Positions 1 to 64,000 of a DNA stretch of 64,000 bases are shown here, one piece after another. The first letter of the stretch is position 1; every line of letters begins with the position of its first letter. This DNA comes from an uncultured virus (IMG/VR IMGVR_UViG_3300021495_000067) (lineage: Duplodnaviria > Heunggongvirae > Uroviricota > Caudoviricetes). Both the position numbers and the translations under genes were made by a program. The stretch is taken from the IMG/VR virus record IMGVR_UViG_3300021495_000067. The stretch is one strand, 5' to 3'. The notes below the pieces were generated by a model. It was given only the letters and a program-made list of their open reading frames with translations, was not told the DNA's origin and did not search any database.

Positions 1-120
1 TTACTCTCCTCTTCTCTCTTATTTTTTCAGATAGTAACAATAGTAAGCTCAGTATGAGAAGACCTACTATCCATCCAATTACGAGTAACAATGCTTCTCT
101 TGGGGTGAACATTTTTACTA

Positions 121-486
121 CTACAACCATCTCAACCATTTCTTAGCCTCCTCCTCCTCTTTAACCTCCTTAAACCATTTATTTTGCAATTCATCACCAA
201 GATTATGTGGCTGATATTCATATTTTTCTATCAAATCCTTCAAGCTCTTCACTGTCTCAATCATTTTCTTGTCCTTGCAATAAGCTTGAATATTTGAGAG
301 ATTGAATGCAACGCCTTCAGTAAAGCAATATGAAACAAATCGACATTTCCTACATTTTCTTTCGTAAAACTTCTCTATTCTCAACTGGTATCGCCAGTAA
401 GCTTTGAATATCTGCTCCTTAAAGCCAATTATTTGCTGTTCCACAGCATCACCAATCTTTTTAATTATTGCTTCTTTTTCTCCCAT
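121..486 (-). CDS. Hypothetical protein with Cys cluster (CRKCRFVSYC)
   Basis: 121-aa ORF overlapping the upstream ORF in an operon-like arrangement. Confidence 0.6.
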   Translation of the reverse strand: MGEKEAIIKKIGDAVEQQIIGFKEQIFKAYWRYQLRIEKFYERKCRKCRFVSYCFTEGVAFNLSNIQAYCKDKKMIETVKSLKDLIEKYEYQPHNLGDELQNKWFKEVKEEEEAKKWLRWL

Positions 487-764
487 TGGGCTTTCACCAT
501 TTCTCTTAATCTTCCTACCATACCTTCCATGAAATCCACTGTTTCTTCTTCACCTGTCTCTTGCTCTATCCATGTTATCTTCGCAAGCTTGTTGTATAAT
601 GCATAGAACAGAAAGAACTTGAACCCTTCATGGTCTGAAAAGACTATCGCATCATCAACGAATTTTACATATACATCGCCTGCAAAATATGAGTTTCCAT
701 CTCTGAAATATAGTCTTAAATCTTTTACTTTCATCCCTTTTCCTCTTTCTTTACTTATCATCAT
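465..764 (-). CDS. Hypothetical protein
   Basis: ORF overlapping both neighbours on the minus strand. Confidence 0.55.
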   Translation of the reverse strand: MMISKERGKGMKVKDLRLYFRDGNSYFAGDVYVKFVDDAIVFSDHEGFKFFLFYALYNKLAKITWIEQETGEEETVDFMEGMVGRLREMVKAQWEKKKQ

Positions 765-2368
765 TTTCCTTTCTTTTTATAAATCTGGATTTTTACTTTA
801 TTAGGCAACTCTACCTCTTTAATTTTTCTAAACTCATTTATATGAGTTTCAAAAATATAATTTGCCTTATACAACTGTTCTCGCTGGATAGTTCCTTCCT
901 TAAATTGGTTCTTATAACCTTCAGGTACATACAGCACGAAATCATGCTGTTCAATCCTACCCGGATATTCGTAATAATAAAAAATAAAAGGTAATTTTTC
1001 TCTGAATGCATAATACTCAACTGTCTTCCAATTCATGTATGGATGATTATACAGCATTAAAACATTAACAGGAGCTTTTTCAACATTTTGAGCTATTACA
1101 CCTAAAATCTTTTCCACTTGCCAATCTTCCTGCTGAGGCTTTATCGGGTTAGGATAGAAATGATAAGGTACTGAAACTGCTGGCATACTAAATGTTATAG
1201 TTGATAGTTGTAGGATCCCTATCAAACTGACTCCCAACACTACTACCTTTTTCAAGTTTTTCAAGCTCGCTATCCAGTATCCTACTACTAAAACCAAGAA
1301 AATTAAGATAGGTAGTGTATATCGTGTATCTTTGTTGCCAGCGATTGAAAAAATGATAAATGGAACGAGAATTGAAAAACCAACCAATAATCTTTTATCC
1401 CTGCTTATAACATCTTTAAATTTCAAAAAGAACGCTATCAATCCTATAACCATCAAAACAGAGAAAAATAGATAAGATTGGATGTTTACTGCATTGATGT
1501 AATACCAGAATCCCATTAACCCTGTTGGGTCACCTTCCACTGCTCCATAATACGAAGATGCTCTTATCAGCCTTCTAAATACTGATAAATTCGGCAGATA
1601 CCAGAAACCTGCAACAACTACAAAAATCAGGATTGAAAATATGAAATTATGCATATTTGTTAAGACAAATCTTCCTTCGTTAAGGAATTTCTGTTTATGT
1701 CGCTCTGAGCAGAACAGTAAAAACTCTCTTCTTATTATTTTCTTCGCAGGATTCAATAATCGCCCACAATAAGCACAATGTTTCGGCTCTTTTACGCATT
1801 GCCACAAAACCCAGCACAGAGGCACAAAAATGAAAAATATCGCTGTCCACTTGACTAAAACCATAAATCCTAATCCAGCTCCAAAAATTAATGAATACTT
1901 CAAATTATGGAAATTTTCGGTTTTAATAAGTAAGTAGATAGCGAGCGAGATAGCACTCACCAAACCAAAATCAATCAAGAAATCATGCCTGAGATTGATA
2001 AGCATAGGAATAAATGAGATTATTAATGCTGAATATAATCCTGCTTCTCTATTAAATAAAATCTTTCCTATGCCATAAACCGAAAATATGAGAATACCGA
2101 GATAAAGGATATTAACTAAGCATCCAGCATCGTAGGTCTGTCCAAATAAACCATAAAACGGTAATGCTGAAAGATGAAACCCTGGCGGATAATAGTTTGA
2201 GGTTGTTTGAATATTATAACCCCTGAGATACGCCTGAGTAAGAATTAAATGTGCAGACTGGTCCCATGCTGGTGGTCTCGTGTCCTTGAAAATAAACCTG
2301 ATATCGAGAATTGAATGAAAAATAAATAAAACTAATAGAGCTATGTAATCTATATATTTTTTGTTCAT
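761..2368 (-). CDS. Multi-pass membrane glycosyltransferase, GT-C fold (ArnT/PMT-like, GT39/GT83)
   Basis: N-terminal TM helix, then PPAWDQSAH and YYPPGF loop motifs; many TM segments; LVKWT and KDTRY motifs. Confidence 0.85.
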   Translation of the reverse strand: MNKKYIDYIALLVLFIFHSILDIRFIFKDTRPPAWDQSAHLILTQAYLRGYNIQTTSNYYPPGFHLSALPFYGLFGQTYDAGCLVNILYLGILIFSVYGIGKILFNREAGLYSALIISFIPMLINLRHDFLIDFGLVSAISLAIYLLIKTENFHNLKYSLIFGAGLGFMVLVKWTAIFFIFVPLCWVLWQCVKEPKHCAYCGRLLNPAKKIIRREFLLFCSERHKQKFLNEGRFVLTNMHNFIFSILIFVVVAGFWYLPNLSVFRRLIRASSYYGAVEGDPTGLMGFWYYINAVNIQSYLFFSVLMVIGLIAFFLKFKDVISRDKRLLVGFSILVPFIIFSIAGNKDTRYTLPILIFLVLVVGYWIASLKNLKKVVVLGVSLIGILQLSTITFSMPAVSVPYHFYPNPIKPQQEDWQVEKILGVIAQNVEKAPVNVLMLYNHPYMNWKTVEYYAFREKLPFIFYYYEYPGRIEQHDFVLYVPEGYKNQFKEGTIQREQLYKANYIFETHINEFRKIKEVELPNKVKIQIYKKKGK

Positions 2369-2518
2369 CGGTCTTTTAAAACCATAAGTTCTTCAATTTC
2401 GTTTTAACTCTTACTTCAATCTCTCTCAGTGCTTCTTTCTCACTTATGTTGAAATATTCCTGTAAAAATCGAATAAAAGTCTGAAAATGTCTATCCATAT
2501 ATTCAGTTTCTTTTTTAG

Positions 2519-2776
2519 TTAGCATTTTTCATTTGTTTTAGATTTCTTCTCAAATCTTACTTTCAAACTCCCACCAAGCGCAGTCCAAAATACATTAACA
2601 AAATGCTTACAAGGATTAATAGGTTCATATAGTCCCATTATTTCCCCATAGAATCCTTCTTCAGGTTTTAATTGTATTACTTTATGACAGAATGGGCACT
2701 CCACTTTATTATCTACAACAAGAACATGTCTTGCTCTTGTCTTTTTTGTTTTCTTTGTTTTAGGCATAATTTTCAC
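2519..2776 (-). CDS. Small Zn-ribbon protein
   Basis: CPFC...CKH motif and basic N-terminus. Confidence 0.55.
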   Translation of the reverse strand: MKIMPKTKKTKKTRARHVLVVDNKVECPFCHKVIQLKPEEGFYGEIMGLYEPINPCKHFVNVFWTALGGSLKVRFEKKSKTNEKC

Positions 2777-2782
2777 CTCTTT

Positions 2783-5611
2783 TTATGCATAATCAGATAA
2801 GCTAAAAGCCACTCGTGATTTCCATTCCTGCTTCTTGCCTCTGTTCCATACCCTAACAGGTGAGTAATACCCGACAACTCTTGACCATACATCTGTTACT
2901 GAGCCACACACTGGACAGATTGGTTGTTCACCTGAAAAATCTCGATGGCAGTTCTGGCATACTGAGAAAGTTGGCGTAATCGTGAAATATGGAAGTCTTG
3001 TGCGCTCTACTAAGCGCTGGACAAGAAACGGAATAACTCGTTTGTCTGGTCGCTCTGGTAGGAATGTATGAAATACTGTGCCACCTGTGTATAGAGTTTG
3101 TAACTGCTCTTGATGCCTAATTGCTTTGCCCAGATTCTGAGTATAATCCACCGGGAGTTGCGTTGAGTTTGTATAAAATGGATTCCTGCGAGTTCCCGAT
3201 ACATAGCAGTTCTTTAAAGTTCTCACATCTATCTTTGCCAGCCTGTAAGAAGCACCCTCAGCAGGTGTCGCTTCTAAGTTCCAGAGATTGCCTGTTCCCT
3301 CTTGATATTCCACCAGAACATTTCGCATGAAGTTCAATACCTTAATCATGAACTTCAAACCTTCTTCATCCGCTATTGAATATCCTAAGAAATTTTCACA
3401 GCATTCATGCCCACCTACTACACCGATTGTTGAGAAGTGGTTATCCAAATTTTTCAAGAAAATCTTTGAGAATGGCATTAATCCTTTTTCAAAACTGCTA
3501 TTGCATATTTTTCGTTTGATTTCAAGTGATTCCTTCGCCAAATCCATGTAATACCTGAGTTTTTCAAAGAATTCATCTTCATCTTTTGCAAGATAGCCCA
3601 ATCGTGCAAGGTTTATTGTTACTACGCCTATGCTACCGGTTGTATCACCAAAACCAAATAATCCACCTGTTTTTCTTTTTAACTCTCTTAAATCAAGATT
3701 GAGATGACAACAGTTATGAGTGATTATTCCATTAGCTAACTGAAAAGTATGCTCTTTGTTGTCAATCTCAAAATCATAAACATAGCCTGTATATCTTTCT
3801 CTTTCTATCTTTACAATTTTTACTCCATAGAAATCACCATAATCCTTGTATTTCTGGTTTTTACCTTTCTTTAATCTGAAGTAGTCAATGAACCACTCAG
3901 GATTACCTGCTGAAAACCTTAAAGTATAACTTAACTTGTTCTTTTCGCCTGTCTTGTTCTTGGACTCAAAATAGGTTGTGTTCACTCCAAGACTTCGAGC
4001 TAATATCAAGATATCGAAGATTAAATTCTTGTTTCCTAAGTGAATTGAAATATTATTTCTTTCCTTGTTTATGTTTCCGTCACTTTCTATCATCCCCACC
4101 AGCAAACCACGTCTGAATTCTATGGAACGAGCAAAGACCTTAGAATTTAATCTTTTATTCAATGAGCCTTTTCCTCGCACATATTCCTGTATTATTTCAA
4201 CCAATCCTCTGCTGGCAATAGAAACTTTGCAATAATGATGCCTTTCATTGCAAGAGATAGTTACAGAAGCAACAAAACGCTTCTCAGCAATATCTTTAGT
4301 AAACCGAATCAATTCGCCTTCCCTTGCATTAAAGACAATGTTTAAAGTAGCACCGTTGTGGTCAATCCATCCATCTCCTACATAAAGACCAACCAATCTT
4401 CCTAAATCAAAGTCTCCCAATTCACCTTCGTATGGATATTTGGCAAACGGAAATTCATCTCCTATATGCAAGTCTTTACTTTCTATCGTCTTTAGTTTCC
4501 CATCTCTGATTACTAAAGATGGATGGTCTAATGTCATTTTGTCAACTATCCCATTATCTAAAGTCACTTTCAATATTTCTTCATTTTCTAACCTCAGCTT
4601 TATCACATCTTTAATTAATTCAAATCTTCCATTAACTAAGACTCTAATTGGATTACCCCTCATTAAGAAATCATCAACAATTCTCCTAATTTCACTTTTT
4701 GCAATCTCACCGCTCGCATTTTTATAGATAATTTCTGTCATTGGTAACTTGCACATTGCTCGCACATCGTGAGGATTCAACCCCGTATTTTTGCTACAAT
4801 TCTGGAAATAAGGCAATCCGAATTTCGCTGTTGCCTTCGCTAACCATTGCCCTACCTCAGATTCCCAATCAAAGTTGTCCTCTGTCATCATGTATGTTGG
4901 TATCGGGAACTTGAAAATTGATGAGTTCGCATCGCCTTCATACATTACCTCAAGAAATGCGCAGTTAAACATGTCTATCTCTTCCTGAAAATCAGCATAG
5001 ACCTTATCCTGCATCTTGCCTCCAATCACAACCCCTTGGTTCATTAAGTCATCCGCAGGCTTTAAATCAAATGAGAAATTCAAAAATGGTGTTTCAAAGC
5101 CCCATCTTGTAGGCACATTGATACTGTGCACGAATTCTTGTATCGCTTGTTTTACCTGTTTGTAGCTCAATCCATCGTATCTGATAAACGGTGCTAATAG
5201 CACATCCACAGTATTGTATGCTTGAGCACCTGCCCATTCCTGCTGAACAACTCCTACACAATTCAAGAGTTGCCCTAATGCTGAGCTGAAATGCTTTGGT
5301 GGATGCGATTGCACTACTCCTCTTACGCCACTGAAACCTCTCAATAAAAGGTCTTGTAACGACCACCCTGCACAATACGAGACTATACCACTCCCTAAAT
5401 CGTGGATATGGAAAAAACCGTCCACATGCGCTCTACTGATTTCTGGTGGATATATATGCTTCAGAACATACCTCGCTATCTCACTTTCCGCTAAGAACGC
5501 TTTTAAACCACCTACACTGCGTAATCTATTTGCATTTTCGTTTGAACCGTCCTGACTTGACCGCCAACTGCTACCGTCTACATACACCTCAATTCTATTT
5601 TTTCTTCTCAT
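2783..5611 (-). CDS. nrdD: Class III (anaerobic) ribonucleoside-triphosphate reductase, intein-containing, no ATP cone
   Basis: HIHDL, YCAGW, FPIPT, GSIGVVTINL, EATPAEG and YTGGTVFH motifs; CxxC...CPVC Zn site; glycyl-radical loop RVVGYY. Confidence 0.95.
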   Translation of the reverse strand: MRRKNRIEVYVDGSSWRSSQDGSNENANRLRSVGGLKAFLAESEIARYVLKHIYPPEISRAHVDGFFHIHDLGSGIVSYCAGWSLQDLLLRGFSGVRGVVQSHPPKHFSSALGQLLNCVGVVQQEWAGAQAYNTVDVLLAPFIRYDGLSYKQVKQAIQEFVHSINVPTRWGFETPFLNFSFDLKPADDLMNQGVVIGGKMQDKVYADFQEEIDMFNCAFLEVMYEGDANSSIFKFPIPTYMMTEDNFDWESEVGQWLAKATAKFGLPYFQNCSKNTGLNPHDVRAMCKLPMTEIIYKNASGEIAKSEIRRIVDDFLMRGNPIRVLVNGRFELIKDVIKLRLENEEILKVTLDNGIVDKMTLDHPSLVIRDGKLKTIESKDLHIGDEFPFAKYPYEGELGDFDLGRLVGLYVGDGWIDHNGATLNIVFNAREGELIRFTKDIAEKRFVASVTISCNERHHYCKVSIASRGLVEIIQEYVRGKGSLNKRLNSKVFARSIEFRRGLLVGMIESDGNINKERNNISIHLGNKNLIFDILILARSLGVNTTYFESKNKTGEKNKLSYTLRFSAGNPEWFIDYFRLKKGKNQKYKDYGDFYGVKIVKIERERYTGYVYDFEIDNKEHTFQLANGIITHNCCHLNLDLRELKRKTGGLFGFGDTTGSIGVVTINLARLGYLAKDEDEFFEKLRYYMDLAKESLEIKRKICNSSFEKGLMPFSKIFLKNLDNHFSTIGVVGGHECCENFLGYSIADEEGLKFMIKVLNFMRNVLVEYQEGTGNLWNLEATPAEGASYRLAKIDVRTLKNCYVSGTRRNPFYTNSTQLPVDYTQNLGKAIRHQEQLQTLYTGGTVFHTFLPERPDKRVIPFLVQRLVERTRLPYFTITPTFSVCQNCHRDFSGEQPICPVCGSVTDVWSRVVGYYSPVRVWNRGKKQEWKSRVAFSLSDYA
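3713..4753 (-). mobile_element. Intein with LAGLIDADG homing endonuclease (347 aa) in NrdD
   Basis: Starts CKLPMTEII after DVRAM and ends YVYDFEI...GIITHN followed by Cys. Block B TLDHP; LAGLIDADG motifs LVGLYVGDG and LVGMIESDG. Confidence 0.92.
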
Positions 5612-5625
5612 TTTTTATTTGCCTC

Positions 5626-6066
5626 CTATCTCCTTACAAGGCCTGCATCTATATGAGCATTTTCGGCATCAATAAAACCTTTGAAAGATGATATTGCTGT
5701 AACTATTGCTATAGCCATGAAACCCCATGCACCTAAAAGTATAATACTTGCAAATAACGGCAATACTATAAAATTTATTAAAATTGAATTTGAGCAACTA
5801 CATAAACTTCCATAGTAACCGATAATAGCTGATATAAAAAGTAAAATAGCAAGAGTGAAACCCCATGCTTGAGGGTGAGATGCTAACAATCCTTTTTGCT
5901 GATTCACTATTATATCAGTAACATTAACATTATTAGAACTTTCTATTAATAGTTTCTTTTCTGAATTCTCCATCATGGAATATGTGCTTGCTACAAAATA
6001 TGTTGTACCAACCATAAGAAATAGGACTAATGTAGCATGGAGACCAATTTTTAAAAAATCCTCCAT
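5626..6066 (-). CDS. Membrane protein
   Basis: Three to four hydrophobic segments; GAGGTGA RBS. Confidence 0.7.
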   Translation of the reverse strand: MEDFLKIGLHATLVLFLMVGTTYFVASTYSMMENSEKKLLIESSNNVNVTDIIVNQQKGLLASHPQAWGFTLAILLFISAIIGYYGSLCSCSNSILINFIVLPLFASIILLGAWGFMAIAIVTAISSFKGFIDAENAHIDAGLVRR

Positions 6067-6351
6067 TTTTTATCACCTCTTTTTCTCCTTCCTAAAAACA
6101 AAAAATCCGATTCTTCGTATCGTCGTCTCAAAAATCTAAATGTTCTATTTTTCTTTGTTATAAACTTCATTTTTACTCAAATACTATCAACATCAATACC
6201 ATAATCATCCCATATCTTATCTTTGAATTCTTCACTGATTTCTCTTGGCTCTGGCTCTACACTTACAACTTTCATTTCTGTTCCATATATAAAATTTCTA
6301 ATTTCCAAAACAATTTTTACCTTTTCCTCATTCATTTCTTCCCCCCTCCTT

Positions 6352-6645
6352 TTATATTTTTCTCGCTCTAATAAGTTTTGCAACTGCTTTATAACAATTG
6401 CCAATGTAATCACAAGTCGCTGCAAGACTCTCTATCCAATCCTCTACACTTTCGGTAGTCATACCTGATACTTCATACAACAAACGCAAGCTCATCTCTG
6501 TGACTCTATCAACTTCACGATGTTGCCAACCTATATGACTATATCTCAAACTTGTAAATCTACCTTCATCATAGAATTCTGCAATGCTCTTGTTATCCAT
6601 TAATTCCTCTCTTTTTCGAGTAAACCAGCCTTTACTGTTACTCAT
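6352..6645 (-). CDS. Hypothetical protein
   Basis: ORF coupled to the upstream ORF (ATGA overlap). Confidence 0.55.
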   Translation of the reverse strand: MSNSKGWFTRKREELMDNKSIAEFYDEGRFTSLRYSHIGWQHREVDRVTEMSLRLLYEVSGMTTESVEDWIESLAATCDYIGNCYKAVAKLIRARKI

Positions 6646-6848
6646 TTTCTTTGCTCACTTCTCCTTTTCCTCAAAATACACTCTATTATCCCGATTCTCC
6701 GAAATATCCTATCTATATCCTCAAAATGCCTGTATGCTTCCATTCTCAAAAATATTTCAAATATTTTTAGTTCTTCACTGGTTAGCTCGTTGAAGTCCTC
6801 TTCGGTTCGATAAAATTTGCCTTTCTCTATCATTTTATTATTTTGAGT

Positions 6849-7199
6849 TTATTCATTATAAAGTTTTAATTCCTCATCTAAGACACTCTCAAATATAAGT
6901 TTAAATAGCCAATCATTGTATTTAGTATATCTATTTCCTAACTCCACAATGTATGTCTCTGTTAATCTATCGTATTTCCAATCAATTGTAAACTGCTCAT
7001 CAGAAAACAAAGCAGGTTTGTCTTTATATCTAAGATAGAACTCACACGCAGATTTGATACGCTGTTTGATATATTTTTCAATCTCGTATGCTTTTCTGAA
7101 ATCTCCAAAATCAGCCTCAATGATTTTTAGAATCTCTCCAAAATCCAAATCCAAAGATTTTAGCTTATGTTCATTGTTATTCTCTTCACTCATTTTCAA
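6849..7199 (-). CDS. Hypothetical protein
   Basis: ORF with GGAGGTGA RBS. Confidence 0.6.
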   Translation of the reverse strand: MKMSEENNNEHKLKSLDLDFGEILKIIEADFGDFRKAYEIEKYIKQRIKSACEFYLRYKDKPALFSDEQFTIDWKYDRLTETYIVELGNRYTKYNDWLFKLIFESVLDEELKLYNE

Positions 7200-7385
7200 T
7201 CACCTCCTTCCTTTCTTGATTTTTATTCTTTTCCAATTCTCTTACTGAACCAATAGCATACGGTTTCTCGTGAAACCACAAAGCTGTGTTATCCTCAAAG
7301 ATAATCACGAATTCGTTTTTGATTGAAGTCTTCACAAAGTCCTTTATCTTCTTTATCTTCTTTCCAATATAAAATTTTAAATCAT

Positions 7386-7709
7386 TTAGCATTTTTCAAT
7401 CACCTCCTCTTTTGTTCCGAGATTCTCTTCCTCACATTCTTTACATATATCTCCTCTCTCTATCTCTTTTCCGCATAGCATACAGATATTTATCTCTTCA
7501 CACTCAAGAATTCTGTAATAGTGCATATATGACCCTTCAAACGGTTCAGCCGAAACAGCAGACAGCGAAGAAGGAAAGAAAGTTATTTTACGATTATACC
7601 TATCTATCTCCAGAATCTTGCACCTGAGATTCGACCAAAGGATTTCATCGCCTTCTCTTAGTTGTGATAATCTCACTACCTCAATTTTTGCCTTCTTTAC
7701 AACTTTCAT
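7386..7709 (-). CDS. Hypothetical protein with C-terminal Zn finger (CMLC...CKEC)
   Basis: ORF with GGAGG RBS and paired CxxC motifs. Confidence 0.6.
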   Translation of the reverse strand: MKVVKKAKIEVVRLSQLREGDEILWSNLRCKILEIDRYNRKITFFPSSLSAVSAEPFEGSYMHYYRILECEEINICMLCGKEIERGDICKECEEENLGTKEEVIEKC

Positions 7710-7718
7710 TTTATCCTC

Positions 7719-8306
7719 CTAACCTTCATACTCCTCATTATAGGAACTAAACTGCATTTTTGTTATAATCAATTTTAAAACATATAACGGGAAACGAGGA
7801 TGCTTTCTGAGCAGATATAGCAGATTACCAAACTCTGTCTTTGGCTTAATCTTTTTATGCGGATAATGATAAACACAATCTCTGCTCAATCTTATAATCT
7901 TATACCCTTTCTCAACTGCTCTTATACACCATTCTGTTTCATCACCATGCGCTCTCTCATCAAATTTGCCTATTTCAATCCATGTAGATTTCGCAAACAT
8001 CATTAATCGCCCGATTACAAAAGGACTTGGATAATAAGCCTCTAACCCGATTATAGCATGTTCATCCGCAAGCTCTCGTAACAACCCTAAGAAATTTTCG
8101 CTAAACTCAATATCGTCATCGCACAAAATAATCCATTTTCTCGTAGCACGGCAAATACCATTATTTCTCGCTGCACCGAGTGGCTTTTCATGTGAAATAA
8201 TAATTTCACATTCTTTAGGAATGGAATTGATAGTATGGATTGTTTGCCTATTCGTTGGTATTACAAAGCTAATATCAGATAAATCAACAGGATTTTTTCT
8301 CATCAT
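7719..8306 (-). CDS. Glycosyltransferase family 2 (GT-A)
   Basis: ISFVIPT, GAARNNG, LCDDD (DxD), GKFDE and GDETEW motifs. Confidence 0.9.
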   Translation of the reverse strand: MMRKNPVDLSDISFVIPTNRQTIHTINSIPKECEIIISHEKPLGAARNNGICRATRKWIILCDDDIEFSENFLGLLRELADEHAIIGLEAYYPSPFVIGRLMMFAKSTWIEIGKFDERAHGDETEWCIRAVEKGYKIIRLSRDCVYHYPHKKIKPKTEFGNLLYLLRKHPRFPLYVLKLIITKMQFSSYNEEYEG

Positions 8307-10000
8307 ATTACCTCCTTCTCTACCTTTTCTTTAATGCTTCCTCTCCATAAGCTTCTTAAATATCCAAATACACTTCTATCTGGTGACCATAATTCCACCC
8401 AATCGTTCTCATGTCTGACTCCTCTTCCCAATGTTTGAATAAACTCTCGCTCCGCTATATCATGATAATACTGCCAAAAAACCTTATCGCCAAGCTTTAA
8501 TTTCATTGCTTTCAAAATCGGGTCATTCATATCAGGAAAAGGAAATTTAAGCATTATAATGCTCCTGCACTTATCATCCCTCAAATCAACTCCTCGTTTC
8601 ATTACCGTAGAGAAGGTTATATCACCATTCTTTGTTCTTAATGTTCCTACCTTGCCTCCATCTAATTTCTCACGAATATTATCGGGCAGGTATTTGAAGG
8701 CGTGGACAGTAACCAAGCATGGTTTCGATGATTGCTTGATTGCCTCTGTCAAGTTCTGCCAGTATCTCTGCCTGAACACTTCATATTTCCAGTTTCGGTA
8801 AGTTACTCTGCTCTCTGTTCCTATCCGCTTTGGATAAACAGTGCCAGGGAATTTTGTTTCCCCCTCAACAAAGCAATAGTTATCAAGCCCAAAAACATTC
8901 TCAAGCACTTCCTGAGACTGGAAAGTTGCTGACATAAATAAAATTTTCTTTGCGCTTAGTTTTAGCAATTCTTTCAATACCTTGTTTGGTTCTGGTATGA
9001 AATACTCAATTCGTTCCTTTTTAACTGAGACATAGCATTCTTTTATGAATTGAAAAATATCCATATAGCTATTTTCTTCACCTATATCCTCCAAAAACTT
9101 CGCAAATTTTTGCAGGAATTTTATTTCAGTCTCTCTGATTTCGCCTTCGTAATCTTTTGTAGTAATACGCAGAAAATCATCTTTAATTGCATTTAGTCTG
9201 TTTTTAATCTTCTCCGAGATATTCTTTTTCTTTTTCAGTTTCTTTTCTAACCTCTTGATAGTTCTGAGGCTGATTGCTTTTCTTAAGGTTAAGTTATCCA
9301 GAAATGTATCTCCTTCATCAACTATCTCAACAGCTTTAACAGGCTTTCTCTTGAGTATTAAGGTTTCAATTTCCCAGATAGCTGAATTCATCAGAACAAC
9401 ATCAGCATAGACATAGGCATTGCAGTATTGCTGATAGTAGGGACAAACCTCCTCGTTTCTTCTCAATACTGAGAATAAACCACCAACTGCTTCATAATGT
9501 AAAGTTTCAAATCTACAATCCAGCTCCTCACAGTATTTCTTCTCAAGTTTGGAATGAATAACAGGCGAATAGTAATCACATTCCTCAGCCATCTCAACCC
9601 GTGATAAATCATCATGCAGAGGCGCTACACAAGGTAGTTTTCTATCGTTACATGCAACCTCAGGGTCATATAAGCACCTGAAATTGCCTCGCCCTTTTAT
9701 TAGCTCTATCCTCAACCATCCACCATCCTTTTTAAGGATTCTGTATCTCCCCTGCTTGCAGTAATCCCTAACATACTGCTGTTGTAGTGTTTTTGTAGGA
9801 ACAACTACTATTCCACCATTCAATTCATTAGCTACCATCAGAGCTATTGCTGATTTTCCTGTTCCTACTGCTCCTTGAAGAAAGATAATATCATAAGAAT
9901 CAAACAACTCCACAATCTCCCTAACGACTTGGTCTTGCCCTTTTTCGTTAGAGTAAAGCAGTGGAGGCACTATCTTGTCATCTCGGTATAAAGCCCACAT
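8303..10000 (-). CDS. SF2 helicase, DinG/XPD(Rad3)-like
   Basis: Walker A GAVGTGKS, PTKTLQQQY, KGRGNF-C plus Cys-rich Fe-S-like region, VDEGD, MSAT, RGVDL, KFPFP and QTLGRGVRHEND. Confidence 0.88.
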   Translation of the reverse strand: MWALYRDDKIVPPLLYSNEKGQDQVVREIVELFDSYDIIFLQGAVGTGKSAIALMVANELNGGIVVVPTKTLQQQYVRDYCKQGRYRILKKDGGWLRIELIKGRGNFRCLYDPEVACNDRKLPCVAPLHDDLSRVEMAEECDYYSPVIHSKLEKKYCEELDCRFETLHYEAVGGLFSVLRRNEEVCPYYQQYCNAYVYADVVLMNSAIWEIETLILKRKPVKAVEIVDEGDTFLDNLTLRKAISLRTIKRLEKKLKKKKNISEKIKNRLNAIKDDFLRITTKDYEGEIRETEIKFLQKFAKFLEDIGEENSYMDIFQFIKECYVSVKKERIEYFIPEPNKVLKELLKLSAKKILFMSATFQSQEVLENVFGLDNYCFVEGETKFPGTVYPKRIGTESRVTYRNWKYEVFRQRYWQNLTEAIKQSSKPCLVTVHAFKYLPDNIREKLDGGKVGTLRTKNGDITFSTVMKRGVDLRDDKCRSIIMLKFPFPDMNDPILKAMKLKLGDKVFWQYYHDIAEREFIQTLGRGVRHENDWVELWSPDRSVFGYLRSLWRGSIKEKVEKEVI

Positions 10001-10005
10001 TTTTG

Positions 10006-10677
10006 TTATTTCTCACTATTAATCTTGTAAAACCTTTCAATAAACCTCACCAGCCTTTCTCTTTCTATTGTAGGCATATAGAACGATTCTTTTGTTGTGG
10101 TTCTCTGTGCCACGAGAAACCCCAACTTTTTGAATTTAAACAGCACATTCCTCGCTTTCTGCTCGTTAGGGAAATTGAACCTCTCTTTAACTTCTTTTGC
10201 TGTTACAGTATAACTGGGTTTTCCCAATATCATCCCAATTAACCCTGTCGCATATCTCTCATTAAGAACTTTAAATAGCCATTTATCTTCGTCATCTGGA
10301 ATATTTATTTTATCCTCTTCCTTTTCTAATATCCATTTTGAGGCTATTCTTATCAATTCAGCAACATTAGGTGGTGAGAGAGGATACGCCATATTTGTTA
10401 TTTCATCTTTTATTGTTAGCCTACGCCTTCCTGTCTTTAAGTCCTTTATTCCAAAGACCAATAGATTTTTATTTGTCATTGTCCTTATCTGCCCTTCTAA
10501 TCTATATTTATAAGGATGAGTAACAAGTTTCTTTACACCAATTACCTTCTTATTTGCAAATGTAACATTATTTATAAGCCTCCTCTCCCAATCTATCTCG
10601 AATTCCAGTCCTGAGATATCATCAACATGTATCTCAACACTCTCTCCATTCTTTCTTAGTTTGCTGTTATCTATCAT
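10006..10677 (-). CDS. Hypothetical protein with probable C-terminal winged helix
   Basis: C-terminal VTAKEVKERFNFPNEQKARNVLFKFKKLGFL pattern. Confidence 0.5.
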   Translation of the reverse strand: MIDNSKLRKNGESVEIHVDDISGLEFEIDWERRLINNVTFANKKVIGVKKLVTHPYKYRLEGQIRTMTNKNLLVFGIKDLKTGRRRLTIKDEITNMAYPLSPPNVAELIRIASKWILEKEEDKINIPDDEDKWLFKVLNERYATGLIGMILGKPSYTVTAKEVKERFNFPNEQKARNVLFKFKKLGFLVAQRTTTKESFYMPTIERERLVRFIERFYKINSEK

Positions 10678-10679
10678 CT

Positions 10680-11110
10680 CCCCTCTATTAACTATTTAAT
10701 TTTTAACTATTTAATTTAGAAGTATATAAATATTTTTATTTAATATATTAAATTTTTAATATTGCGCGACAATTGAATTCCAAGGTTCTAATTCTATCAC
10801 ATTATTAAATATTTAATAATGCGATATAAAGAGTTTGTTAGACTAATAATCTCTAACATTATTAATCTCAGTAATTTTGAATATTTTAACTTTTTAAAAA
10901 GTTAAAATATTTTATTTTTTATCTCAGTTAAAATATATAATTCTTTGTTAAACAGAGAGAATATCTTTTTAACAGAGAGAATCTTTGTTAAGGTCTTTGT
11001 TAAGGAAAAGTTTTTGTTAAGGAAAAGAAAAACTTTTCCTTACCTACCAAAAAAGATTGGTATTAGGAAGATTGGCTATCAATCTTCCTAATAATCAAAT
11101 ATGGTTTCAT
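10680..11110. repeat. AT-rich non-coding region with direct and inverted repeats (candidate origin or control region 1)
   Basis: TTAACTATTTAATTT x2 (10688-10717); AACAGAGAGAAT x2 (10951, 10971); TTTGTTAAGG x3 (10984, 10996, 11013); 14-bp IR 11061-11074/11080-11093. Confidence 0.7.
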
Positions 11111-11331
11111 ACCCCAATTTTCAGAGTTACAGTTATTCTACTTCTCCAACCTTTTTCATAATTATCCATTTACGCCCTTGCTTGTTACTCAAATAGCAAG
11201 CAATTTTTTTGGCTTTTTCTAAGCTCGTATAGGAAGAGAAGTATTCCTATATAAATATTTATTAATCCTACCTCACTCACAACCTGAAGATAAAAGTAAG
11301 GATTAAAGAGATAGGTTATCTCCTTAACCCC

Positions 11332-11796
11332 TTAATAACCTTCCACTGCTACTTTTTCTTCCTCTTCAATAGACTTGACAATCTCGACCATTTCTGGTTT
11401 TAATAGTTCAATAACATCTAATGCTTCATCCTTTGTTAATGAGTATTCAGCCAGTAGGAACATTTCTCGTTGTCTCTGGTTCTTAAGGGTATAGTATCGT
11501 TCATCCATGCTCACTTCCTCTGCTATCATCCTCTTACGATAGAAGTCATCCAATTGTCGTTTCAGTTCATCTTTCCTATCTTGGTAGAAGACATAGAAGA
11601 TGGTTTTTCCATAAACACCTCCTTTATCCTTCTTAATCAGTAGAGTTTCAGCATGTTTCCATAGTATTTTCACAGTAGGGTTTGTAAGTAGTCTTGATAA
11701 CTCCTCCAGACTCTCGTATTCACTACCTCCTTCAAAAAACTTTCGGAATGGCATTTTTATCTTATCCTCATTAACATATCTCTTATCAGTTCGCAT
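11332..11796 (-). CDS. Hypothetical protein
   Basis: 154-aa ORF. Confidence 0.6.
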   Translation of the reverse strand: MRTDKRYVNEDKIKMPFRKFFEGGSEYESLEELSRLLTNPTVKILWKHAETLLIKKDKGGVYGKTIFYVFYQDRKDELKRQLDDFYRKRMIAEEVSMDERYYTLKNQRQREMFLLAEYSLTKDEALDVIELLKPEMVEIVKSIEEEEKVAVEGY

Positions 11797-12114
11797 GCCA
11801 TTATAAACCCCTTACTGTAATACAGGTCTCGCTCGCTGATAGGATTCGGGTCTATAAAGTCCTTTTTCTCCTTTATCATTTCATCTATTTCTTGTAATAT
11901 ATCATCAAGTCCTTTATTCTCGCTCATACTCTCTTTTCACCTCCTTCTCTTACCAATAGTTTCTGTTTCTTTCCCAATCTGCTTCTCTCAATTCCTCAAT
12001 AATAGTCCGAGTAAGTCGAACAATGGCTTCCTTTAACTCATCAATATCCCCTGCAAGTTCTATCTCTGTTATCTTCTTCTCTATCTCCTCTTTGTTTATT
12101 GTTATCATTTTTCC

Positions 12115-12873
12115 CTAATCCTCAATACGAGGCGCTAAGAGCACTGCATAGACATAGCTATCATCTCTATCCATGAAACCAAGTGGATAATCCTTCGTTA
12201 GGCGTATCTCTATCATATCATTGGTTATCATAGAACTGAAAATCGCACTTAGATAATCACTGGCTGCTAACACGCTAAAATCCTCTACATCAAGCCCTTT
12301 CTTGAGTTTCTGCGCAAAGCTATAACCATCTACGCTCTCTTGCTGGACCGATAATTCACACCCCTTAACGATAAACCTCGTTTCGCTCTCACCTAAGCTC
12401 TCTATCTCTTTTTTCAGTACTGGTATCTGCTCTATTAACATAGGCGAATCAGTAAACTCTATCGTGTCTTCTTTTATTTCCATACTCGGCACAGATTTCA
12501 TTTCACCTACAATACTCTCTACTATTGGCGCACTCACTTCCTGGCTATCAGTCTTTATTTCAATCTTATGGGTTTCTGGTTCAATATGCACCTCTGTTGT
12601 CTCATCTGATAGCTGTTTACATATCTTTAATAATTTCTCTGCATTGAACCCTACTTTTAGCTCTTCTTCGTTGCCTATATCTGCACTGTAATTAATGAAA
12701 TACCTATCTCTGAAAATTGCGCAAGCCAAGACAACATTTGCTATATCCTTGTTTATTGCTTTTACTTTGTTAGTCTGGAATCTCAGCATAGGCGTCTCTA
12801 TCGTTCCATTTATGCTCACTGCTCGCACTAAATTTTGAAACCTTGTGGTTTCAAGTTCCAAATCTATTTTCAT
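12115..12873 (-). CDS. pcn: DNA sliding clamp (PCNA)
   Basis: About 250 aa, acidic, with C-terminal LLAPRIED; directly follows PolB. Start set at MKIDLE behind a G-rich RBS. Confidence 0.85.
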   Translation of the reverse strand: MKIDLELETTRFQNLVRAVSINGTIETPMLRFQTNKVKAINKDIANVVLACAIFRDRYFINYSADIGNEEELKVGFNAEKLLKICKQLSDETTEVHIEPETHKIEIKTDSQEVSAPIVESIVGEMKSVPSMEIKEDTIEFTDSPMLIEQIPVLKKEIESLGESETRFIVKGCELSVQQESVDGYSFAQKLKKGLDVEDFSVLAASDYLSAIFSSMITNDMIEIRLTKDYPLGFMDRDDSYVYAVLLAPRIED

Positions 12874-12899
12874 TTCTCTATCCCCCCATCTTTGGAGCA

Positions 12900-15134
12900 T
12901 TATAACAATTTTGCTTGCTTAGAATTGGTATTTAAACCAATATCTATATTTAGAGCATTTAAAATCGGCTCTACCTTACCAATTACGGTAGTTTGTTTCA
13001 TTTTCTCGTAATCCACAATTATGTTATACTTGCTTAAATCTGTATTTTCATCAAAACAGATAACATTAGTAGGTGGCAGTCCTTCAATCCCTTTTACCCA
13101 GAGAAATTGAACTTTATCGCCATACTGAAAGTTTGTTCCTAAATAGGTATTGCTATAAATTGCACCTCTGATATGCGGTGTATTAGCTTTATACTTATCA
13201 AATGGTTTCGAGATGCCTTTACTAATCCCTATCTCAGCTAAAGGTGCTTTTGTAAAATCTCTGAGTTTATTGCTGATAAACTCTCGGATTTCTTCTTTAG
13301 TAGCGCCATGAAAAATCATCTCAAAGAGTTCATTGAGCAGTTCTCTTGTGAAGATTGACTGGTCTGTGCGGATATTTTCAAATCCTTTTGCATCAATGTA
13401 ATCGCATCCACTTCCATTATAGATGATTCTCATAGCGTATCTCTTCTTGACGCCTGTTAATAATAAATATTTCAGATATTTCTCGAACTCAAGTTTGAAA
13501 TTTGTTTGGATACCATACTGGTTTTTAAAGTAAGCATTGATGCTCTCATTCAATTTCTCACAGAATTTTTCCGCTTTTTCAAGTGGTATCTGAACGAATA
13601 TTGAATCGGTATCAGCTAAAAGAACCTTGTAACCCTTCTCTTTAACAAAGCCAATAAGGTATTTTATCCCATTTCTGGCGATTTCTGTTACCTTCGCTGC
13701 CAGTTCTGGTTTGTAAAGCCGAAATTTATTGAATGCTAAAACGCCATAGGTAGCGTTAACAACACCTTTTACTGCCTGACGCTTGAGGTATAAGGATTTA
13801 TGTTCTTGTGAGCCAGCCTGTGCATTTCTCATCTGCTCAGTTATTCGGTTCTTTTCGGCTATCAATCTCTTAATCAATTCAGGAACTATTCCATTCTTAT
13901 TTGGATTTGTTTTTACATTATCAATATTCTCAGGCGATAATCCAAAATTCAAAATTACTGAAGGATAATAGCTCGAAAAATCAAAAACTGCTACCTTTTC
14001 ATATAGTCCCGCCTTCTCTGCCATTACATAAGCACCTTCATATTCCTTTTTCTCTGTTGTTTCAGCTTTTGTTGGTAGTGCAATCCCCCGCTCCTTTGCT
14101 ATCCTGAGTAGCATAGTATCTATCAGAACAGAGCTTATTAAGGTGTTCTCAATGCTCTCCAACCCTACAAGGTATTTCAATTCCAAAAAATATTTGATTA
14201 ACGAATGCTTCTCATTAATTTTATAAACATACTCCACATCCTTTCGGTTGTATTCCACAAATTTCTCTATATCGGTTTCATAAAACCCAATTGAATCCTT
14301 AAATGTTCCGATATTCTCATGCTTCTCTATCCCCTCAATTTCAGCTATTCGCTTGAGAGTATAGGAAGGCTGAGAAAAAATCTTTTTGTAGCCCTCAAGC
14401 ATGTCAAATACTTCAAATATCCTTTCATCTATCCACTTGAGATGCAATTTCTTAAATCTGTTTTTAAGGTATGGAAAATCAAAATTAACAATGTTCCAGC
14501 CTGTAACTATATCAGGGTCAATCTTTCCAATTACATTAGAAAAACTGCATAACAAGTCTTCCTCTGTTTTTTGGTATATCACGATATTATCTCCATGCCT
14601 GATGAGTTTCTCAGTGTTATCATTGGAGAGGATATATGTAAAATACTTCCTATTTTTGTTTGTTCTGAATGAAAAGCTTATCACTGGCTGTTCTGCTTTA
14701 TCAGCATCAGGAAAACCTTCCTTCTGGAGCACTTCAATATCTAAGAACAAAACCAGAGGTTCAATATCTATATCTGTACAGGGCTTTATTTCGTCTTTGG
14801 TTACATGTCTCTCTCCCTCTGGAAATTCTATACCTTTGTAAATCTCCTTATCCACCAAGAATCTCCGAGTATAGATTATATCTGCTTCCCATGTCTTTGG
14901 ATATTTTGCTCGTTCTATCCTTACCTGAGAAGGGTCATCAGTAAAAATCTTTTCTAATCGCTCGCCATAAATCCCTCTATATTCCCCATTTTTATTCTCA
15001 ATATAGAAATAAGGCTGAAAGTCAAGGACAGTGATTTGATATTTTTTATTATTTTCTCCTCGTATCCAGAGGTCAACTAAAGAACCTCTACGATGCGTTG
15101 AAACCAATATTCCTTTCATCTCCCACTCCACCAA
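12900..15134 (-). CDS. polB: Family B DNA polymerase with 3'-5' exonuclease
   Basis: Exonuclease motifs DIE, GWNIVNFDFPYL and YNRKD; polymerase motifs DFSSYYPS, KGVVNATYG, DTDS and KKRY; C-terminal PIP-like KQAKLL. Confidence 0.97.
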   Translation of the reverse strand: MVEWEMKGILVSTHRRGSLVDLWIRGENNKKYQITVLDFQPYFYIENKNGEYRGIYGERLEKIFTDDPSQVRIERAKYPKTWEADIIYTRRFLVDKEIYKGIEFPEGERHVTKDEIKPCTDIDIEPLVLFLDIEVLQKEGFPDADKAEQPVISFSFRTNKNRKYFTYILSNDNTEKLIRHGDNIVIYQKTEEDLLCSFSNVIGKIDPDIVTGWNIVNFDFPYLKNRFKKLHLKWIDERIFEVFDMLEGYKKIFSQPSYTLKRIAEIEGIEKHENIGTFKDSIGFYETDIEKFVEYNRKDVEYVYKINEKHSLIKYFLELKYLVGLESIENTLISSVLIDTMLLRIAKERGIALPTKAETTEKKEYEGAYVMAEKAGLYEKVAVFDFSSYYPSVILNFGLSPENIDNVKTNPNKNGIVPELIKRLIAEKNRITEQMRNAQAGSQEHKSLYLKRQAVKGVVNATYGVLAFNKFRLYKPELAAKVTEIARNGIKYLIGFVKEKGYKVLLADTDSIFVQIPLEKAEKFCEKLNESINAYFKNQYGIQTNFKLEFEKYLKYLLLTGVKKRYAMRIIYNGSGCDYIDAKGFENIRTDQSIFTRELLNELFEMIFHGATKEEIREFISNKLRDFTKAPLAEIGISKGISKPFDKYKANTPHIRGAIYSNTYLGTNFQYGDKVQFLWVKGIEGLPPTNVICFDENTDLSKYNIIVDYEKMKQTTVIGKVEPILNALNIDIGLNTNSKQAKLL

Positions 15135-16111
15135 TAATATCCTTTTTCTATATTATTACAGCCTAAAACCTGACAGAGTTTTGAAGCTGAGTATGGCTTC
15201 AATTTCTTTTCAAAAACTTTTCTAATCTGGTATCTTGTTGCCCCTTCATCAAAATCTTCCCAATCCAACCTCTTAATAATTTCAAAAATTTCTTGCTCTG
15301 TAAGCCCTAAAAACATTAGCTCGCTTACAAAATCCAATCTTACTATATGAGGAGGATTGGATTTTTTAACAGCCTCAAGAACATAAGGACGGATAACATC
15401 CTTCAAAATATCCATATCTGGTATTGAACCTATATTATCTTGGAGTATTTTAGCTTCATCGGTTCTATCAGGCTTTTCAGGTGGTCTTATATTACCTACT
15501 AACTCTTGGATTGGTTTTAATTTTCCATAACTGAAAGATAACCTATGAGTATTCTTGCTATAATCCAATATTTCCTCTATACTCATTTTTTGAAAATTCG
15601 TAGGTAGTGGTGAGCAGTAATATCCATTATTCAAAGAATTTGGAACTCGTATCATCCGTCTTATATCGCCTATTAGTTGCCTATCAACACTTTCTATCCC
15701 CTCTGCTAATTCCTCTTGCAAGGATTTAAGATAATAAGCACCAACATCTCGTGTTAGTTTTGCAGGTTTTAACAACCCATAGATATGAAACCCTTTTCTG
15801 CCTGAAAAAGTAACTGCATAAGGAATATTCTTCTCTTGTAGCCTGTTTATGAGGCTAATTGTATCCTCAAGCGCTTTATTTAAGTTTGTTTCATTATCTA
15901 AATCAAAAACCACTTTGTCAAGTGTTATATCAGAGTTATTGTCATAAACAGAGGCATATGTCCCTTTATTACTACCTATCATCAGAGTTAGGTAGCGATA
16001 AAACTCTTTAAAATTGCTAACTTCTCTGCGATAAAAATCTTTTCGTATAGGGTTTGGAATACCTATATCTCTTGGAAAGATATTGAACAGGCTTAAAACT
16101 CTAGAGTCCAT
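15116..16111 (-). CDS. priS: Archaeo-eukaryotic primase, catalytic domain with a helical C-terminal extension (PriX/PriL-CTD-like)
   Basis: VFDLD, FSGRKGFHIY and DIRRMIRVPNSLN motifs. Confidence 0.88.
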   Translation of the reverse strand: MDSRVLSLFNIFPRDIGIPNPIRKDFYRREVSNFKEFYRYLTLMIGSNKGTYASVYDNNSDITLDKVVFDLDNETNLNKALEDTISLINRLQEKNIPYAVTFSGRKGFHIYGLLKPAKLTRDVGAYYLKSLQEELAEGIESVDRQLIGDIRRMIRVPNSLNNGYYCSPLPTNFQKMSIEEILDYSKNTHRLSFSYGKLKPIQELVGNIRPPEKPDRTDEAKILQDNIGSIPDMDILKDVIRPYVLEAVKKSNPPHIVRLDFVSELMFLGLTEQEIFEIIKRLDWEDFDEGATRYQIRKVFEKKLKPYSASKLCQVLGCNNIEKGYYWWSGR

Positions 16112-16444
16112 AGACCATACCTCCTAATATAGCTGGCTTTTTATGGCTCATCCTTGTTATTTATAAAACCTTTCCCACCACATGCAGGGCATATCTCTCG
16201 CTTTTTGTTATGTATTTTCATCTTTCAAACCGCTTTATCAATCTCAATCCATTTTCAAGTTCTTTCTTTCTCTTGATTAATTCCTCTCGCTCTTTCAATA
16301 TTTTGCGATATTTGTAGCTCCCTATCTCGCATTCATATTTCAGTTTATTATCATACAGTATTATTTTCAGGTTGGCACTCTCAAGCTCTTGCTTCATTTC
16401 ATGCACTGTTTTGTAAGCCATGACTTTAATAAAAAGAAAAAGAA

Positions 16445-16717
16445 TTATTGACTGTTTTGTTTATTAGTGGAGATAATTCGATTTTTGATGCTATCACAGA
16501 TTTCTCTAAATGCGCACTCTTCACACTGGCAAGGTAGTTTGCATTTCCGAATTACAGATATAATCTCACCATCATCAGGATGGAATTTTATGATAAAATC
16601 TACCTCCATACTGAATTTTCTTCGTGATTTTCTTTGTAGTTCAGCGTGCTTAGCTATTCTCTGTGCAAGTTCATGTGCATAGGACTGGACTGTTTTATAT
16701 TCTTCCTTCTCTTTCAT
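16445..16717 (-). CDS. Small Cys-rich protein
   Basis: CKLPCQCEECAFREIC. Confidence 0.55.
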   Translation of the reverse strand: MKEKEEYKTVQSYAHELAQRIAKHAELQRKSRRKFSMEVDFIIKFHPDDGEIISVIRKCKLPCQCEECAFREICDSIKNRIISTNKQNSQ

Positions 16718-16803
16718 TTTTCTTTTAAAATATCGGGAGAGGATTTAAAATAAAAAGAAAATTAAAATAAGGGGTCAACTCATATCACAGTTGAATAATT
16801 CCA

Positions 16804-17550
16804 TTATTCAGTCTCCTCTCCCGAAACCTCTCCACTTCCAAGTATATCCGATATTCCTCTATTTATTGCAACCGTTATCGCCTTCATTAATACATTGCCT
16901 TCATTCGCTTCTCTTCTGCCTCCTTTCGTGAAAAATTTATCTTCACTTGTTGCTACTCCCTCTGCCTCTACTGAAGCACCTGCTGGATGCCATATCTTTA
17001 CTTTCGCTTGATACATATAGCCTCCATTCTCCATTTTTATCTTCTTTACATTCTCTATGTTCCAGCTCAGCCCAAAAAACCTTGCCAGTTTACGCCACCC
17101 ACTTCGCTTAATATATGGTGTTCCCTGTCCTTCAATTGTAGGTGCACCGTCATCACCTATCCACATTATATCATTTTTCGAGAGTATTCGCTTCTTCGCT
17201 TCCTCAAATGCCTTAAAAATCCTGATTGAATCCTCTATTGAACACACTGGCGCCACCAGTCCTCGAATATGGAACTGAGTTTGAGCCAGCTTGATATCAG
17301 GTGCAGTTGCTGGCTGGATTGCCTCAGGTTTAATCTCTTCTCCTATCAATTCTTTTTCTCCTATTTCACCTTTTTCTTCCTCTTCTTGAGTCTCTGGTTC
17401 TAATTCAATCTCTATTTCACCTTCTTCCCCACTTTCGTTTGTTTCCTCTGATTCTTTCTCCTCTGGCTCTCCTTTCACTTCTTCAAGCAAATCCTCTAAC
17501 TCGTCTTCATCTATTACTTCCTCATTCTCTACTTCTTTTTCATCAACCAT
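16804..17550 (-). CDS. Putative single-strand annealing protein (Rad52/Redbeta-like) with acidic N-terminal tail
   Basis: PYIKRSGWRKLA helix, beta-sheet, then MKAITVAINRGI helix, as in SSAP folds; location in the replication module. Confidence 0.5.
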   Translation of the reverse strand: MVDEKEVENEEVIDEDELEDLLEEVKGEPEEKESEETNESGEEGEIEIELEPETQEEEEKGEIGEKELIGEEIKPEAIQPATAPDIKLAQTQFHIRGLVAPVCSIEDSIRIFKAFEEAKKRILSKNDIMWIGDDGAPTIEGQGTPYIKRSGWRKLARFFGLSWNIENVKKIKMENGGYMYQAKVKIWHPAGASVEAEGVATSEDKFFTKGGRREANEGNVLMKAITVAINRGISDILGSGEVSGEETE

Positions 17551-17567
17551 TTTTATCACCTCCTAAT

Positions 17568-18446
17568 TTAAAGTTCAGGAGCAAAGCCCGTTACATATAC
17601 AAGAACAGCGTTCATAAAGGGTCTTCTATCATCTCTGCCAATATCAATTGTCCCCAGAAACGCCAGTTCCGCATCAGTATCCCACCTATAAAATCTTTTT
17701 GGGACCCAGACTGTTAATACCTGTGGCACAACAACTTTTTCATCTCCAACTCGAACAGCTTTCTCTTCAAGAGGTAATGATTCATCTTTGATTCCATACC
17801 CCTTTCCGAATTTTCGTTTGACCATACCCTCAATCAGATACATATCTGTTCTGTCAATGTATCCACCATTATAATCCGACCTGTGGCTCACTGTGTCTAT
17901 CAGCCTCTCCAATTTTGGGAATTTACAGATTCCTGTTAGAATCTGCTCCTCTGTCATCTTGACTTTCTGTGGATTCTCAAACTTTGTGTCTTCACCTGCT
18001 TCAATGAAATAACCTCTGTCATATAATTTTACATTCTTATAAGCCCTTAATAATTTGATTTTCTGAACAACTGGTGCAAGTTTGCCATTAAAAACTATCT
18101 CCTTGACTTCAAATTTCTTATCATTACCATTCCTAACCGCTGCAAATAATGATGCACGCATGTTCTCTACCTTATTCTCTGCTCCTTTTTTCAATCTCGG
18201 CTCAATTATTCCAAATGGAATAACTAATGAATGCACAGATGCTGGTTCTTTTGTCATAAAATTCGTAAAAACTATCCTGCTCGCCCATATCTTTTTACCT
18301 TCTTCATCCCCCTTTTGTTTCTGCACCTTTTTTGAGCCCAATACTCGCTTGTACTCTTCCAGAACCTTATCAAATGGTATTCCTCGCTTCTCACTGACTG
18401 TTTTTAATCGCTCTAATGCCTTACCTGGGATACTATCCTCTTTCAT
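17568..18446 (-). CDS. Putative OB-fold ssDNA-binding protein
   Basis: Helical N-terminus then two beta-rich segments (e.g. LTVWVP...AFLGTI); replication context. Weak call. Confidence 0.35.
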   Translation of the reverse strand: MKEDSIPGKALERLKTVSEKRGIPFDKVLEEYKRVLGSKKVQKQKGDEEGKKIWASRIVFTNFMTKEPASVHSLVIPFGIIEPRLKKGAENKVENMRASLFAAVRNGNDKKFEVKEIVFNGKLAPVVQKIKLLRAYKNVKLYDRGYFIEAGEDTKFENPQKVKMTEEQILTGICKFPKLERLIDTVSHRSDYNGGYIDRTDMYLIEGMVKRKFGKGYGIKDESLPLEEKAVRVGDEKVVVPQVLTVWVPKRFYRWDTDAELAFLGTIDIGRDDRRPFMNAVLVYVTGFAPEL

Positions 18447-18733
18447 TTTTTCACCTCTTTCCTCCATCTTCCATACCTCAACTTATCATTATAATGTTTT
18501 TCCATCCTGTGTGCAAAGCCAGCCAGCCCTCTAAAAATCAGAGCTAATCCCAAAAATGGTGTCATTACTAATTCCAATACCCATCGTTTAGTTAATAATC
18601 CAGTGACATGAAATAGAAACCCTACAAGCAGAAAATAGGTTGTATATCGTTCAAACCTGTGCTCCTGTCTACCCCACCAGAAACCCTTAGCAAATTGACG
18701 CTTTTGTTCTTTCGTTGGTTCTTTTTTCTTCAT
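18443..18733 (-). CDS. Small membrane protein
   Basis: Two hydrophobic segments. Confidence 0.6.
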   Translation of the reverse strand: MKKKEPTKEQKRQFAKGFWWGRQEHRFERYTTYFLLVGFLFHVTGLLTKRWVLELVMTPFLGLALIFRGLAGFAHRMEKHYNDKLRYGRWRKEVKK

Positions 18734-19509
18734 TATTCGCTTTCTATACGTTTCTTCGTAAAGAAGAATTCCTCAACCTCTTCAATGTTAGGCTTTAATC
18801 CTTCCAATACGATAGGCTTCTTAGTTCTATCAAAGCATTCTAATGCTTTTATCCATTCATATAGTTCAAATCCGTATAAATGGATGCTTGAATCGAGCAG
18901 AAAAATTAAATCTATCATATCCAACCTTTCATAGTTACCCGTTCTTATCATCCTTAGAACTTTTTCTTTCCTACTGTCAGGATTGGAAATATACCCTTGT
19001 GAACCTTTTTGTGTAATCGCTACTGCCTGTCTAAAATCGTTTACATTGGTTTCTGATAGCTTGTCAAAATCAAAATCAAGAAGTTTTGCAAAATCTGACA
19101 GGCTGGGCTTTGGAAAATAAATAGTCTTGCATACCTTCGTTATGGTTCGTATTTTCTGATAATAATTTGAAGTTAAGATAATAGGTTTTTTCGTGTTCTC
19201 TATAATACCCTTTAATTCGCTCAGTCTCGCTTCGCTTGTGTCAATCTCCTCTAATAGTAATAATGAGGGTTCAAAAGTCCGCTGTAATGAAAGTCTTTTC
19301 AATCTCGCTAAAAAATTTTTATCCCTTAAATCAGATGCATTGAATTCAATCACACTATATCCGAACTTCTCAGCCAGTTGATAAGCCAGAGTGGTTTTGC
19401 CTGTTCCTGGATAACCCCAAAGGATTAAACCTTTTTTCTGTTGTTGTTTCCAGTTTTTTAGCCATGAGGTAGCCTCTTTAATTTGGTTCTCAATTGAGAT
19501 TAATTTCAT
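18733..19509 (-). CDS. rfcL: Replication factor C large-subunit-like AAA+ ATPase (shortened)
   Basis: GYPGTGKTT, IEFNASDLR, LLLEEID and PIILTSN motifs. Confidence 0.8.
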   Translation of the reverse strand: MKLISIENQIKEATSWLKNWKQQQKKGLILWGYPGTGKTTLAYQLAEKFGYSVIEFNASDLRDKNFLARLKRLSLQRTFEPSLLLLEEIDTSEARLSELKGIIENTKKPIILTSNYYQKIRTITKVCKTIYFPKPSLSDFAKLLDFDFDKLSETNVNDFRQAVAITQKGSQGYISNPDSRKEKVLRMIRTGNYERLDMIDLIFLLDSSIHLYGFELYEWIKALECFDRTKKPIVLEGLKPNIEEVEEFFFTKKRIESE

Positions 19510-19967
19510 TTCTCCTTCTTTAACTTTATTTCATATTCTTTTACCTTACTGATTACATTTCTTGTTATAGCCCTTACCATCTCCATTGTTAAATCGCGCT
19601 CATCTTCAACTTTTCTCATATCTACACCGGCAAGACTGAGAAGTTTGTATTCTGGTGTTGGATTGCCATACATTGTAGCCTTTTTTACCTTAGCTTCTAC
19701 CTCTACCTTTACTGCGAACACTATACCTGTTTCAATTATTTCAACTTCCTCACTCATATCTGCATCCTCCTATATTCTTAATTTAACCATTTAATATCTC
19801 TCTCAGTATCTCCAACTTTGCCTCTATCATGGCTTCTGAGATAATTTCTCCATTAACAAGTGTTACACCAAACCCTTCAATTTTTCTATCTGGGTCTTTC
19901 TTTGCTTCTTCAAGTTTCTCTTCCCAAAATTTTTCTAATAACCTAATTTCACTCTCTTTCATCATTT

Positions 19968-20315
19968 TTATATCACCTCCTTCATTTCTTCAATTGTCCA
20001 GTAATCTGAAGGATAACCCCAACCACGAAGATTTTTTGTTTTTATCTTATATTTTTTACCAATTTTCATATTATAGTATATCTTCCAGTCCTTTGTATGG
20101 TAGACATTGCCATCATCACCAAGAATTAGATACTCTGTTGCTGAAGTAAATCCATGTGGAACAATTTCTGTATTTTTACTAATAACAGTAATGCTTTTTT
20201 CCTCTGTAAGAGCGTTAAAATAATATTCTACAATAGCAAAACTTGAGCAAGTTATTGATATTATGAATAATATGAATACTACTGTTCCAATAGTGTCCCC
20301 AATAGCAGTTCTCAT
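19968..20315 (-). CDS. Membrane-anchored hypothetical protein
   Basis: N-terminal TM helix followed by a beta-rich domain. Confidence 0.55.
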   Translation of the reverse strand: MRTAIGDTIGTVVFILFIISITCSSFAIVEYYFNALTEEKSITVISKNTEIVPHGFTSATEYLILGDDGNVYHTKDWKIYYNMKIGKKYKIKTKNLRGWGYPSDYWTIEEMKEVI

Positions 20316-20524
20316 TCCTCATTTATACCTCCTCTATATCTTCATCTTCCTCTTCACATCCATTCTCTTCTATATCTTCAATTAACACAGGAGTAAGCCA
20401 CAATACTGTCCCATCTGTAAATATTATCTTTGTAGCTTCTGGACTACGAATTACATCTTTCACAGTTTTTCCTATAATTTTTTCTTTTTCTTCTTCTTTC
20501 ATTTCTTCTATCACCTCCTTTAAT

Positions 20525-21235
20525 TTAAATTTGTTCTAAACCAAACCCTAAATCATCCAAACCACAAGCAATTGAATATTCACAATCACAACAAAACCTA
20601 TTTCGTCTTTTTTCGTTTACACCAGCCTTTATCTGCTCAAGGATTTTTATAACCATATTTTTTCCTTTTATCAGTTCTTTCTCTCGTAAAATATGTTCAA
20701 ATCCGTTTAAGGTTTGATAGAACATTATTTTGTCAGCCTTTACCAATTTTTGATAGATATATCCCTGCATTAAGAAATCATCTCGCCACTTGCCTGTCTT
20801 CCAATCTACAATGATTATGTTTCCAGCCTTATCTCTGAAAATAGCATCCAGAATGCCTTTTAATTTGCCATTAACAACCTCTTTTTCCACTTCTAAGATT
20901 TGCCAGCCTCTTTTTATTCTATCAGTTTCAAATTCCTCAAAGTTTCTTAGGTGGTTAGCATAATTTTTTATATCATTTATGCCTAAAACAGGTGATTGCT
21001 CATTGATCACATCCTCAAGCAAGCAATGAATATCACCTGTGCTGATTTCTCGCTCCTTTACCTTTAGATAATAGTTATAGATAATCTTATGTAGATTTTT
21101 CCCAAAAATAGCGTAGATATTCCCCTTTTCTGGTAAAGGCTTAATCTCAGGGTCTTTTTGACACCAGAATTTGAAAGGACACTGAAGAAAAGTTGAGAAG
21201 TTCCAAGGTGAGAGAGGAAAAATATTCATTTTCAT
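20525..21235 (-). CDS. PD-(D/E)XK nuclease, Cas4/AddB-like, with Fe-S cysteines
   Basis: CPFKF, GKNLH, GILDA, IVDWKTG, QGYIY and C-terminal CxxCxxxxxC. Confidence 0.85.
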   Translation of the reverse strand: MKMNIFPLSPWNFSTFLQCPFKFWCQKDPEIKPLPEKGNIYAIFGKNLHKIIYNYYLKVKEREISTGDIHCLLEDVINEQSPVLGINDIKNYANHLRNFEEFETDRIKRGWQILEVEKEVVNGKLKGILDAIFRDKAGNIIIVDWKTGKWRDDFLMQGYIYQKLVKADKIMFYQTLNGFEHILREKELIKGKNMVIKILEQIKAGVNEKRRNRFCCDCEYSIACGLDDLGFGLEQI

Positions 21236-21609
21236 TTTAAAAACTTTCCTGCTATATCAGCCAGCATTGAATCTCTCTTGTTCTTTTCTAACTTCATTAT
21301 TTTCTCATACCTGCTATATGGTATCTCACCAATTCTCTCCTTTTTTGAATGCTGGAGTCCATATTCTATATAGATTATCACCTTATCTTTATATTTCCTG
21401 AAATAGAAAGTAGGCTCAGTCCAATGAAGATGAACTCTATATCCTCCTTTTACAGGTTTTTTAGGCTGTGATTTTGTTTCCTTCTTCTTAACAAGTTCAT
21501 AGAAAATACTCATATCTGTCCCACAAACAGGACAGTATCCGTAAGGTTTGCTATCAGCTATTATGGTATATCCACAACGCTTGCAACGATATTCTTTTAA
21601 TTTTGTCAT
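21232..21609 (-). CDS. Rubredoxin-like Zn-ribbon protein
   Basis: YRCKRCGY...CPVCG. Confidence 0.65.
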   Translation of the reverse strand: MTKLKEYRCKRCGYTIIADSKPYGYCPVCGTDMSIFYELVKKKETKSQPKKPVKGGYRVHLHWTEPTFYFRKYKDKVIIYIEYGLQHSKKERIGEIPYSRYEKIMKLEKNKRDSMLADIAGKFLK

Positions 21610-21857
21610 TTTATCTTCTCAACTGCTGTTGTTCTAAACTTTTTAATTTCTCCATTTTTCAGTCTTACCACAACAATCTTAGGTAGCTCAAACCTTATTG
21701 CTATGCCTTCCTTTCCATGATACTTTGAATATGGCATTACTACCCTCACTTTATCTCCTATGCCATACAGATTTTTATGGTAATCTCTTCTCTTTTTCAT
21801 CATTAATAAATAATTTTTGTAAAATAAAAATGAAAAATATTTTTTCTCATTTTTCAC
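21606..21857 (-). CDS. Small KOW/SH3-like protein
   Basis: IGDKVRVV...YHGKEG KOW-like motif. Confidence 0.45.
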   Translation of the reverse strand: MKNEKKYFSFLFYKNYLLMMKKRRDYHKNLYGIGDKVRVVMPYSKYHGKEGIAIRFELPKIVVVRLKNGEIKKFRTTAVEKIK

Positions 21858-22429
21858 TTATCAATATCTGTGTTGAAAGCATCATTACAAAAAGGATATT
21901 CACTATGTTTAACAAAACCAATAGTTTTGTATTGCCTTCAATCTCAGAGATGCTTAGAAGTGCGGAGAATACAACTATTAAGCCAGCTACCCACAGAACA
22001 AGCCATATAAATATCCCTCTTTTCATTTTATATCACCTCCCGTTCTTCCCGTTCCTGCCCTATTCTTGCTAATATTTTTTCTTTTGTAATTTGTTTTAAT
22101 ATTTGTTCCAATATTTCCATAGGTCTTTCATCTGTCTCTAAAACTATTTTCCAAAGGTAATAATCTAAGATATCAACTATTTTTGTTAAAATTGCTTCAG
22201 ATATTTCTTCTATTAAGTCCTCCTTCTTTTTCATTTTTACCTCCTAACAATAACACACAAAAGGATTCTGTAAAGCATTGATACATCTCACTGCTTTCTC
22301 TGCTAAATTGTAATATCCTTCTTTCATTGCTTGATATTTCAGAGCTTCAAGTATTGAGATAGACCTGCTTCTGTATCCATATCTTATTCCTATTTCAATT
22401 TCTTCTTTGTTCATCTCCTCACCTAAAAA

Positions 22430-23365
22430 TTATTTATAATGAGTAATACCCATCACACTTGCTAAGAATCCAGTCATCTGAACCAGTGGATTGCAATTTA
22501 ACCTCAGTGCTCGCTCAGTCTCTGCAAGTCTTTCATAAACCATGAATTTCTTTAAAGGAGGAATATCCAGATTTTTTATCTCGCTATAAAACATCTCAAC
22601 AATCTCTGTGCCATCCACTGTTGGATTCTGGATTATGAGACTTTCAAGCTTCATCAGGCATTCTTCCCAGTTTCCACTGATACTCGCTTCAAATATTTCC
22701 TTAACCCTATTAATCTCCGCACTTTTTTTCTGGATATACCCTATTAAATCTTCCTTATTATGCGAGTAATTACTAATTACATTAACGAGTCGCCTTGCAT
22801 CTCCTCTTGAATAATCAACAAGAACACTGATAACTTTCTTTGCCTCTTCCTTATCATCGAATTTTATTTTTTCTTGTTTTAGAATCCTTAACGCTATTTT
22901 ACTGAGAGCTTGCTTATCAAGAGGTTGGAAATAAAAAACACTGCATCGTGAACTGATAGCATCAATTATTTTCCAAGAACGATTCACAGTTAAGATTAAA
23001 CGATTATTTGTTCTCTGCAATGCTTGCTCCATTGGACGCCTGAGAGCAGCCATAGAGTCATTTGTTAAATTATCTGCCTCATCAAGAAGGATAATCCTCG
23101 CACCGCTCGTAAATAGCAAGGTTTTGATTTTATTTCTTACTACATCAATTCCTCTTTCATCGCTGGCATTTAATTCCACTATCGGCACATCTAACTCTTT
23201 TGCAAGAACATAAGAGCAGGCTGTTTTGCCTACCCCAGGTGACCCTATAAAAAGAAGATGCGGTAACTCATTGATATTTTTGTATTTCCTGAGAGTCCTT
23301 ACAACTTCATCCTGCCCGTATATCTCATCCCAACTCTTTGGAATGTATTTCTTCTGAAGACTCAT
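22430..23365 (-). CDS. rfcS: Replication factor C small subunit (clamp loader)
   Basis: KYIPKSWDEIYGQ, PHLLFIGSPGVGKT, ELNASDERGIDVVR, LDEAD, ALRRPME, SRC and GDAR motifs. Confidence 0.93.
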   Translation of the reverse strand: MSLQKKYIPKSWDEIYGQDEVVRTLRKYKNINELPHLLFIGSPGVGKTACSYVLAKELDVPIVELNASDERGIDVVRNKIKTLLFTSGARIILLDEADNLTNDSMAALRRPMEQALQRTNNRLILTVNRSWKIIDAISSRCSVFYFQPLDKQALSKIALRILKQEKIKFDDKEEAKKVISVLVDYSRGDARRLVNVISNYSHNKEDLIGYIQKKSAEINRVKEIFEASISGNWEECLMKLESLIIQNPTVDGTEIVEMFYSEIKNLDIPPLKKFMVYERLAETERALRLNCNPLVQMTGFLASVMGITHYK

Positions 23366-23751
23366 TTTTCTTTCAAAAACTCTATTATTCGTCCACACCC
23401 CATATACTTAATATTTTTTACTTTTATCTTTACTTCTTTTATTCGAGGCTCTAATGGTTTTAATCCTCTCCTCTCTATTTCATTAGCCAATATCTCAACC
23501 CATACAGATAAGCAACCGTATCTTTCAAAGCTGTCTAAATATGCTGTCTCAAAGTCATCATAAGCCATTGTATCTTCATTAGGCGCAAAAATAAATCCAT
23601 TTCGCTGAAAGTTCTCTATATCAATCAATTTTTCTCTAACCATTCTGTGAGCATTCAGTAGGTGGTTATCAGTCATTTCAGTAACAGGTATTTTCCTTCC
23701 GTCTCTTGTGGTCCATATACCTGTTTTTTCAATTTTTATTCCTTTTAACAT
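23362..23751 (-). CDS. Phage-type hypothetical protein
   Basis: WTTRDGRKIPVTEMTDNHLLN motif, of a kind common in phage small proteins. Confidence 0.55.
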   Translation of the reverse strand: MLKGIKIEKTGIWTTRDGRKIPVTEMTDNHLLNAHRMVREKLIDIENFQRNGFIFAPNEDTMAYDDFETAYLDSFERYGCLSVWVEILANEIERRGLKPLEPRIKEVKIKVKNIKYMGCGRIIEFLKEK

Positions 23752-23766
23752 TTTTATTTTACCTAA

Positions 23767-24246
23767 TTATAGATTTACTATACGCTTATCTGAAGTTATA
23801 GGTTTATCTGGAGTCTTTGGAGGTGCATTTTTGCAACGAGTGAAAACAGGATTTATAACCCAATACTCTCCTTTTCTTGCAGATTTACCCTGAATATTAG
23901 TATTATTATCTTCCTTCCTTTTTAGAATTACTCTTAGCTCTAATCCTCCCAATTCTGTTTGCTGTTGATTCCACTCAACTATTTTCACTCTACCATTTAA
24001 GGCATACAACGCATCCAGAAGCGTAAGCCTCCTCTTTCCTGCTGCGGTAATCATTACTTTAGGCTGTTTTTGAGCGTCCAAAGCGTATATAACCGCTCCA
24101 ATATAACTCTGTTTGGCTTTCTTGCCAACCTTAATCCTATCATAGATTAATTCCTCGCCACAGACACTGCAAACCTCAAGAATTTTATTCTCTGCTTTTT
24201 CTTTTATCTCTACATCCTCTGACCCACAATAAACACAATGATTCAT
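23767..24246 (-). CDS. Zn-ribbon plus Alba-like domain protein
   Basis: CVYC/CSVC, then IKVGKK-SYIGAVIYAL-KVMITAAGK-LLDAL-LRVILKR, which parallels the Alba pattern. Confidence 0.6.
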   Translation of the reverse strand: MNHCVYCGSEDVEIKEKAENKILEVCSVCGEELIYDRIKVGKKAKQSYIGAVIYALDAQKQPKVMITAAGKRRLTLLDALYALNGRVKIVEWNQQQTELGGLELRVILKRKEDNNTNIQGKSARKGEYWVINPVFTRCKNAPPKTPDKPITSDKRIVNL

Positions 24247-24590
24247 TTCCTCTTCCTCACTTCCTCTACAAACTTTACTATTTTATCCCAATCCTCCCAA
24301 TTTAGAATAACTGAATCAGAATCCTGTAATAGTATTACTCCATGAAATTCAACAAATACTGTTCCATTAGATAATTCCAATGTTCTCATTTTCCTTCTTT
24401 TCCTTCTTTGGATTTTTTACAACTATCTCTTCAACCCAGCCACCGATTCGTTTTGCTTCTTTTTCTGCCTCTTCTCGTGTTGTATACGCTATTACCTCTA
24501 CTCCTATTTCTCCTCTTCTTGTTTTTGCTCGCACCTCGTAGTATCTTTTAATATCTTTAGGTATATCCAGCAGTGATATTTTCATTTTAT

Positions 24591-25007
24591 TCACCTCTTT
24601 TCATCCAGAAACTGGTTCTGATACTGCCCGTTGTAAACACTCGCTGCATCTGCTTTGAAAAATATTATCTGTGCTATCCTCGTATCCTTCGTTATGCTGA
24701 AATAATCACCTGAGAGGTTATAAATCGAAACAGTTGGTATACCTCTCCATCCCGGTTCAAAAACTGTTGATGTTATCAAAATGCCCTGACGATTGAATGT
24801 GCTCCTACTGAAAATTAAAGCAAACATATAGACAGGCACTGAAACTACCTCATTTAGCCTTACAGCTTTATGCTCTCCATGATTGAGCCGAACAGTTTCC
24901 GCTATTGTTAAATCTATGCCTACTTGCTGGATTTCTGTATTCTTTGCAAACTTCACTAACCCTAATTTTCTAACAATCTTTGGATTTACATTTATTTTTT
25001 CATTCAT
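24591..25007 (-). CDS. Trimeric dUTPase / dCTP deaminase family protein
   Basis: GIDLT, SRSTFNRQG, FEPGWRG, RIAQIIF and YNGQYQ motifs. Confidence 0.88.
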   Translation of the reverse strand: MNEKINVNPKIVRKLGLVKFAKNTEIQQVGIDLTIAETVRLNHGEHKAVRLNEVVSVPVYMFALIFSRSTFNRQGILITSTVFEPGWRGIPTVSIYNLSGDYFSITKDTRIAQIIFFKADAASVYNGQYQNQFLDEKR

Positions 25008-25138
25008 TTTTATCTCCTCCTTTAGATTCCTCAAGTTCAACCAACTCTCTAACAATCTTCCTTCTCTGAGCTTTTAAACTTTGAATATGTCGTTTTACAC
25101 CCGGAGTAAGCTTTTTCTGTTGCTTCTCCAGTAATTTT

Positions 25139-25864
25139 TTATTCAATTCCAGTAACTCGTTTTTCAAAACTTTTACTCTTTCTTCCTTCTTCATAGCTAT
25201 CATAGTCTTCATATCCCAAATCCTTTAAAATCTCAGATTTCTTTTCGTAAAGAAACTTACGAACCTTTTTATTAAATTCGCTGTTCAGTATTCGTAATCC
25301 TTTGAAATCATACCTTCGCTGAGCTTTTCTCATATCATCTATCAAGTCTGAAACAAGATTTTCAAATTCTCTGATTACGCTATCCAGAGGGATTGTTTGA
25401 GAAATTACATACTTATGAACTAATTTTACAAGCTCAGGAAATCTTTCATCAATTATTTTCTGCATCTTTCTTTCAATTTCTTTCGTTATTCTGTTATAAG
25501 CTCTTATATATGATTTTTTCAATTGTAATGCTTCTTGATATTTCTTTATTTCTTTATTTTGCCTATACTCTTGCAAAACTTCATTACAGGCATCAATAAA
25601 TTCGATAAGCATCTTGTATTCAGTAATAGACTTTTTTATAGAGGGCATTAGAGTAGATACGAAAGTATCTTCATATTCTTCTAAAACTCCTATAAAGCGT
25701 TCTTGCTTGTAATACTCATTAAGAGGTCTATGATAATAAGACCTAATTAACTTATCGCAGAAACCATAGGCTTTTAACGATAGATTATCTATCATATCGA
25801 ACCTGAACACTACTAAACACTCTTCTATATGCTTCCTTTGTTGCACTATGCAAGTCATATCCAT
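25139..25864 (-). CDS. Helical hypothetical protein
   Basis: 241-aa ORF with GAGGA RBS. Confidence 0.6.
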   Translation of the reverse strand: MDMTCIVQQRKHIEECLVVFRFDMIDNLSLKAYGFCDKLIRSYYHRPLNEYYKQERFIGVLEEYEDTFVSTLMPSIKKSITEYKMLIEFIDACNEVLQEYRQNKEIKKYQEALQLKKSYIRAYNRITKEIERKMQKIIDERFPELVKLVHKYVISQTIPLDSVIREFENLVSDLIDDMRKAQRRYDFKGLRILNSEFNKKVRKFLYEKKSEILKDLGYEDYDSYEEGRKSKSFEKRVTGIE

Positions 25865-26330
25865 CCTCCTTTATCAATCTCTGTCGCTCCTCTATGTATC
25901 GCTCTTCTAATTCTTTCATTTTATTGCCTCTTAAATCAGTTAGGAGGAGAAACAGAAAATAGGAAGTAACCTCATATCATTGGTTACTTATCATATTTTT
26001 AAATGCCTTATGTCTGTGCAATCGAAAGAGCACCTGCCAAAAGAAATGCTCCTGCTATTACAATAAAAACAAGTAGTGCCAATCCATATAAGTTGAAATA
26101 GCATATTCCACAGCACAGTAGCCCCAATATTGTTATAGCTATTAACACTTGCTCTCTTCTATTTATTTTCATCTTTTATTTATTTTCACCTCCTAACTTT
26201 CATTTTTCAAGCAACTTTCTTATCTCTCCTATTATCTTTTTCGCCTCTAAATATCGCTTCTCATTTAACTGCTCAAGGTTCTCTAACTCTCTTTTTACAG
26301 CTTTATCAATCCATTCATTTAATTCCATTT

Positions 26331-26609
26331 TTACCATTCTATTTCAATCATATTACCCTTTCTTTTCCTAATAACTACATTTCCACTGAGTTTTTTAATC
26401 TCACCTTCTTTTAACTCAACCTCCTCTGCTGGTATTGTCTTCTCAAGGCTCACTATGATTTTGGCAATTTTTTCATGCAATTCCGATAGATTATGTTCTT
26501 CTGCGAAACGGTCAATTTCTATTAACTGATTTATATCGTCATTAGACAGCTTTTTGCCTGATTTAAGCTTATCTTCAAGAGATTGGAGTAATTCTTCCAT
26601 TTTCTTCAT
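26331..26609 (-). CDS. Hypothetical protein
   Basis: ORF in a co-oriented run. Confidence 0.55.
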   Translation of the reverse strand: MKKMEELLQSLEDKLKSGKKLSNDDINQLIEIDRFAEEHNLSELHEKIAKIIVSLEKTIPAEEVELKEGEIKKLSGNVVIRKRKGNMIEIEW

Positions 26610-27300
26610 TTTTTAACCTTTATATAAACTATATAAAAGCCACAAATACATTGCAGATAATGCTATAAGTGCACCTATTGTCCACTGGCTGAATTGGAAA
26701 TAGAATATATATGTCGCTAAATAATACAAACCAACAACTACTAAGCTTGCTAAGAGAATCAGTTCTGTGCCTCTTATCGCTATTATTATATCATCAAGGT
26801 TTTTGAAAAATCCCATTTTTAATCACCTTCTCTTTTTTAGGTAAAAACCATCCATATAAAAACCATGAATAAATTGCAAGTAATGCTATATATGCAAATA
26901 ATAGCTCGTATGCGAATTCTGCCAAAAATTCTTCTTGAATATCTGTATCATAGAGTGTGTGTTGAAAATCAACAAGATTACCATCTATCTTTGCATATGC
27001 ATACGCTATAAAGGGGTCAAAAGTTACTGCAACAACTGCACAAAAGAACATCAGTGTTATCCAGATTGGTATTGCTATATCATGAGAACCCATTTTATCA
27101 TTCCTCACCTCCATACTCAGACTCATAATCCGCACAGTAGTCATACCCCACTTGAGGGGCATCATCTCTATTGCTCCAGCTACAAAATTCTGAAGCACTC
27201 ATACCATTGGTTGGATGCGCGCATCTCCATGTTCCACCAATCAACTCACACCATTTGCATTTAACTTTCATTTTTATTCACCTCCTTCACTTTTCTTATC

Positions 27301-27639
27301 TTACCATACCTCTGCAAGCTTAAGACCATTATAGATCCATTTGAGGACATTTGTTATGGTCTCGTAGCATCCTCTACTATATTCTCTTTCAATATCATTT
27401 TTTGCAGTGTTCATTCTATCAAAGTGCCTTATACGCTCATCAGAGATTTCTTCCAAGATTTCTTTCAATCTCACTATTCGTTCATTATTCTTCATTTCGT
27501 CACATTCTACCTCAACCACTTTGACATCCCATCCGTTGTAAATCTTGTGCATCACAGCAGAACGCACTGCTCTACCTTCATCCCCATGAACTTCTATGAG
27601 ATGCCCATCATAAGGACTTTTTAAAGCCCATGCTTTCAT
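27301..27639 (-). CDS. Hypothetical protein
   Basis: ORF with GGAGGAGG RBS. Confidence 0.55.
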   Translation of the reverse strand: MKAWALKSPYDGHLIEVHGDEGRAVRSAVMHKIYNGWDVKVVEVECDEMKNNERIVRLKEILEEISDERIRHFDRMNTAKNDIEREYSRGCYETITNVLKWIYNGLKLAEVW

Positions 27640-27737
27640 TTTTAATCCTCCTCCTTCTCCAAATCTTCTATTAACTTTGGCTCATTGCCTTCTATACCCA
27701 AATATCTGCACTCCATTACTCAACCTCACCACTTTAT

Positions 27738-28334
27738 TCATCTTCCTCTGGGATTTTTATATACTGCTATAATTTTATCATATTTCGGTGAGTATGCACG
27801 CAATTCGACCTCAAGCTGTGGAACTGGAGTGTTGTGATATATTTTATTGCCTTTGGCTACAAACTCTGTTGGAGAATCGCGCACTATCTCTTCTTCTTTT
27901 TTGATTATTCCTGCTTTTATAATTGGTGATACTGAAGGGATTCCTTCAAATACTTTTAAAGTTACTTTTTTCTTTCCTTCTGCACTAATTCCTCTATTTG
28001 TTTTGTAAGGGTAATCCGGGTCGCCAAATTTACAAATTCTCCTTATTGTTACCTCCGTTTTTCTCGTTGTGCTTACCTGTTTTTTCCTTGTTGGACTGTT
28101 TTTTGTATCTTTTGTATCAATTCCTTCTATATCAAATCTATTAGGAGCTTTTAACCACTTATACCATTCATCTTTCTTGAGTATATTCTTTGCATTTTTG
28201 TGCTTATCCATTTTCTGTGCACGTGATGTTCGTTTCTTTTGCCGTTCTAAGACTTGAGCTTTTGTTATTTTCTTCGTAGATGTTTTCTTCTTTTTTGTTT
28301 TTGACACTGTTTTCTTTACTGTTTTAGATACCAT
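27738..28334 (-). CDS. Lys/Thr-rich basic protein (possible nucleic-acid binding)
   Basis: Histone-H1-like KKT repeats at the N-terminus, then WLKAPNRFDIEGIDT. Confidence 0.6.
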   Translation of the reverse strand: MVSKTVKKTVSKTKKKKTSTKKITKAQVLERQKKRTSRAQKMDKHKNAKNILKKDEWYKWLKAPNRFDIEGIDTKDTKNSPTRKKQVSTTRKTEVTIRRICKFGDPDYPYKTNRGISAEGKKKVTLKVFEGIPSVSPIIKAGIIKKEEEIVRDSPTEFVAKGNKIYHNTPVPQLEVELRAYSPKYDKIIAVYKNPRGR

Positions 28335-28731
28335 TCTCTATCATCTCCTCAAGATAACCACTTTCTGTCATTTTGCGGAGTTCATCACCTCCACCTCGCT
28401 CACTACCATTCGCCTGCTTCCTTAGCCACTGAATCACTCCGTCGTAATCATCCTGCTCAAAGATTCTGTTGTCGTATCCGGGCCCTACATCTCCTCCACT
28501 CATGCTCCATATTCCAAATGCCCATTCTGCTGCCTCTTTCTCTGGATATATGTAGAGGGTGAACAACACATCTTCATCCCCTATACTATCGAGCCAGTCA
28601 AAGCATTGAGTGTCGCACTCGAAATAGTCCCTGATGGTTTCTTTGTTATGGGTCTCGAATTTCCACGCACCGCTCATTGCAGCACTATCGGGCACTCTTT
28701 CACAGATACGCATCCATTCCTCTTTTTTCAT
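28324..28731 (-). CDS. Acidic hypothetical protein
   Basis: ORF with GGAGG RBS and an upstream AT-rich promoter region. Confidence 0.6.
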   Translation of the reverse strand: MKKEEWMRICERVPDSAAMSGAWKFETHNKETIRDYFECDTQCFDWLDSIGDEDVLFTLYIYPEKEAAEWAFGIWSMSGGDVGPGYDNRIFEQDDYDGVIQWLRKQANGSERGGGDELRKMTESGYLEEMIENGI

Positions 28732-28855
28732 TTTAAACCTCCTCTCTTTTCTTTTTTTTCAATAATATATTTTATTTAAAAATATTTAAATAAATTTTTT
28801 ATACAAACTACTTAACAACATTCGGAGAAGCACTCAAAATTGTCCTTTTCCATTT

Positions 28856-29170
28856 TCACTGAACACCTCCCAATACAATCTTTCCTTCCTTGAACAACTC
28901 TGAAACCATTGTTTCTTTCTGTAACTCCTCAACTAATGAACCTTCAACTTTAACACTGTTATTACCTGCATTCGCAACTATCCGTTTACATATTTCAATC
29001 CCTCTGTCATATTCGATATTCTGCCATTCTCCGCCATTATTTGCTTTAAATCTAAAGCAAAGTCTCAACCTCTCAAGAAATATCCATCTACTGACTTGCT
29101 GTCCATCAATAAAAACCCTGAGTTCCTTCCTGCTATCATTGCTATTCATCATCATCACCTCTAATTGCAT
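28856..29170 (-). CDS. Hypothetical protein
   Basis: ORF with GAGGTGA RBS before MMMNS. Confidence 0.55.
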   Translation of the reverse strand: MQLEVMMMNSNDSRKELRVFIDGQQVSRWIFLERLRLCFRFKANNGGEWQNIEYDRGIEICKRIVANAGNNSVKVEGSLVEELQKETMVSELFKEGKIVLGGVQ

Positions 29171-29230
29171 CTCCTATCGCTGTATATCCTTCACTAATCA
29201 ATTCTTCGAGAACTTCTACAACCATTGCCA

Positions 29231-29671
29231 TCACCCCATGCATAACATAGGCATAAACTCGTGCCTATGTTCCCAGATTTTCCTGATAAACCAGCCCTGC
29301 ATGTTTCTCTTTGCATTAATTAAGTAATTCTGCTCAAACCACAGCACCGGATTTTCTCTCACTGTCATTAACGGTATCATTATTGGGGTTGGTGCTCTTG
29401 TAAACTTCGTATATTTCTTATTTCTCTTTCCTCTGATTCTTAGATATTCCTTTTCCCATCTGGGTCTTATCACAAACGAAGACCCATTAGCCTCTATAAA
29501 AAACTCTCCATTACGATACAATACGCTACGATTCAGAACAACCTCTTTCTTCCCTAAGAAAAGGATTTTTTTCTCCTTTTCTTGCTCTCGCTGTTCTTCG
29601 CTTACGACACGACCCACAGGCTCAGGCTCTTCAGCCCAAGCCTGTTCCAAAATTCGAGCCAATTCATCCAT
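29231..29671 (-). CDS. Hypothetical protein (true start probably MDELAR)
   Basis: AGGAGG RBS at 29681-29686. The longer ORF-track start runs into the tRNA-like RNA. Confidence 0.6.
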   Translation of the reverse strand: MDELARILEQAWAEEPEPVGRVVSEEQREQEKEKKILFLGKKEVVLNRSVLYRNGEFFIEANGSSFVIRPRWEKEYLRIRGKRNKKYTKFTRAPTPIMIPLMTVRENPVLWFEQNYLINAKRNMQGWFIRKIWEHRHEFMPMLCMG

Positions 29672-29696
29672 TTCTATCTTCCTCCTAATACGAGGA

Positions 29697-29853
29697 TGAA
29701 GGAGAAGGGAATTGAACCCTTGCACCCTCAGTAGAGGTAGCCAGCCTCTACCTTTCAGCTATCTGATGTGCTGGCGCAACACACCAGAATAGCCTACAAA
29801 CCTCAGACCTGCGCCCCGATCTGAGTTCAGGGGTGCCTACCACCAGCTCCTTC
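29697..29853 (-). ncRNA. tRNA-like structured RNA (about 157 nt) with acceptor stem, T-arm and three internal hairpins
   Basis: Acceptor stem GAAGGAG/CTCCTTC plus A; T-arm AAGGG-TTCAATT-CCCTT; helix GCACCC/GGGTGC; hairpins CTCAGATC/GGTCTGAG, TCTGGTGTG/CACATCAGA and GTAGAGG/CCTCTAC. Confidence 0.75.
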
Positions 29854-30155
29854 AAAAAATAAAAATTTGAAAATTTATCAGCCATATTCACAGGCTTCAT
29901 CATCCAGCTCCTCTGTCTCCACGATGCACCGTCCATGCATCGTCTTCCTCCTTTTTCTCACTCGCCCTGTGTTATAGGCAAAAAGGCGAGGAAGATTTCC
30001 TTTGTCCATAAGCATAACTTTTTGAGCCTCTTTTTTTTGAGCCACTCCTCCTACTGGCAGGAGCCTCACGAAGCTCATAGCCATGCTCCTTCACATGAAG
30101 GTCAGGCGAGTGTTTACCCCACCCGCCCTCATCGTAAATATGTTATTTTAAGGGG

Positions 30156-30166
30156 TATATAAAACC
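30156..30166 (-). promoter_or_regulatory. Archaeal TATA box upstream of the structured RNA region
   Basis: GGTTTTATATA about 25 nt before a GC-rich hairpin starting near 30133. Confidence 0.55.
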
Positions 30167-30254
30167 ATAGGTTTCATTTAAGTTTCTTTATAAATAAGAG
30201 ATATAAACTTTTGTAAGGGATTTAATTCAAAAATAACTCCTTCATAAGGTAGTT

Positions 30255-30554
30255 CTATCTCCGCATATAGAAACTCCTCTCGAAATCTCTGATAAAAGAC
30301 CACACAACCTTTTTCTGTGGTGTATCCACTATCCTTATTACTTGTCCTTTCGTTGCACCTTTTATTGCTACTATCTTTGTTTTTATCAGGTCAGAGACAA
30401 CCTTCACGAGCGTTACTCTTGATATACTTGTCCGCCTCTCCAGTTCCTTCATAGTTGTTTCGTTTCTTACTCTTGAAAGTTTATACAACAACATCAGAAC
30501 CTTGACATGGCTCTTTGAACCAAAAACTTTTTGTATCATGCTATCCACACTCAT
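30255..30554 (-). CDS. Winged-helix transcription regulator
   Basis: VFGSKSHVKVL...TMKELERRTSISRVTLVKVVSDL HTH pattern. Confidence 0.75.
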   Translation of the reverse strand: MSVDSMIQKVFGSKSHVKVLMLLYKLSRVRNETTMKELERRTSISRVTLVKVVSDLIKTKIVAIKGATKGQVIRIVDTPQKKVVWSFIRDFERSFYMRR

Positions 30555-30623
30555 TATCTATCACCTCCTATATTTTATTTATTGGTAGAGGCTGTTCTCT
30601 ACCTTCTTTCACTAACTTATTGC

Positions 30624-30962
30624 TTATATGAAAATTAGATATAATAATTTTTTTATTAGTAGTAGTGTATTTATCAGGTCTACATTCTCCTTTGGTTTTT
30701 CAATTAAAGACCTTATACTATTACCTTTAATTGGATCTATGAATGATAAAAAAATTTTTTTGTCCTTGTTATTTAAATATTCAAATAAGAAAGATTGAAC
30801 CTCTGAGATTGCTTCTTTTATACCATTGACATCCTCTGAACTTATGTAATAAGTTTGCATAAGATTAGAATCGTTATTTTTGTAATCTATGTTCAGATAA
30901 TAGAGATATGCTCTACCTTCCTTCTTATGAAGTAATTCTTGTATCATAGTATCCACTAACAT
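30624..30962 (-). CDS. Hypothetical protein
   Basis: 112-aa ORF. Confidence 0.5.
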   Translation of the reverse strand: MLVDTMIQELLHKKEGRAYLYYLNIDYKNNDSNLMQTYYISSEDVNGIKEAISEVQSFLFEYLNNKDKKIFLSFIDPIKGNSIRSLIEKPKENVDLINTLLLIKKLLYLIFI

Positions 30963-31012
30963 TGCTTCTTTCTCAACTATCCAAAAATCCTACATTTCTT
31001 AAACAAAATTAA

Positions 31013-32266
31013 TTATAATTTCTTATTTGAAATAGGAGCTACCTCTATTGGACCACGCCAGAACCTCAAGCCATTGGTTGGATAACCAGAACCATCGCCC
31101 TTTCCTGCTGCCCATGGATGTATTGTTCCATCCCAGTATGTCGTCATGTATGGTAGTTCTTTCCTTATATCTCTCTTCCTTACATCTCCTTCTACTAAGT
31201 TCAGGTGCTCCATATATGTTACAAGTGTATATATTCTTTTCTCTTCTGGAGAGCCGAATCCGAAGACATCTGCTGGTTCTTTCTCTCCTGTTTCCCAGAA
31301 TTCATAAATTAACTTATCTATTGGCTCTATAGACAACTTCCGACCTACTATATTATATTCTACTTCTTTTAGTAGGTCACAGAGGAAGGTCTTAGAGAAT
31401 GCTTCAATGTCTTCTCTGTTCCTTCTATGTATCACCAAAAGATTTCTTTTGGTGAATTCTCGTTTTAATGCCTCCAGAAGCGTGAAGTAGAAATATTTTG
31501 TTTTATGAGAATCTAAAGTTTTATCAATAACAAGGAAAAGATTTTCTCTATATGCTATATGCCCAACCCGTTTCGCTATTTTTGTAATTTCTTGGTTAAT
31601 TATTTGCTTTCTTCGTTCTCTCAAGGTTTTTAATCGAGTAAGAAGATGCCAATAGTTTTCGGGTTTTAAGCCTTGTTTTTTGCGTTTTGCAATTGCCGAT
31701 TCCAATTTTTTAATTTCAATATCATAATTTGTGATTTTCTCTCTTGCTCTTTTTGGATTCTTAGTAATAACTTTTTGTAATTTCCCTTGACTATTTTTCT
31801 TTGTTACTGGTGCAAGTATCTTCTTTATAGATGGGAACTTAGCATCTGAGCCTTGAGGATAAGTTTTCCACCTATAATTCCTATCTAATTCTACAAATCC
31901 TCTATATGCCCTTCTTATAGCCCTTGCCCTATTAATAGGATGTTTAAATACCAAGCTGATTTTGCATTTCTGTTGTGTTAATTTTTGTTTAATGCGTATC
32001 AATTTCAAGTCGTCCCAATTAAAACTAAATGGTATTTGTATTTTTAATTTGTTTTGAGGAAAGATGATAGTATTTTGCTCCTTATCAAATTTAAGAGAGG
32101 ATTTAGGAACTGTATAGCATTTTTTTGCTTGAGGTTTTTTGTTATAGGTGCGATAAATTGCATTTTCACCTTTTTTGAATCTCCTAATTTCATTGAATAT
32201 TTGATAGTATAGGACAGGCTCATGTTCTCTGGATATTTCAAATACTCTTGTCCCGTAGATGCTCAT
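31013..32266 (-). CDS. Degenerate TnpB/Cas12f-like protein
   Basis: WED-like strands (IIFPQNKLKIQIP...IRIKQ...KISLVFK), GFVELD at the RuvC-I position, long basic bridge helices, LVIDKTL at RuvC-II, then YFTLLEALKREFTKRNLLVI and FSKTFLC. Confidence 0.5.
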   Translation of the reverse strand: MSIYGTRVFEISREHEPVLYYQIFNEIRRFKKGENAIYRTYNKKPQAKKCYTVPKSSLKFDKEQNTIIFPQNKLKIQIPFSFNWDDLKLIRIKQKLTQQKCKISLVFKHPINRARAIRRAYRGFVELDRNYRWKTYPQGSDAKFPSIKKILAPVTKKNSQGKLQKVITKNPKRAREKITNYDIEIKKLESAIAKRKKQGLKPENYWHLLTRLKTLRERRKQIINQEITKIAKRVGHIAYRENLFLVIDKTLDSHKTKYFYFTLLEALKREFTKRNLLVIHRRNREDIEAFSKTFLCDLLKEVEYNIVGRKLSIEPIDKLIYEFWETGEKEPADVFGFGSPEEKRIYTLVTYMEHLNLVEGDVRKRDIRKELPYMTTYWDGTIHPWAAGKGDGSGYPTNGLRFWRGPIEVAPISNKKL

Positions 32267-32295
32267 TTTTTCCTCCTTATAAATAATTTGTTTTT

Positions 32296-32312
32296 GTTAT
32301 ATAAAAAGGTTT
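32296..32312 (-). promoter_or_regulatory. TATA-box promoter of the TnpB-like gene
   Basis: AAACCTTTTTATATAAC, followed by an AGGAGG RBS. Confidence 0.55.
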
Positions 32313-33204
32313 ATTGTGATATAAACCTCAACCTAATATCCCTGCTCCCCGTTCCCTGGTTGATAGGCACACCAGCAACAATATTCTCATTTACCCCTCT
32401 CAATTCATCAGTCATGCCCTGTATAGCTGCATAAAGCAAAACATTCATGGTTTCTTCAAATGCCATTCTCATTATTACTGAGCTTTTATTCTTCATTACT
32501 CCTATCCTGCTTAAACTTTTTACTTCACCATCCTTTGTCATCATGTCTGCGATAAGTATGATATGCCGAATATCAACATTGAGACCTTCAGATTGGTAAA
32601 TATCATAAAGTTGCTCGATAATGGATTGTCGTGCTGCCTCTATACCGAGAATCTGTTCAATTTCTCTGATATTGTTTGTGGTTGTTCTTTTAGCATCTAT
32701 ACCTTTAATTTTCAGAACCTCACGAAGATTACTTCCTTCTGTGTATATTACTCTTTTGTCTTGGTTGTATTGTGCTAATTTTATACCTCTTACTTCTTGG
32801 ATTTCTTTCAATACCACATCAGGATTCCTGCTACCATCTAAAACAATTTGCATTCTCGGATACTTAATATTCCATGTTGCGTTGATTATTTCCTGAACTC
32901 TTTGTAAACCACCAGTTGTATGTCCAAACGAAACCCCTGCATAGTGAAAAGTTCTCAATATCATCTGCGTCGAGGGCTCTCCGAGTGATTGCGCAGCTAC
33001 AACTCCAACTGCATCACCTGCTTCAACCTTTGCCTGTTCATATTCAGTTTTTATCCTTTTCAATGCCTTCCTAATCTTTTCAGTAGAGAGCCCTGGATTG
33101 TTGTATTTCATAAGTTTTTCAATCGTTTCGATTTGTATCGCTTCAGGTAGTTCGTGTAACTCATTCCTTACTAACTTCTCAATAAATTCTCTTGTATGTT
33201 TCAT
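32311..33204 (-). CDS. rpoA2: DNA-directed RNA polymerase subunit A'' (Rpo1C), internally shortened
   Basis: GDAVGVVAAQSLGEPSTQMILRTFHYAG (trigger loop), TEGSNL, TTTNNIREI, LGIEAAR, VDIRHIILIADMMT, AFEET and ENIVAG..GTG. Confidence 0.95.
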   Translation of the reverse strand: MKHTREFIEKLVRNELHELPEAIQIETIEKLMKYNNPGLSTEKIRKALKRIKTEYEQAKVEAGDAVGVVAAQSLGEPSTQMILRTFHYAGVSFGHTTGGLQRVQEIINATWNIKYPRMQIVLDGSRNPDVVLKEIQEVRGIKLAQYNQDKRVIYTEGSNLREVLKIKGIDAKRTTTNNIREIEQILGIEAARQSIIEQLYDIYQSEGLNVDIRHIILIADMMTKDGEVKSLSRIGVMKNKSSVIMRMAFEETMNVLLYAAIQGMTDELRGVNENIVAGVPINQGTGSRDIRLRFISQ

Positions 33205-33283
33205 CTCTCCATACCTATAATTCCCCTAATACCTATCAAATTTGCCATATAACAAAATTTTGGTAGGAGGATAATATTTTTTA

Positions 33284-33670
33284 TTATCCTTTAATATCAA
33301 TTTCCTCCATGCTTATTTTTTGGTTAGTGTTTTTAGTTTTATTCTGATTCTTCACTAACTCTAAGAAATCTTCTAATCTCAAAACAACCAGAGCACCAGA
33401 TTTTGCATTTTTCTTATGTGTAATTAAAACTGGTATCTTACCTTCTTTCTTGGCAGGTTTCTCTGCATCATCTCGGAACATCGTATGATGAAGCCAGTTC
33501 TCTCTTAATCGTATTTCAAAATAGAAATTTTCAAATTCTGAACTCACTTCAATACAATCACTTGAAGTCCCGTGCCCCGAATTCTGCCCCGATAAAGGGT
33601 TTCTCTTGCCACCAAACTGTTTACATATTCGCCTTTCTAAATCTTTCCAAGTGTTTTTGGAGGTTGGCAT
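33284..33670 (-). CDS. Hjc-like Holliday junction resolvase / PD-(D/E)XK nuclease
   Basis: WKDLER, RNPLSG, SSDCI, YFEIR, PVLITHK and LEDFLEL motifs. Confidence 0.7.
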   Translation of the reverse strand: MPTSKNTWKDLERRICKQFGGKRNPLSGQNSGHGTSSDCIEVSSEFENFYFEIRLRENWLHHTMFRDDAEKPAKKEGKIPVLITHKKNAKSGALVVLRLEDFLELVKNQNKTKNTNQKISMEEIDIKG

Positions 33671-33672
33671 TT

Positions 33673-34206
33673 TTATTGGTTATTAAAAATTGGATTATAT
33701 TTCATAATTAACCTTTTTTCAATTCTTCTTCTCTCACTTTTACTACCATAGTTAGGGAAATAAATCAATATACAACCTTCCAGAAACTTGCTTACTGATT
33801 TTATATTGAACTTCTTAATAATTTTTGAAAGTAGGCAATCATCTCCAATTTCCCAATCATCAGGGTTATTCATCTCTATAATTGGAAAATGGCTTTTTAA
33901 TCTGCGCCTTATATCTACTGTTTCACCAATATATAGATGCCCATACTGAAAATGAAATATATCGTAAATCCCAGGGACTTTATCTATTTTCTGTAATCTA
34001 ATCCGAGGATATTGAAAATAAACATCAGGAAAGAAATAATCTTTTTCTATAACAAATTCAGAGCCCTCATATTTTACTTTTGTTCCTTTTTCTAATTTCC
34101 AAAGTCTTACATTAGGAGGAAATCCTAAGTTAAGAGCTTTACAATCCTCTTTCTCATAAAATATAGGTAAGCGGGATATTTTTGCATCATTTACTTTTTT
34201 GTTCAT
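33673..34206 (-). CDS. GIY-YIG endonuclease
   Basis: PGIY...LYIGETVDIRRRLKSH...IEKRLI...PIFN. Confidence 0.85.
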   Translation of the reverse strand: MNKKVNDAKISRLPIFYEKEDCKALNLGFPPNVRLWKLEKGTKVKYEGSEFVIEKDYFFPDVYFQYPRIRLQKIDKVPGIYDIFHFQYGHLYIGETVDIRRRLKSHFPIIEMNNPDDWEIGDDCLLSKIIKKFNIKSVSKFLEGCILIYFPNYGSKSERRRIEKRLIMKYNPIFNNQ

Positions 34207-34209
34207 TTC

Positions 34210-34518
34210 TCACCTCCTATATCCTTGAAACATCCATTTTCCATCCAGCCACAAAATAGTATGCACAAGTTTATGGCAATGCTCGCATAAAGGATAAAGG
34301 TTCTCATCACTTGCATCACCATTAGGTATCCTGTGATGGATTATGCAATGCTTCTCACGATTACATAGATAGCATCTGTAATTCCATTTTTTCAGTATTC
34401 GCTCTCGTGTTTTGTCATTAACCTCTTCTTTTTTCCTATCTAACTCCATTAATCCATTTGACACATCCTTCGTTAAGAACATTAATCGCTCATAATTGAA
34501 ACTCATTCCACAATCCAC
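34210..34518 (-). CDS. HNH endonuclease
   Basis: CYLC...IHHRIP...NLYPLCEHCHKLVH. Confidence 0.88.
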   Translation of the reverse strand: MDCGMSFNYERLMFLTKDVSNGLMELDRKKEEVNDKTRERILKKWNYRCYLCNREKHCIIHHRIPNGDASDENLYPLCEHCHKLVHTILWLDGKWMFQGYRR

Positions 34519-35069
34519 CCCACAAGATGTTCCCTTATCTCCTTTTTCTCGTCTTTATCGAAAGGGATATTCAGGTAATACTTCATAGCTGTTGGTTCAC
34601 TATGTCCCTGGCACATGGCTATCAGTGGAATACTCTCAGGATATGTCGCTACCAACCAAGATTCATAGGTCTTTCTGAAAGTCTTTACTGATAAGGTTGC
34701 ATCCTTTGGCACTTCCAATTTGCTTCTTTTCAGTGCAGTTTTTAGCATCCCATCAAATGCTATGTAGGAAGGATATTTGTATCCATCCTCAAATAGCCTA
34801 TCAACCGCAACCTTGCCGAGCCTTGTGAGATAGATATACCTATCAGGTGTTACTCTCTTTCTCTTTCTATCTGCTATCCGTGGCAAGTGAATAATTTTCT
34901 TTTCGCTTTCATACCAGTGAGGATTCAATGCGAATTTTTGCATCTCTGCATATCTCATGCCTGTATAAAGCAAAGCATCACTCAATACTCTATGTCTGAC
35001 TTTCATTGCACCTCTCAACTTCTCATACTCACTCGGTGTTAGTATGACTATACCATTCTTTTGATACAT
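34503..35069 (-). CDS. Tyrosine recombinase/integrase, catalytic domain only
   Basis: LYTGMRYAE (R), KTFRKT (K/H-x-x-R), QGHS and MKYY. Start set at MYQKNG. Confidence 0.85.
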   Translation of the reverse strand: MYQKNGIVILTPSEYEKLRGAMKVRHRVLSDALLYTGMRYAEMQKFALNPHWYESEKKIIHLPRIADRKRKRVTPDRYIYLTRLGKVAVDRLFEDGYKYPSYIAFDGMLKTALKRSKLEVPKDATLSVKTFRKTYESWLVATYPESIPLIAMCQGHSEPTAMKYYLNIPFDKDEKKEIREHLVGWIVE

Positions 35070-35499
35070 TCCCTTAATTATTAATATTATACCCCTTATA
35101 TATAAAGGTTTTAATTGTGGTTGTAAGGTTACCATAAAAGACCTATTCAGAGGGTTTAAAAATAAACTCTGAGAAGAGTTTTTACAGAAATCCTTAATAT
35201 TTTACCATAGGATATTAAAAGGAAATTAAGCTTTTTGCTTCCATATCAAATTGAAGATGTCAAGGTTATTGCCCCCCTTCAACCATCACCTCTTCCTTGC
35301 ACCAATCCTTAACCTCAGAGCAATTTATCTTCATATCCACCGCTGGAAGTTCACCAGTCCAGTTTTGTTTCTGGCAGGATTTACAGATGGTGATTTTCTG
35401 TTGTTCAGCGATAAGATGTCCGAGATAGACTATGTAAAAGAGGAAGAGAGAAATTACTATCACTTCTAATATTTTAAATGCTTTCATTTTATCAGCTTC

Positions 35500-35865
35500 T
35501 TATTTATGATGTATTTCCGTATTTACAAAAATTACTGGTATAGTTTTGTCTCTTTTTTCCATGATTACAACTGAATAATCAAAGTTATAAGGGATAACTA
35601 ATTCCAAATAGCCAGCAGATATTTTGATACCATTATTAAGAGTAACAAAAAATTCACGATGCCCAGAGTTCATATAAAAATCTACATGAGTAACTCTGTA
35701 AAGCTTATTAGGTTCTAAATTATATTTTTTGTTATATTTTTTGCAGTAGTCTATGCTATTGCAAACAACTCTTACAATATCTCCTTTGTGAGGGATTTCT
35801 CTACCAACATACCGAATTACATCATCTCGAATTACATCATCTTCCGTTTTTTCAGTCTTTTTCAT
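35500..35865 (-). CDS. Hypothetical protein with in-frame 15-bp duplication (DDVIR x2)
   Basis: CGAATTACATCATCT x2 at 35813-35842. Confidence 0.55.
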   Translation of the reverse strand: MKKTEKTEDDVIRDDVIRYVGREIPHKGDIVRVVCNSIDYCKKYNKKYNLEPNKLYRVTHVDFYMNSGHREFFVTLNNGIKISAGYLELVIPYNFDYSVVIMEKRDKTIPVIFVNTEIHHK

Positions 35866-35868
35866 TTT

Positions 35869-36123
35869 TTACCCCCTAACATAATAAATCGCTAAAAACC
35901 TTTTATTGGCAGGATTTCTCGTGATTCTGACCTTGCCTTGTTTTTTTAGCCGATATAAATGCTTTCTTATCGTGTCCTTATGGAGATTTAATACCTCTGA
36001 TAATGACTGTAAATCAGTAGGCTGGTTTAAGCTTTTTATGGCTTTTAAAATCCTTTCATCTGCCTGTTGCTGTTTTATCTGTCCTATAAGTTTGTATATC
36101 CCGTTGTTTTTAGTTCTTTTCAT
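35869..36123 (-). CDS. Winged-helix DNA-binding protein
   Basis: LQSLSEVLNLHKDTIRKHLYRLKKQGKV. Confidence 0.8.
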   Translation of the reverse strand: MKRTKNNGIYKLIGQIKQQQADERILKAIKSLNQPTDLQSLSEVLNLHKDTIRKHLYRLKKQGKVRITRNPANKRFLAIYYVRG

Positions 36124-36543
36124 TTTTTATCTCTTCCGCAAATTCTAAAAATTCCTTGCTCTGAATAGCAGGGTATTTCTTGAATAGCTCGCTGAATGAA
36201 AAGCATACATCAATAGCGATATTTTTATCATATACTACCATTACTTCTCTTTCAATATCATCCATCATCACTTCATAGTATAACTTGTTCATTTTTTGTC
36301 ATCTCCACCTTATACTACAAATTTTGAAATTTTCTATTTTATTTAAAAGCTTCACAACGGTTTTTTCAATTTCTTTTTTCCTTTCTTTTGGTGTTTTCCC
36401 ATCTATCTCAATTTCAATTATAGCATCAGTCATATTTTCTCCCCCCTTAAACTATTCAGATACCCTTTTATAAGTAGTTATTCCACTAAAAATACCTCAT
36501 AAACAATTATTTATAGATATTCTACTTAGAAATCCTCAACCCT

Positions 36544-36897
36544 TTAAAACTTTTTCCTTAATAATCTTCTCTCATAGTCTCTGTAAACATTCCCAGTTGG
36601 ATACAGAAAGTCACTAAGTTTTTTAGCTTGTGCCCTATCAAATACCCACTCATATAGTTTATTTTCATTTTCTCGCATCGCATCTTTGGTCATTGTAACA
36701 ACAAATTCAACATCATTATATGTAGAGCCTGCTTTCTCTTGCCATGCTGTTACTTTTACTTTATGCCCTCCTAACCACTTTAGCTGATATCTTAATGGAC
36801 GGAAAGTAGGACATGAACCATACTTTTTGATTATTCTCTGCTTTATTGTTTTCACTAATTCCCTTGTATCTTTTATCATTTTTCTTCTTGTTCTCAT
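36544..36897 (-). CDS. Basic hypothetical protein
   Basis: ORF with its own upstream TATA-like element. Confidence 0.6.
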   Translation of the reverse strand: MRTRRKMIKDTRELVKTIKQRIIKKYGSCPTFRPLRYQLKWLGGHKVKVTAWQEKAGSTYNDVEFVVTMTKDAMRENENKLYEWVFDRAQAKKLSDFLYPTGNVYRDYERRLLRKKF

Positions 36898-36940
36898 TGT
36901 ATATTAATATAAAAGTTTTATTTAAATATTTTTTTTTTGG

Positions 36941-37216
36941 CTATTCAAACATCCTTCCACTTTTCTTATTCTCCCATCTCCTCAAATAATCCTCCTCTGT
37001 TTTTCCTTTTTTCTTATCCTTTATCCATTTTAATACTCTCTGAAAAGATGTTGATTTGCTATCACATTGTTTCGTCGTTATCACCACCTCAAGATATTTT
37101 ATCTTTTTGTATTCCAGTATCGCAGGGACAACCCTTGCAATCAGGTATATGATGGATATTACTAAGGCTATTTTAGCTACATATACTATTTGCGCACCTG
37201 TTATTGGTTCTGTCAT
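36941..37216 (-). CDS. Small single-TM protein
   Basis: N-terminal hydrophobic helix; ATGA overlap with the nuclease gene. Confidence 0.6.
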   Translation of the reverse strand: MTEPITGAQIVYVAKIALVISIIYLIARVVPAILEYKKIKYLEVVITTKQCDSKSTSFQRVLKWIKDKKKGKTEEDYLRRWENKKSGRMFE

Positions 37217-37530
37217 TCAAATACCCTCCTAACTAAAAAATCCTTACTTATCTCTCCTTCTTTTATTCTAATAACTCTCCATCCTTCCCTTTTTAATTGA
37301 TAATCTTTAAATCTATCTCTTCTTATTGCTTTCTTTGAACTGTGCCACTTTTTCCCATCTACTTCTATTGCTATTTTCTTATCTATGATAGCAAAATCTA
37401 ATACAAAACCACTGTGAGTTGGATACTGAGGAATATACTCAATATCCAACTCCTTTAGTATACTCTCAACCTGCCTTTCAAGTGAAGTCAATCTCAAACT
37501 TCCTCCTCTTATTATTACTTCATTCTGCAT
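37213..37530 (-). CDS. DUF559/Vsr-like endonuclease
   Basis: TSLE, QY, FVLDFA, IAIEVDGKKWH, RDRFKD and GWRVIRI motifs. Confidence 0.88.
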   Translation of the reverse strand: MQNEVIIRGGSLRLTSLERQVESILKELDIEYIPQYPTHSGFVLDFAIIDKKIAIEVDGKKWHSSKKAIRRDRFKDYQLKREGWRVIRIKEGEISKDFLVRRVFE

Positions 37531-37629
37531 CTCCTCACCTCACCTTGCCAGACCATACCAGACCAGTCCTCACCATAGCTCACTGAGCCACATCTCACCA
37601 TACCCCACTTCACCTCACCAAACCAGACT
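37530..37629 (-). repeat. Pentamer array (GGY-NN) x20, candidate guide RNA
   Basis: AGT-CT GGT-TT GGT-GA GGT-GA AGT-GG GGT-AT GGT-GA GAT-GT GGC-TC AGT-GA GCT-AT GGT-GA GGA-CT GGT-CT GGT-AT GGT-CT GGC-AA GGT-GA GGT-GA GGA-GA. Confidence 0.9.
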
Positions 37630-37652
37630 CATCTAATAAATTATTAGATGAG
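37628..37652 (-). other. Perfect 11-bp hairpin between the RAMP-like gene and the array
   Basis: CTCATCTAATA-ATT-TATTAGATGAG. Confidence 0.85.
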
Positions 37653-37658
37653 AATAAT

Positions 37659-38204
37659 CTACTCAATTTTTTCAAATTTTATCACCTCAAATAGACCAAA
37701 TAAAGGTCTGAAATCAAGTAGTCCATTGTATCGCCCCGCATCTATGAGTATTTGCTTTAAAATCGAAGGAGTAATAATTACATCTAAAATCTCTATGGTA
37801 AAACGAAGTTTCCAATCATCAAATCTTGGTCTTGCTCTTATTATTCTCGCTTTTCCTACTACAACAGGTCGTAGGTCTACTTCCCATCCATTTTCAGTAA
37901 TCAATGGTATCTCTTCTGGTTCAATTCTCACCCCTGAATAAATAAATTCTTTGAATGTCTTTTTACCTCTGCCTGGGACTTTAAAGTTTGAAGCACTCTT
38001 TTTCAGACATGCCAGAATTGCTAAGGAAGGAACAATAATTTTACCTTCCTTAGCAAGATATAAAAGTTTCTTTGCCTCTTCTCTTGGTTCAATTTCCTTT
38101 TTCCCACGACTCGACTTGTTCTCTCTTTCTTCTAACATGTGCCTGCATGAATTCATTAGTAAGGGTCTTATTCCCTTTATTTCTACTTCATACTTCTCAT
38201 TCAT
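37659..38204 (-). CDS. RAMP/Cas7-like (ferredoxin-fold) protein associated with the pentamer array
   Basis: YEVEIKGIRPLLMN first strand, IIVPSLAILACLKKSA helix, RARPRFDDWKLRFTI and C-terminal Gly-rich loop AGRYNGLLDFRPLFGLF. Confidence 0.7.
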   Translation of the reverse strand: MNEKYEVEIKGIRPLLMNSCRHMLEERENKSSRGKKEIEPREEAKKLLYLAKEGKIIVPSLAILACLKKSASNFKVPGRGKKTFKEFIYSGVRIEPEEIPLITENGWEVDLRPVVVGKARIIRARPRFDDWKLRFTIEILDVIITPSILKQILIDAGRYNGLLDFRPLFGLFEVIKFEKIE

Positions 38205-38391
38205 TTTTCTCCTCTCCCAATATTCTTACTTCTTTCATTCCAATCATCTCTTCTCTCTTTCCTCTTAGGCTCAGTGTCCCTACTGTTTTGCCCTTATCGT
38301 CCTCCAAAGCGATGTATGTTCTTTCTGCTTTCTCTGATATTGTTACTCTCCTTATCTTATACAATACTTCTTTACTTTTCATCTTCATCAC
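38197..38391 (-). CDS. Small hypothetical protein leading the RAMP-like operon
   Basis: Overlaps the start of the RAMP-like gene and lies just downstream of the promoter. Confidence 0.55.
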   Translation of the reverse strand: MMKMKSKEVLYKIRRVTISEKAERTYIALEDDKGKTVGTLSLRGKREEMIGMKEVRILGEEKNE

Positions 38392-38409
38392 TATATAATA
38401 GTATAAGTT

Positions 38410-38430
38410 ACTTATATATAAAGTTTTAAA
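38410..38430 (-). promoter_or_regulatory. TATA-box promoter of the RAMP-like/array operon
   Basis: TTTAAAACTTTATATATAAGT about 25 nt before the first ORF. Confidence 0.6.
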
Positions 38431-38433
38431 GTT

Positions 38434-39582
38434 CTACTCAAAACTTTCAAAAAACTTTTTTATTCTCTTTGCAATCTTACTCTCTTTTGTGTTTCGATAA
38501 TAAAGAATAAAAATTTTTGGAGTAGTTTTTGTATTATGCAATGCACGCCCAATTCTTTGCAAATTTTCCCTTCGTGTTGAATTATAGCTGTATAGTATCA
38601 ATACGCTTATTTGTGGCAAATCTAAGCCTTCTTCAAAAATATGAGCATTTACAAGAACAATAGGAAATGAAGTATTGATAAACCTACTCACCAGTTCTTT
38701 TCGTTCCTTCTTTTTTAACTCGCTATGTAACGCTAACGCTTCAATTCCAATTTCATTAATCCTTCTCGCTATCATCTCAGCAGTTTCAATACGCTCAGTG
38801 AAAACTATGGTTTTTTTGAAATCAACTCCAGTAAGAATTTTCTCCAATACTTTAAGTTTCATCCTCGAATTAAACAATATTTCATTCCTTTCAAATGCAC
38901 ACGCTTTAAACCACATTGGTGCATCATCGAAATCAACAAATTTCTTTGTATTATTCCGCATCTTCTCTGTTAGCATATCATACCTTTCCTGCTCAATTTC
39001 AGTAAGGTTTACAGGCTTTAAAACAATCTCAGGTCTTAATAGGATTTTATCTCTGTATGCTTGGCTCAAAGTATATCTGTAAACCAGAGGTATATCCCAA
39101 CCACCACCTATCCTTGCCAATCTCTCTGGAACTGGTGTTGCTGATAAGCCCATGATATACCTGTAATCCACATTATCCCAGATTTTGAAGTTTATTGGCG
39201 CCAGAATGGAGTAATGATGGATTTCATCCAGTATAACAGTCTTGCATGAAAAAGGTTGGTCTCGCATGGAATTTATTACTGCTACTGTCGCTACCTTATT
39301 ATAGCAGTCAAGGGTTTTATTTGGATTGTATTTTTCACCACCTCCTATACCTCTTATGGTTACATTAGGATAGAATTTCTGTATCCTTCGTTTCCACTGC
39401 TCCTTAAGCTCTATCGTTGGCACTACTATTAGGAAAGGGAACAGTGAGTCTTTTTCCATCAGTTTTAATCCTAAATAGGTTTTTCCTGCACCTGTTGGTG
39501 CTTGAATAATTCCTTGTCCTTTATTATTTATCCACTCCTTTAAGGCTTCCTTTTGCCAGTTATGTAATGCTATTTCAGTCAT
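38434..39582 (-). CDS. SF2 DExH helicase (XPB/Rad25-like)
   Basis: LHNWQ, APTGAGKT, VPTIELKEQW, LDEIHH, GLSATP, EEGLDLP and QRIGR motifs. Confidence 0.92.
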   Translation of the reverse strand: MTEIALHNWQKEALKEWINNKGQGIIQAPTGAGKTYLGLKLMEKDSLFPFLIVVPTIELKEQWKRRIQKFYPNVTIRGIGGGEKYNPNKTLDCYNKVATVAVINSMRDQPFSCKTVILDEIHHYSILAPINFKIWDNVDYRYIMGLSATPVPERLARIGGGWDIPLVYRYTLSQAYRDKILLRPEIVLKPVNLTEIEQERYDMLTEKMRNNTKKFVDFDDAPMWFKACAFERNEILFNSRMKLKVLEKILTGVDFKKTIVFTERIETAEMIARRINEIGIEALALHSELKKKERKELVSRFINTSFPIVLVNAHIFEEGLDLPQISVLILYSYNSTRRENLQRIGRALHNTKTTPKIFILYYRNTKESKIAKRIKKFFESFE

Positions 39583-39842
39583 TTATCTCTCCTTTCATTT
39601 TTAAATATTCCCATGAATAAACGCATGAATAAATATCCAATACCAGACCAAATTATTACAAGTGTATTTGCTTCCATTATTAAACCAGTAACTCTCCAGA
39701 ATTCAGCAGCAGTTTGATTTTCAGGCATTAGATGATAACCAACAATAGGAACCAAATAAGCTAACACAAGAGTATTGAGAATTACAAGAGTTGTTAAACT
39801 TAATAGAAAAATTGCCTTAATAACATCAAATATCTTTATCAT
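39579..39842 (-). CDS. Small two-TM membrane protein
   Basis: Two hydrophobic helices. Confidence 0.6.
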   Translation of the reverse strand: MIKIFDVIKAIFLLSLTTLVILNTLVLAYLVPIVGYHLMPENQTAAEFWRVTGLIMEANTLVIIWSGIGYLFMRLFMGIFKNERRDK

Positions 39843-40199
39843 TTTTTTATTTCACCTTTTCAACTTTATGTTTCTCTATCTCCTTGTTTAACTTTTCAAT
39901 TTCCTCATTAACCTTCTTCAGTTCTTCTTCTAATCGTCTTCGCTTCCTTATCTTGTTTGCTACCACTATTTTTAATGTCCTTATATCCATCATCTCTATC
40001 ACCAATTATTATATTAGAATTTATACTATATAAAGGTTAAGGTATAAAGGTATTGACCTTCTTAATGTTGGATTTTCTATTATCCCCTGTCTACCATTTT
40101 CTATCCATCTTCTTAAGACTTCTCTCTGCCATCTGAACAAACTTATTTTGTTCATTTCTACTTTTTCATTCCTTTATTAATCATTTTAACCATTTTTAA

Positions 40200-40565
40200 T
40201 ATGGTTTATATGTTTATACATTTTGATAAATGTATAAACATTTTATACATTTATACATTGGTATAAATGATTCAATAATATCCTCTCTATTACCATTCTT
40301 AATATCCTTATTTTCACCATTTACCAGACTAATAAGAACATTCAGAATAAAAGAATCTGAATGTCTTACTCTTATTGAGATTCAATCTTACTGAGATTTA
40401 GTTAATCTCAGTAAGAGTCTATTTCTTTGTTTAATAGTCTATTTAATTATCTATCAGTTTTTTTCTTTTCAGCTTTTTAAATTTTAAAAAGCTGAAAAGA
40501 ATTAATTATTATATATCTATTATATATTAATTCCGCCCAGCTTTTTAAATTTTAAAAAGCTGAAC
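40200..40565. repeat. AT-rich cluster of inverted repeats (candidate origin or control region 2)
   Basis: IR ATGTTTATACATTT/AAATGTATAAACAT near 40210-40241; IR TCTTACTGAGATT/AATCTCAGTAAGA 40386-40416; 19-bp IR 40463-40501 whose 25-bp core recurs at 40538-40562. Confidence 0.75.
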
Positions 40566-41240
40566 TCAATCTCTCATCATATCCATTATTTTGGTTATTT
40601 TTTCCTTCTCTAAGGTTATTCTGTAAAATTTAGTTCCTCTTTCTCCTTTATAGCTCCTTAGTAATCCCACCTCTTCAAACTTTTTAAGGTAATCATAGCT
40701 CTTATTCCATTTCAAACCTGTTATCTCTCTAAATTTACTGGCTGTTAATTCTTCGTTCTCTGAGAAATACCTTATTAAATCCAGAGCAAAGGGTATTCTT
40801 AAAATCTCAAATAAGTTTGTTTTTGGCTCTGATCTATCTTCCTTTGGTGTAGGATATAGAAATTCTGTGAGGGTATCCCTTAAACTTTTTATACTACTTT
40901 TTGAGAGTTGAATTCGCATATTAATCATGCTATAATCCTTATCCTTGATAGGTGCAATATCATCGTTCTTAACAACTGCTGTCCATACCAGAGTAAAATG
41001 CTTTCTTTTATTCTTTTTGTCTCTTACTGAGTATTCAAGAATATTCTCGCCTTGTAATGTTTTTATTTGTCCTAAATGCTTGTAGGTATGTTTGTTTTGG
41101 GGCTCTTTAAAATCTACGAATGGTGGTAGCTCTTTAAATCTAAGTAAATCATCATCGCCTGTGATTTCTACGGATAGTTTCCCTGTTTTTATGCCATCAA
41201 CAATTCTTATGGCTGGATTTCTGCTTTCTATTACTTTCAT
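40566..41240 (-). CDS. Protein with C-terminal ArsR-like winged helix
   Basis: LTASKFREITGLKWNKSYDYLKKFEEVGLL..YKGERGTKFYRIT. Confidence 0.7.
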   Translation of the reverse strand: MKVIESRNPAIRIVDGIKTGKLSVEITGDDDLLRFKELPPFVDFKEPQNKHTYKHLGQIKTLQGENILEYSVRDKKNKRKHFTLVWTAVVKNDDIAPIKDKDYSMINMRIQLSKSSIKSLRDTLTEFLYPTPKEDRSEPKTNLFEILRIPFALDLIRYFSENEELTASKFREITGLKWNKSYDYLKKFEEVGLLRSYKGERGTKFYRITLEKEKITKIMDMMRD

Positions 41241-41433
41241 TTTCCTTTCTCTTATTCATTTCTTCCTCTACCCAATCGTATAACATCTCTGTAACTTTAC
41301 TGTCAATTCTGTCCAGTAGATGTGTCTCTTTAATAGCAACAAAAAGGTCTAACGGTATTGTTGCACGGATTTGGTATGTTCTGGGCATGTTTCTCAAGCT
41401 CCTATCCAGTTTCAATTCTTTCATTTCTTCCAT
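41197..41433 (-). CDS. Small protein, possibly ribbon-helix-helix
   Basis: TYQIRATIPLDLFVAIK strand-helix pattern. Confidence 0.4.
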   Translation of the reverse strand: MEEMKELKLDRSLRNMPRTYQIRATIPLDLFVAIKETHLLDRIDSKVTEMLYDWVEEEMNKRKENESNRKQKSSHKNC

Positions 41434-41958
41434 ATTCTTCCTTTCTCTTTTAATTAAATTAAAAGATTTTATTCTATTTATTTTTTATCTCTCAGAGTAT
41501 AACCTTTCATTCTCCTTTTTCCTCCTTTGGACTTCCTTCCAGAGTTGTTCTGTTATCACTGAGTCTATCTGCTCAAGAATGTTCCATCTCTTGAGCTCTA
41601 TGAATAAACTCTCAGGTATAACGCAATGCACTCTCCTTACTCCTTCCATACCTTTTTCCATTTCTCCATCTTCCTCCTTTTTCTTCCATTATTTTTTATC
41701 TTTCTAAATTTTTAATTTTGTATCATCTCATTTGTATCATCTCATAATCGCTCTATTCTTCCATCACAGTATCGCAAATTCATATCAACAATAGACTTTC
41801 TATAATAATATGTTAGGTCAAGGTAATAGCACTTTCCTCTTTTGTAGATATTGTGATACCTTGTATAGCCCTTTCCATATTTTTGTTTCAGATACTCTTT
41901 TACTTCCTTTTTTATTTTTATTACTACCCTTCCTTTTTCTTCCATTATCAATTCTATA

Positions 41959-42267
41959 TTAAGGTTTGATGTATATATTTATTTTTCTTTCACCAGCAAA
42001 AAACTCAGGTTTAAATAGTAATGATGGGAATTTCTTTCTGACTGATTTCAAAACTTCCTCTTTGTCTGTGTATGGGTCTAATATTGATATTACTCCAAGA
42101 TGAGGCAAAAAGAATCCATTCTTTTCGCCATAGTAAAATTTTACTTTGAATGGTAGTTTTCGTCTATCTGTCCATGCAGCTCTTAAATAACCTAAGCGTC
42201 CATAGCTCATGCAGAACTTCCTTATTCTCATCACAAGATTTTTATATTCCTTACTTCCTTCTTTCAT
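41959..42267 (-). CDS. Basic hypothetical protein
   Basis: K/R-rich ORF in a coupled cluster. Confidence 0.6.
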   Translation of the reverse strand: MKEGSKEYKNLVMRIRKFCMSYGRLGYLRAAWTDRRKLPFKVKFYYGEKNGFFLPHLGVISILDPYTDKEEVLKSVRKKFPSLLFKPEFFAGERKINIYIKP

Positions 42268-42584
42268 TTCAACACCACAGCATAACCTTTTAATTCACCT
42301 TTCTCCTTCATTTTTGCCAGTATCTCAAATGCTTTCCTATCAGATACAATCAACTTACGATTGGCTTTCTTCACCTGCTGATTTGAGAACGACCAACCAT
42401 AGGTATGCCAGCTCGCTGAATGTGGTGGCTTGCATAATATCAACTCTGAATGTTTCAATCGTCCTACATCCTTTATGCGAAACTGCCATAACGATTTTGT
42501 TTTTTGCGATGCCCTATGGTAACGTTGCCACCAGTTACCTGTGTGCACTATTACACGATTGGCGGTTTCTTTTATCTTGGGCAT
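42264..42584 (-). CDS. Basic hypothetical protein
   Basis: K/R/W-rich ORF. Confidence 0.6.
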   Translation of the reverse strand: MPKIKETANRVIVHTGNWWQRYHRASQKTKSLWQFRIKDVGRLKHSELILCKPPHSASWHTYGWSFSNQQVKKANRKLIVSDRKAFEILAKMKEKGELKGYAVVLK

Positions 42585-42617
42585 TCCAGTTCCTTAAACT
42601 ATCCTTATTCCAACTTT

Positions 42618-43004
42618 TTATCTTACTTCCATCAGAGTAGGCTGTGCTTCTCGTTTGCTTGTTGTTAGTCTTATGTTTCTTGCGCCTCTCGGTAACTCTA
42701 CAACCTTCTCTATAATCATCTCTGTTCTCTTTACCTTGTATCTTGTCTGTCCTCGCTGTGCGGTATACGGTCTTCGTGTGTTTACATAATAAAACTTTAT
42801 GCCATATACCATCTTCCCATTTCGCTTCTCTACTTTTCCTCTTTTTACATCTACAACTCTACCACTGATATACACTCGCTTTACTCGTGGCTTCCATACC
42901 CTTGTACCTGCTCGTGTTCGTTCAAGATTTTCATACATAATGTAGTAATACCTGCCTACACCAACTCTTGGGTATTCGGTTGGTCTATATACCATGCTTA
43001 TCAC
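42618..43004 (-). CDS. Arg-rich beta-strand protein
   Basis: ORF with GGAGGTGA RBS. Confidence 0.65.
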   Translation of the reverse strand: MISMVYRPTEYPRVGVGRYYYIMYENLERTRAGTRVWKPRVKRVYISGRVVDVKRGKVEKRNGKMVYGIKFYYVNTRRPYTAQRGQTRYKVKRTEMIIEKVVELPRGARNIRLTTSKREAQPTLMEVR

Positions 43005-43266
43005 CTCCTAACTTTTTTCTCAGGTGGTATATATGTTGGTGGTAAACCTAATCCTTTGAGAACTTGCTTGTATTTCTTACCACCATCCTTTACTATCCTC
43101 TTTACACCTTTTCTCAATAGCTTGTTTCGTAACGCTTGTTTCGTAACTCTGGCTGGTCGTAGGATACAGGTATCCATACACCACTGCGCCATATTAGCCT
43201 GCCTTTGCTATCTATCTTCCCTAAGCCTATACCACCTTGCTCTGTATATATTGTTACATATTGCAT
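43001..43266 (-). pseudogene. 83-aa gene frameshifted by a 14-bp tandem duplication
   Basis: GCTTGTTTCGTAAC x2 at 43120-43147. Removing one copy joins MQYVTIYTEQGG... (ATG 43266, GGAGGAG RBS) to ...LRNKLLRKGVKRIV...KKVRR. Confidence 0.7.
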
Positions 43267-43402
43267 TTTTTATCTCCTCCTCATCTTTGGATGTCTGCAC
43301 TTGTTTGTTCTATTCCTACCTCTACCTCCTTCTCTGAATCCCCGTCTACTTCCATCTTTCCTACCATATCCTTTTCGTGACATTTTTTATCTCTCTCTTT
43401 TC

Positions 43403-43711
43403 TTATCCTTTATAATAAACTATCAGCTTGTAATCTCTGTTATTTATTGCCTTGTATGTTATATCCTCTGTCCTACCTTTGTATCGTATGTATGTAGGAT
43501 GACCAGCATGAGAGCCGTATCCTCCTTTCAGTATATAGTGTTTGTCGAGATACTGTATTAATTTTACAGGGGCATTCCATCGTTTTGCCTCCCCATGTAT
43601 GGTATTTCCAATCTGTCTGATATTTTTAAAGCCTGCTCTATACATAGCAGACTTTAACTTATTAAATACTTTTTCTTTTCCTCTACTTCTCTTCTCTGTC
43701 ATATTTATCAC
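43403..43711 (-). CDS. Basic hypothetical protein
   Basis: ORF with GGAGGTGA RBS. Confidence 0.6.
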   Translation of the reverse strand: MINMTEKRSRGKEKVFNKLKSAMYRAGFKNIRQIGNTIHGEAKRWNAPVKLIQYLDKHYILKGGYGSHAGHPTYIRYKGRTEDITYKAINNRDYKLIVYYKG

Positions 43712-43724
43712 CTCCTAATATTTT

Positions 43725-44024
43725 CTATCCCCACTTCGTATCGTAGTCTGCTTTCAATCCTAATTTCTCTGCTCTTCTGTTTATTGCTCTCGCCGTTTTT
43801 GTGAATTCTTCCTGTGCTACCTTCTTCATCTTCGCTATCTTGCCTCTGAATGCTTCTTTCCATGCTGGTGCATGGCATAGCGTTACCAGGTACATGCTTC
43901 GTTTATGCAACTCCGTTAATTGTGCTCTTGTTTTTGCTCTTGCTACCTCTTTACGGATTTTTCGGTTTATCTCCCTTATATCTGTTACTCCATTTACAGC
44001 TTGGTATATATGCCTTCTTTCCAT
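43725..44024 (-). CDS. Basic helical protein
   Basis: ORF downstream of the TATA box at 44058-44073. Confidence 0.65.
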   Translation of the reverse strand: MERRHIYQAVNGVTDIREINRKIRKEVARAKTRAQLTELHKRSMYLVTLCHAPAWKEAFRGKIAKMKKVAQEEFTKTARAINRRAEKLGLKADYDTKWG

Positions 44025-44360
44025 TTTTTACATCACCAATTATTTATTATACTTTTCTATATAAAAAGTTTTTTATTTCTTGGTGGATTTGTGGTATTCA
44101 CTTCCAACTAACCCTTCTATATACTGATGAGCAAAATGTTGCATCTGTGCCCTTATTTCTTCTATTTCTTGTTCCACCCTTCGCTTATTCTCCTCTAATG
44201 GTAATGAGAAATCATAGATTTCTTCTACATTTACTAACCATATAGGAACACCACTATCATATACAATCTGTCGTAACCTTTCTATTTCCTTACTTACTAT
44301 TATCTTCTTCCTCTTCTTTCTTTTTTTCCTCTTCTTTGTGTTTCTTTGTGTTGTTATTGT

Positions 44361-45668
44361 CTATGCACCTCCTCCTCTACCCAGAACAGTTACTAATGCT
44401 ATTATTGCAACTACAATTATCAATACTGCGAATGCAAGAGGCACATAGCGTTCCCATTCGCCTTTTAACTCTTCACGTGTCATTCGCTGTATTAGAAGCA
44501 CCAGTTGTTGCATATCCTGCGCTAACATGCCCATAGGTGAGTTATTAAAGGCATAGGTATAAGAGAACCAGCCATGCTTAACTGGTTCAGTTTGCACTTC
44601 TTGTTGTAACTGCGCTATCTGCTCTACTACATCTTCTTTTGTTAGTTTTACTCTTGTTTTTTCTGTTTCATATACTGTCCATATATCTTCTTCTTTGTCG
44701 TGAATAATCGTATATTTCTTCTTTTCACCACTTTCGTCTGTTCCTACTTTCAGTATGTATTCTGTCTCCTCTTTGTTGTTGGGAATAAGCTCTGCATCAG
44801 GGATATTTATGTTTCCATCTTCCATTGTGCCAATCTCAAGTCCAGGGTTGATAACATCAGGCACTGTTAATTTGCAGACATTACCGATTTTTTCTATTGT
44901 TGCCTTTATTGCTTTTGTTTTACGCTCTATTATGTTTATATTGCCTTCTTTATCTCTGGTAATCATTAGCTTTTTAGGGTTGAGATTTGTATTGTATTTA
45001 CTATTTAGATACTCAATTATCTGGTTTCTATCTAATGGTTTATACCTTATTGCTATACCTTTCTCATTCAATTCTTCAATTAGTTGATGATTGAGTTGCA
45101 ATGGTGATTTATTGTTGGTATCAAGTGCGAATTTCTTTGTTAAGATTTCTCGCTCCACCTCTGGCTGATACTCGGCAATATAGTTAGCCACATCATGGTC
45201 TAAATCACTGCGTGGTGTGCTCGTAAGTATTAGTATGTCTGAATCAGTCAGGAAATTCAATTCTGGATAATTTTCTCTTGCATGTTCAATTATTGTCTCC
45301 AGTGCTCGTGCATTCTTATCGCTCATGGAAAATGGGTATTGGGTTGAGAAATGATGGATTGGAACACCATCAACTGTCCTATTTTCTGGTGCATTGCCTT
45401 GTAATTTCGGGTCTATCAGTATTCCATGTTCAGAACCTTGGAAATGGATATCACGCCTTCTGCGTTTCTTACCCACCATGAATGCTGTTCTACCTGCTGA
45501 ATCAGTTATCTCCAGTATCGCTAATTTCTTCTTTCTTGCTTCTTTGAATACTTTTGCCTCTGGTGCCCATTTCTTTATGTCAAGGTAGTATTTTAGAGAT
45601 AACACTACAACAACCCATAACGCTATAAAAAGCCCTACAACCATATACATCAAAGTTAATACATCCAT
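44361..45668 (-). CDS. Membrane protein with N- and C-terminal TM helices (morphogenesis module)
   Basis: Terminal hydrophobic helices; GGAGGTGA RBS. Confidence 0.75.
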   Translation of the reverse strand: MDVLTLMYMVVGLFIALWVVVVLSLKYYLDIKKWAPEAKVFKEARKKKLAILEITDSAGRTAFMVGKKRRRRDIHFQGSEHGILIDPKLQGNAPENRTVDGVPIHHFSTQYPFSMSDKNARALETIIEHARENYPELNFLTDSDILILTSTPRSDLDHDVANYIAEYQPEVEREILTKKFALDTNNKSPLQLNHQLIEELNEKGIAIRYKPLDRNQIIEYLNSKYNTNLNPKKLMITRDKEGNINIIERKTKAIKATIEKIGNVCKLTVPDVINPGLEIGTMEDGNINIPDAELIPNNKEETEYILKVGTDESGEKKKYTIIHDKEEDIWTVYETEKTRVKLTKEDVVEQIAQLQQEVQTEPVKHGWFSYTYAFNNSPMGMLAQDMQQLVLLIQRMTREELKGEWERYVPLAFAVLIIVVAIIALVTVLGRGGGA

Positions 45669-45724
45669 TCCTTTTGTATCACCTCCTTATTTATTATTTT
45701 TAATAAACTCATTTAAAAACCTTT

Positions 45725-48700
45725 TTACTGCACTCCTACTTTTCGTGCTTTATCCATCAACAATGCAAGCACAGATATTACTGTTGCGAGTGATAATGCA
45801 CTTACCATAACCTTGTTCGGTGCTAAATTTAGCCAGCCAATGCCATAAAATACCCAGCTCACTATACACACTATTAATGAGCCCTGTAATGCAGTAGTTG
45901 CTCCGAATAAGCCCCCGATAAAGAAAATCAGTGCTATTGCTATCACTGGATATGCCTTCTCTGGTAGTTCTAAATCTGTCAATAACCCCTTGAATTTAAC
46001 ACCATATTCCCATATCCGCTCACCGAAATCCTCGTGTATTGCTGTTATCCTAACACCAAACGAACGCCCTTTATATGGTGTTACGATAAATGACTGGTTC
46101 ACAATGCTCTGGTTCGTTACTGTATAGTTGTATACCACTTCTTTCTTGTTGAGAACTGCTAACCGAGTTATATTAATATTGAGACTTGTTGTCAGGTTGC
46201 TGGGGTCAGTGTAGTTCACACAAATTATTGCATGTGTCTCATTTATCTTTGATGTTGTAATATTTACTGTGGTTGCCATTATCTCTTGCTTACGCCTCTC
46301 TTCTGGACTGTATTCCCATGGCAGTATTACTATTGTATATTCGTTAGCTGTTGGATATTTGAACCATGTCTTGTTTATGCCTAAGGTATCATTTCTGAAA
46401 TTCACCTTATATTTGATTGTCTCAACCATCGTAAATGCTATCTGTCCGTAGCTATCAGTTGTTCCATTCTGTGTGGTGTTGTATATCTCAGTTGCATTTG
46501 TAAATCCAAAAATTGTGCCTAACCATCCATAAGGATGTGTGATATTATATCCTACTGCCTCTACATACAAATTTGGTATTCTATTGCCATAAATATCCTG
46601 CACTGTGAATGTTACTGTTTTGGCTTTTGGCAATAGATAATATTCAGATTCACTTATTGGTGTCAATGACACAGTCATTTCTTTTGTATTATCTATTACA
46701 ACTGTCTCTGTATGGACATAGTAGCCATTAGCAGTTATACGCAAGCTATAATACCCTGTTTCTAAGCATCTGAACTTAACAATGCCATTTGTTGCTGTTT
46801 TCGTTTCGCCTGTGCCTAAATCAGCACTGAAATTAGTTATTGATATACCTGTCTTTGCATCTATTGCTTTTAAAGTTAGTGTATATTTTGTTGAGCATCG
46901 CCATGCTAAATCACCTGATGCATAGTATTTTATTTCACCATCTTCATCATATACAAAAGCATAGCCTTCATCTGGTATGTTGATGTAGCAGTTGGTGCAT
47001 ACACAAGGATATAATGCTGAAATCAATGAAGGATAGACTACATCTTTGCCTGTTGGATATAGTATATCTGTTGCTGAGCTCCATGAACCTGTTGTTTTGT
47101 TGCTCTCTCTTATTACATAGTTATTATGATGCGCACTGCTCTGTCCATACCATACTACTCTTACATAGTCATTAGAGTAGATAGAAATAGATGGATTTCT
47201 CTGTTCATAGATACCACCATCACAGACAGTTTCTATACTGCTCCATGTGCCATCTGATTTGTATTCTATTGCTTTAATTTTGTGGTCTTGGGTCTGCCAT
47301 ACTATCCATGCGTTACCGCTTGTGTCTGTTGCTATACTCGGATAGGTTTGGTTATAGGTTTCACCAGTGGTTATATTGTGAACAGGTTGCCAGCTTGAAG
47401 TATACATACGATGCTTGATATTGTATGTATTTGTTGTTGTATTCAATTCCTGCCATATTACATGGATATAGTTATTTGTATCTATTGCAATTGAAGGGTA
47501 TTGAGGATAATTGTCTTCTCTTAGGTTCTGTATTGAACTCCACAATGTGCCGTTATAATCTCTATAACATATCTTGCCTATATCTGTATACCATACCACA
47601 TGGATATTATCATTGCTATCAACAGCTATTGCAGGCACATGTCCCAAATCAGCACTACTTATATCTTGTTCGTTCTCCCAGCTCAAACCATTGTATTTTT
47701 TGTATTTTATGCCATCATTGTATTTCTCATACACTACCCATAGATTATCTTCCGAATCACTCGCTATTGCTGGATTCTTACAATCAACACCGGGTTCTGT
47801 CAAAACACTTTCTGTCCATGTTGAACCTCCATCTGTGCTCTTTGCATAATAAACACGATAATTAGAACCGTCATATTTGGTATAAACCCTATGTAAATAA
47901 TTGTCAGATGTGCGAACAAGTTTGCGTTGTGTATTGTATTGGGTTATGCTTGTATCTGCATATATATCTTCAGTTTCCTCTTCTGTCCATGTCTGCCATC
48001 CTCCTGAAGGTCCGTATTTAACATTTATACTAATATTATCTATCCATAAGCGAGTTGTTTCGTGATCAAGAGCAGAACAAGCACTGGATTCATAAATATA
48101 AAATAATATTTTTGCTTGTCCAATTTTCCAGTTAGAGTCTATGCTTATGTTTTCCGAGCCACTACCAGAATTTGATAAACCATGACTTACTTTTTCTTCA
48201 CCATCTACTATCACTTTATAACCACAACTTTCACCGTATGTGCCAGTTATTTGTGAGTGCCAATCAAAGGACAAATAATTACCTCTTAATGAGAAATTTG
48301 TTTGATATAATTCAACATTATAACAATGATTGACCTCCAGTTTAGCTTCACCACTGTCCCATATAACCTCCCCACTATCACTGCCCCAAGTTTTATTTTC
48401 CCAACTACTCAAATTCAAATCGAAATATCCATTATTTATAGGAACTCCTGAGTCCATATTGCTTAGTAATGAATTAATATCACTGGTTGTATTGACCAGA
48501 TTATTTCCATAATAAAGATAAACTGTTCCATTGTTAGGTATCCATATCCACACCTTAATTGGATCAGTTGTGTTGTCTACAATCCAATAATTTAGCTCTG
48601 TTGTATCATTCAAGACAAATCGTATATCATCAAAATCTGATTGTGAATGCTCATTTAAGAAAACATCAGTAGCATTATTCTCTCCACTATCGCTATGTAT

Positions 48701-49312
48701 CATTAGTTTATATGTATAACCACCACTTGGCACATTATTCAATGTAGAATTAATCCTATATTGCCATGATACATTCCACCATGATAATCTTTCATCTTCT
48801 ATATCCATAAACTTTGGTATGGTTAATATCTGTTTATTACCTAATTCTGCACGCTTCTTTGTTACTACTACCTTATATAATTTTGTTTCATTTTTCTTTA
48901 TCGGTGTTGCTCTGCCTAACCAGTTCCATTTCAATGGTTGCCATTCATTATCTTCCCAAACATACCACTCTATACTTTTTATTTTGTCTGATGCATCATT
49001 ATGAGTTTTATTTCTGAACCTTAACCCGAAATCTCTGCCTTTCTTTGGTGTGTAATCACTACCTAATGCTGTTATTTCAAAAATCTCTTCAAACTTGCAT
49101 ACACCTTCCTTTTTTGAAATTGATTTGATTTGTAACTGCTGTTTTGTATCGCTGTTTGTTAGTGTTAATTGTTTAATATGTGGATGAAACTGCTTTTTTA
49201 TTGCTGGTGTATGTCCTAAGCCTAAGAAAGCACTACATGAGCTTGAGAGTAATATCAATAGAATTATAACCGCAAAAAATGCAGATAACCATCTCAAATT
49301 ATTCATTCTCAT
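45725..49312 (-). CDS. Large secreted, membrane-anchored virion/adhesin protein (DUF2341, beta-propeller-like repeats, PEGA-like domain)
   Basis: Signal peptide; WWNVSWQYR...DFDDIRF...YWI...YLYYGN (DUF2341); repeated PAIAxDSxDNxHVVW blades; many N-x-S/T sequons; three C-terminal TM helices. Confidence 0.8.
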   Translation of the reverse strand: MRMNNLRWLSAFFAVIILLILLSSSCSAFLGLGHTPAIKKQFHPHIKQLTLTNSDTKQQLQIKSISKKEGVCKFEEIFEITALGSDYTPKKGRDFGLRFRNKTHNDASDKIKSIEWYVWEDNEWQPLKWNWLGRATPIKKNETKLYKVVVTKKRAELGNKQILTIPKFMDIEDERLSWWNVSWQYRINSTLNNVPSGGYTYKLMIHSDSGENNATDVFLNEHSQSDFDDIRFVLNDTTELNYWIVDNTTDPIKVWIWIPNNGTVYLYYGNNLVNTTSDINSLLSNMDSGVPINNGYFDLNLSSWENKTWGSDSGEVIWDSGEAKLEVNHCYNVELYQTNFSLRGNYLSFDWHSQITGTYGESCGYKVIVDGEEKVSHGLSNSGSGSENISIDSNWKIGQAKILFYIYESSACSALDHETTRLWIDNISINVKYGPSGGWQTWTEEETEDIYADTSITQYNTQRKLVRTSDNYLHRVYTKYDGSNYRVYYAKSTDGGSTWTESVLTEPGVDCKNPAIASDSEDNLWVVYEKYNDGIKYKKYNGLSWENEQDISSADLGHVPAIAVDSNDNIHVVWYTDIGKICYRDYNGTLWSSIQNLREDNYPQYPSIAIDTNNYIHVIWQELNTTTNTYNIKHRMYTSSWQPVHNITTGETYNQTYPSIATDTSGNAWIVWQTQDHKIKAIEYKSDGTWSSIETVCDGGIYEQRNPSISIYSNDYVRVVWYGQSSAHHNNYVIRESNKTTGSWSSATDILYPTGKDVVYPSLISALYPCVCTNCYINIPDEGYAFVYDEDGEIKYYASGDLAWRCSTKYTLTLKAIDAKTGISITNFSADLGTGETKTATNGIVKFRCLETGYYSLRITANGYYVHTETVVIDNTKEMTVSLTPISESEYYLLPKAKTVTFTVQDIYGNRIPNLYVEAVGYNITHPYGWLGTIFGFTNATEIYNTTQNGTTDSYGQIAFTMVETIKYKVNFRNDTLGINKTWFKYPTANEYTIVILPWEYSPEERRKQEIMATTVNITTSKINETHAIICVNYTDPSNLTTSLNINITRLAVLNKKEVVYNYTVTNQSIVNQSFIVTPYKGRSFGVRITAIHEDFGERIWEYGVKFKGLLTDLELPEKAYPVIAIALIFFIGGLFGATTALQGSLIVCIVSWVFYGIGWLNLAPNKVMVSALSLATVISVLALLMDKARKVGVQ

Positions 49313-52300
49313 AGCTTTGGTTTGCCTATTAACTGGTTTATTACAGATGTTAATTCTGTGCTGTGTTTTGCTTTAGTTCTGGATTTTTGTTGTGGCAATC
49401 CTACTACACCGAATATCTCCTTTAATGTTGGTATGGGATGGTATTCAAACCATTCGTAAGGACTTCTACGATATTTCCTATGTCTTGGTCTCTTTTTCTT
49501 CTCATGTGGAAAAGGGAAATAAAATAAAATCTCTGGTGGTTTTATTTCTGGTGTAGGTGTCTTTAACATCTCTTTTGGTCGCTGTATTTCAGGAAATCGT
49601 ATTTTAGGGATTCGTATAGATGGTGTAGCAGGTGGTGTACTAGTTATAGGTAAAGGAATTGATATTTGCTTACTTCTAAATCTTTCCAGAGATATAGGCT
49701 CAAATTTGTATTCTTCATAAGATAGAGGAACAAATTTTTGCCATTCATAAGGTGTATATTTAGTTCGCTTCTTTTCTTCTAATCTCTCAATATAGTCTCT
49801 TGCTTCTTTAAATGCTTTTGGTTCTTTAGTAGAGGGTAAATAAAATGGTAAAGCAGGCATTCTTACTTTTCTTCTTATTTTTGGTTTCCATATCAGTATA
49901 GGTTCAATTCTGGGCTTTGTTACTATACTTTCTTTGAACTCTTCATAAATTGTTCTTGGTTGCTTAATTTTATGAGTTTTTTTACCTGTTATCACTTCTT
50001 CTATATCTTTTGTTGTTAATTTAACCTCTTCTATCTCAGGCTTTTGCTCAGTTTTTTGTAATACAATCTGTCCACCACCAACTTCTTTTTCTTTTAGCGC
50101 GCCTCCTTGAGCTTCTCGCTTATATTTAGTTCCTTCTTCTTTTAGTTTTTTAATTTTTCCTTCTCTTCCTATACTTATAAATCTTGCTGATTCAGATAAT
50201 TCTTTTCCCATAGATTCCATCCTTCTTTTAATTGACTCAGCTTCTCCTATCATTAACCCCCTATCTGTGTATTTTACACGCAATCCTTTCCCTGATGAAA
50301 TTCTGCCTACTCGTATAGGCAATATTCTTTCAGGTTTGGTTATTGCGGATATTTCGCCATATACCTGTGGGAACTTTAATGACTCCATCAATGTTCTGAA
50401 ATATTCAGCAGTTGAGCCTAAAACTAAAACCTTTGGCTCTTTTGGCTTTGGCTCTTTTATACGCTTAAATCTGATTTGTAATGGCAAATCTTCTGGTAAT
50501 GTTAATACTGATTTTTTGTATATTTCATAATGAGATTCCCCTATTTTTGGTTCTCTCATTAATCCTAAAAGATGTTTTGTTGTGTATTCAGGGTAGAGTT
50601 GAGGCTTAACTATTCGTTTAATCATCTCTTGTGCTATTGGTTCTTGTGCTGGTTTCATCATGGATTTAATTTTTGCCTTTTCAGCCTCTGTTAAACCTGA
50701 AATCCATTGCTCTTCTCCTAATCCTATTCGTGCCAGAGCAGGTGGTTTACCCTTAAATCCACTTGTAAGTCGCACTTCGTATTTAGGGTGTTTATAGCCT
50801 ATTATTTTTAGTTCTTCGCCTTTAACAATACCTGATGTCATCATCTCTGGTGGTAGATGTGATGGTCTTGGCAGTTTTGGCATTTCAATTCTCGGTGTAG
50901 GAACAGCACCACCATATATCTCTGATGGTGCTATCCCTGATGTAAATACTGTTTCATAAGGTTCTTTTTTCATTTCCAATTTTCTCTTTCCAAGTTCTTC
51001 AAGTCTTCTTGCTCGTGCTATACCACCTCGTGCTCGGTGCATTGCCAAATACTCTTCAATTGATTTTATATCTGATAATGACCACTGCCTTACTGGTTTT
51101 TTGATTCCTTTTCTAATTCTAAAGCCACCATATATCTTTTTTATAGTAGTAGACGGTATTTCTATAATATTTTTGATATATGGTGGTGCTTTCATACCAA
51201 TATATGAACCTGCGCCCATCTCTGCCATCTCTACTGATGTCCTACCCAATACTTCTCCTTTTTTCTCTAATGTTGGTGCTTTATAGGTTTCATAGCCCAC
51301 TCCACCTGCATAGCCTGCACCCATGCCACCTAAAATAATTTTTGGTGCGTATTTCGTTATGCGGGGTAGTTTAGTAGCTAATCCAGCACCTTTCCAAACC
51401 GCACCTGCACCTTTGAATACAGGTGGCATTGCTGCAAATGATGCTACTGTTATCGCTCCTTTTATTGGATGCTCTCGTATCTCTTCAATCGCTCCCACTT
51501 TTATGCCCGCTTCAATTTGAGCAGCTTTCTTCTCCCATTTGAATGATTCTGGTGGCAAACCAAACATTCTTCTGTATGTGCTATAAGTCTTTTTACCTCT
51601 AATATATGATTCTTCTATCGCTTCTCGTTGCTCTTTACTCAGTTCTGCTCCTCTCCATTTATATGTCTGCTCAACTGCTTTAACTAAATCTCCAGGCGTT
51701 TTTACCTCCGCATAAGGTCTTACTGGTGGAATAGCCTTTTTAACATAAGGTGAATATTTCTTCTCTGTTGCCTCTATATACTTTGTTATACGCTTTATTG
51801 GCTCTACTGATGCTTCAAATACTGTTGGTGGCTTGGTTTGCTCAGGTATATGAACAGTAGGAACTTTACCTGTGGCTTTTATTTCTTGCATTAATGGACT
51901 ATAAACTACTGGAATTTCTGACTTTTTAGTAGTTACTGCTGGTTTTACTACTGTTTGTTTCGGTATTGAAACACGCACCGATGGCTGAACAGGACGCTGT
52001 TGTTCTCTTTTTATTGATTCTCTGAGCTGTTGCACTTGCTTATTATATTCACTTATTTGTGATTCCAATGTTTTAGAAATACCTCCTACTGTCCCCGCCA
52101 ATAATCCATATTTCACTATTTCCTCTGGTGTCCATCCTCCTTTTTCATATTTTCCATATTTAGCTTTTGCTTCCTCTGCTAAATGTGTTGTAGCTTTAAT
52201 TTGCTTTTCTAACATTGCACGCTGGGTTTGTAATCTCTGTAAATCTTGCATTACTTTAGATTGACTGTCCAATGCTTTCTTGAGTTCAATAGCACTGGGC

Positions 52301-52965
52301 TTAGTTTCTGATTGTGTTGCTTTGAGATATGATTCCTTTATCTGTCTTGCTATCTGTTCATATTCTTTCAAATAGCCACCTGCCCATGCTGGTGCTACTA
52401 TTCCATACTTCTTAGCCCCTATTTCTATCTCTTTCTTAATCTGCTCTGCTACTTCAGGGCGTTTGTAATGCCCACTTTCGTATTTCCATTTCAGAATACC
52501 ATAGTATTCAGGTTCAGATGGTGCAGATGGTATTGGAACGAACTCATAAGTGCCAGTTTTAGGATTCCATTTTGCAGTGCCCCACTTATAACCCAATGCT
52601 TTTGCTTGTGATGGCGACATTGCTGCTATACCCATTTCACTTACTGACTTACCACCTTCTTCTATTTTTACCCAATGACCAGCATGGACTCGTTTCTTAC
52701 TCGCTTCTAATGCTTTTTTCATCTCTTCATAACGTCTTCGCTCTTCCCTTCTACGCCTCGCTTCCCTTCTTCGTTGCGCTTCTCTTATCTTTCGTTCTGT
52801 TTCTCTCTTTGCTCTTTCTATCTCTGCTATCTTCTCTGCTTTATATCGCTCAATAGCCTTTCTGCGCACTAACGAAGGATACAATGGCACTTTACCATGC
52901 TCTATACGTGATACCACTTCCTGATACACACGCTCACTTATCTGTGGCTGTTGCTTAGTATTCAT
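49309..52965 (-). CDS. Very large basic, Pro/Lys/Glu-rich protein with coiled coils and a central Gly/Ala hydrophobic stretch
   Basis: 1218-aa ORF; no recognisable enzyme motif. Confidence 0.75.
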   Translation of the reverse strand: MNTKQQPQISERVYQEVVSRIEHGKVPLYPSLVRRKAIERYKAEKIAEIERAKRETERKIREAQRRREARRRREERRRYEEMKKALEASKKRVHAGHWVKIEEGGKSVSEMGIAAMSPSQAKALGYKWGTAKWNPKTGTYEFVPIPSAPSEPEYYGILKWKYESGHYKRPEVAEQIKKEIEIGAKKYGIVAPAWAGGYLKEYEQIARQIKESYLKATQSETKPSAIELKKALDSQSKVMQDLQRLQTQRAMLEKQIKATTHLAEEAKAKYGKYEKGGWTPEEIVKYGLLAGTVGGISKTLESQISEYNKQVQQLRESIKREQQRPVQPSVRVSIPKQTVVKPAVTTKKSEIPVVYSPLMQEIKATGKVPTVHIPEQTKPPTVFEASVEPIKRITKYIEATEKKYSPYVKKAIPPVRPYAEVKTPGDLVKAVEQTYKWRGAELSKEQREAIEESYIRGKKTYSTYRRMFGLPPESFKWEKKAAQIEAGIKVGAIEEIREHPIKGAITVASFAAMPPVFKGAGAVWKGAGLATKLPRITKYAPKIILGGMGAGYAGGVGYETYKAPTLEKKGEVLGRTSVEMAEMGAGSYIGMKAPPYIKNIIEIPSTTIKKIYGGFRIRKGIKKPVRQWSLSDIKSIEEYLAMHRARGGIARARRLEELGKRKLEMKKEPYETVFTSGIAPSEIYGGAVPTPRIEMPKLPRPSHLPPEMMTSGIVKGEELKIIGYKHPKYEVRLTSGFKGKPPALARIGLGEEQWISGLTEAEKAKIKSMMKPAQEPIAQEMIKRIVKPQLYPEYTTKHLLGLMREPKIGESHYEIYKKSVLTLPEDLPLQIRFKRIKEPKPKEPKVLVLGSTAEYFRTLMESLKFPQVYGEISAITKPERILPIRVGRISSGKGLRVKYTDRGLMIGEAESIKRRMESMGKELSESARFISIGREGKIKKLKEEGTKYKREAQGGALKEKEVGGGQIVLQKTEQKPEIEEVKLTTKDIEEVITGKKTHKIKQPRTIYEEFKESIVTKPRIEPILIWKPKIRRKVRMPALPFYLPSTKEPKAFKEARDYIERLEEKKRTKYTPYEWQKFVPLSYEEYKFEPISLERFRSKQISIPLPITSTPPATPSIRIPKIRFPEIQRPKEMLKTPTPEIKPPEILFYFPFPHEKKKRPRHRKYRRSPYEWFEYHPIPTLKEIFGVVGLPQQKSRTKAKHSTELTSVINQLIGKPKL

Positions 52966-52997
52966 TGCTCACCTCTTCTTTTGTTTCCCCACTCTTA

Positions 52998-53312
52998 CTA
53001 CTTACTAATTTCGCTCAAAAATTGTTCTTTTAATTCAATAAACCTGACTGGATTCTCACCTGCCACCTCAAATGCTACAAGTGCATCAATTAATGCTCCT
53101 ATTTCCATATCTGTATAGCCGCCATCAGCTCTTGCCATCATGTTTCGTATTAACACACTACTTTCATGCAATGTATGTGCAACCATCGCTTCTATATTCT
53201 TTACTTCCTCTACCTTCTCTGTATCCTCTTCTTCTATCTCTATATTTTCCTCTGCTGTAACTTCATTATCATTCTTTTCCTTTATTATTCGTCTTCTTTG
53301 TTGTTTTTCCAT
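52998..53312 (-). CDS. Acidic hypothetical protein
   Basis: ORF with GAGGAGG RBS. Confidence 0.6.
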   Translation of the reverse strand: MEKQQRRRIIKEKNDNEVTAEENIEIEEEDTEKVEEVKNIEAMVAHTLHESSVLIRNMMARADGGYTDMEIGALIDALVAFEVAGENPVRFIELKEQFLSEISK

Positions 53313-53325
53313 TTTTTATACCTCC

Positions 53326-53646
53326 TCAATATGTCATATATTCTTCCTCTTCATATAAATCATATCTCAATTTCCGTGTGGCGCTTATTATGAAGTTCGT
53401 TACGCCTATTATAGGCAATGTATAGATTACTATATGCACCATTGTAATAAAGAATTGAGCATCATGTGATGATTGTGGCTCATAAAACTTCCAACTACCA
53501 CCCAAGTTATACATATCTGCACAAACCAATACATCATGTATCTGGTCAACACCAACACCAATACTCATTGCTGATACAATACTTATCAATATACAAAATA
53601 ACATAATAAAGAAACTTTCAATCAGATGCTTGCTGTATGTATTCAT
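53326..53646 (-). CDS. Two-TM hairpin protein (minor capsid-like)
   Basis: Two hydrophobic helices separated by a polar loop, like the neighbouring capsid-like proteins. Confidence 0.55.
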   Translation of the reverse strand: MNTYSKHLIESFFIMLFCILISIVSAMSIGVGVDQIHDVLVCADMYNLGGSWKFYEPQSSHDAQFFITMVHIVIYTLPIIGVTNFIISATRKLRYDLYEEEEYMTY

Positions 53647-54128
53647 TTCATTCCCCACCTCGCCATAATATTCTCCGCCCAATTTATAAGGACATCTCTT
53701 TCTTTATTTTGTGTATTTATTTCTTTTTTATTATTTTCTGTTCTATTTTCTGTTTTAGCTATTTTGTTCTGCTCTATATTTTCATAATTCCCATATTGGC
53801 CCATAAATGTTTGTATATATCGCTCTCCAAAAGGTTGTAGTTTTTGTAGTTTATCCCATATTTTTAAAACTATATCATGAACTACATCATAAATTTCTAT
53901 AAACTTCTCTTTTTTCTTTCTCTGTTGGTATTTTGCATATAAATATATCTTAGCATCATCCACAGTAACACCTTCAAGCTTTTTGGATAATTGTTTCGCC
54001 TCAATATCCAGTTTGGACATGGCTTCAGATTCTTTATATTGCACTATTGCCTGCTCTACACGCCGAATCACTTCCTTATTTCTTCTCATCATCTCTCTTT
54101 CACTGATACTATACTTATTAGAAGACAT
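53643..54128 (-). CDS. Hypothetical protein, paralog of 54148-54516
   Basis: Shared RVEQAI...A..YL...A(E/D)NIM..W pattern. Confidence 0.65.
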   Translation of the reverse strand: MSSNKYSISEREMMRRNKEVIRRVEQAIVQYKESEAMSKLDIEAKQLSKKLEGVTVDDAKIYLYAKYQQRKKKEKFIEIYDVVHDIVLKIWDKLQKLQPFGERYIQTFMGQYGNYENIEQNKIAKTENRTENNKKEINTQNKERDVLINWAENIMARWGMK

Positions 54129-54147
54129 AATAAAGAGTATACTTCTC

Positions 54148-54516
54148 TCATCTCCAGAATTTCATAATATTATCAGCGTATTGAGTTAGTCCAGTTTGGT
54201 CTTTGTTAGTTCCTTTCTGTCTTTTATTACCTGTTTGTTCTTCATTGAGTAGTTGCTCGTATCTGTTTGCAAATGCTTGCATATCATCCATCATTTTCTT
54301 TAATTTCTTTCGTGCATGTTTGAGTTTCTTTTGTCGTTGTGCCTTACGCAACTGCATACGCAAATATGCTATTGCATCTGATTTACTTACACCATACTTC
54401 TTCACCATCTCCTCTGCCTTCTTTTCTATCTCCTTAGAACTGGTGAGTTCATTATATCGCTTAATAGCCTGCTCTACACGCTTTGCCGCCTTCTTATCTA
54501 TTTTCATTTTCTTCAT
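54148..54516 (-). CDS. Basic helical protein, paralog of 53643-54128
   Basis: Shared RVEQAI and NIM..W motifs. Confidence 0.65.
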   Translation of the reverse strand: MKKMKIDKKAAKRVEQAIKRYNELTSSKEIEKKAEEMVKKYGVSKSDAIAYLRMQLRKAQRQKKLKHARKKLKKMMDDMQAFANRYEQLLNEEQTGNKRQKGTNKDQTGLTQYADNIMKFWR

Positions 54517-54519
54517 TTT

Positions 54520-54795
54520 TTAATCACCTCCTACTCGTTTCCTCAATAGTGCTATTACTATCGGATATATGAGGAAGAACCCTATTAATGCGAATATTGG
54601 TATAGCTTTAAACATTGTTACAGTGAAACTAAATGCTTTCTGCGTGCCAATAGAAACCATTTCATTGTTTATCATATTATTGAACTCCTCTATTAAGGCA
54701 TTCACTATTGGCATTGAAACAATGTATACAGCAGTGCATACGAGTAATGCCAGAACTATTACGAAGAATCCGAATGCCACTCCTTTGTTATCCAT
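54520..54795 (-). CDS. Two-TM hairpin protein with a prepilin-like leader (capsid-like)
   Basis: MDNKG followed directly by a hydrophobic helix; second TM helix and basic tail. Confidence 0.6.
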   Translation of the reverse strand: MDNKGVAFGFFVIVLALLVCTAVYIVSMPIVNALIEEFNNMINNEMVSIGTQKAFSFTVTMFKAIPIFALIGFFLIYPIVIALLRKRVGGD

Positions 54796-54991
54796 AGGGT
54801 TCTTCCTCAATAATAATATAAGTTTCTTTTTATATATATTATTTTATCAAATTCAAATTTCGCTTCATAAACTACAAATTTTGCAAAACTCGCATCTGGT
54901 TTTTGATAGGCGCTCTATCTATTCTAATATTAGAGGAAATCGAAAATCGGGGGTTCGGGGGTTTAGATATTTATTGCGAAATCTGAGTGCA

Positions 54992-55966
54992 TCAAGCCCC
55001 CGCGCCCGCTTCTATCTGTTGCAATTCTGTATTATTTCTTTCTTTTTCTTTGAGCCAATTACGGAAATTCTTTCTATCACAATCAACTATTTCACATGCT
55101 TTTCTTTGACTTAATCCTGCTGCTATCATTTTTTCCACTGCTCTGTATTTCTCTTCATTTGTGAATTTTTTCACAGGTTTGTTTTTCTTTTCCTTTTTCT
55201 CTCTTTCTTCCTCATCAGCTTTCATACGCTCTACTCGTATCTCTCTTGCTGCTTCTCGTCGTAACTTGTCATACTGCTCCCATAACTCTTTTGGTGGTGT
55301 TGGAGAAGCGAATCGCACTACTGCTACCCCCTCTGTTGTTCTGGGATAGTGATAATGTGGTGCATGACCTCGTGGCTTGCCTACTACATAAAACACTTTC
55401 GGCAGTGTCCAGCCATAATCAAATAATGACATATCCATCTCTATCTGATAATTCACCAAATTTCTCGGAACTTTGTCTATCAAAAAGTCCGATATTATTG
55501 ACATCATCACTACTGTATTCTCTGTTCTAAAGACCTGAAAGACATCATTTAATAACCGATTGCCACGAGACATCGCCTCTCGTGCACTCCATGCTATTCC
55601 TATATCATCAAAACAATAAACATTATACTGCTTTACATCCGATAATACCTCCTTTACTCGTCTCTCGTCCATTACTACTATATTATCAAGATTAAAATAA
55701 TCACTCCATTTCTTATTAACTCCTTTTTTACGGTTCTGGATACGTGCTATCTCACATGCTATACCATAGCCCAGCGTTAAACTCAGCCAGCTCTTGCCTC
55801 TACCCTGCATACCTACCACTATTATACGTGCATCCTGATTATGTTTGGATGTAACTTTTCTTGCTATCTCAACTGCTAATGGCTGCTTTGGTGCTTGATT
55901 TATGAACGGACTTAATTCATCTGCACCTTCCAGAACTTCATATACTGGCACTTCGCTGTATTTCAT
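54992..55966 (-). CDS. P-loop ATPase with C-terminal HTH (putative morphogenesis/packaging ATPase)
   Basis: IIVVGMQGRGKS Walker A, YCFDD Walker B, LIDKVPR and C-terminal GLSQRKACEIVDCDRKNFRNWL. Confidence 0.8.
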   Translation of the reverse strand: MKYSEVPVYEVLEGADELSPFINQAPKQPLAVEIARKVTSKHNQDARIIVVGMQGRGKSWLSLTLGYGIACEIARIQNRKKGVNKKWSDYFNLDNIVVMDERRVKEVLSDVKQYNVYCFDDIGIAWSAREAMSRGNRLLNDVFQVFRTENTVVMMSIISDFLIDKVPRNLVNYQIEMDMSLFDYGWTLPKVFYVVGKPRGHAPHYHYPRTTEGVAVVRFASPTPPKELWEQYDKLRREAAREIRVERMKADEEEREKKEKKNKPVKKFTNEEKYRAVEKMIAAGLSQRKACEIVDCDRKNFRNWLKEKERNNTELQQIEAGAGA

Positions 55967-56529
55967 TCTTCTTCGTTCACCTCCTCCTCAGTATATTCAC
56001 CATCCGAATAATCACTACCTTCCTCTACTCTACCTGCTTCTTCTATCTTTACGCCCATCTTTTTTAAATCATCCTCACATAAATTCAAATCTGTAATAAT
56101 AGGTGGTGCATCCAGATTTTTCATATCCTCTGGCGCTATTAATAACCCTATTGTCTGTCGCTTTTCGTATTTCTCATCAAATAATCCTATTATATTCGCC
56201 ATTGTCTTTACTGACTCCTCTATCCTTATCCTGCCTATTTCTGCATTTGTTATTGAACCACCATTATTCGATTTCTGCTCCTTAATACGGTCTCTTATTC
56301 GTTGTTCCAATTCAATCATCAAATCTTCTTTCTTATGGCGCACATAGCCCATACCCAGCCATGTTAATAGCTCTGGACGTATATCTGTTTCGCTTTTCAA
56401 ATCTGCAACTGTTGATGCATATATGCTTATAAAGGTATAAAAAGAAGGTACTAACCCCGTATCTATACGCTCTTGTAGCCCTAACTCAAATTTGCGCACC
56501 TTTATATTATCAAATTTCGTTCTCATCAT
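55963..56529 (-). CDS. Hypothetical protein
   Basis: 188-aa ORF coupled to the ATPase. Confidence 0.65.
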   Translation of the reverse strand: MMRTKFDNIKVRKFELGLQERIDTGLVPSFYTFISIYASTVADLKSETDIRPELLTWLGMGYVRHKKEDLMIELEQRIRDRIKEQKSNNGGSITNAEIGRIRIEESVKTMANIIGLFDEKYEKRQTIGLLIAPEDMKNLDAPPIITDLNLCEDDLKKMGVKIEEAGRVEEGSDYSDGEYTEEEVNEEE

Positions 56530-56539
56530 TTCTGCCCAA

Positions 56540-56896
56540 TCACCTCCTGAAACTCAGAATACCTTTATCAAATAATGCCTGACTGTATTTAAGAAATAAT
56601 TCTATTCCTTTCTTTTGATTGGATAATACACCATCATTAAACCACTTATCTACATCATCAAGCAATTTCTTATTATCATCACGTTTAAGGCTATTATCAA
56701 CCCTTGTAAAGTAAAATAATGATTGAAATTTTGAAGCAAAATTGACATAAAAAAGTTTCTGATTACCTGCATGGCGTAATGAACTATTTCTATATAATTC
56801 AAGATACTTTATCGCTGCACGATAGCAATCTTCAATATCTCGCTTGATACTATCCGATTTCTCTATTGGCTTTACATTATTGTCATGTGTATCCAT
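56540..56896 (-). CDS. Hypothetical protein
   Basis: ORF with GAGGTGA RBS. Confidence 0.65.
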   Translation of the reverse strand: MDTHDNNVKPIEKSDSIKRDIEDCYRAAIKYLELYRNSSLRHAGNQKLFYVNFASKFQSLFYFTRVDNSLKRDDNKKLLDDVDKWFNDGVLSNQKKGIELFLKYSQALFDKGILSFRR

Positions 56897-56945
56897 CAGT
56901 TATCACCTCTTTAATTAATAATTTAATTTCTCAATATTTAAATTT

Positions 56946-57728
56946 TTAACTCCGCTCCTTTAACATGCTGTAAATCACACCGAAGATACTGAATGAGACA
57001 AGTAGGATTGCTGGTAGATGGAACTCCGCAGGTGCAAATCCCAATAATGCACCACCTACAATTATGCCTATCACTGACGGTATCATAATGTTCTCTTGTC
57101 GCAACCATAACATTAAGAAGAATACACCAAAGAAAATAACAAAGAATAAATTGCCTATGATGTTTGTGTATGGCGTTACTGTGCTTTCTGCAAAATTAAA
57201 GAAATCAGGCACTGCACTCTCATTTATAGCTCCTTCGTATCCTGTTAAGGCTGTTATGAGTGCATAATATGGGGTATCATCTATACTGGCTACTGTCTCA
57301 TTAGTTTTTATACGTAATACACAGCATTTTACTGTGTCTTTGGCTGTATGTCCAGCATTGTCTGTTACTGTTAATGTAACATACCATGAACGCCAGTATG
57401 AAGGATAAACATGTGTAACATAAATAGAAGATTCGTTTGTTTCATTTATTGTGCTATTACCATCACCAAAGTTCCAGTTGTATGTATATGGTGGAGTGGC
57501 ATTTATCCCACCCACAGTAGCATTAAATTCTGCTGTTTGGTTTATAGTTATTGGACAATTACATGATACTGATACTACAAAATCCACTGGTGGTGGTGTC
57601 GGTGTCGGTTCTGGGACTATCCAGTGAACAAGAAAGCCTTGATACTCTGCTAATACTACACCTGATATTATACCCAATACTATGCATATTAAAAAAATGG
57701 GAATAAATATTTTTTTTAATTCGAGCAT
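56946..57728 (-). CDS. PKD-domain membrane protein
   Basis: Signal/TM helix, PT linker, YTYNWNFGDG...HVY...VTLTVTD (PKD) and three C-terminal TM helices. Confidence 0.85.
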   Translation of the reverse strand: MLELKKIFIPIFLICIVLGIISGVVLAEYQGFLVHWIVPEPTPTPPPVDFVVSVSCNCPITINQTAEFNATVGGINATPPYTYNWNFGDGNSTINETNESSIYVTHVYPSYWRSWYVTLTVTDNAGHTAKDTVKCCVLRIKTNETVASIDDTPYYALITALTGYEGAINESAVPDFFNFAESTVTPYTNIIGNLFFVIFFGVFFLMLWLRQENIMIPSVIGIIVGGALLGFAPAEFHLPAILLVSFSIFGVIYSMLKERS

Positions 57729-57735
57729 TTTCTTT

Positions 57736-58560
57736 TTATATAACTTTTATTTTTAAAGTTGCCCTCGCTCCCACATTGAATGTTGATGCATCTACATATT
57801 TGTTCTTCCTGCCTACTTCTATCCATTTTTCAAACTTCTCTGGCAATTTGCCTTCCTTTTCTGCTTGATATTTTGCTCTTGTTATCATCTCCTGCTCCTC
57901 TGGTGTTGATTCTCTCCTCAATACCTGCCAGAACCATTTCTTTGCCTGTTCCTTATCTGGTCGCACTGCGTTAATATTAATTGTGTAATTCCCTTTTGGT
58001 GGCTCTTTCTTGATTGTTACATTTATTGTTAATCGCTTAACCCAATCCTTTGCAAATACTGGGAATGTTGGTTTTAATAGGAACTGGTTAGGTGTAATCT
58101 CTACATCAAAATATTCATTATCCTCAGGCACGAGTTTTATGCCTTGATAGGTCTCTATGCCATAGCCTGTGCGATAGAGAACAGTAAAGTTAATCCATGA
58201 ACCTACCTCTGTGGTAGTGAATACAACTTCGGGGTCTGCTGGATATGCGCCATGACCGTAAACCCCCCATCGGCTGTAATCATGTTGCTCATAAAAATGC
58301 TTTGCACTGCCCCAATTTGGATAAAAATCAGGTTGTAGCCAGTAGGATTCATTAAGTTCTGAAATGTCTATGTAGCCACTATCCATCTCTCGCTTTATTA
58401 ATGCATAGTCGTCAGGCTTGTCTGGTATGTTCTTCATATAATCTATTGGTGGCACTTGTTTTATGTCAGCATTAAAAGAATAGGTCTGGTAGGAGATAGC
58501 TATAACTACTCCTACCACTACTATCATTACTACTCCAACCAGAATGCCTAATTTGTTCAT
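57736..58560 (-). CDS. Membrane-anchored virion-associated protein
   Basis: N-terminal TM helix and beta-rich ectodomain. Confidence 0.65.
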   Translation of the reverse strand: MNKLGILVGVVMIVVVGVVIAISYQTYSFNADIKQVPPIDYMKNIPDKPDDYALIKREMDSGYIDISELNESYWLQPDFYPNWGSAKHFYEQHDYSRWGVYGHGAYPADPEVVFTTTEVGSWINFTVLYRTGYGIETYQGIKLVPEDNEYFDVEITPNQFLLKPTFPVFAKDWVKRLTINVTIKKEPPKGNYTININAVRPDKEQAKKWFWQVLRRESTPEEQEMITRAKYQAEKEGKLPEKFEKWIEVGRKNKYVDASTFNVGARATLKIKVI

Positions 58561-58587
58561 TTCTGCTCCAATTATCTACTCACTTCA

Positions 58588-59112
58588 TTAAGATATACTG
58601 GCACTTATCATCAATGTTCGTGTCGTATCTCCTCCAGATGCGTTTGTTATATTGCTCCAGAAATATACTGCTCTTTGCTGCCCCGAATTAACAAATCCAA
58701 GAAATGCTACTGGTGTTGTGTTAAATTCTATTGCATCTGCTTGGTCTGGAACCACACCTGGACTGAGAGCTCTAACCTTAATTGTAGCCCATGATGGCTT
58801 TGCTGAGGTTAGATTACAGTAGAAATCCAACTCAGTATTGCCTGTATTCTCAATAGTTATTATTGGTGTAGTATTTGCTGCATCCTGCCCATCAGGTTCA
58901 ATTAAGTTTTCGGTTGTAGATGATGCTGTGAAATTTATCTGTGTCTGGCTGCCTGCGAAAGTCACTGTAAAGCTCGTATCTGAAGGTATACTCCATAATA
59001 CTGTTCCTGTCCAGGGATTATCGGCGTCATAAGCTATCGCTGTGCTTGCTATCCCTGATATTACTACCATCGCTGATATTACTATTGCAGATATTTTTTC
59101 TATTTTTTCCAT
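58588..59112 (-). CDS. Secreted Ig-like protein
   Basis: Signal peptide; ITIENTGN motif; resembles the C-terminus of 59170-61500. Confidence 0.7.
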   Translation of the reverse strand: MEKIEKISAIVISAMVVISGIASTAIAYDADNPWTGTVLWSIPSDTSFTVTFAGSQTQINFTASSTTENLIEPDGQDAANTTPIITIENTGNTELDFYCNLTSAKPSWATIKVRALSPGVVPDQADAIEFNTTPVAFLGFVNSGQQRAVYFWSNITNASGGDTTRTLMISASIS

Positions 59113-59169
59113 TTTTTCTTTTTATTTCACCTCCTAACATATATTTAGATTTAGAGATATAAAAAAGTT

Positions 59170-61500
59170 TTATGTAGTTTGAGATACATTTATCTCCAAC
59201 TCCTTTTCTGTCTCTTGCTCCTCAGCATGAGACAAATCCGTCCATAGCCATACATTCAAATACTCATTAGGTGGCAAATCCTCGCATAAAACTGCATAGG
59301 TTGTATTTATCTCTTTTGCACCTGAAGGATTGTTATCTGTATCTGCTTTTAAAATTACATTTGGTATAGTAGCATTGATTTTCATTTTTACGGTTAAATT
59401 AACATTACCTGTATTTGAAATATTATAAAACGGCTGGCTATCTGATTGTCCCTCTGGCGGATAGTTTGTCTGGGTTGATGGGTTCTCTACACCTGTAAGG
59501 TTAAAGTGAGCATAGGTATAGCCTGCTGGTAAGGTTACTGTAAAAGAAGTATCTTGTTGCTCTTCACTGCCCAATTCTGCTGTTGGCTCTGGGTCGGCGT
59601 ATTTGCGGACGCAGAGGTTATCCATATGAACTCCTGAAATTGCATTATATCCCGCCTTTCTTATCCAAAATACATCAGCAGAAGTGAAAGTTGTGTCTGT
59701 AGCTGTACCTAAGGAATTACCATCTTCGAATGTTTCCCAATTCCCATTTTGATCAACCACAATTTTAATATGATGCCACACTGTGTCCGATGTTCGATCG
59801 GAAGGCGCTATTAGAGATGCACTATTTCCATCTACTACTTTAACTAAATCTCTGTTGACCATCGTTCCACCGTCATCCCGCCATCCGAATTGGTAATAAT
59901 TATTCGCGTCTATCCTCATAAACGCTGTATAAATTCCAAAATTTGAGACACTGCCTTGTCGAGAATCTTGTTTTGCGTCCCATTCCCAAACATATCCACT
60001 GGTAGTGAGATTTACGGAAATGAATACCCATAGTTTATCAGGATTATTATCATTTCCTGGTAAATTTAGAACTCCGTCACTCTCACTGGGATTACCACTT
60101 TCTATCGTCCACGGTGGAGAAAGAATTCCATCCTCAAAATCATCAAAAAACTCAAAAGTCGCCTCGCCATCACTCGCAGAACTAGCAGAAGGGTTGCCGT
60201 AATAAAGGTAGTAGGTATCGTTGCACCATGAATTTGCTGGTATATAGGATGCATTGAACCATATCTTGCACCAGTTACCATCAGATTTGTTCTCTATCCA
60301 ATATGGAACTGTCTCGCCTGAAGTCTCATTTACTACCCTTATATCATCGAAATCGGGTTGCATATCGCTGTCATAGCTTATATTTAACGGCACTTGGTAA
60401 TAAGTCTGCGCACTACCGCCAGTGTTATCAATATGTATAGGGCGTTTTCTGCTCCATGAAGCATTCCACCACGGGTCTAATACCATAAAGTGCCCGCTTG
60501 ATATGGCTTCACTTAAAGTCTCCGCACTTCTCTTTACTGCAAAGTAATACTTACCGCTCGTGCCTTCCGTTGTAACTGGCACTTTTACATACGCTCTTGC
60601 GGTATAGGTCTTGTTAGGTTTAATTTCAAAATTCTTGATATACCACCATTTATCCATACCTTTATAATTATGTTCTATATGGTCTAAATACTTCCCTACA
60701 TTAATCCAATTTTCAACCCTTGAATGGTTTGTATGCCAGAATGCTGTATAATTCGTGCCGTTCTGTTCGTAACTATCAAAACAAACAACCGCAGAGGTGG
60801 TATCACATTCCGTTGTGTTGTTATATCCTGAACAGACTTGATATGTTATTTTGCGCTTGTATGAATTGTATTCATTCCCATAATCACAAGGCTCATCAGT
60901 AACCGAAATGGAAGAGACATTATAGAAGAACATGGAATGGCTTGTTGTCCAGTTCACGAAATGTGGCTTATAAAATTCAGCCTTAACCGGTTTTACTTCG
61001 GTGGTATTGAATCCCCATAGGAAATCCAAATCACCGAAATCTTTATACACTGTAACATTGAAATATACCCACCCTGAACAGTAAATTGTATGTGGATACA
61101 CCTCCAATCTCCCCCATGAACTGTTATCTACATAAACCTTATCACCTTCTTTTATCCAGCTACCGAACTCATAAACATCGGACTGACTACCTATTTTTAA
61201 TTTAAACTGTTCACCATTGTAATTATAAATAATCACCTCATCAGGTTTTATTTTGTATTTCTTACCTTCTAATCCAATTATCTGGATTTTTTCGTTGTTA
61301 GGGTTAGAGATATGAATGATAAGATTTCCATCTTTGATGTAAGAAGAAGTTATCGCTGAAACTACGCTGTTATCGTTGTTTATCAAATCATAGCCTACTT
61401 CTTTTTCTGCTACTGCTGGATTGGATTTATTAACCATAAAAACACCTGAAATTATTGCTATTGCTAAAACCATACCTATCAGTATTTTTCTGCCTATCAT
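59170..61500 (-). CDS. DUF2341 adhesin-like protein with lectin-like and Ig-like domains
   Basis: Signal/TM helix; WWNASWSRKR...DFDDIR...PYWIE...YYLYYGNP; FEFFDDFEDG; WHHIKI lectin-like strand. Confidence 0.8.
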   Translation of the reverse strand: MIGRKILIGMVLAIAIISGVFMVNKSNPAVAEKEVGYDLINNDNSVVSAITSSYIKDGNLIIHISNPNNEKIQIIGLEGKKYKIKPDEVIIYNYNGEQFKLKIGSQSDVYEFGSWIKEGDKVYVDNSSWGRLEVYPHTIYCSGWVYFNVTVYKDFGDLDFLWGFNTTEVKPVKAEFYKPHFVNWTTSHSMFFYNVSSISVTDEPCDYGNEYNSYKRKITYQVCSGYNNTTECDTTSAVVCFDSYEQNGTNYTAFWHTNHSRVENWINVGKYLDHIEHNYKGMDKWWYIKNFEIKPNKTYTARAYVKVPVTTEGTSGKYYFAVKRSAETLSEAISSGHFMVLDPWWNASWSRKRPIHIDNTGGSAQTYYQVPLNISYDSDMQPDFDDIRVVNETSGETVPYWIENKSDGNWCKIWFNASYIPANSWCNDTYYLYYGNPSASSASDGEATFEFFDDFEDGILSPPWTIESGNPSESDGVLNLPGNDNNPDKLWVFISVNLTTSGYVWEWDAKQDSRQGSVSNFGIYTAFMRIDANNYYQFGWRDDGGTMVNRDLVKVVDGNSASLIAPSDRTSDTVWHHIKIVVDQNGNWETFEDGNSLGTATDTTFTSADVFWIRKAGYNAISGVHMDNLCVRKYADPEPTAELGSEEQQDTSFTVTLPAGYTYAHFNLTGVENPSTQTNYPPEGQSDSQPFYNISNTGNVNLTVKMKINATIPNVILKADTDNNPSGAKEINTTYAVLCEDLPPNEYLNVWLWTDLSHAEEQETEKELEINVSQTT

Positions 61501-61540
61501 TTCTCCTCACTATAAAATTTATTTTATCTTTATAAAAATT

Positions 61541-61915
61541 TTATTCTATGTTTTTACCACTCCTACCAGTTAAAAATTGAACAGCACCCCATGAATATAC
61601 GAGCCAAATCGGTCCCTGTATCATTGCTATCACCTGTGCAGGCACACCATACTGCACGAGCATAGGAATAATTGTTATTGCACCTGCTATTGCTGAAAAG
61701 AACACAGTAAACATCTCAAGTAGTATTTTAGGTGCAAAAACAAACAAATCATAACTGTGTAGTGTTTCTGTATCACTAACAACTTCAGCTATTTTTGTAT
61801 CGTTTATTGGTTGTGCCATCTCTACAACATGAGTATCAAAAATACCCATACTGTTTACACCACTTATTACTGCATTTAGTATAAACAATGCCAACGCTAT
61901 GTTATATGCTTTCAT
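61541..61915 (-). CDS. Hydrophobic virion membrane protein
   Basis: Multiple hydrophobic helices. Confidence 0.65.
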   Translation of the reverse strand: MKAYNIALALFILNAVISGVNSMGIFDTHVVEMAQPINDTKIAEVVSDTETLHSYDLFVFAPKILLEMFTVFFSAIAGAITIIPMLVQYGVPAQVIAMIQGPIWLVYSWGAVQFLTGRSGKNIE

Positions 61916-61921
61916 AGTATT

Positions 61922-62404
61922 TTACCACCTGAATATTCCAAATCTTCGCTTTGGGCTCTCTATTTCTTTTACTTCTTCCTGTGGCATCTCGGTATTCACT
62001 GCTCGCTGCTCTACATAACCTGGATAGCGCTGTAACTTCCGCTCTCTATCTTCACCTATTGTTCTGGTCAATACCATTTTAGCAGCGAAAATTATACTAT
62101 GCTCAATTGCTGTTATTCCTCTCTGTTTTATATCTCTCGAATTTGCTGCAATACGACATTCCAGTAGCATCATTTCTATTTCCAGCTCTGGCAATATCAA
62201 GCTTTTCTGATTGCTATATTGAACAACCTTATCAAATATTGTATTTACTGTATGTTTCAAGCATCGCTTATATGATGCTGAGAACCAAGATGAATTTATA
62301 GTTTGTATTATTGATGATTTAATTTCGGCAGGTGTGCCTAACCGTGTAAAGAACTGGAAGGTTTCATTCATAAAAGGTGCATCTATATCCCCTTCTTCTG
62401 CCAT
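61922..62404 (-). CDS. Hypothetical protein (start MAEEGD)
   Basis: The ORF-track extension upstream overlaps the terminator hairpin, so the start was moved to 62404. Confidence 0.6.
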   Translation of the reverse strand: MAEEGDIDAPFMNETFQFFTRLGTPAEIKSSIIQTINSSWFSASYKRCLKHTVNTIFDKVVQYSNQKSLILPELEIEMMLLECRIAANSRDIKQRGITAIEHSIIFAAKMVLTRTIGEDRERKLQRYPGYVEQRAVNTEMPQEEVKEIESPKRRFGIFRW

Positions 62405-62452
62405 TTTTCTTCTTATAATTTTAAAAATATTGATAAAAAATGAAAATAAAGA

Positions 62453-62484
62453 AAGGCATGCCCCTTTAAAAAGAGGCATGCTTT
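62453..62484 (-). terminator. Hairpin plus T-rich tract after the putative major capsid gene
   Basis: GCATGCCTCTTT-TT-AAAGGGGCATGC followed by CTTTCTTTATTTTC. Confidence 0.7.
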
Positions 62485-62502
62485 ATGTTTGTCTCTGTTG
62501 GT

Positions 62503-62850
62503 CTATAGACCACCTCCACCTTTCTTTTCCTCTCTGGCACCCAGCAACATCACTGATGCTATCACCAGTCCAAGAAGCGACACTATTGCAACCAACTTGA
62601 TAAGTGGTCCAACTGCTCCCCACAAGCTTACACCAGAAACAATATTCGAATTCGTTGAGTAATTCCACTGTGAAGTGCCTGGTATCGTCACAGCAGATTC
62701 TACCTGATAGCCTATCATTGGGACTATTTGGAAAATGATAATCAGTGCAGCCATCGCTATACCAACTCCTATGAGTCCCCATACTGTCCCTGTTACACCT
62801 CGCTTGTCGTTTTTCACCTTCTTTATATGCTCTGTCAACTTCTCCAACAT
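62503..62850 (-). CDS. Putative major capsid protein of spindle-shaped-virus type
   Basis: Basic leader ending DKRG, two long hydrophobic helices and a loop with an N-x-S sequon. Has its own TATA box (62900-62916), a GGAGGTGA RBS and a terminator. Confidence 0.7.
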   Translation of the reverse strand: MLEKLTEHIKKVKNDKRGVTGTVWGLIGVGIAMAALIIIFQIVPMIGYQVESAVTIPGTSQWNYSTNSNIVSGVSLWGAVGPLIKLVAIVSLLGLVIASVMLLGAREEKKGGGGL

Positions 62851-62934
62851 GACATTTCTCACCTCCTAACTTTTTCTACAATATAAATATTAATCTTATT
62901 TATATAAAAAGGTTTATACCAAATATACAAAAAA

Positions 62935-63201
62935 TCACCATCTTCTTTGGTTAGCTATGATAACAAAGAATGAAATACTTAAAGCTATTGCTACTGCTAC
63001 AAGTATGTAAGGCAGTAACTGCATAATTGAAATAGATGCTATTGCTGAATTTGTTGTTGCATTCCATTGTGCCTGATAAGGATTGCCTGACATATTCACT
63101 ACATTTTCCAATACTGATAAGGATGATACACCATACATCGTTATAAAGATTACTGCGATAATGAGCATTACAATTCCCAACAATGCACTCCAGTATCTCA
63201 T
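62935..63201 (-). CDS. Two-TM hairpin protein, capsid paralog-like
   Basis: Same topology as the putative MCP, including a QWN-x-T/S loop motif. Confidence 0.6.
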   Translation of the reverse strand: MRYWSALLGIVMLIIAVIFITMYGVSSLSVLENVVNMSGNPYQAQWNATTNSAIASISIMQLLPYILVAVAIALSISFFVIIANQRRW

Positions 63202-63253
63202 TTTCTTTTTCTCCTATTTTATTATAAAAACTTGTAACTTATAAAACTTTTAG

Positions 63254-63880
63254 TTATTGCACTGCACCACGAATACGTTCTATTACTATCTCAATCACGA
63301 GCATTACAACATAAGCTACCATAACTATTGCAATACCATTAAGCAGTAATGCAACATCAGGCATCTCTATTGGATAGAGTAATGCACGATGTGCCAAAAT
63401 AAAACTTAGAAATACTGAGAATAAGCCAATTACTATATTACCATATACACGATTTCGTGTATTTGTAAAGAAAAACAGAATCAAAACAAAATCTAATATC
63501 AATAGAACAAGAAATATCCATAATGTTATATTCCCCCGCTTAACTAATAATTGGTGATAATTGAGTTCATAATCACTATATAGAGTGTCTAATGTTATGT
63601 TTGCATTCATTACATCTGCACCTGAGACTGTTACAATTGTTGAGTTTGTTGTATAGCCTTCTTTTGAGGCTGTAATCTGATATGTGCCATCTGGTAATGA
63701 CAAACTATAAAATCCAGAACTATCAGTAATTGCTGTATCTGAGGTTATATTATTTGCAATATTTGCATTTTTAACGGGATTATTATCAGGAAGTTTGACA
63801 TAACCTGAAACTTCATAGCCTGCTACTGGGCTGAGCAGTAAAAAAATGAGCAATATAGATATAACCACTTCTTTTTTCAT
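63254..63880 (-). CDS. Carboxypeptidase-regulatory-like (Ig) domain membrane protein
   Basis: Signal peptide; VSGYV...TDSSGFYSLSLPDGTYQITASKEGY; three C-terminal TM helices. Confidence 0.8.
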   Translation of the reverse strand: MKKEVVISILLIFLLLSPVAGYEVSGYVKLPDNNPVKNANIANNITSDTAITDSSGFYSLSLPDGTYQITASKEGYTTNSTIVTVSGADVMNANITLDTLYSDYELNYHQLLVKRGNITLWIFLVLLILDFVLILFFFTNTRNRVYGNIVIGLFSVFLSFILAHRALLYPIEMPDVALLLNGIAIVMVAYVVMLVIEIVIERIRGAVQ

Positions 63881-64000
63881 TTTTTTTTTATTATTTCAGT
63901 TCCCAAAATTCTGCTGCTCTATCCCATAATCTTTTAAGGACATCCATACCTTCTTTATTACCATAATAAGGATTCTCTGCCTTCCTTCCTTGATATGATT

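Follow-up and report, generated by a model that had tools for sequence, protein, structure and literature searches.

Genomic setting

The window analysed here, that is, the whole stretch of 64,000 nucleotides, encodes (according to an ORF scan) a family B polymerase, two clamp-loader-like ATPases and a resolvase, together with an intein-containing anaerobic ribonucleotide reductase and with DUF2341 and tape-measure-like proteins; ribosome-binding sites of the form GGAGGTGA recur along it. Judged by this gene content and by the ribosome-binding sites, the window is part of an archaeal virus. Among the 24 sequencing runs listed, which include no RNA run, all three that contain at least half of the words of the region are hydrothermal vent metagenomes, and the source of the RNA described below is an uncultured virus of deep-sea archaea.

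Several other features of the window may be mentioned. A minus-strand gene (32311-33204) specifies a stand-alone, shortened archaeal RNA polymerase A''-like subunit of 297 aa, whose 38 full-length relatives (292-327 aa, 48-94% identity) make up a clade of their own that is probably viral. A very AT-rich stretch with long inverted repeats (40300-40600, z -6 to -10) is a possible replication origin. Genes for a protein mannosyltransferase-like protein and a family 2 glycosyltransferase occupy positions 761-2368 and 7719-8306 (minus strand), and an ORF at 34503-35135 weakly matches tyrosine recombinases.

Structure of the tRNA-like RNA

Positions 29853-29697 of the minus strand specify a predicted tRNA-like RNA of 157 nt, running from G1 (29853) to a discriminator A (29697) and recognisable from its sequence, its fold and its homologues. 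The minimum free energy (MFE) and centroid structures agree on a 7-bp acceptor stem, a 6-bp closing helix, three hairpins and a T-arm, with a fold energy of -70.9 kcal/mol (z -3.27) that was equalled by 2 of 200 shuffles. The coordinates given in an earlier note on this DNA proved exact, and refolding returned the acceptor, discriminator A, T-arm, 6-bp helix and three hairpins that it had described.

Read in the direction of the minus strand, the RNA is preceded by an A/U-rich leader (29854-29878) ending in six U residues, with a presumed RNase P site at 29854/29853; the last 8 nt of the leader are common to all three full sequences treated below. The 5' strand of the acceptor stem (29847-29853) leads, with no linker residues, into a mini D stem-loop of 3 bp and a 4-nt loop containing GG (29837-29846), which resembles the 10-nt D stem-loop of menRNA, and then into the 5' strand of the 6-bp helix at the anticodon position (29831-29836). 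Within this helix, strands of five (29826-29830) and two (29728-29729) nucleotides, seven in total, flank the insert, or cargo. These junction strands are similar to the anticodon loop of tRNA-Phe, and are perhaps the trace of an ancestral tRNA. The cargo consists of hairpin 1 (29802-29825, 8 bp, loop 29817-29810), an 8-nt linker (29794-29801) with UGUAG at its end (29798-29794), directly before the next hairpin, hairpin 2 (29758-29793, about 13 bp, loop 29779-29771) and hairpin 3 (29730-29752, 8 bp, loop 29744-29738). The 3' strand of the closing helix (29722-29727) abuts the T-stem, leaving no variable loop, and the T-arm (29705-29721; 5 bp and a canonical 7-nt T-loop) is identical in the three full sequences. 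The acceptor 3' strand and discriminator A (29697-29704) complete the molecule; as had been seen earlier, no CCA is encoded. The 3' trailer (29680-29696), read from the sequence, can form a 5-bp hairpin that masks the Shine-Dalgarno site belonging to the following ORF, which starts at 29671. No TATA-like box common to the alleles was found by eye in the 35 nt upstream. An anticodon-like hairpin extending over hairpin 1 was also considered and rejected, being disfavoured in folding.

The 6-bp Watson-Crick run between the loops of hairpins 1 and 2, and the UGUAG in the linker, both pointed out before, are present. When the loop letters were permuted 200,000 times, such a run arose between loops 1 and 2 in 0.6% of cases and between any pair of loops in 1.3%; UGUNR is expected by chance in 4% of 8-nt linkers. 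All three figures are post hoc. In the MFE structure loop 2 is closed, with a triloop at its apex; opening loops 1 and 2 costs 5.1 kcal/mol, as against -11.6 for the loop-loop duplex when loop strain is omitted. Loop 2 has an overlapping second partner in loop 3, with which it can form 5 bp. A stem like that of hairpin 3 has two matches in the window against 0.03 expected, and a nearly identical stem occurs in an 8-bp hairpin between genes (30584-30603), immediately ahead of a ribosome-binding site.

Homologues and the conserved frame

Neither a tRNA nor a tmRNA is detected in the window by ARAGORN, and no Rfam family matches the window at the cut-off. Below the cut-off, the best of the 18 matches listed (E up to 10, two same-clan overlaps having been left out) is to mascRNA-menRNA, with 25.5 bits (cut-off 42.5). 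A scan of metagenomes for the T-arm and acceptor motif yielded at least two full homologues, here called L250 and L255; most of the other loci among the 125 listed are tRNA-Gly, and further homologues in metagenomes are likely to exist. Both homologues keep the U-run of the leader, the acceptor stem, the D region, the closing helix, the T-arm, the discriminator and the first bases of the trailer, whose pairing over the Shine-Dalgarno site is likewise possible in both according to the alignments. In both an ORF ends just upstream of the element, and L255 shares the downstream gene of the window, whereas L250 has another one. When a covariance model was trained on just L250 and L255, it matched the window element over its full length with 46 bits (E 5e-8) in a search space of 961 kb from 53 sources.

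The acceptor stem and T-arm of the two homologues are identical to those of the window at 32 of 32 and 31 of 32 positions. Over the 21 pairs of the frame, all 63 cells of the three full sequences are intact. Five frame pairs vary among these sequences, two of which are close kin: 3 of the 21 pairs, including pairs 5 and 6 of the closing helix in L250 and L255, are changed on both sides with pairing kept. Since L250 and L255 are kin, these two-sided changes amount to about two independent events. Position 3:70 is A-U in all three sequences, so the reported absence of a G3:U70 pair holds, and none of the reading frames stays open through the three alleles, in agreement with the lack of a tag ORF stated before.

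It is the D region for which the earlier description has to be revised. What had been read as an unpaired D-loop is a 10-nt region made up of a 3-bp stem and a 4-nt GG loop, with pair probabilities of 0.70-0.75. The third pair of the stem varies among the full sequences, reading G.U, G-C and A-U, yet remains a pair in each, which argues for this very structure; a variant at 29839 in metagenome contigs converts the G.U to G-C. The GG lies within the 4-nt loop in all three, its register shifting by one. A 4-bp D-stem between positions 10-13 and 20-23 was rejected, having a probability of 0 and being broken in L250 and L255.

Searches elsewhere returned no homologue. Viral contigs gave none with the exact 5' motif and, among the matches listed for a loose 5' motif, 120 chance loci; a relaxed 5' motif gave 11 loci attributable to chance. 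None was found in GTDB genomes, annotated phages gave short tRNA matches only, and the neighbourhoods of the Rpo1C-like protein (including 49 distant loci) do not contain the element. Further motif scans returned 1 and 7 loci, none homologous, the 7 being bacterial loci judged by their titles to be chance matches. With three full sequences at hand, the element is a real, conserved and uncatalogued viral tRNA mimic.

Variation of the insert

What is conserved across the alleles is a linker-less four-way junction, into which unrelated or barely related inserts are set at the anticodon position. The insert measures 103 nt in the window allele (type A) and 56-57 nt in L250 and L255 (type B), where it forms a longer helix that ends in a loop rich in pyrimidines and containing CCUCC; pyrimidines make up 23/26 and 22/26 of the loop letters against a strand background of 0.40. 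The two types of insert are weakly similar: out of 1000 shuffles, 75 and 10 score as high in local alignment.

Contigs from four of the 24 listed runs (X4, X9, X14 and X21) were compared with the window, the runs with small shares (X5-X8, X10-X13, X15-X20 and X22-X24) being left out. The window allele was found in all four. In X4 and X21, contigs span almost the entire element, with 19/156 and 18/162 substitutions and no gaps, whereas its flanks contain many indels; the 103-nt insert itself is gap-free at about 88% identity in both runs. Among the 40 of 177 substitutions listed, two fall inside the element (29839, and 29818 in hairpin 1) and both keep pairs. Other contigs carry other inserts. 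One from X21 joins 29721 to 29844 with different letters between, at most about 65 as estimated from record lengths; one from X14 passes into a third insert beyond the closing helix; and a loose end from X9 matches the type-B helix. The runs with these alternative inserts (X21, X14 and X9) also hold the window allele. We take the gap-free preservation of the type-A cargo to indicate that the cargo matters, and the coexistence of unlike cargos to indicate diversifying pressure. No target or partner of the cargo was found for either allele; matches elsewhere in the window are at most 11-12 nt long.

The upstream region and the TnpB-like neighbour

The element lies behind a structured non-coding stretch of about 260 nt on the same strand (29875-30135, z -6.4), possibly co-transcribed with it, for which Rfam gave no match. 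Among 20 listed variants in this stretch, nine are unpaired, seven keep pairs and four break them, and relatives replace the tips of its hairpins. A C/D-box reading of 29880-29905 was rejected, being lost in relatives (loose contig ends). By analogy with mascRNA, which forms the 3' end of MALAT1 in the same manner (PMC11693755), a cut before the tRNA-like RNA would create the 3' end of this upstream RNA.

About 880 bases further upstream, a minus-strand ORF of 417 aa (31013-32266) directly follows the RNA polymerase A''-like gene. The Atlas assigns it to TnpB/Cas12f with a score of 0.93, and the four best structural matches of its poorly modelled fold (pLDDT 48) are Cas12p, two Cas12f and TnpB (Z 6.5-7.2, residues 107-282); Foldseek, Pfam, NCBIfam and PDB sequence searches returned nothing significant. 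The protein looks TnpB/Cas12f-derived. Inspected by eye, its RuvC motifs seem altered and its C-terminal zinc-finger part seems replaced, and it has only three homologue clusters. The order of the two genes recalls RNA-guided transcription systems that are based on a dead Cas12f. No guide target of the upstream RNA was found in the window.

Comparison with known RNAs

The closest likeness is to mascRNA and menRNA (Rfam RF01684). Their shared features are a linker-less four-way junction with a 7-bp acceptor stem, a 10-nt D stem-loop with GG, no variable loop and a T-arm, all of which the viral RNA possesses; the features underlying the elbow, two G residues in the D loop and a C56-type T-loop, are present as well. 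As in the vertebrate RNAs, no CCA is encoded and the element stands behind another non-coding RNA. In the published description, menRNA has its acceptor at 1-7 and its D stem-loop at 8-17 without linkers, is cut by RNase P and RNase Z, and in the crystal is an L that the GG of its D-loop holds together with the help of the T-loop (PMC11693755). The differences concern the anticodon position, where mascRNA and menRNA have a short hairpin with a compact loop whereas the viral helix opens into a cargo of 56-103 nt, and the origin: the viral RNA is viral and archaeal, reaches 25.5 of the 42.5 bits required, and has no A-rich triple-helix tract upstream. As the cause of the resemblance, convergence is more likely than descent. 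Another parallel is offered by t-elements, which reportedly occur in plant mitochondria too. In the archaeon Haloferax volcanii, RNase P and tRNase Z process such tRNA-like elements in vivo (PMC4326828). Like them, the viral RNA combines acceptor and T-arm into a substrate presumed to be cleaved by these enzymes in an archaeal cell; unlike them, it has a conserved and exchangeable internal domain, and it is a predicted substrate only.

The earlier note had assigned the acceptor and T-arm to a tmRNA-type domain, and the two RNAs do share these parts as well as a large domain at the anticodon position. This identification has to be abandoned: the layout is that of menRNA/mascRNA, with a D mini-stem that is present and covarying and with no linker before the T-stem, position 3:70 is A-U instead of G.U, there is no tag frame, and ARAGORN reports nothing. 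The tmRNA score in Rfam is 16 bits as against 47, and covers the T-arm and acceptor end only. The source on tmRNA records that tmRNA-SmpB has not been identified in archaea, and describes an RNA of mycobacteriophage DS6A consisting of the tRNA-like domain only, a viral precedent for a tRNA-mimic decoy (PMC4131195). The more specific suggestion of an anticodon-nuclease decoy fits poorly with the alleles, none of which displays an anticodon loop.

Kissing-loop domains of the kind known from the signal recognition particle (SRP) usually have hairpins shorter than hairpins 1 and 2. In the SRP Alu domain a pair of hairpins have complementary loops, and a UGUNR motif stands just before the second (PMC4231752, PMC2905702), an arrangement that the type-A cargo matches in sequence. 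The Alu domain further has a three-way junction with helix 2, a helix 5 and an S domain, whereas the viral RNA lacks all of these and has a four-way junction instead; only non-canonical tandem-GA pairing, noticed by eye, could replace helix 2. The Alu marks are confined to one allele and missing in both full homologues, and no SRP family is among the 18 Rfam matches listed (E up to 10), so the view that an Alu-like kissing domain is the essence of the RNA finds no support.

Y RNAs of the YrlA type resemble the viral RNA in having a tRNA-mimic domain, recognised by tRNA enzymes, and in occurring in phages (PMC4201824). In YrlA, as described there, the acceptor stem is an internal hairpin and the gene adjoins that of Ro60. 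We rejected this identity: the acceptor of the viral RNA is formed by the ends of the RNA, there is no Rfam match, and no TROVE (Ro60) protein was found among the 55 larger window ORFs scanned. The small RNAs of the phage T4 tRNA region, RNAC and RNAD (species 1 and 2), are described as being of unknown function (PMC3014915, PMC9697503). Like the viral RNA, RNAC has a T-arm and internal hairpins in its fold, but its MFE structure does not combine a D mini-stem with a closing helix, and our model R1 finds no match in the T4 region. Engineered tRNA scaffolds, finally, carry a cargo RNA in the anticodon arm for stability and clean ends; the viral RNA differs from them in being natural, with a shrunken frame and with alleles that differ in cargo. 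In the literature searched, mostly articles outside subscription journals in their main text, we found no description of such an RNA.

Possible function

We give an even chance to the proposal that the element is a virus-encoded tRNA-mimic chassis which host RNase P and tRNase Z excise and which displays an exchangeable RNA cargo. It would be transcribed within a long minus-strand viral transcript, as the lack of a shared TATA-like box suggests; host RNase P would then cleave behind the U-run and tRNase Z behind the discriminator, and the CCA enzyme would add CCA. The L-shaped elbow would protect the product, which could persist as a non-decoding carrier, and the same cuts would form the end of the upstream RNA as well as the beginning of the downstream mRNA. 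The three hairpins of the type-A cargo probably close into a compact loop-loop domain, possibly a surface for a protein or the ribosome, whereas the open loop of type B with its CCUCC could pair with purine-rich Shine-Dalgarno regions. The weakest step concerns the role of the cargo, for which we propose interference with host translation or defence, with alleles swapped in the course of host-virus conflict; granted the chassis, this is less likely than not. Against a carrier it can be said that the U-run may be a terminator instead of a leader, that recombination alone can give conserved ends and a variable middle, and that the inserts are partly similar and only three full sequences are known.

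The main rival explanation is that the frame merely marks, like a t-element, where RNase P and tRNase Z are to cut, so that the upstream RNA (or an mRNA) gains its 3' end and the following mRNA its 5' end while the insert just folds away. Haloferax t-elements (PMC4326828) and mammalian mascRNA (PMC11693755) provide precedents as far as described there; moreover, the part read by the two enzymes is the most conserved, the inserts are interchangeable, and the frame stands behind differing upstream neighbours, a structured RNA in the window and ORFs in L250 and L255. An insert that was a mere bystander would be expected to shrink, yet in X4 and X21 the 103-nt insert is gap-free with an identity of about 88%, and the complementarity of its loops exceeds chance, for which reasons we consider a pure processing mark rather unlikely. 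A variant of this explanation has the upstream RNA serve the TnpB-like protein (31013-32266) as its guide or scaffold, against which stands the lack of a guide-target match in the window.

Three further explanations fare worse. That an SRP-Alu-like domain fused to the top half of a tRNA docks on the factor site of the ribosome and slows host translation is unlikely, given that no SRP family is among the 18 listed Rfam matches, that there is neither a Watson-Crick helix 2 nor a long helix 5, that loop 3 competes for loop 2, and that the domain is missing from both full homologues. DNA recombination would not require the two-sided, pair-keeping changes of the D mini-stem and closing helix, and L250 has a different downstream gene; a leader fold controlling the downstream gene, or a DNA cassette whose tRNA-derived ends serve as swapping points, is hence very unlikely, even though the acceptor 3' strand and the trailer can each pair with the downstream Shine-Dalgarno site, identical ends surround unlike middles, and the window has the weakly matching tyrosine-recombinase-like ORF (34503-35135). 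Least probable of all is a minimal tRNA with an odd intron, from which the 96-nt three-hairpin block (29825-29730) would be removed and the 5-nt and 2-nt strands joined as a 7-nt loop. Together the junction strands do make exactly 7 nt, beginning with pyrimidine-U and ending in purine-A, and C-U directly follows the 6-bp helix in all three alleles. No frame-compatible bulge-helix-bulge was found, however, the 10, 3 and 3 chance matches per allele (strict motif; relaxed by eye) all unfolding the frame, while ARAGORN finds nothing and the type-B helix simply continues. The product would lack D-arm linkers and a variable loop (10-nt D region, 0-nt variable loop), in this resembling the non-decoding mascRNA. 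With ARAGORN at zero, nothing at the Rfam cut-off and no bulge-helix-bulge, the earlier view of a viral tRNA mimic that is neither an ordinary nor an intron-containing tRNA is upheld.

Returning to the chassis with exchangeable cargo, we put forward, as a possible if doubtful extension, that it is a natural tRNA-scaffold cassette: a minimal, host-matured frame serving as a plug-in carrier of RNA effectors swapped among co-occurring viruses, an Alu-like kissing-loop in one case and an anti-Shine-Dalgarno loop in the other, which would act on the archaeal ribosome or on defence proteins, while the same cut may mature the RNA partner of the TnpB-derived protein. To our knowledge, non-coding RNAs encoded by archaeal viruses are barely known. 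The element places the four-way junction of mascRNA and menRNA outside vertebrates, and its distinctive trait is a menRNA-type frame that stays fixed while the cargo is swapped between close relatives. If the cargo is functional, this would be a natural version of the tRNA-scaffold trick and a new viral way of delivering RNA effectors.

Other tRNA-like loci

One of 31 descriptor matches, on a 119-kb phage contig (L121, 875-1030, plus strand; the same as L140, 1483-1638), combines a 7/7 acceptor, an 11-nt linker, the same 6-bp helix, a 103-nt insert and a T-arm. A D mini-stem is missing from it, its fold is weak (z -1.8) and its score of 21.7 bits is reached in a different register; it is a possible analogue of the element. 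A group I intron lies at 437-761 of the same contig. Several marine metagenome contigs (L166, L214, L225 and others) carry repeated tRNA-Gly 3' halves behind unrelated sequence, a pattern typical of integration sites.
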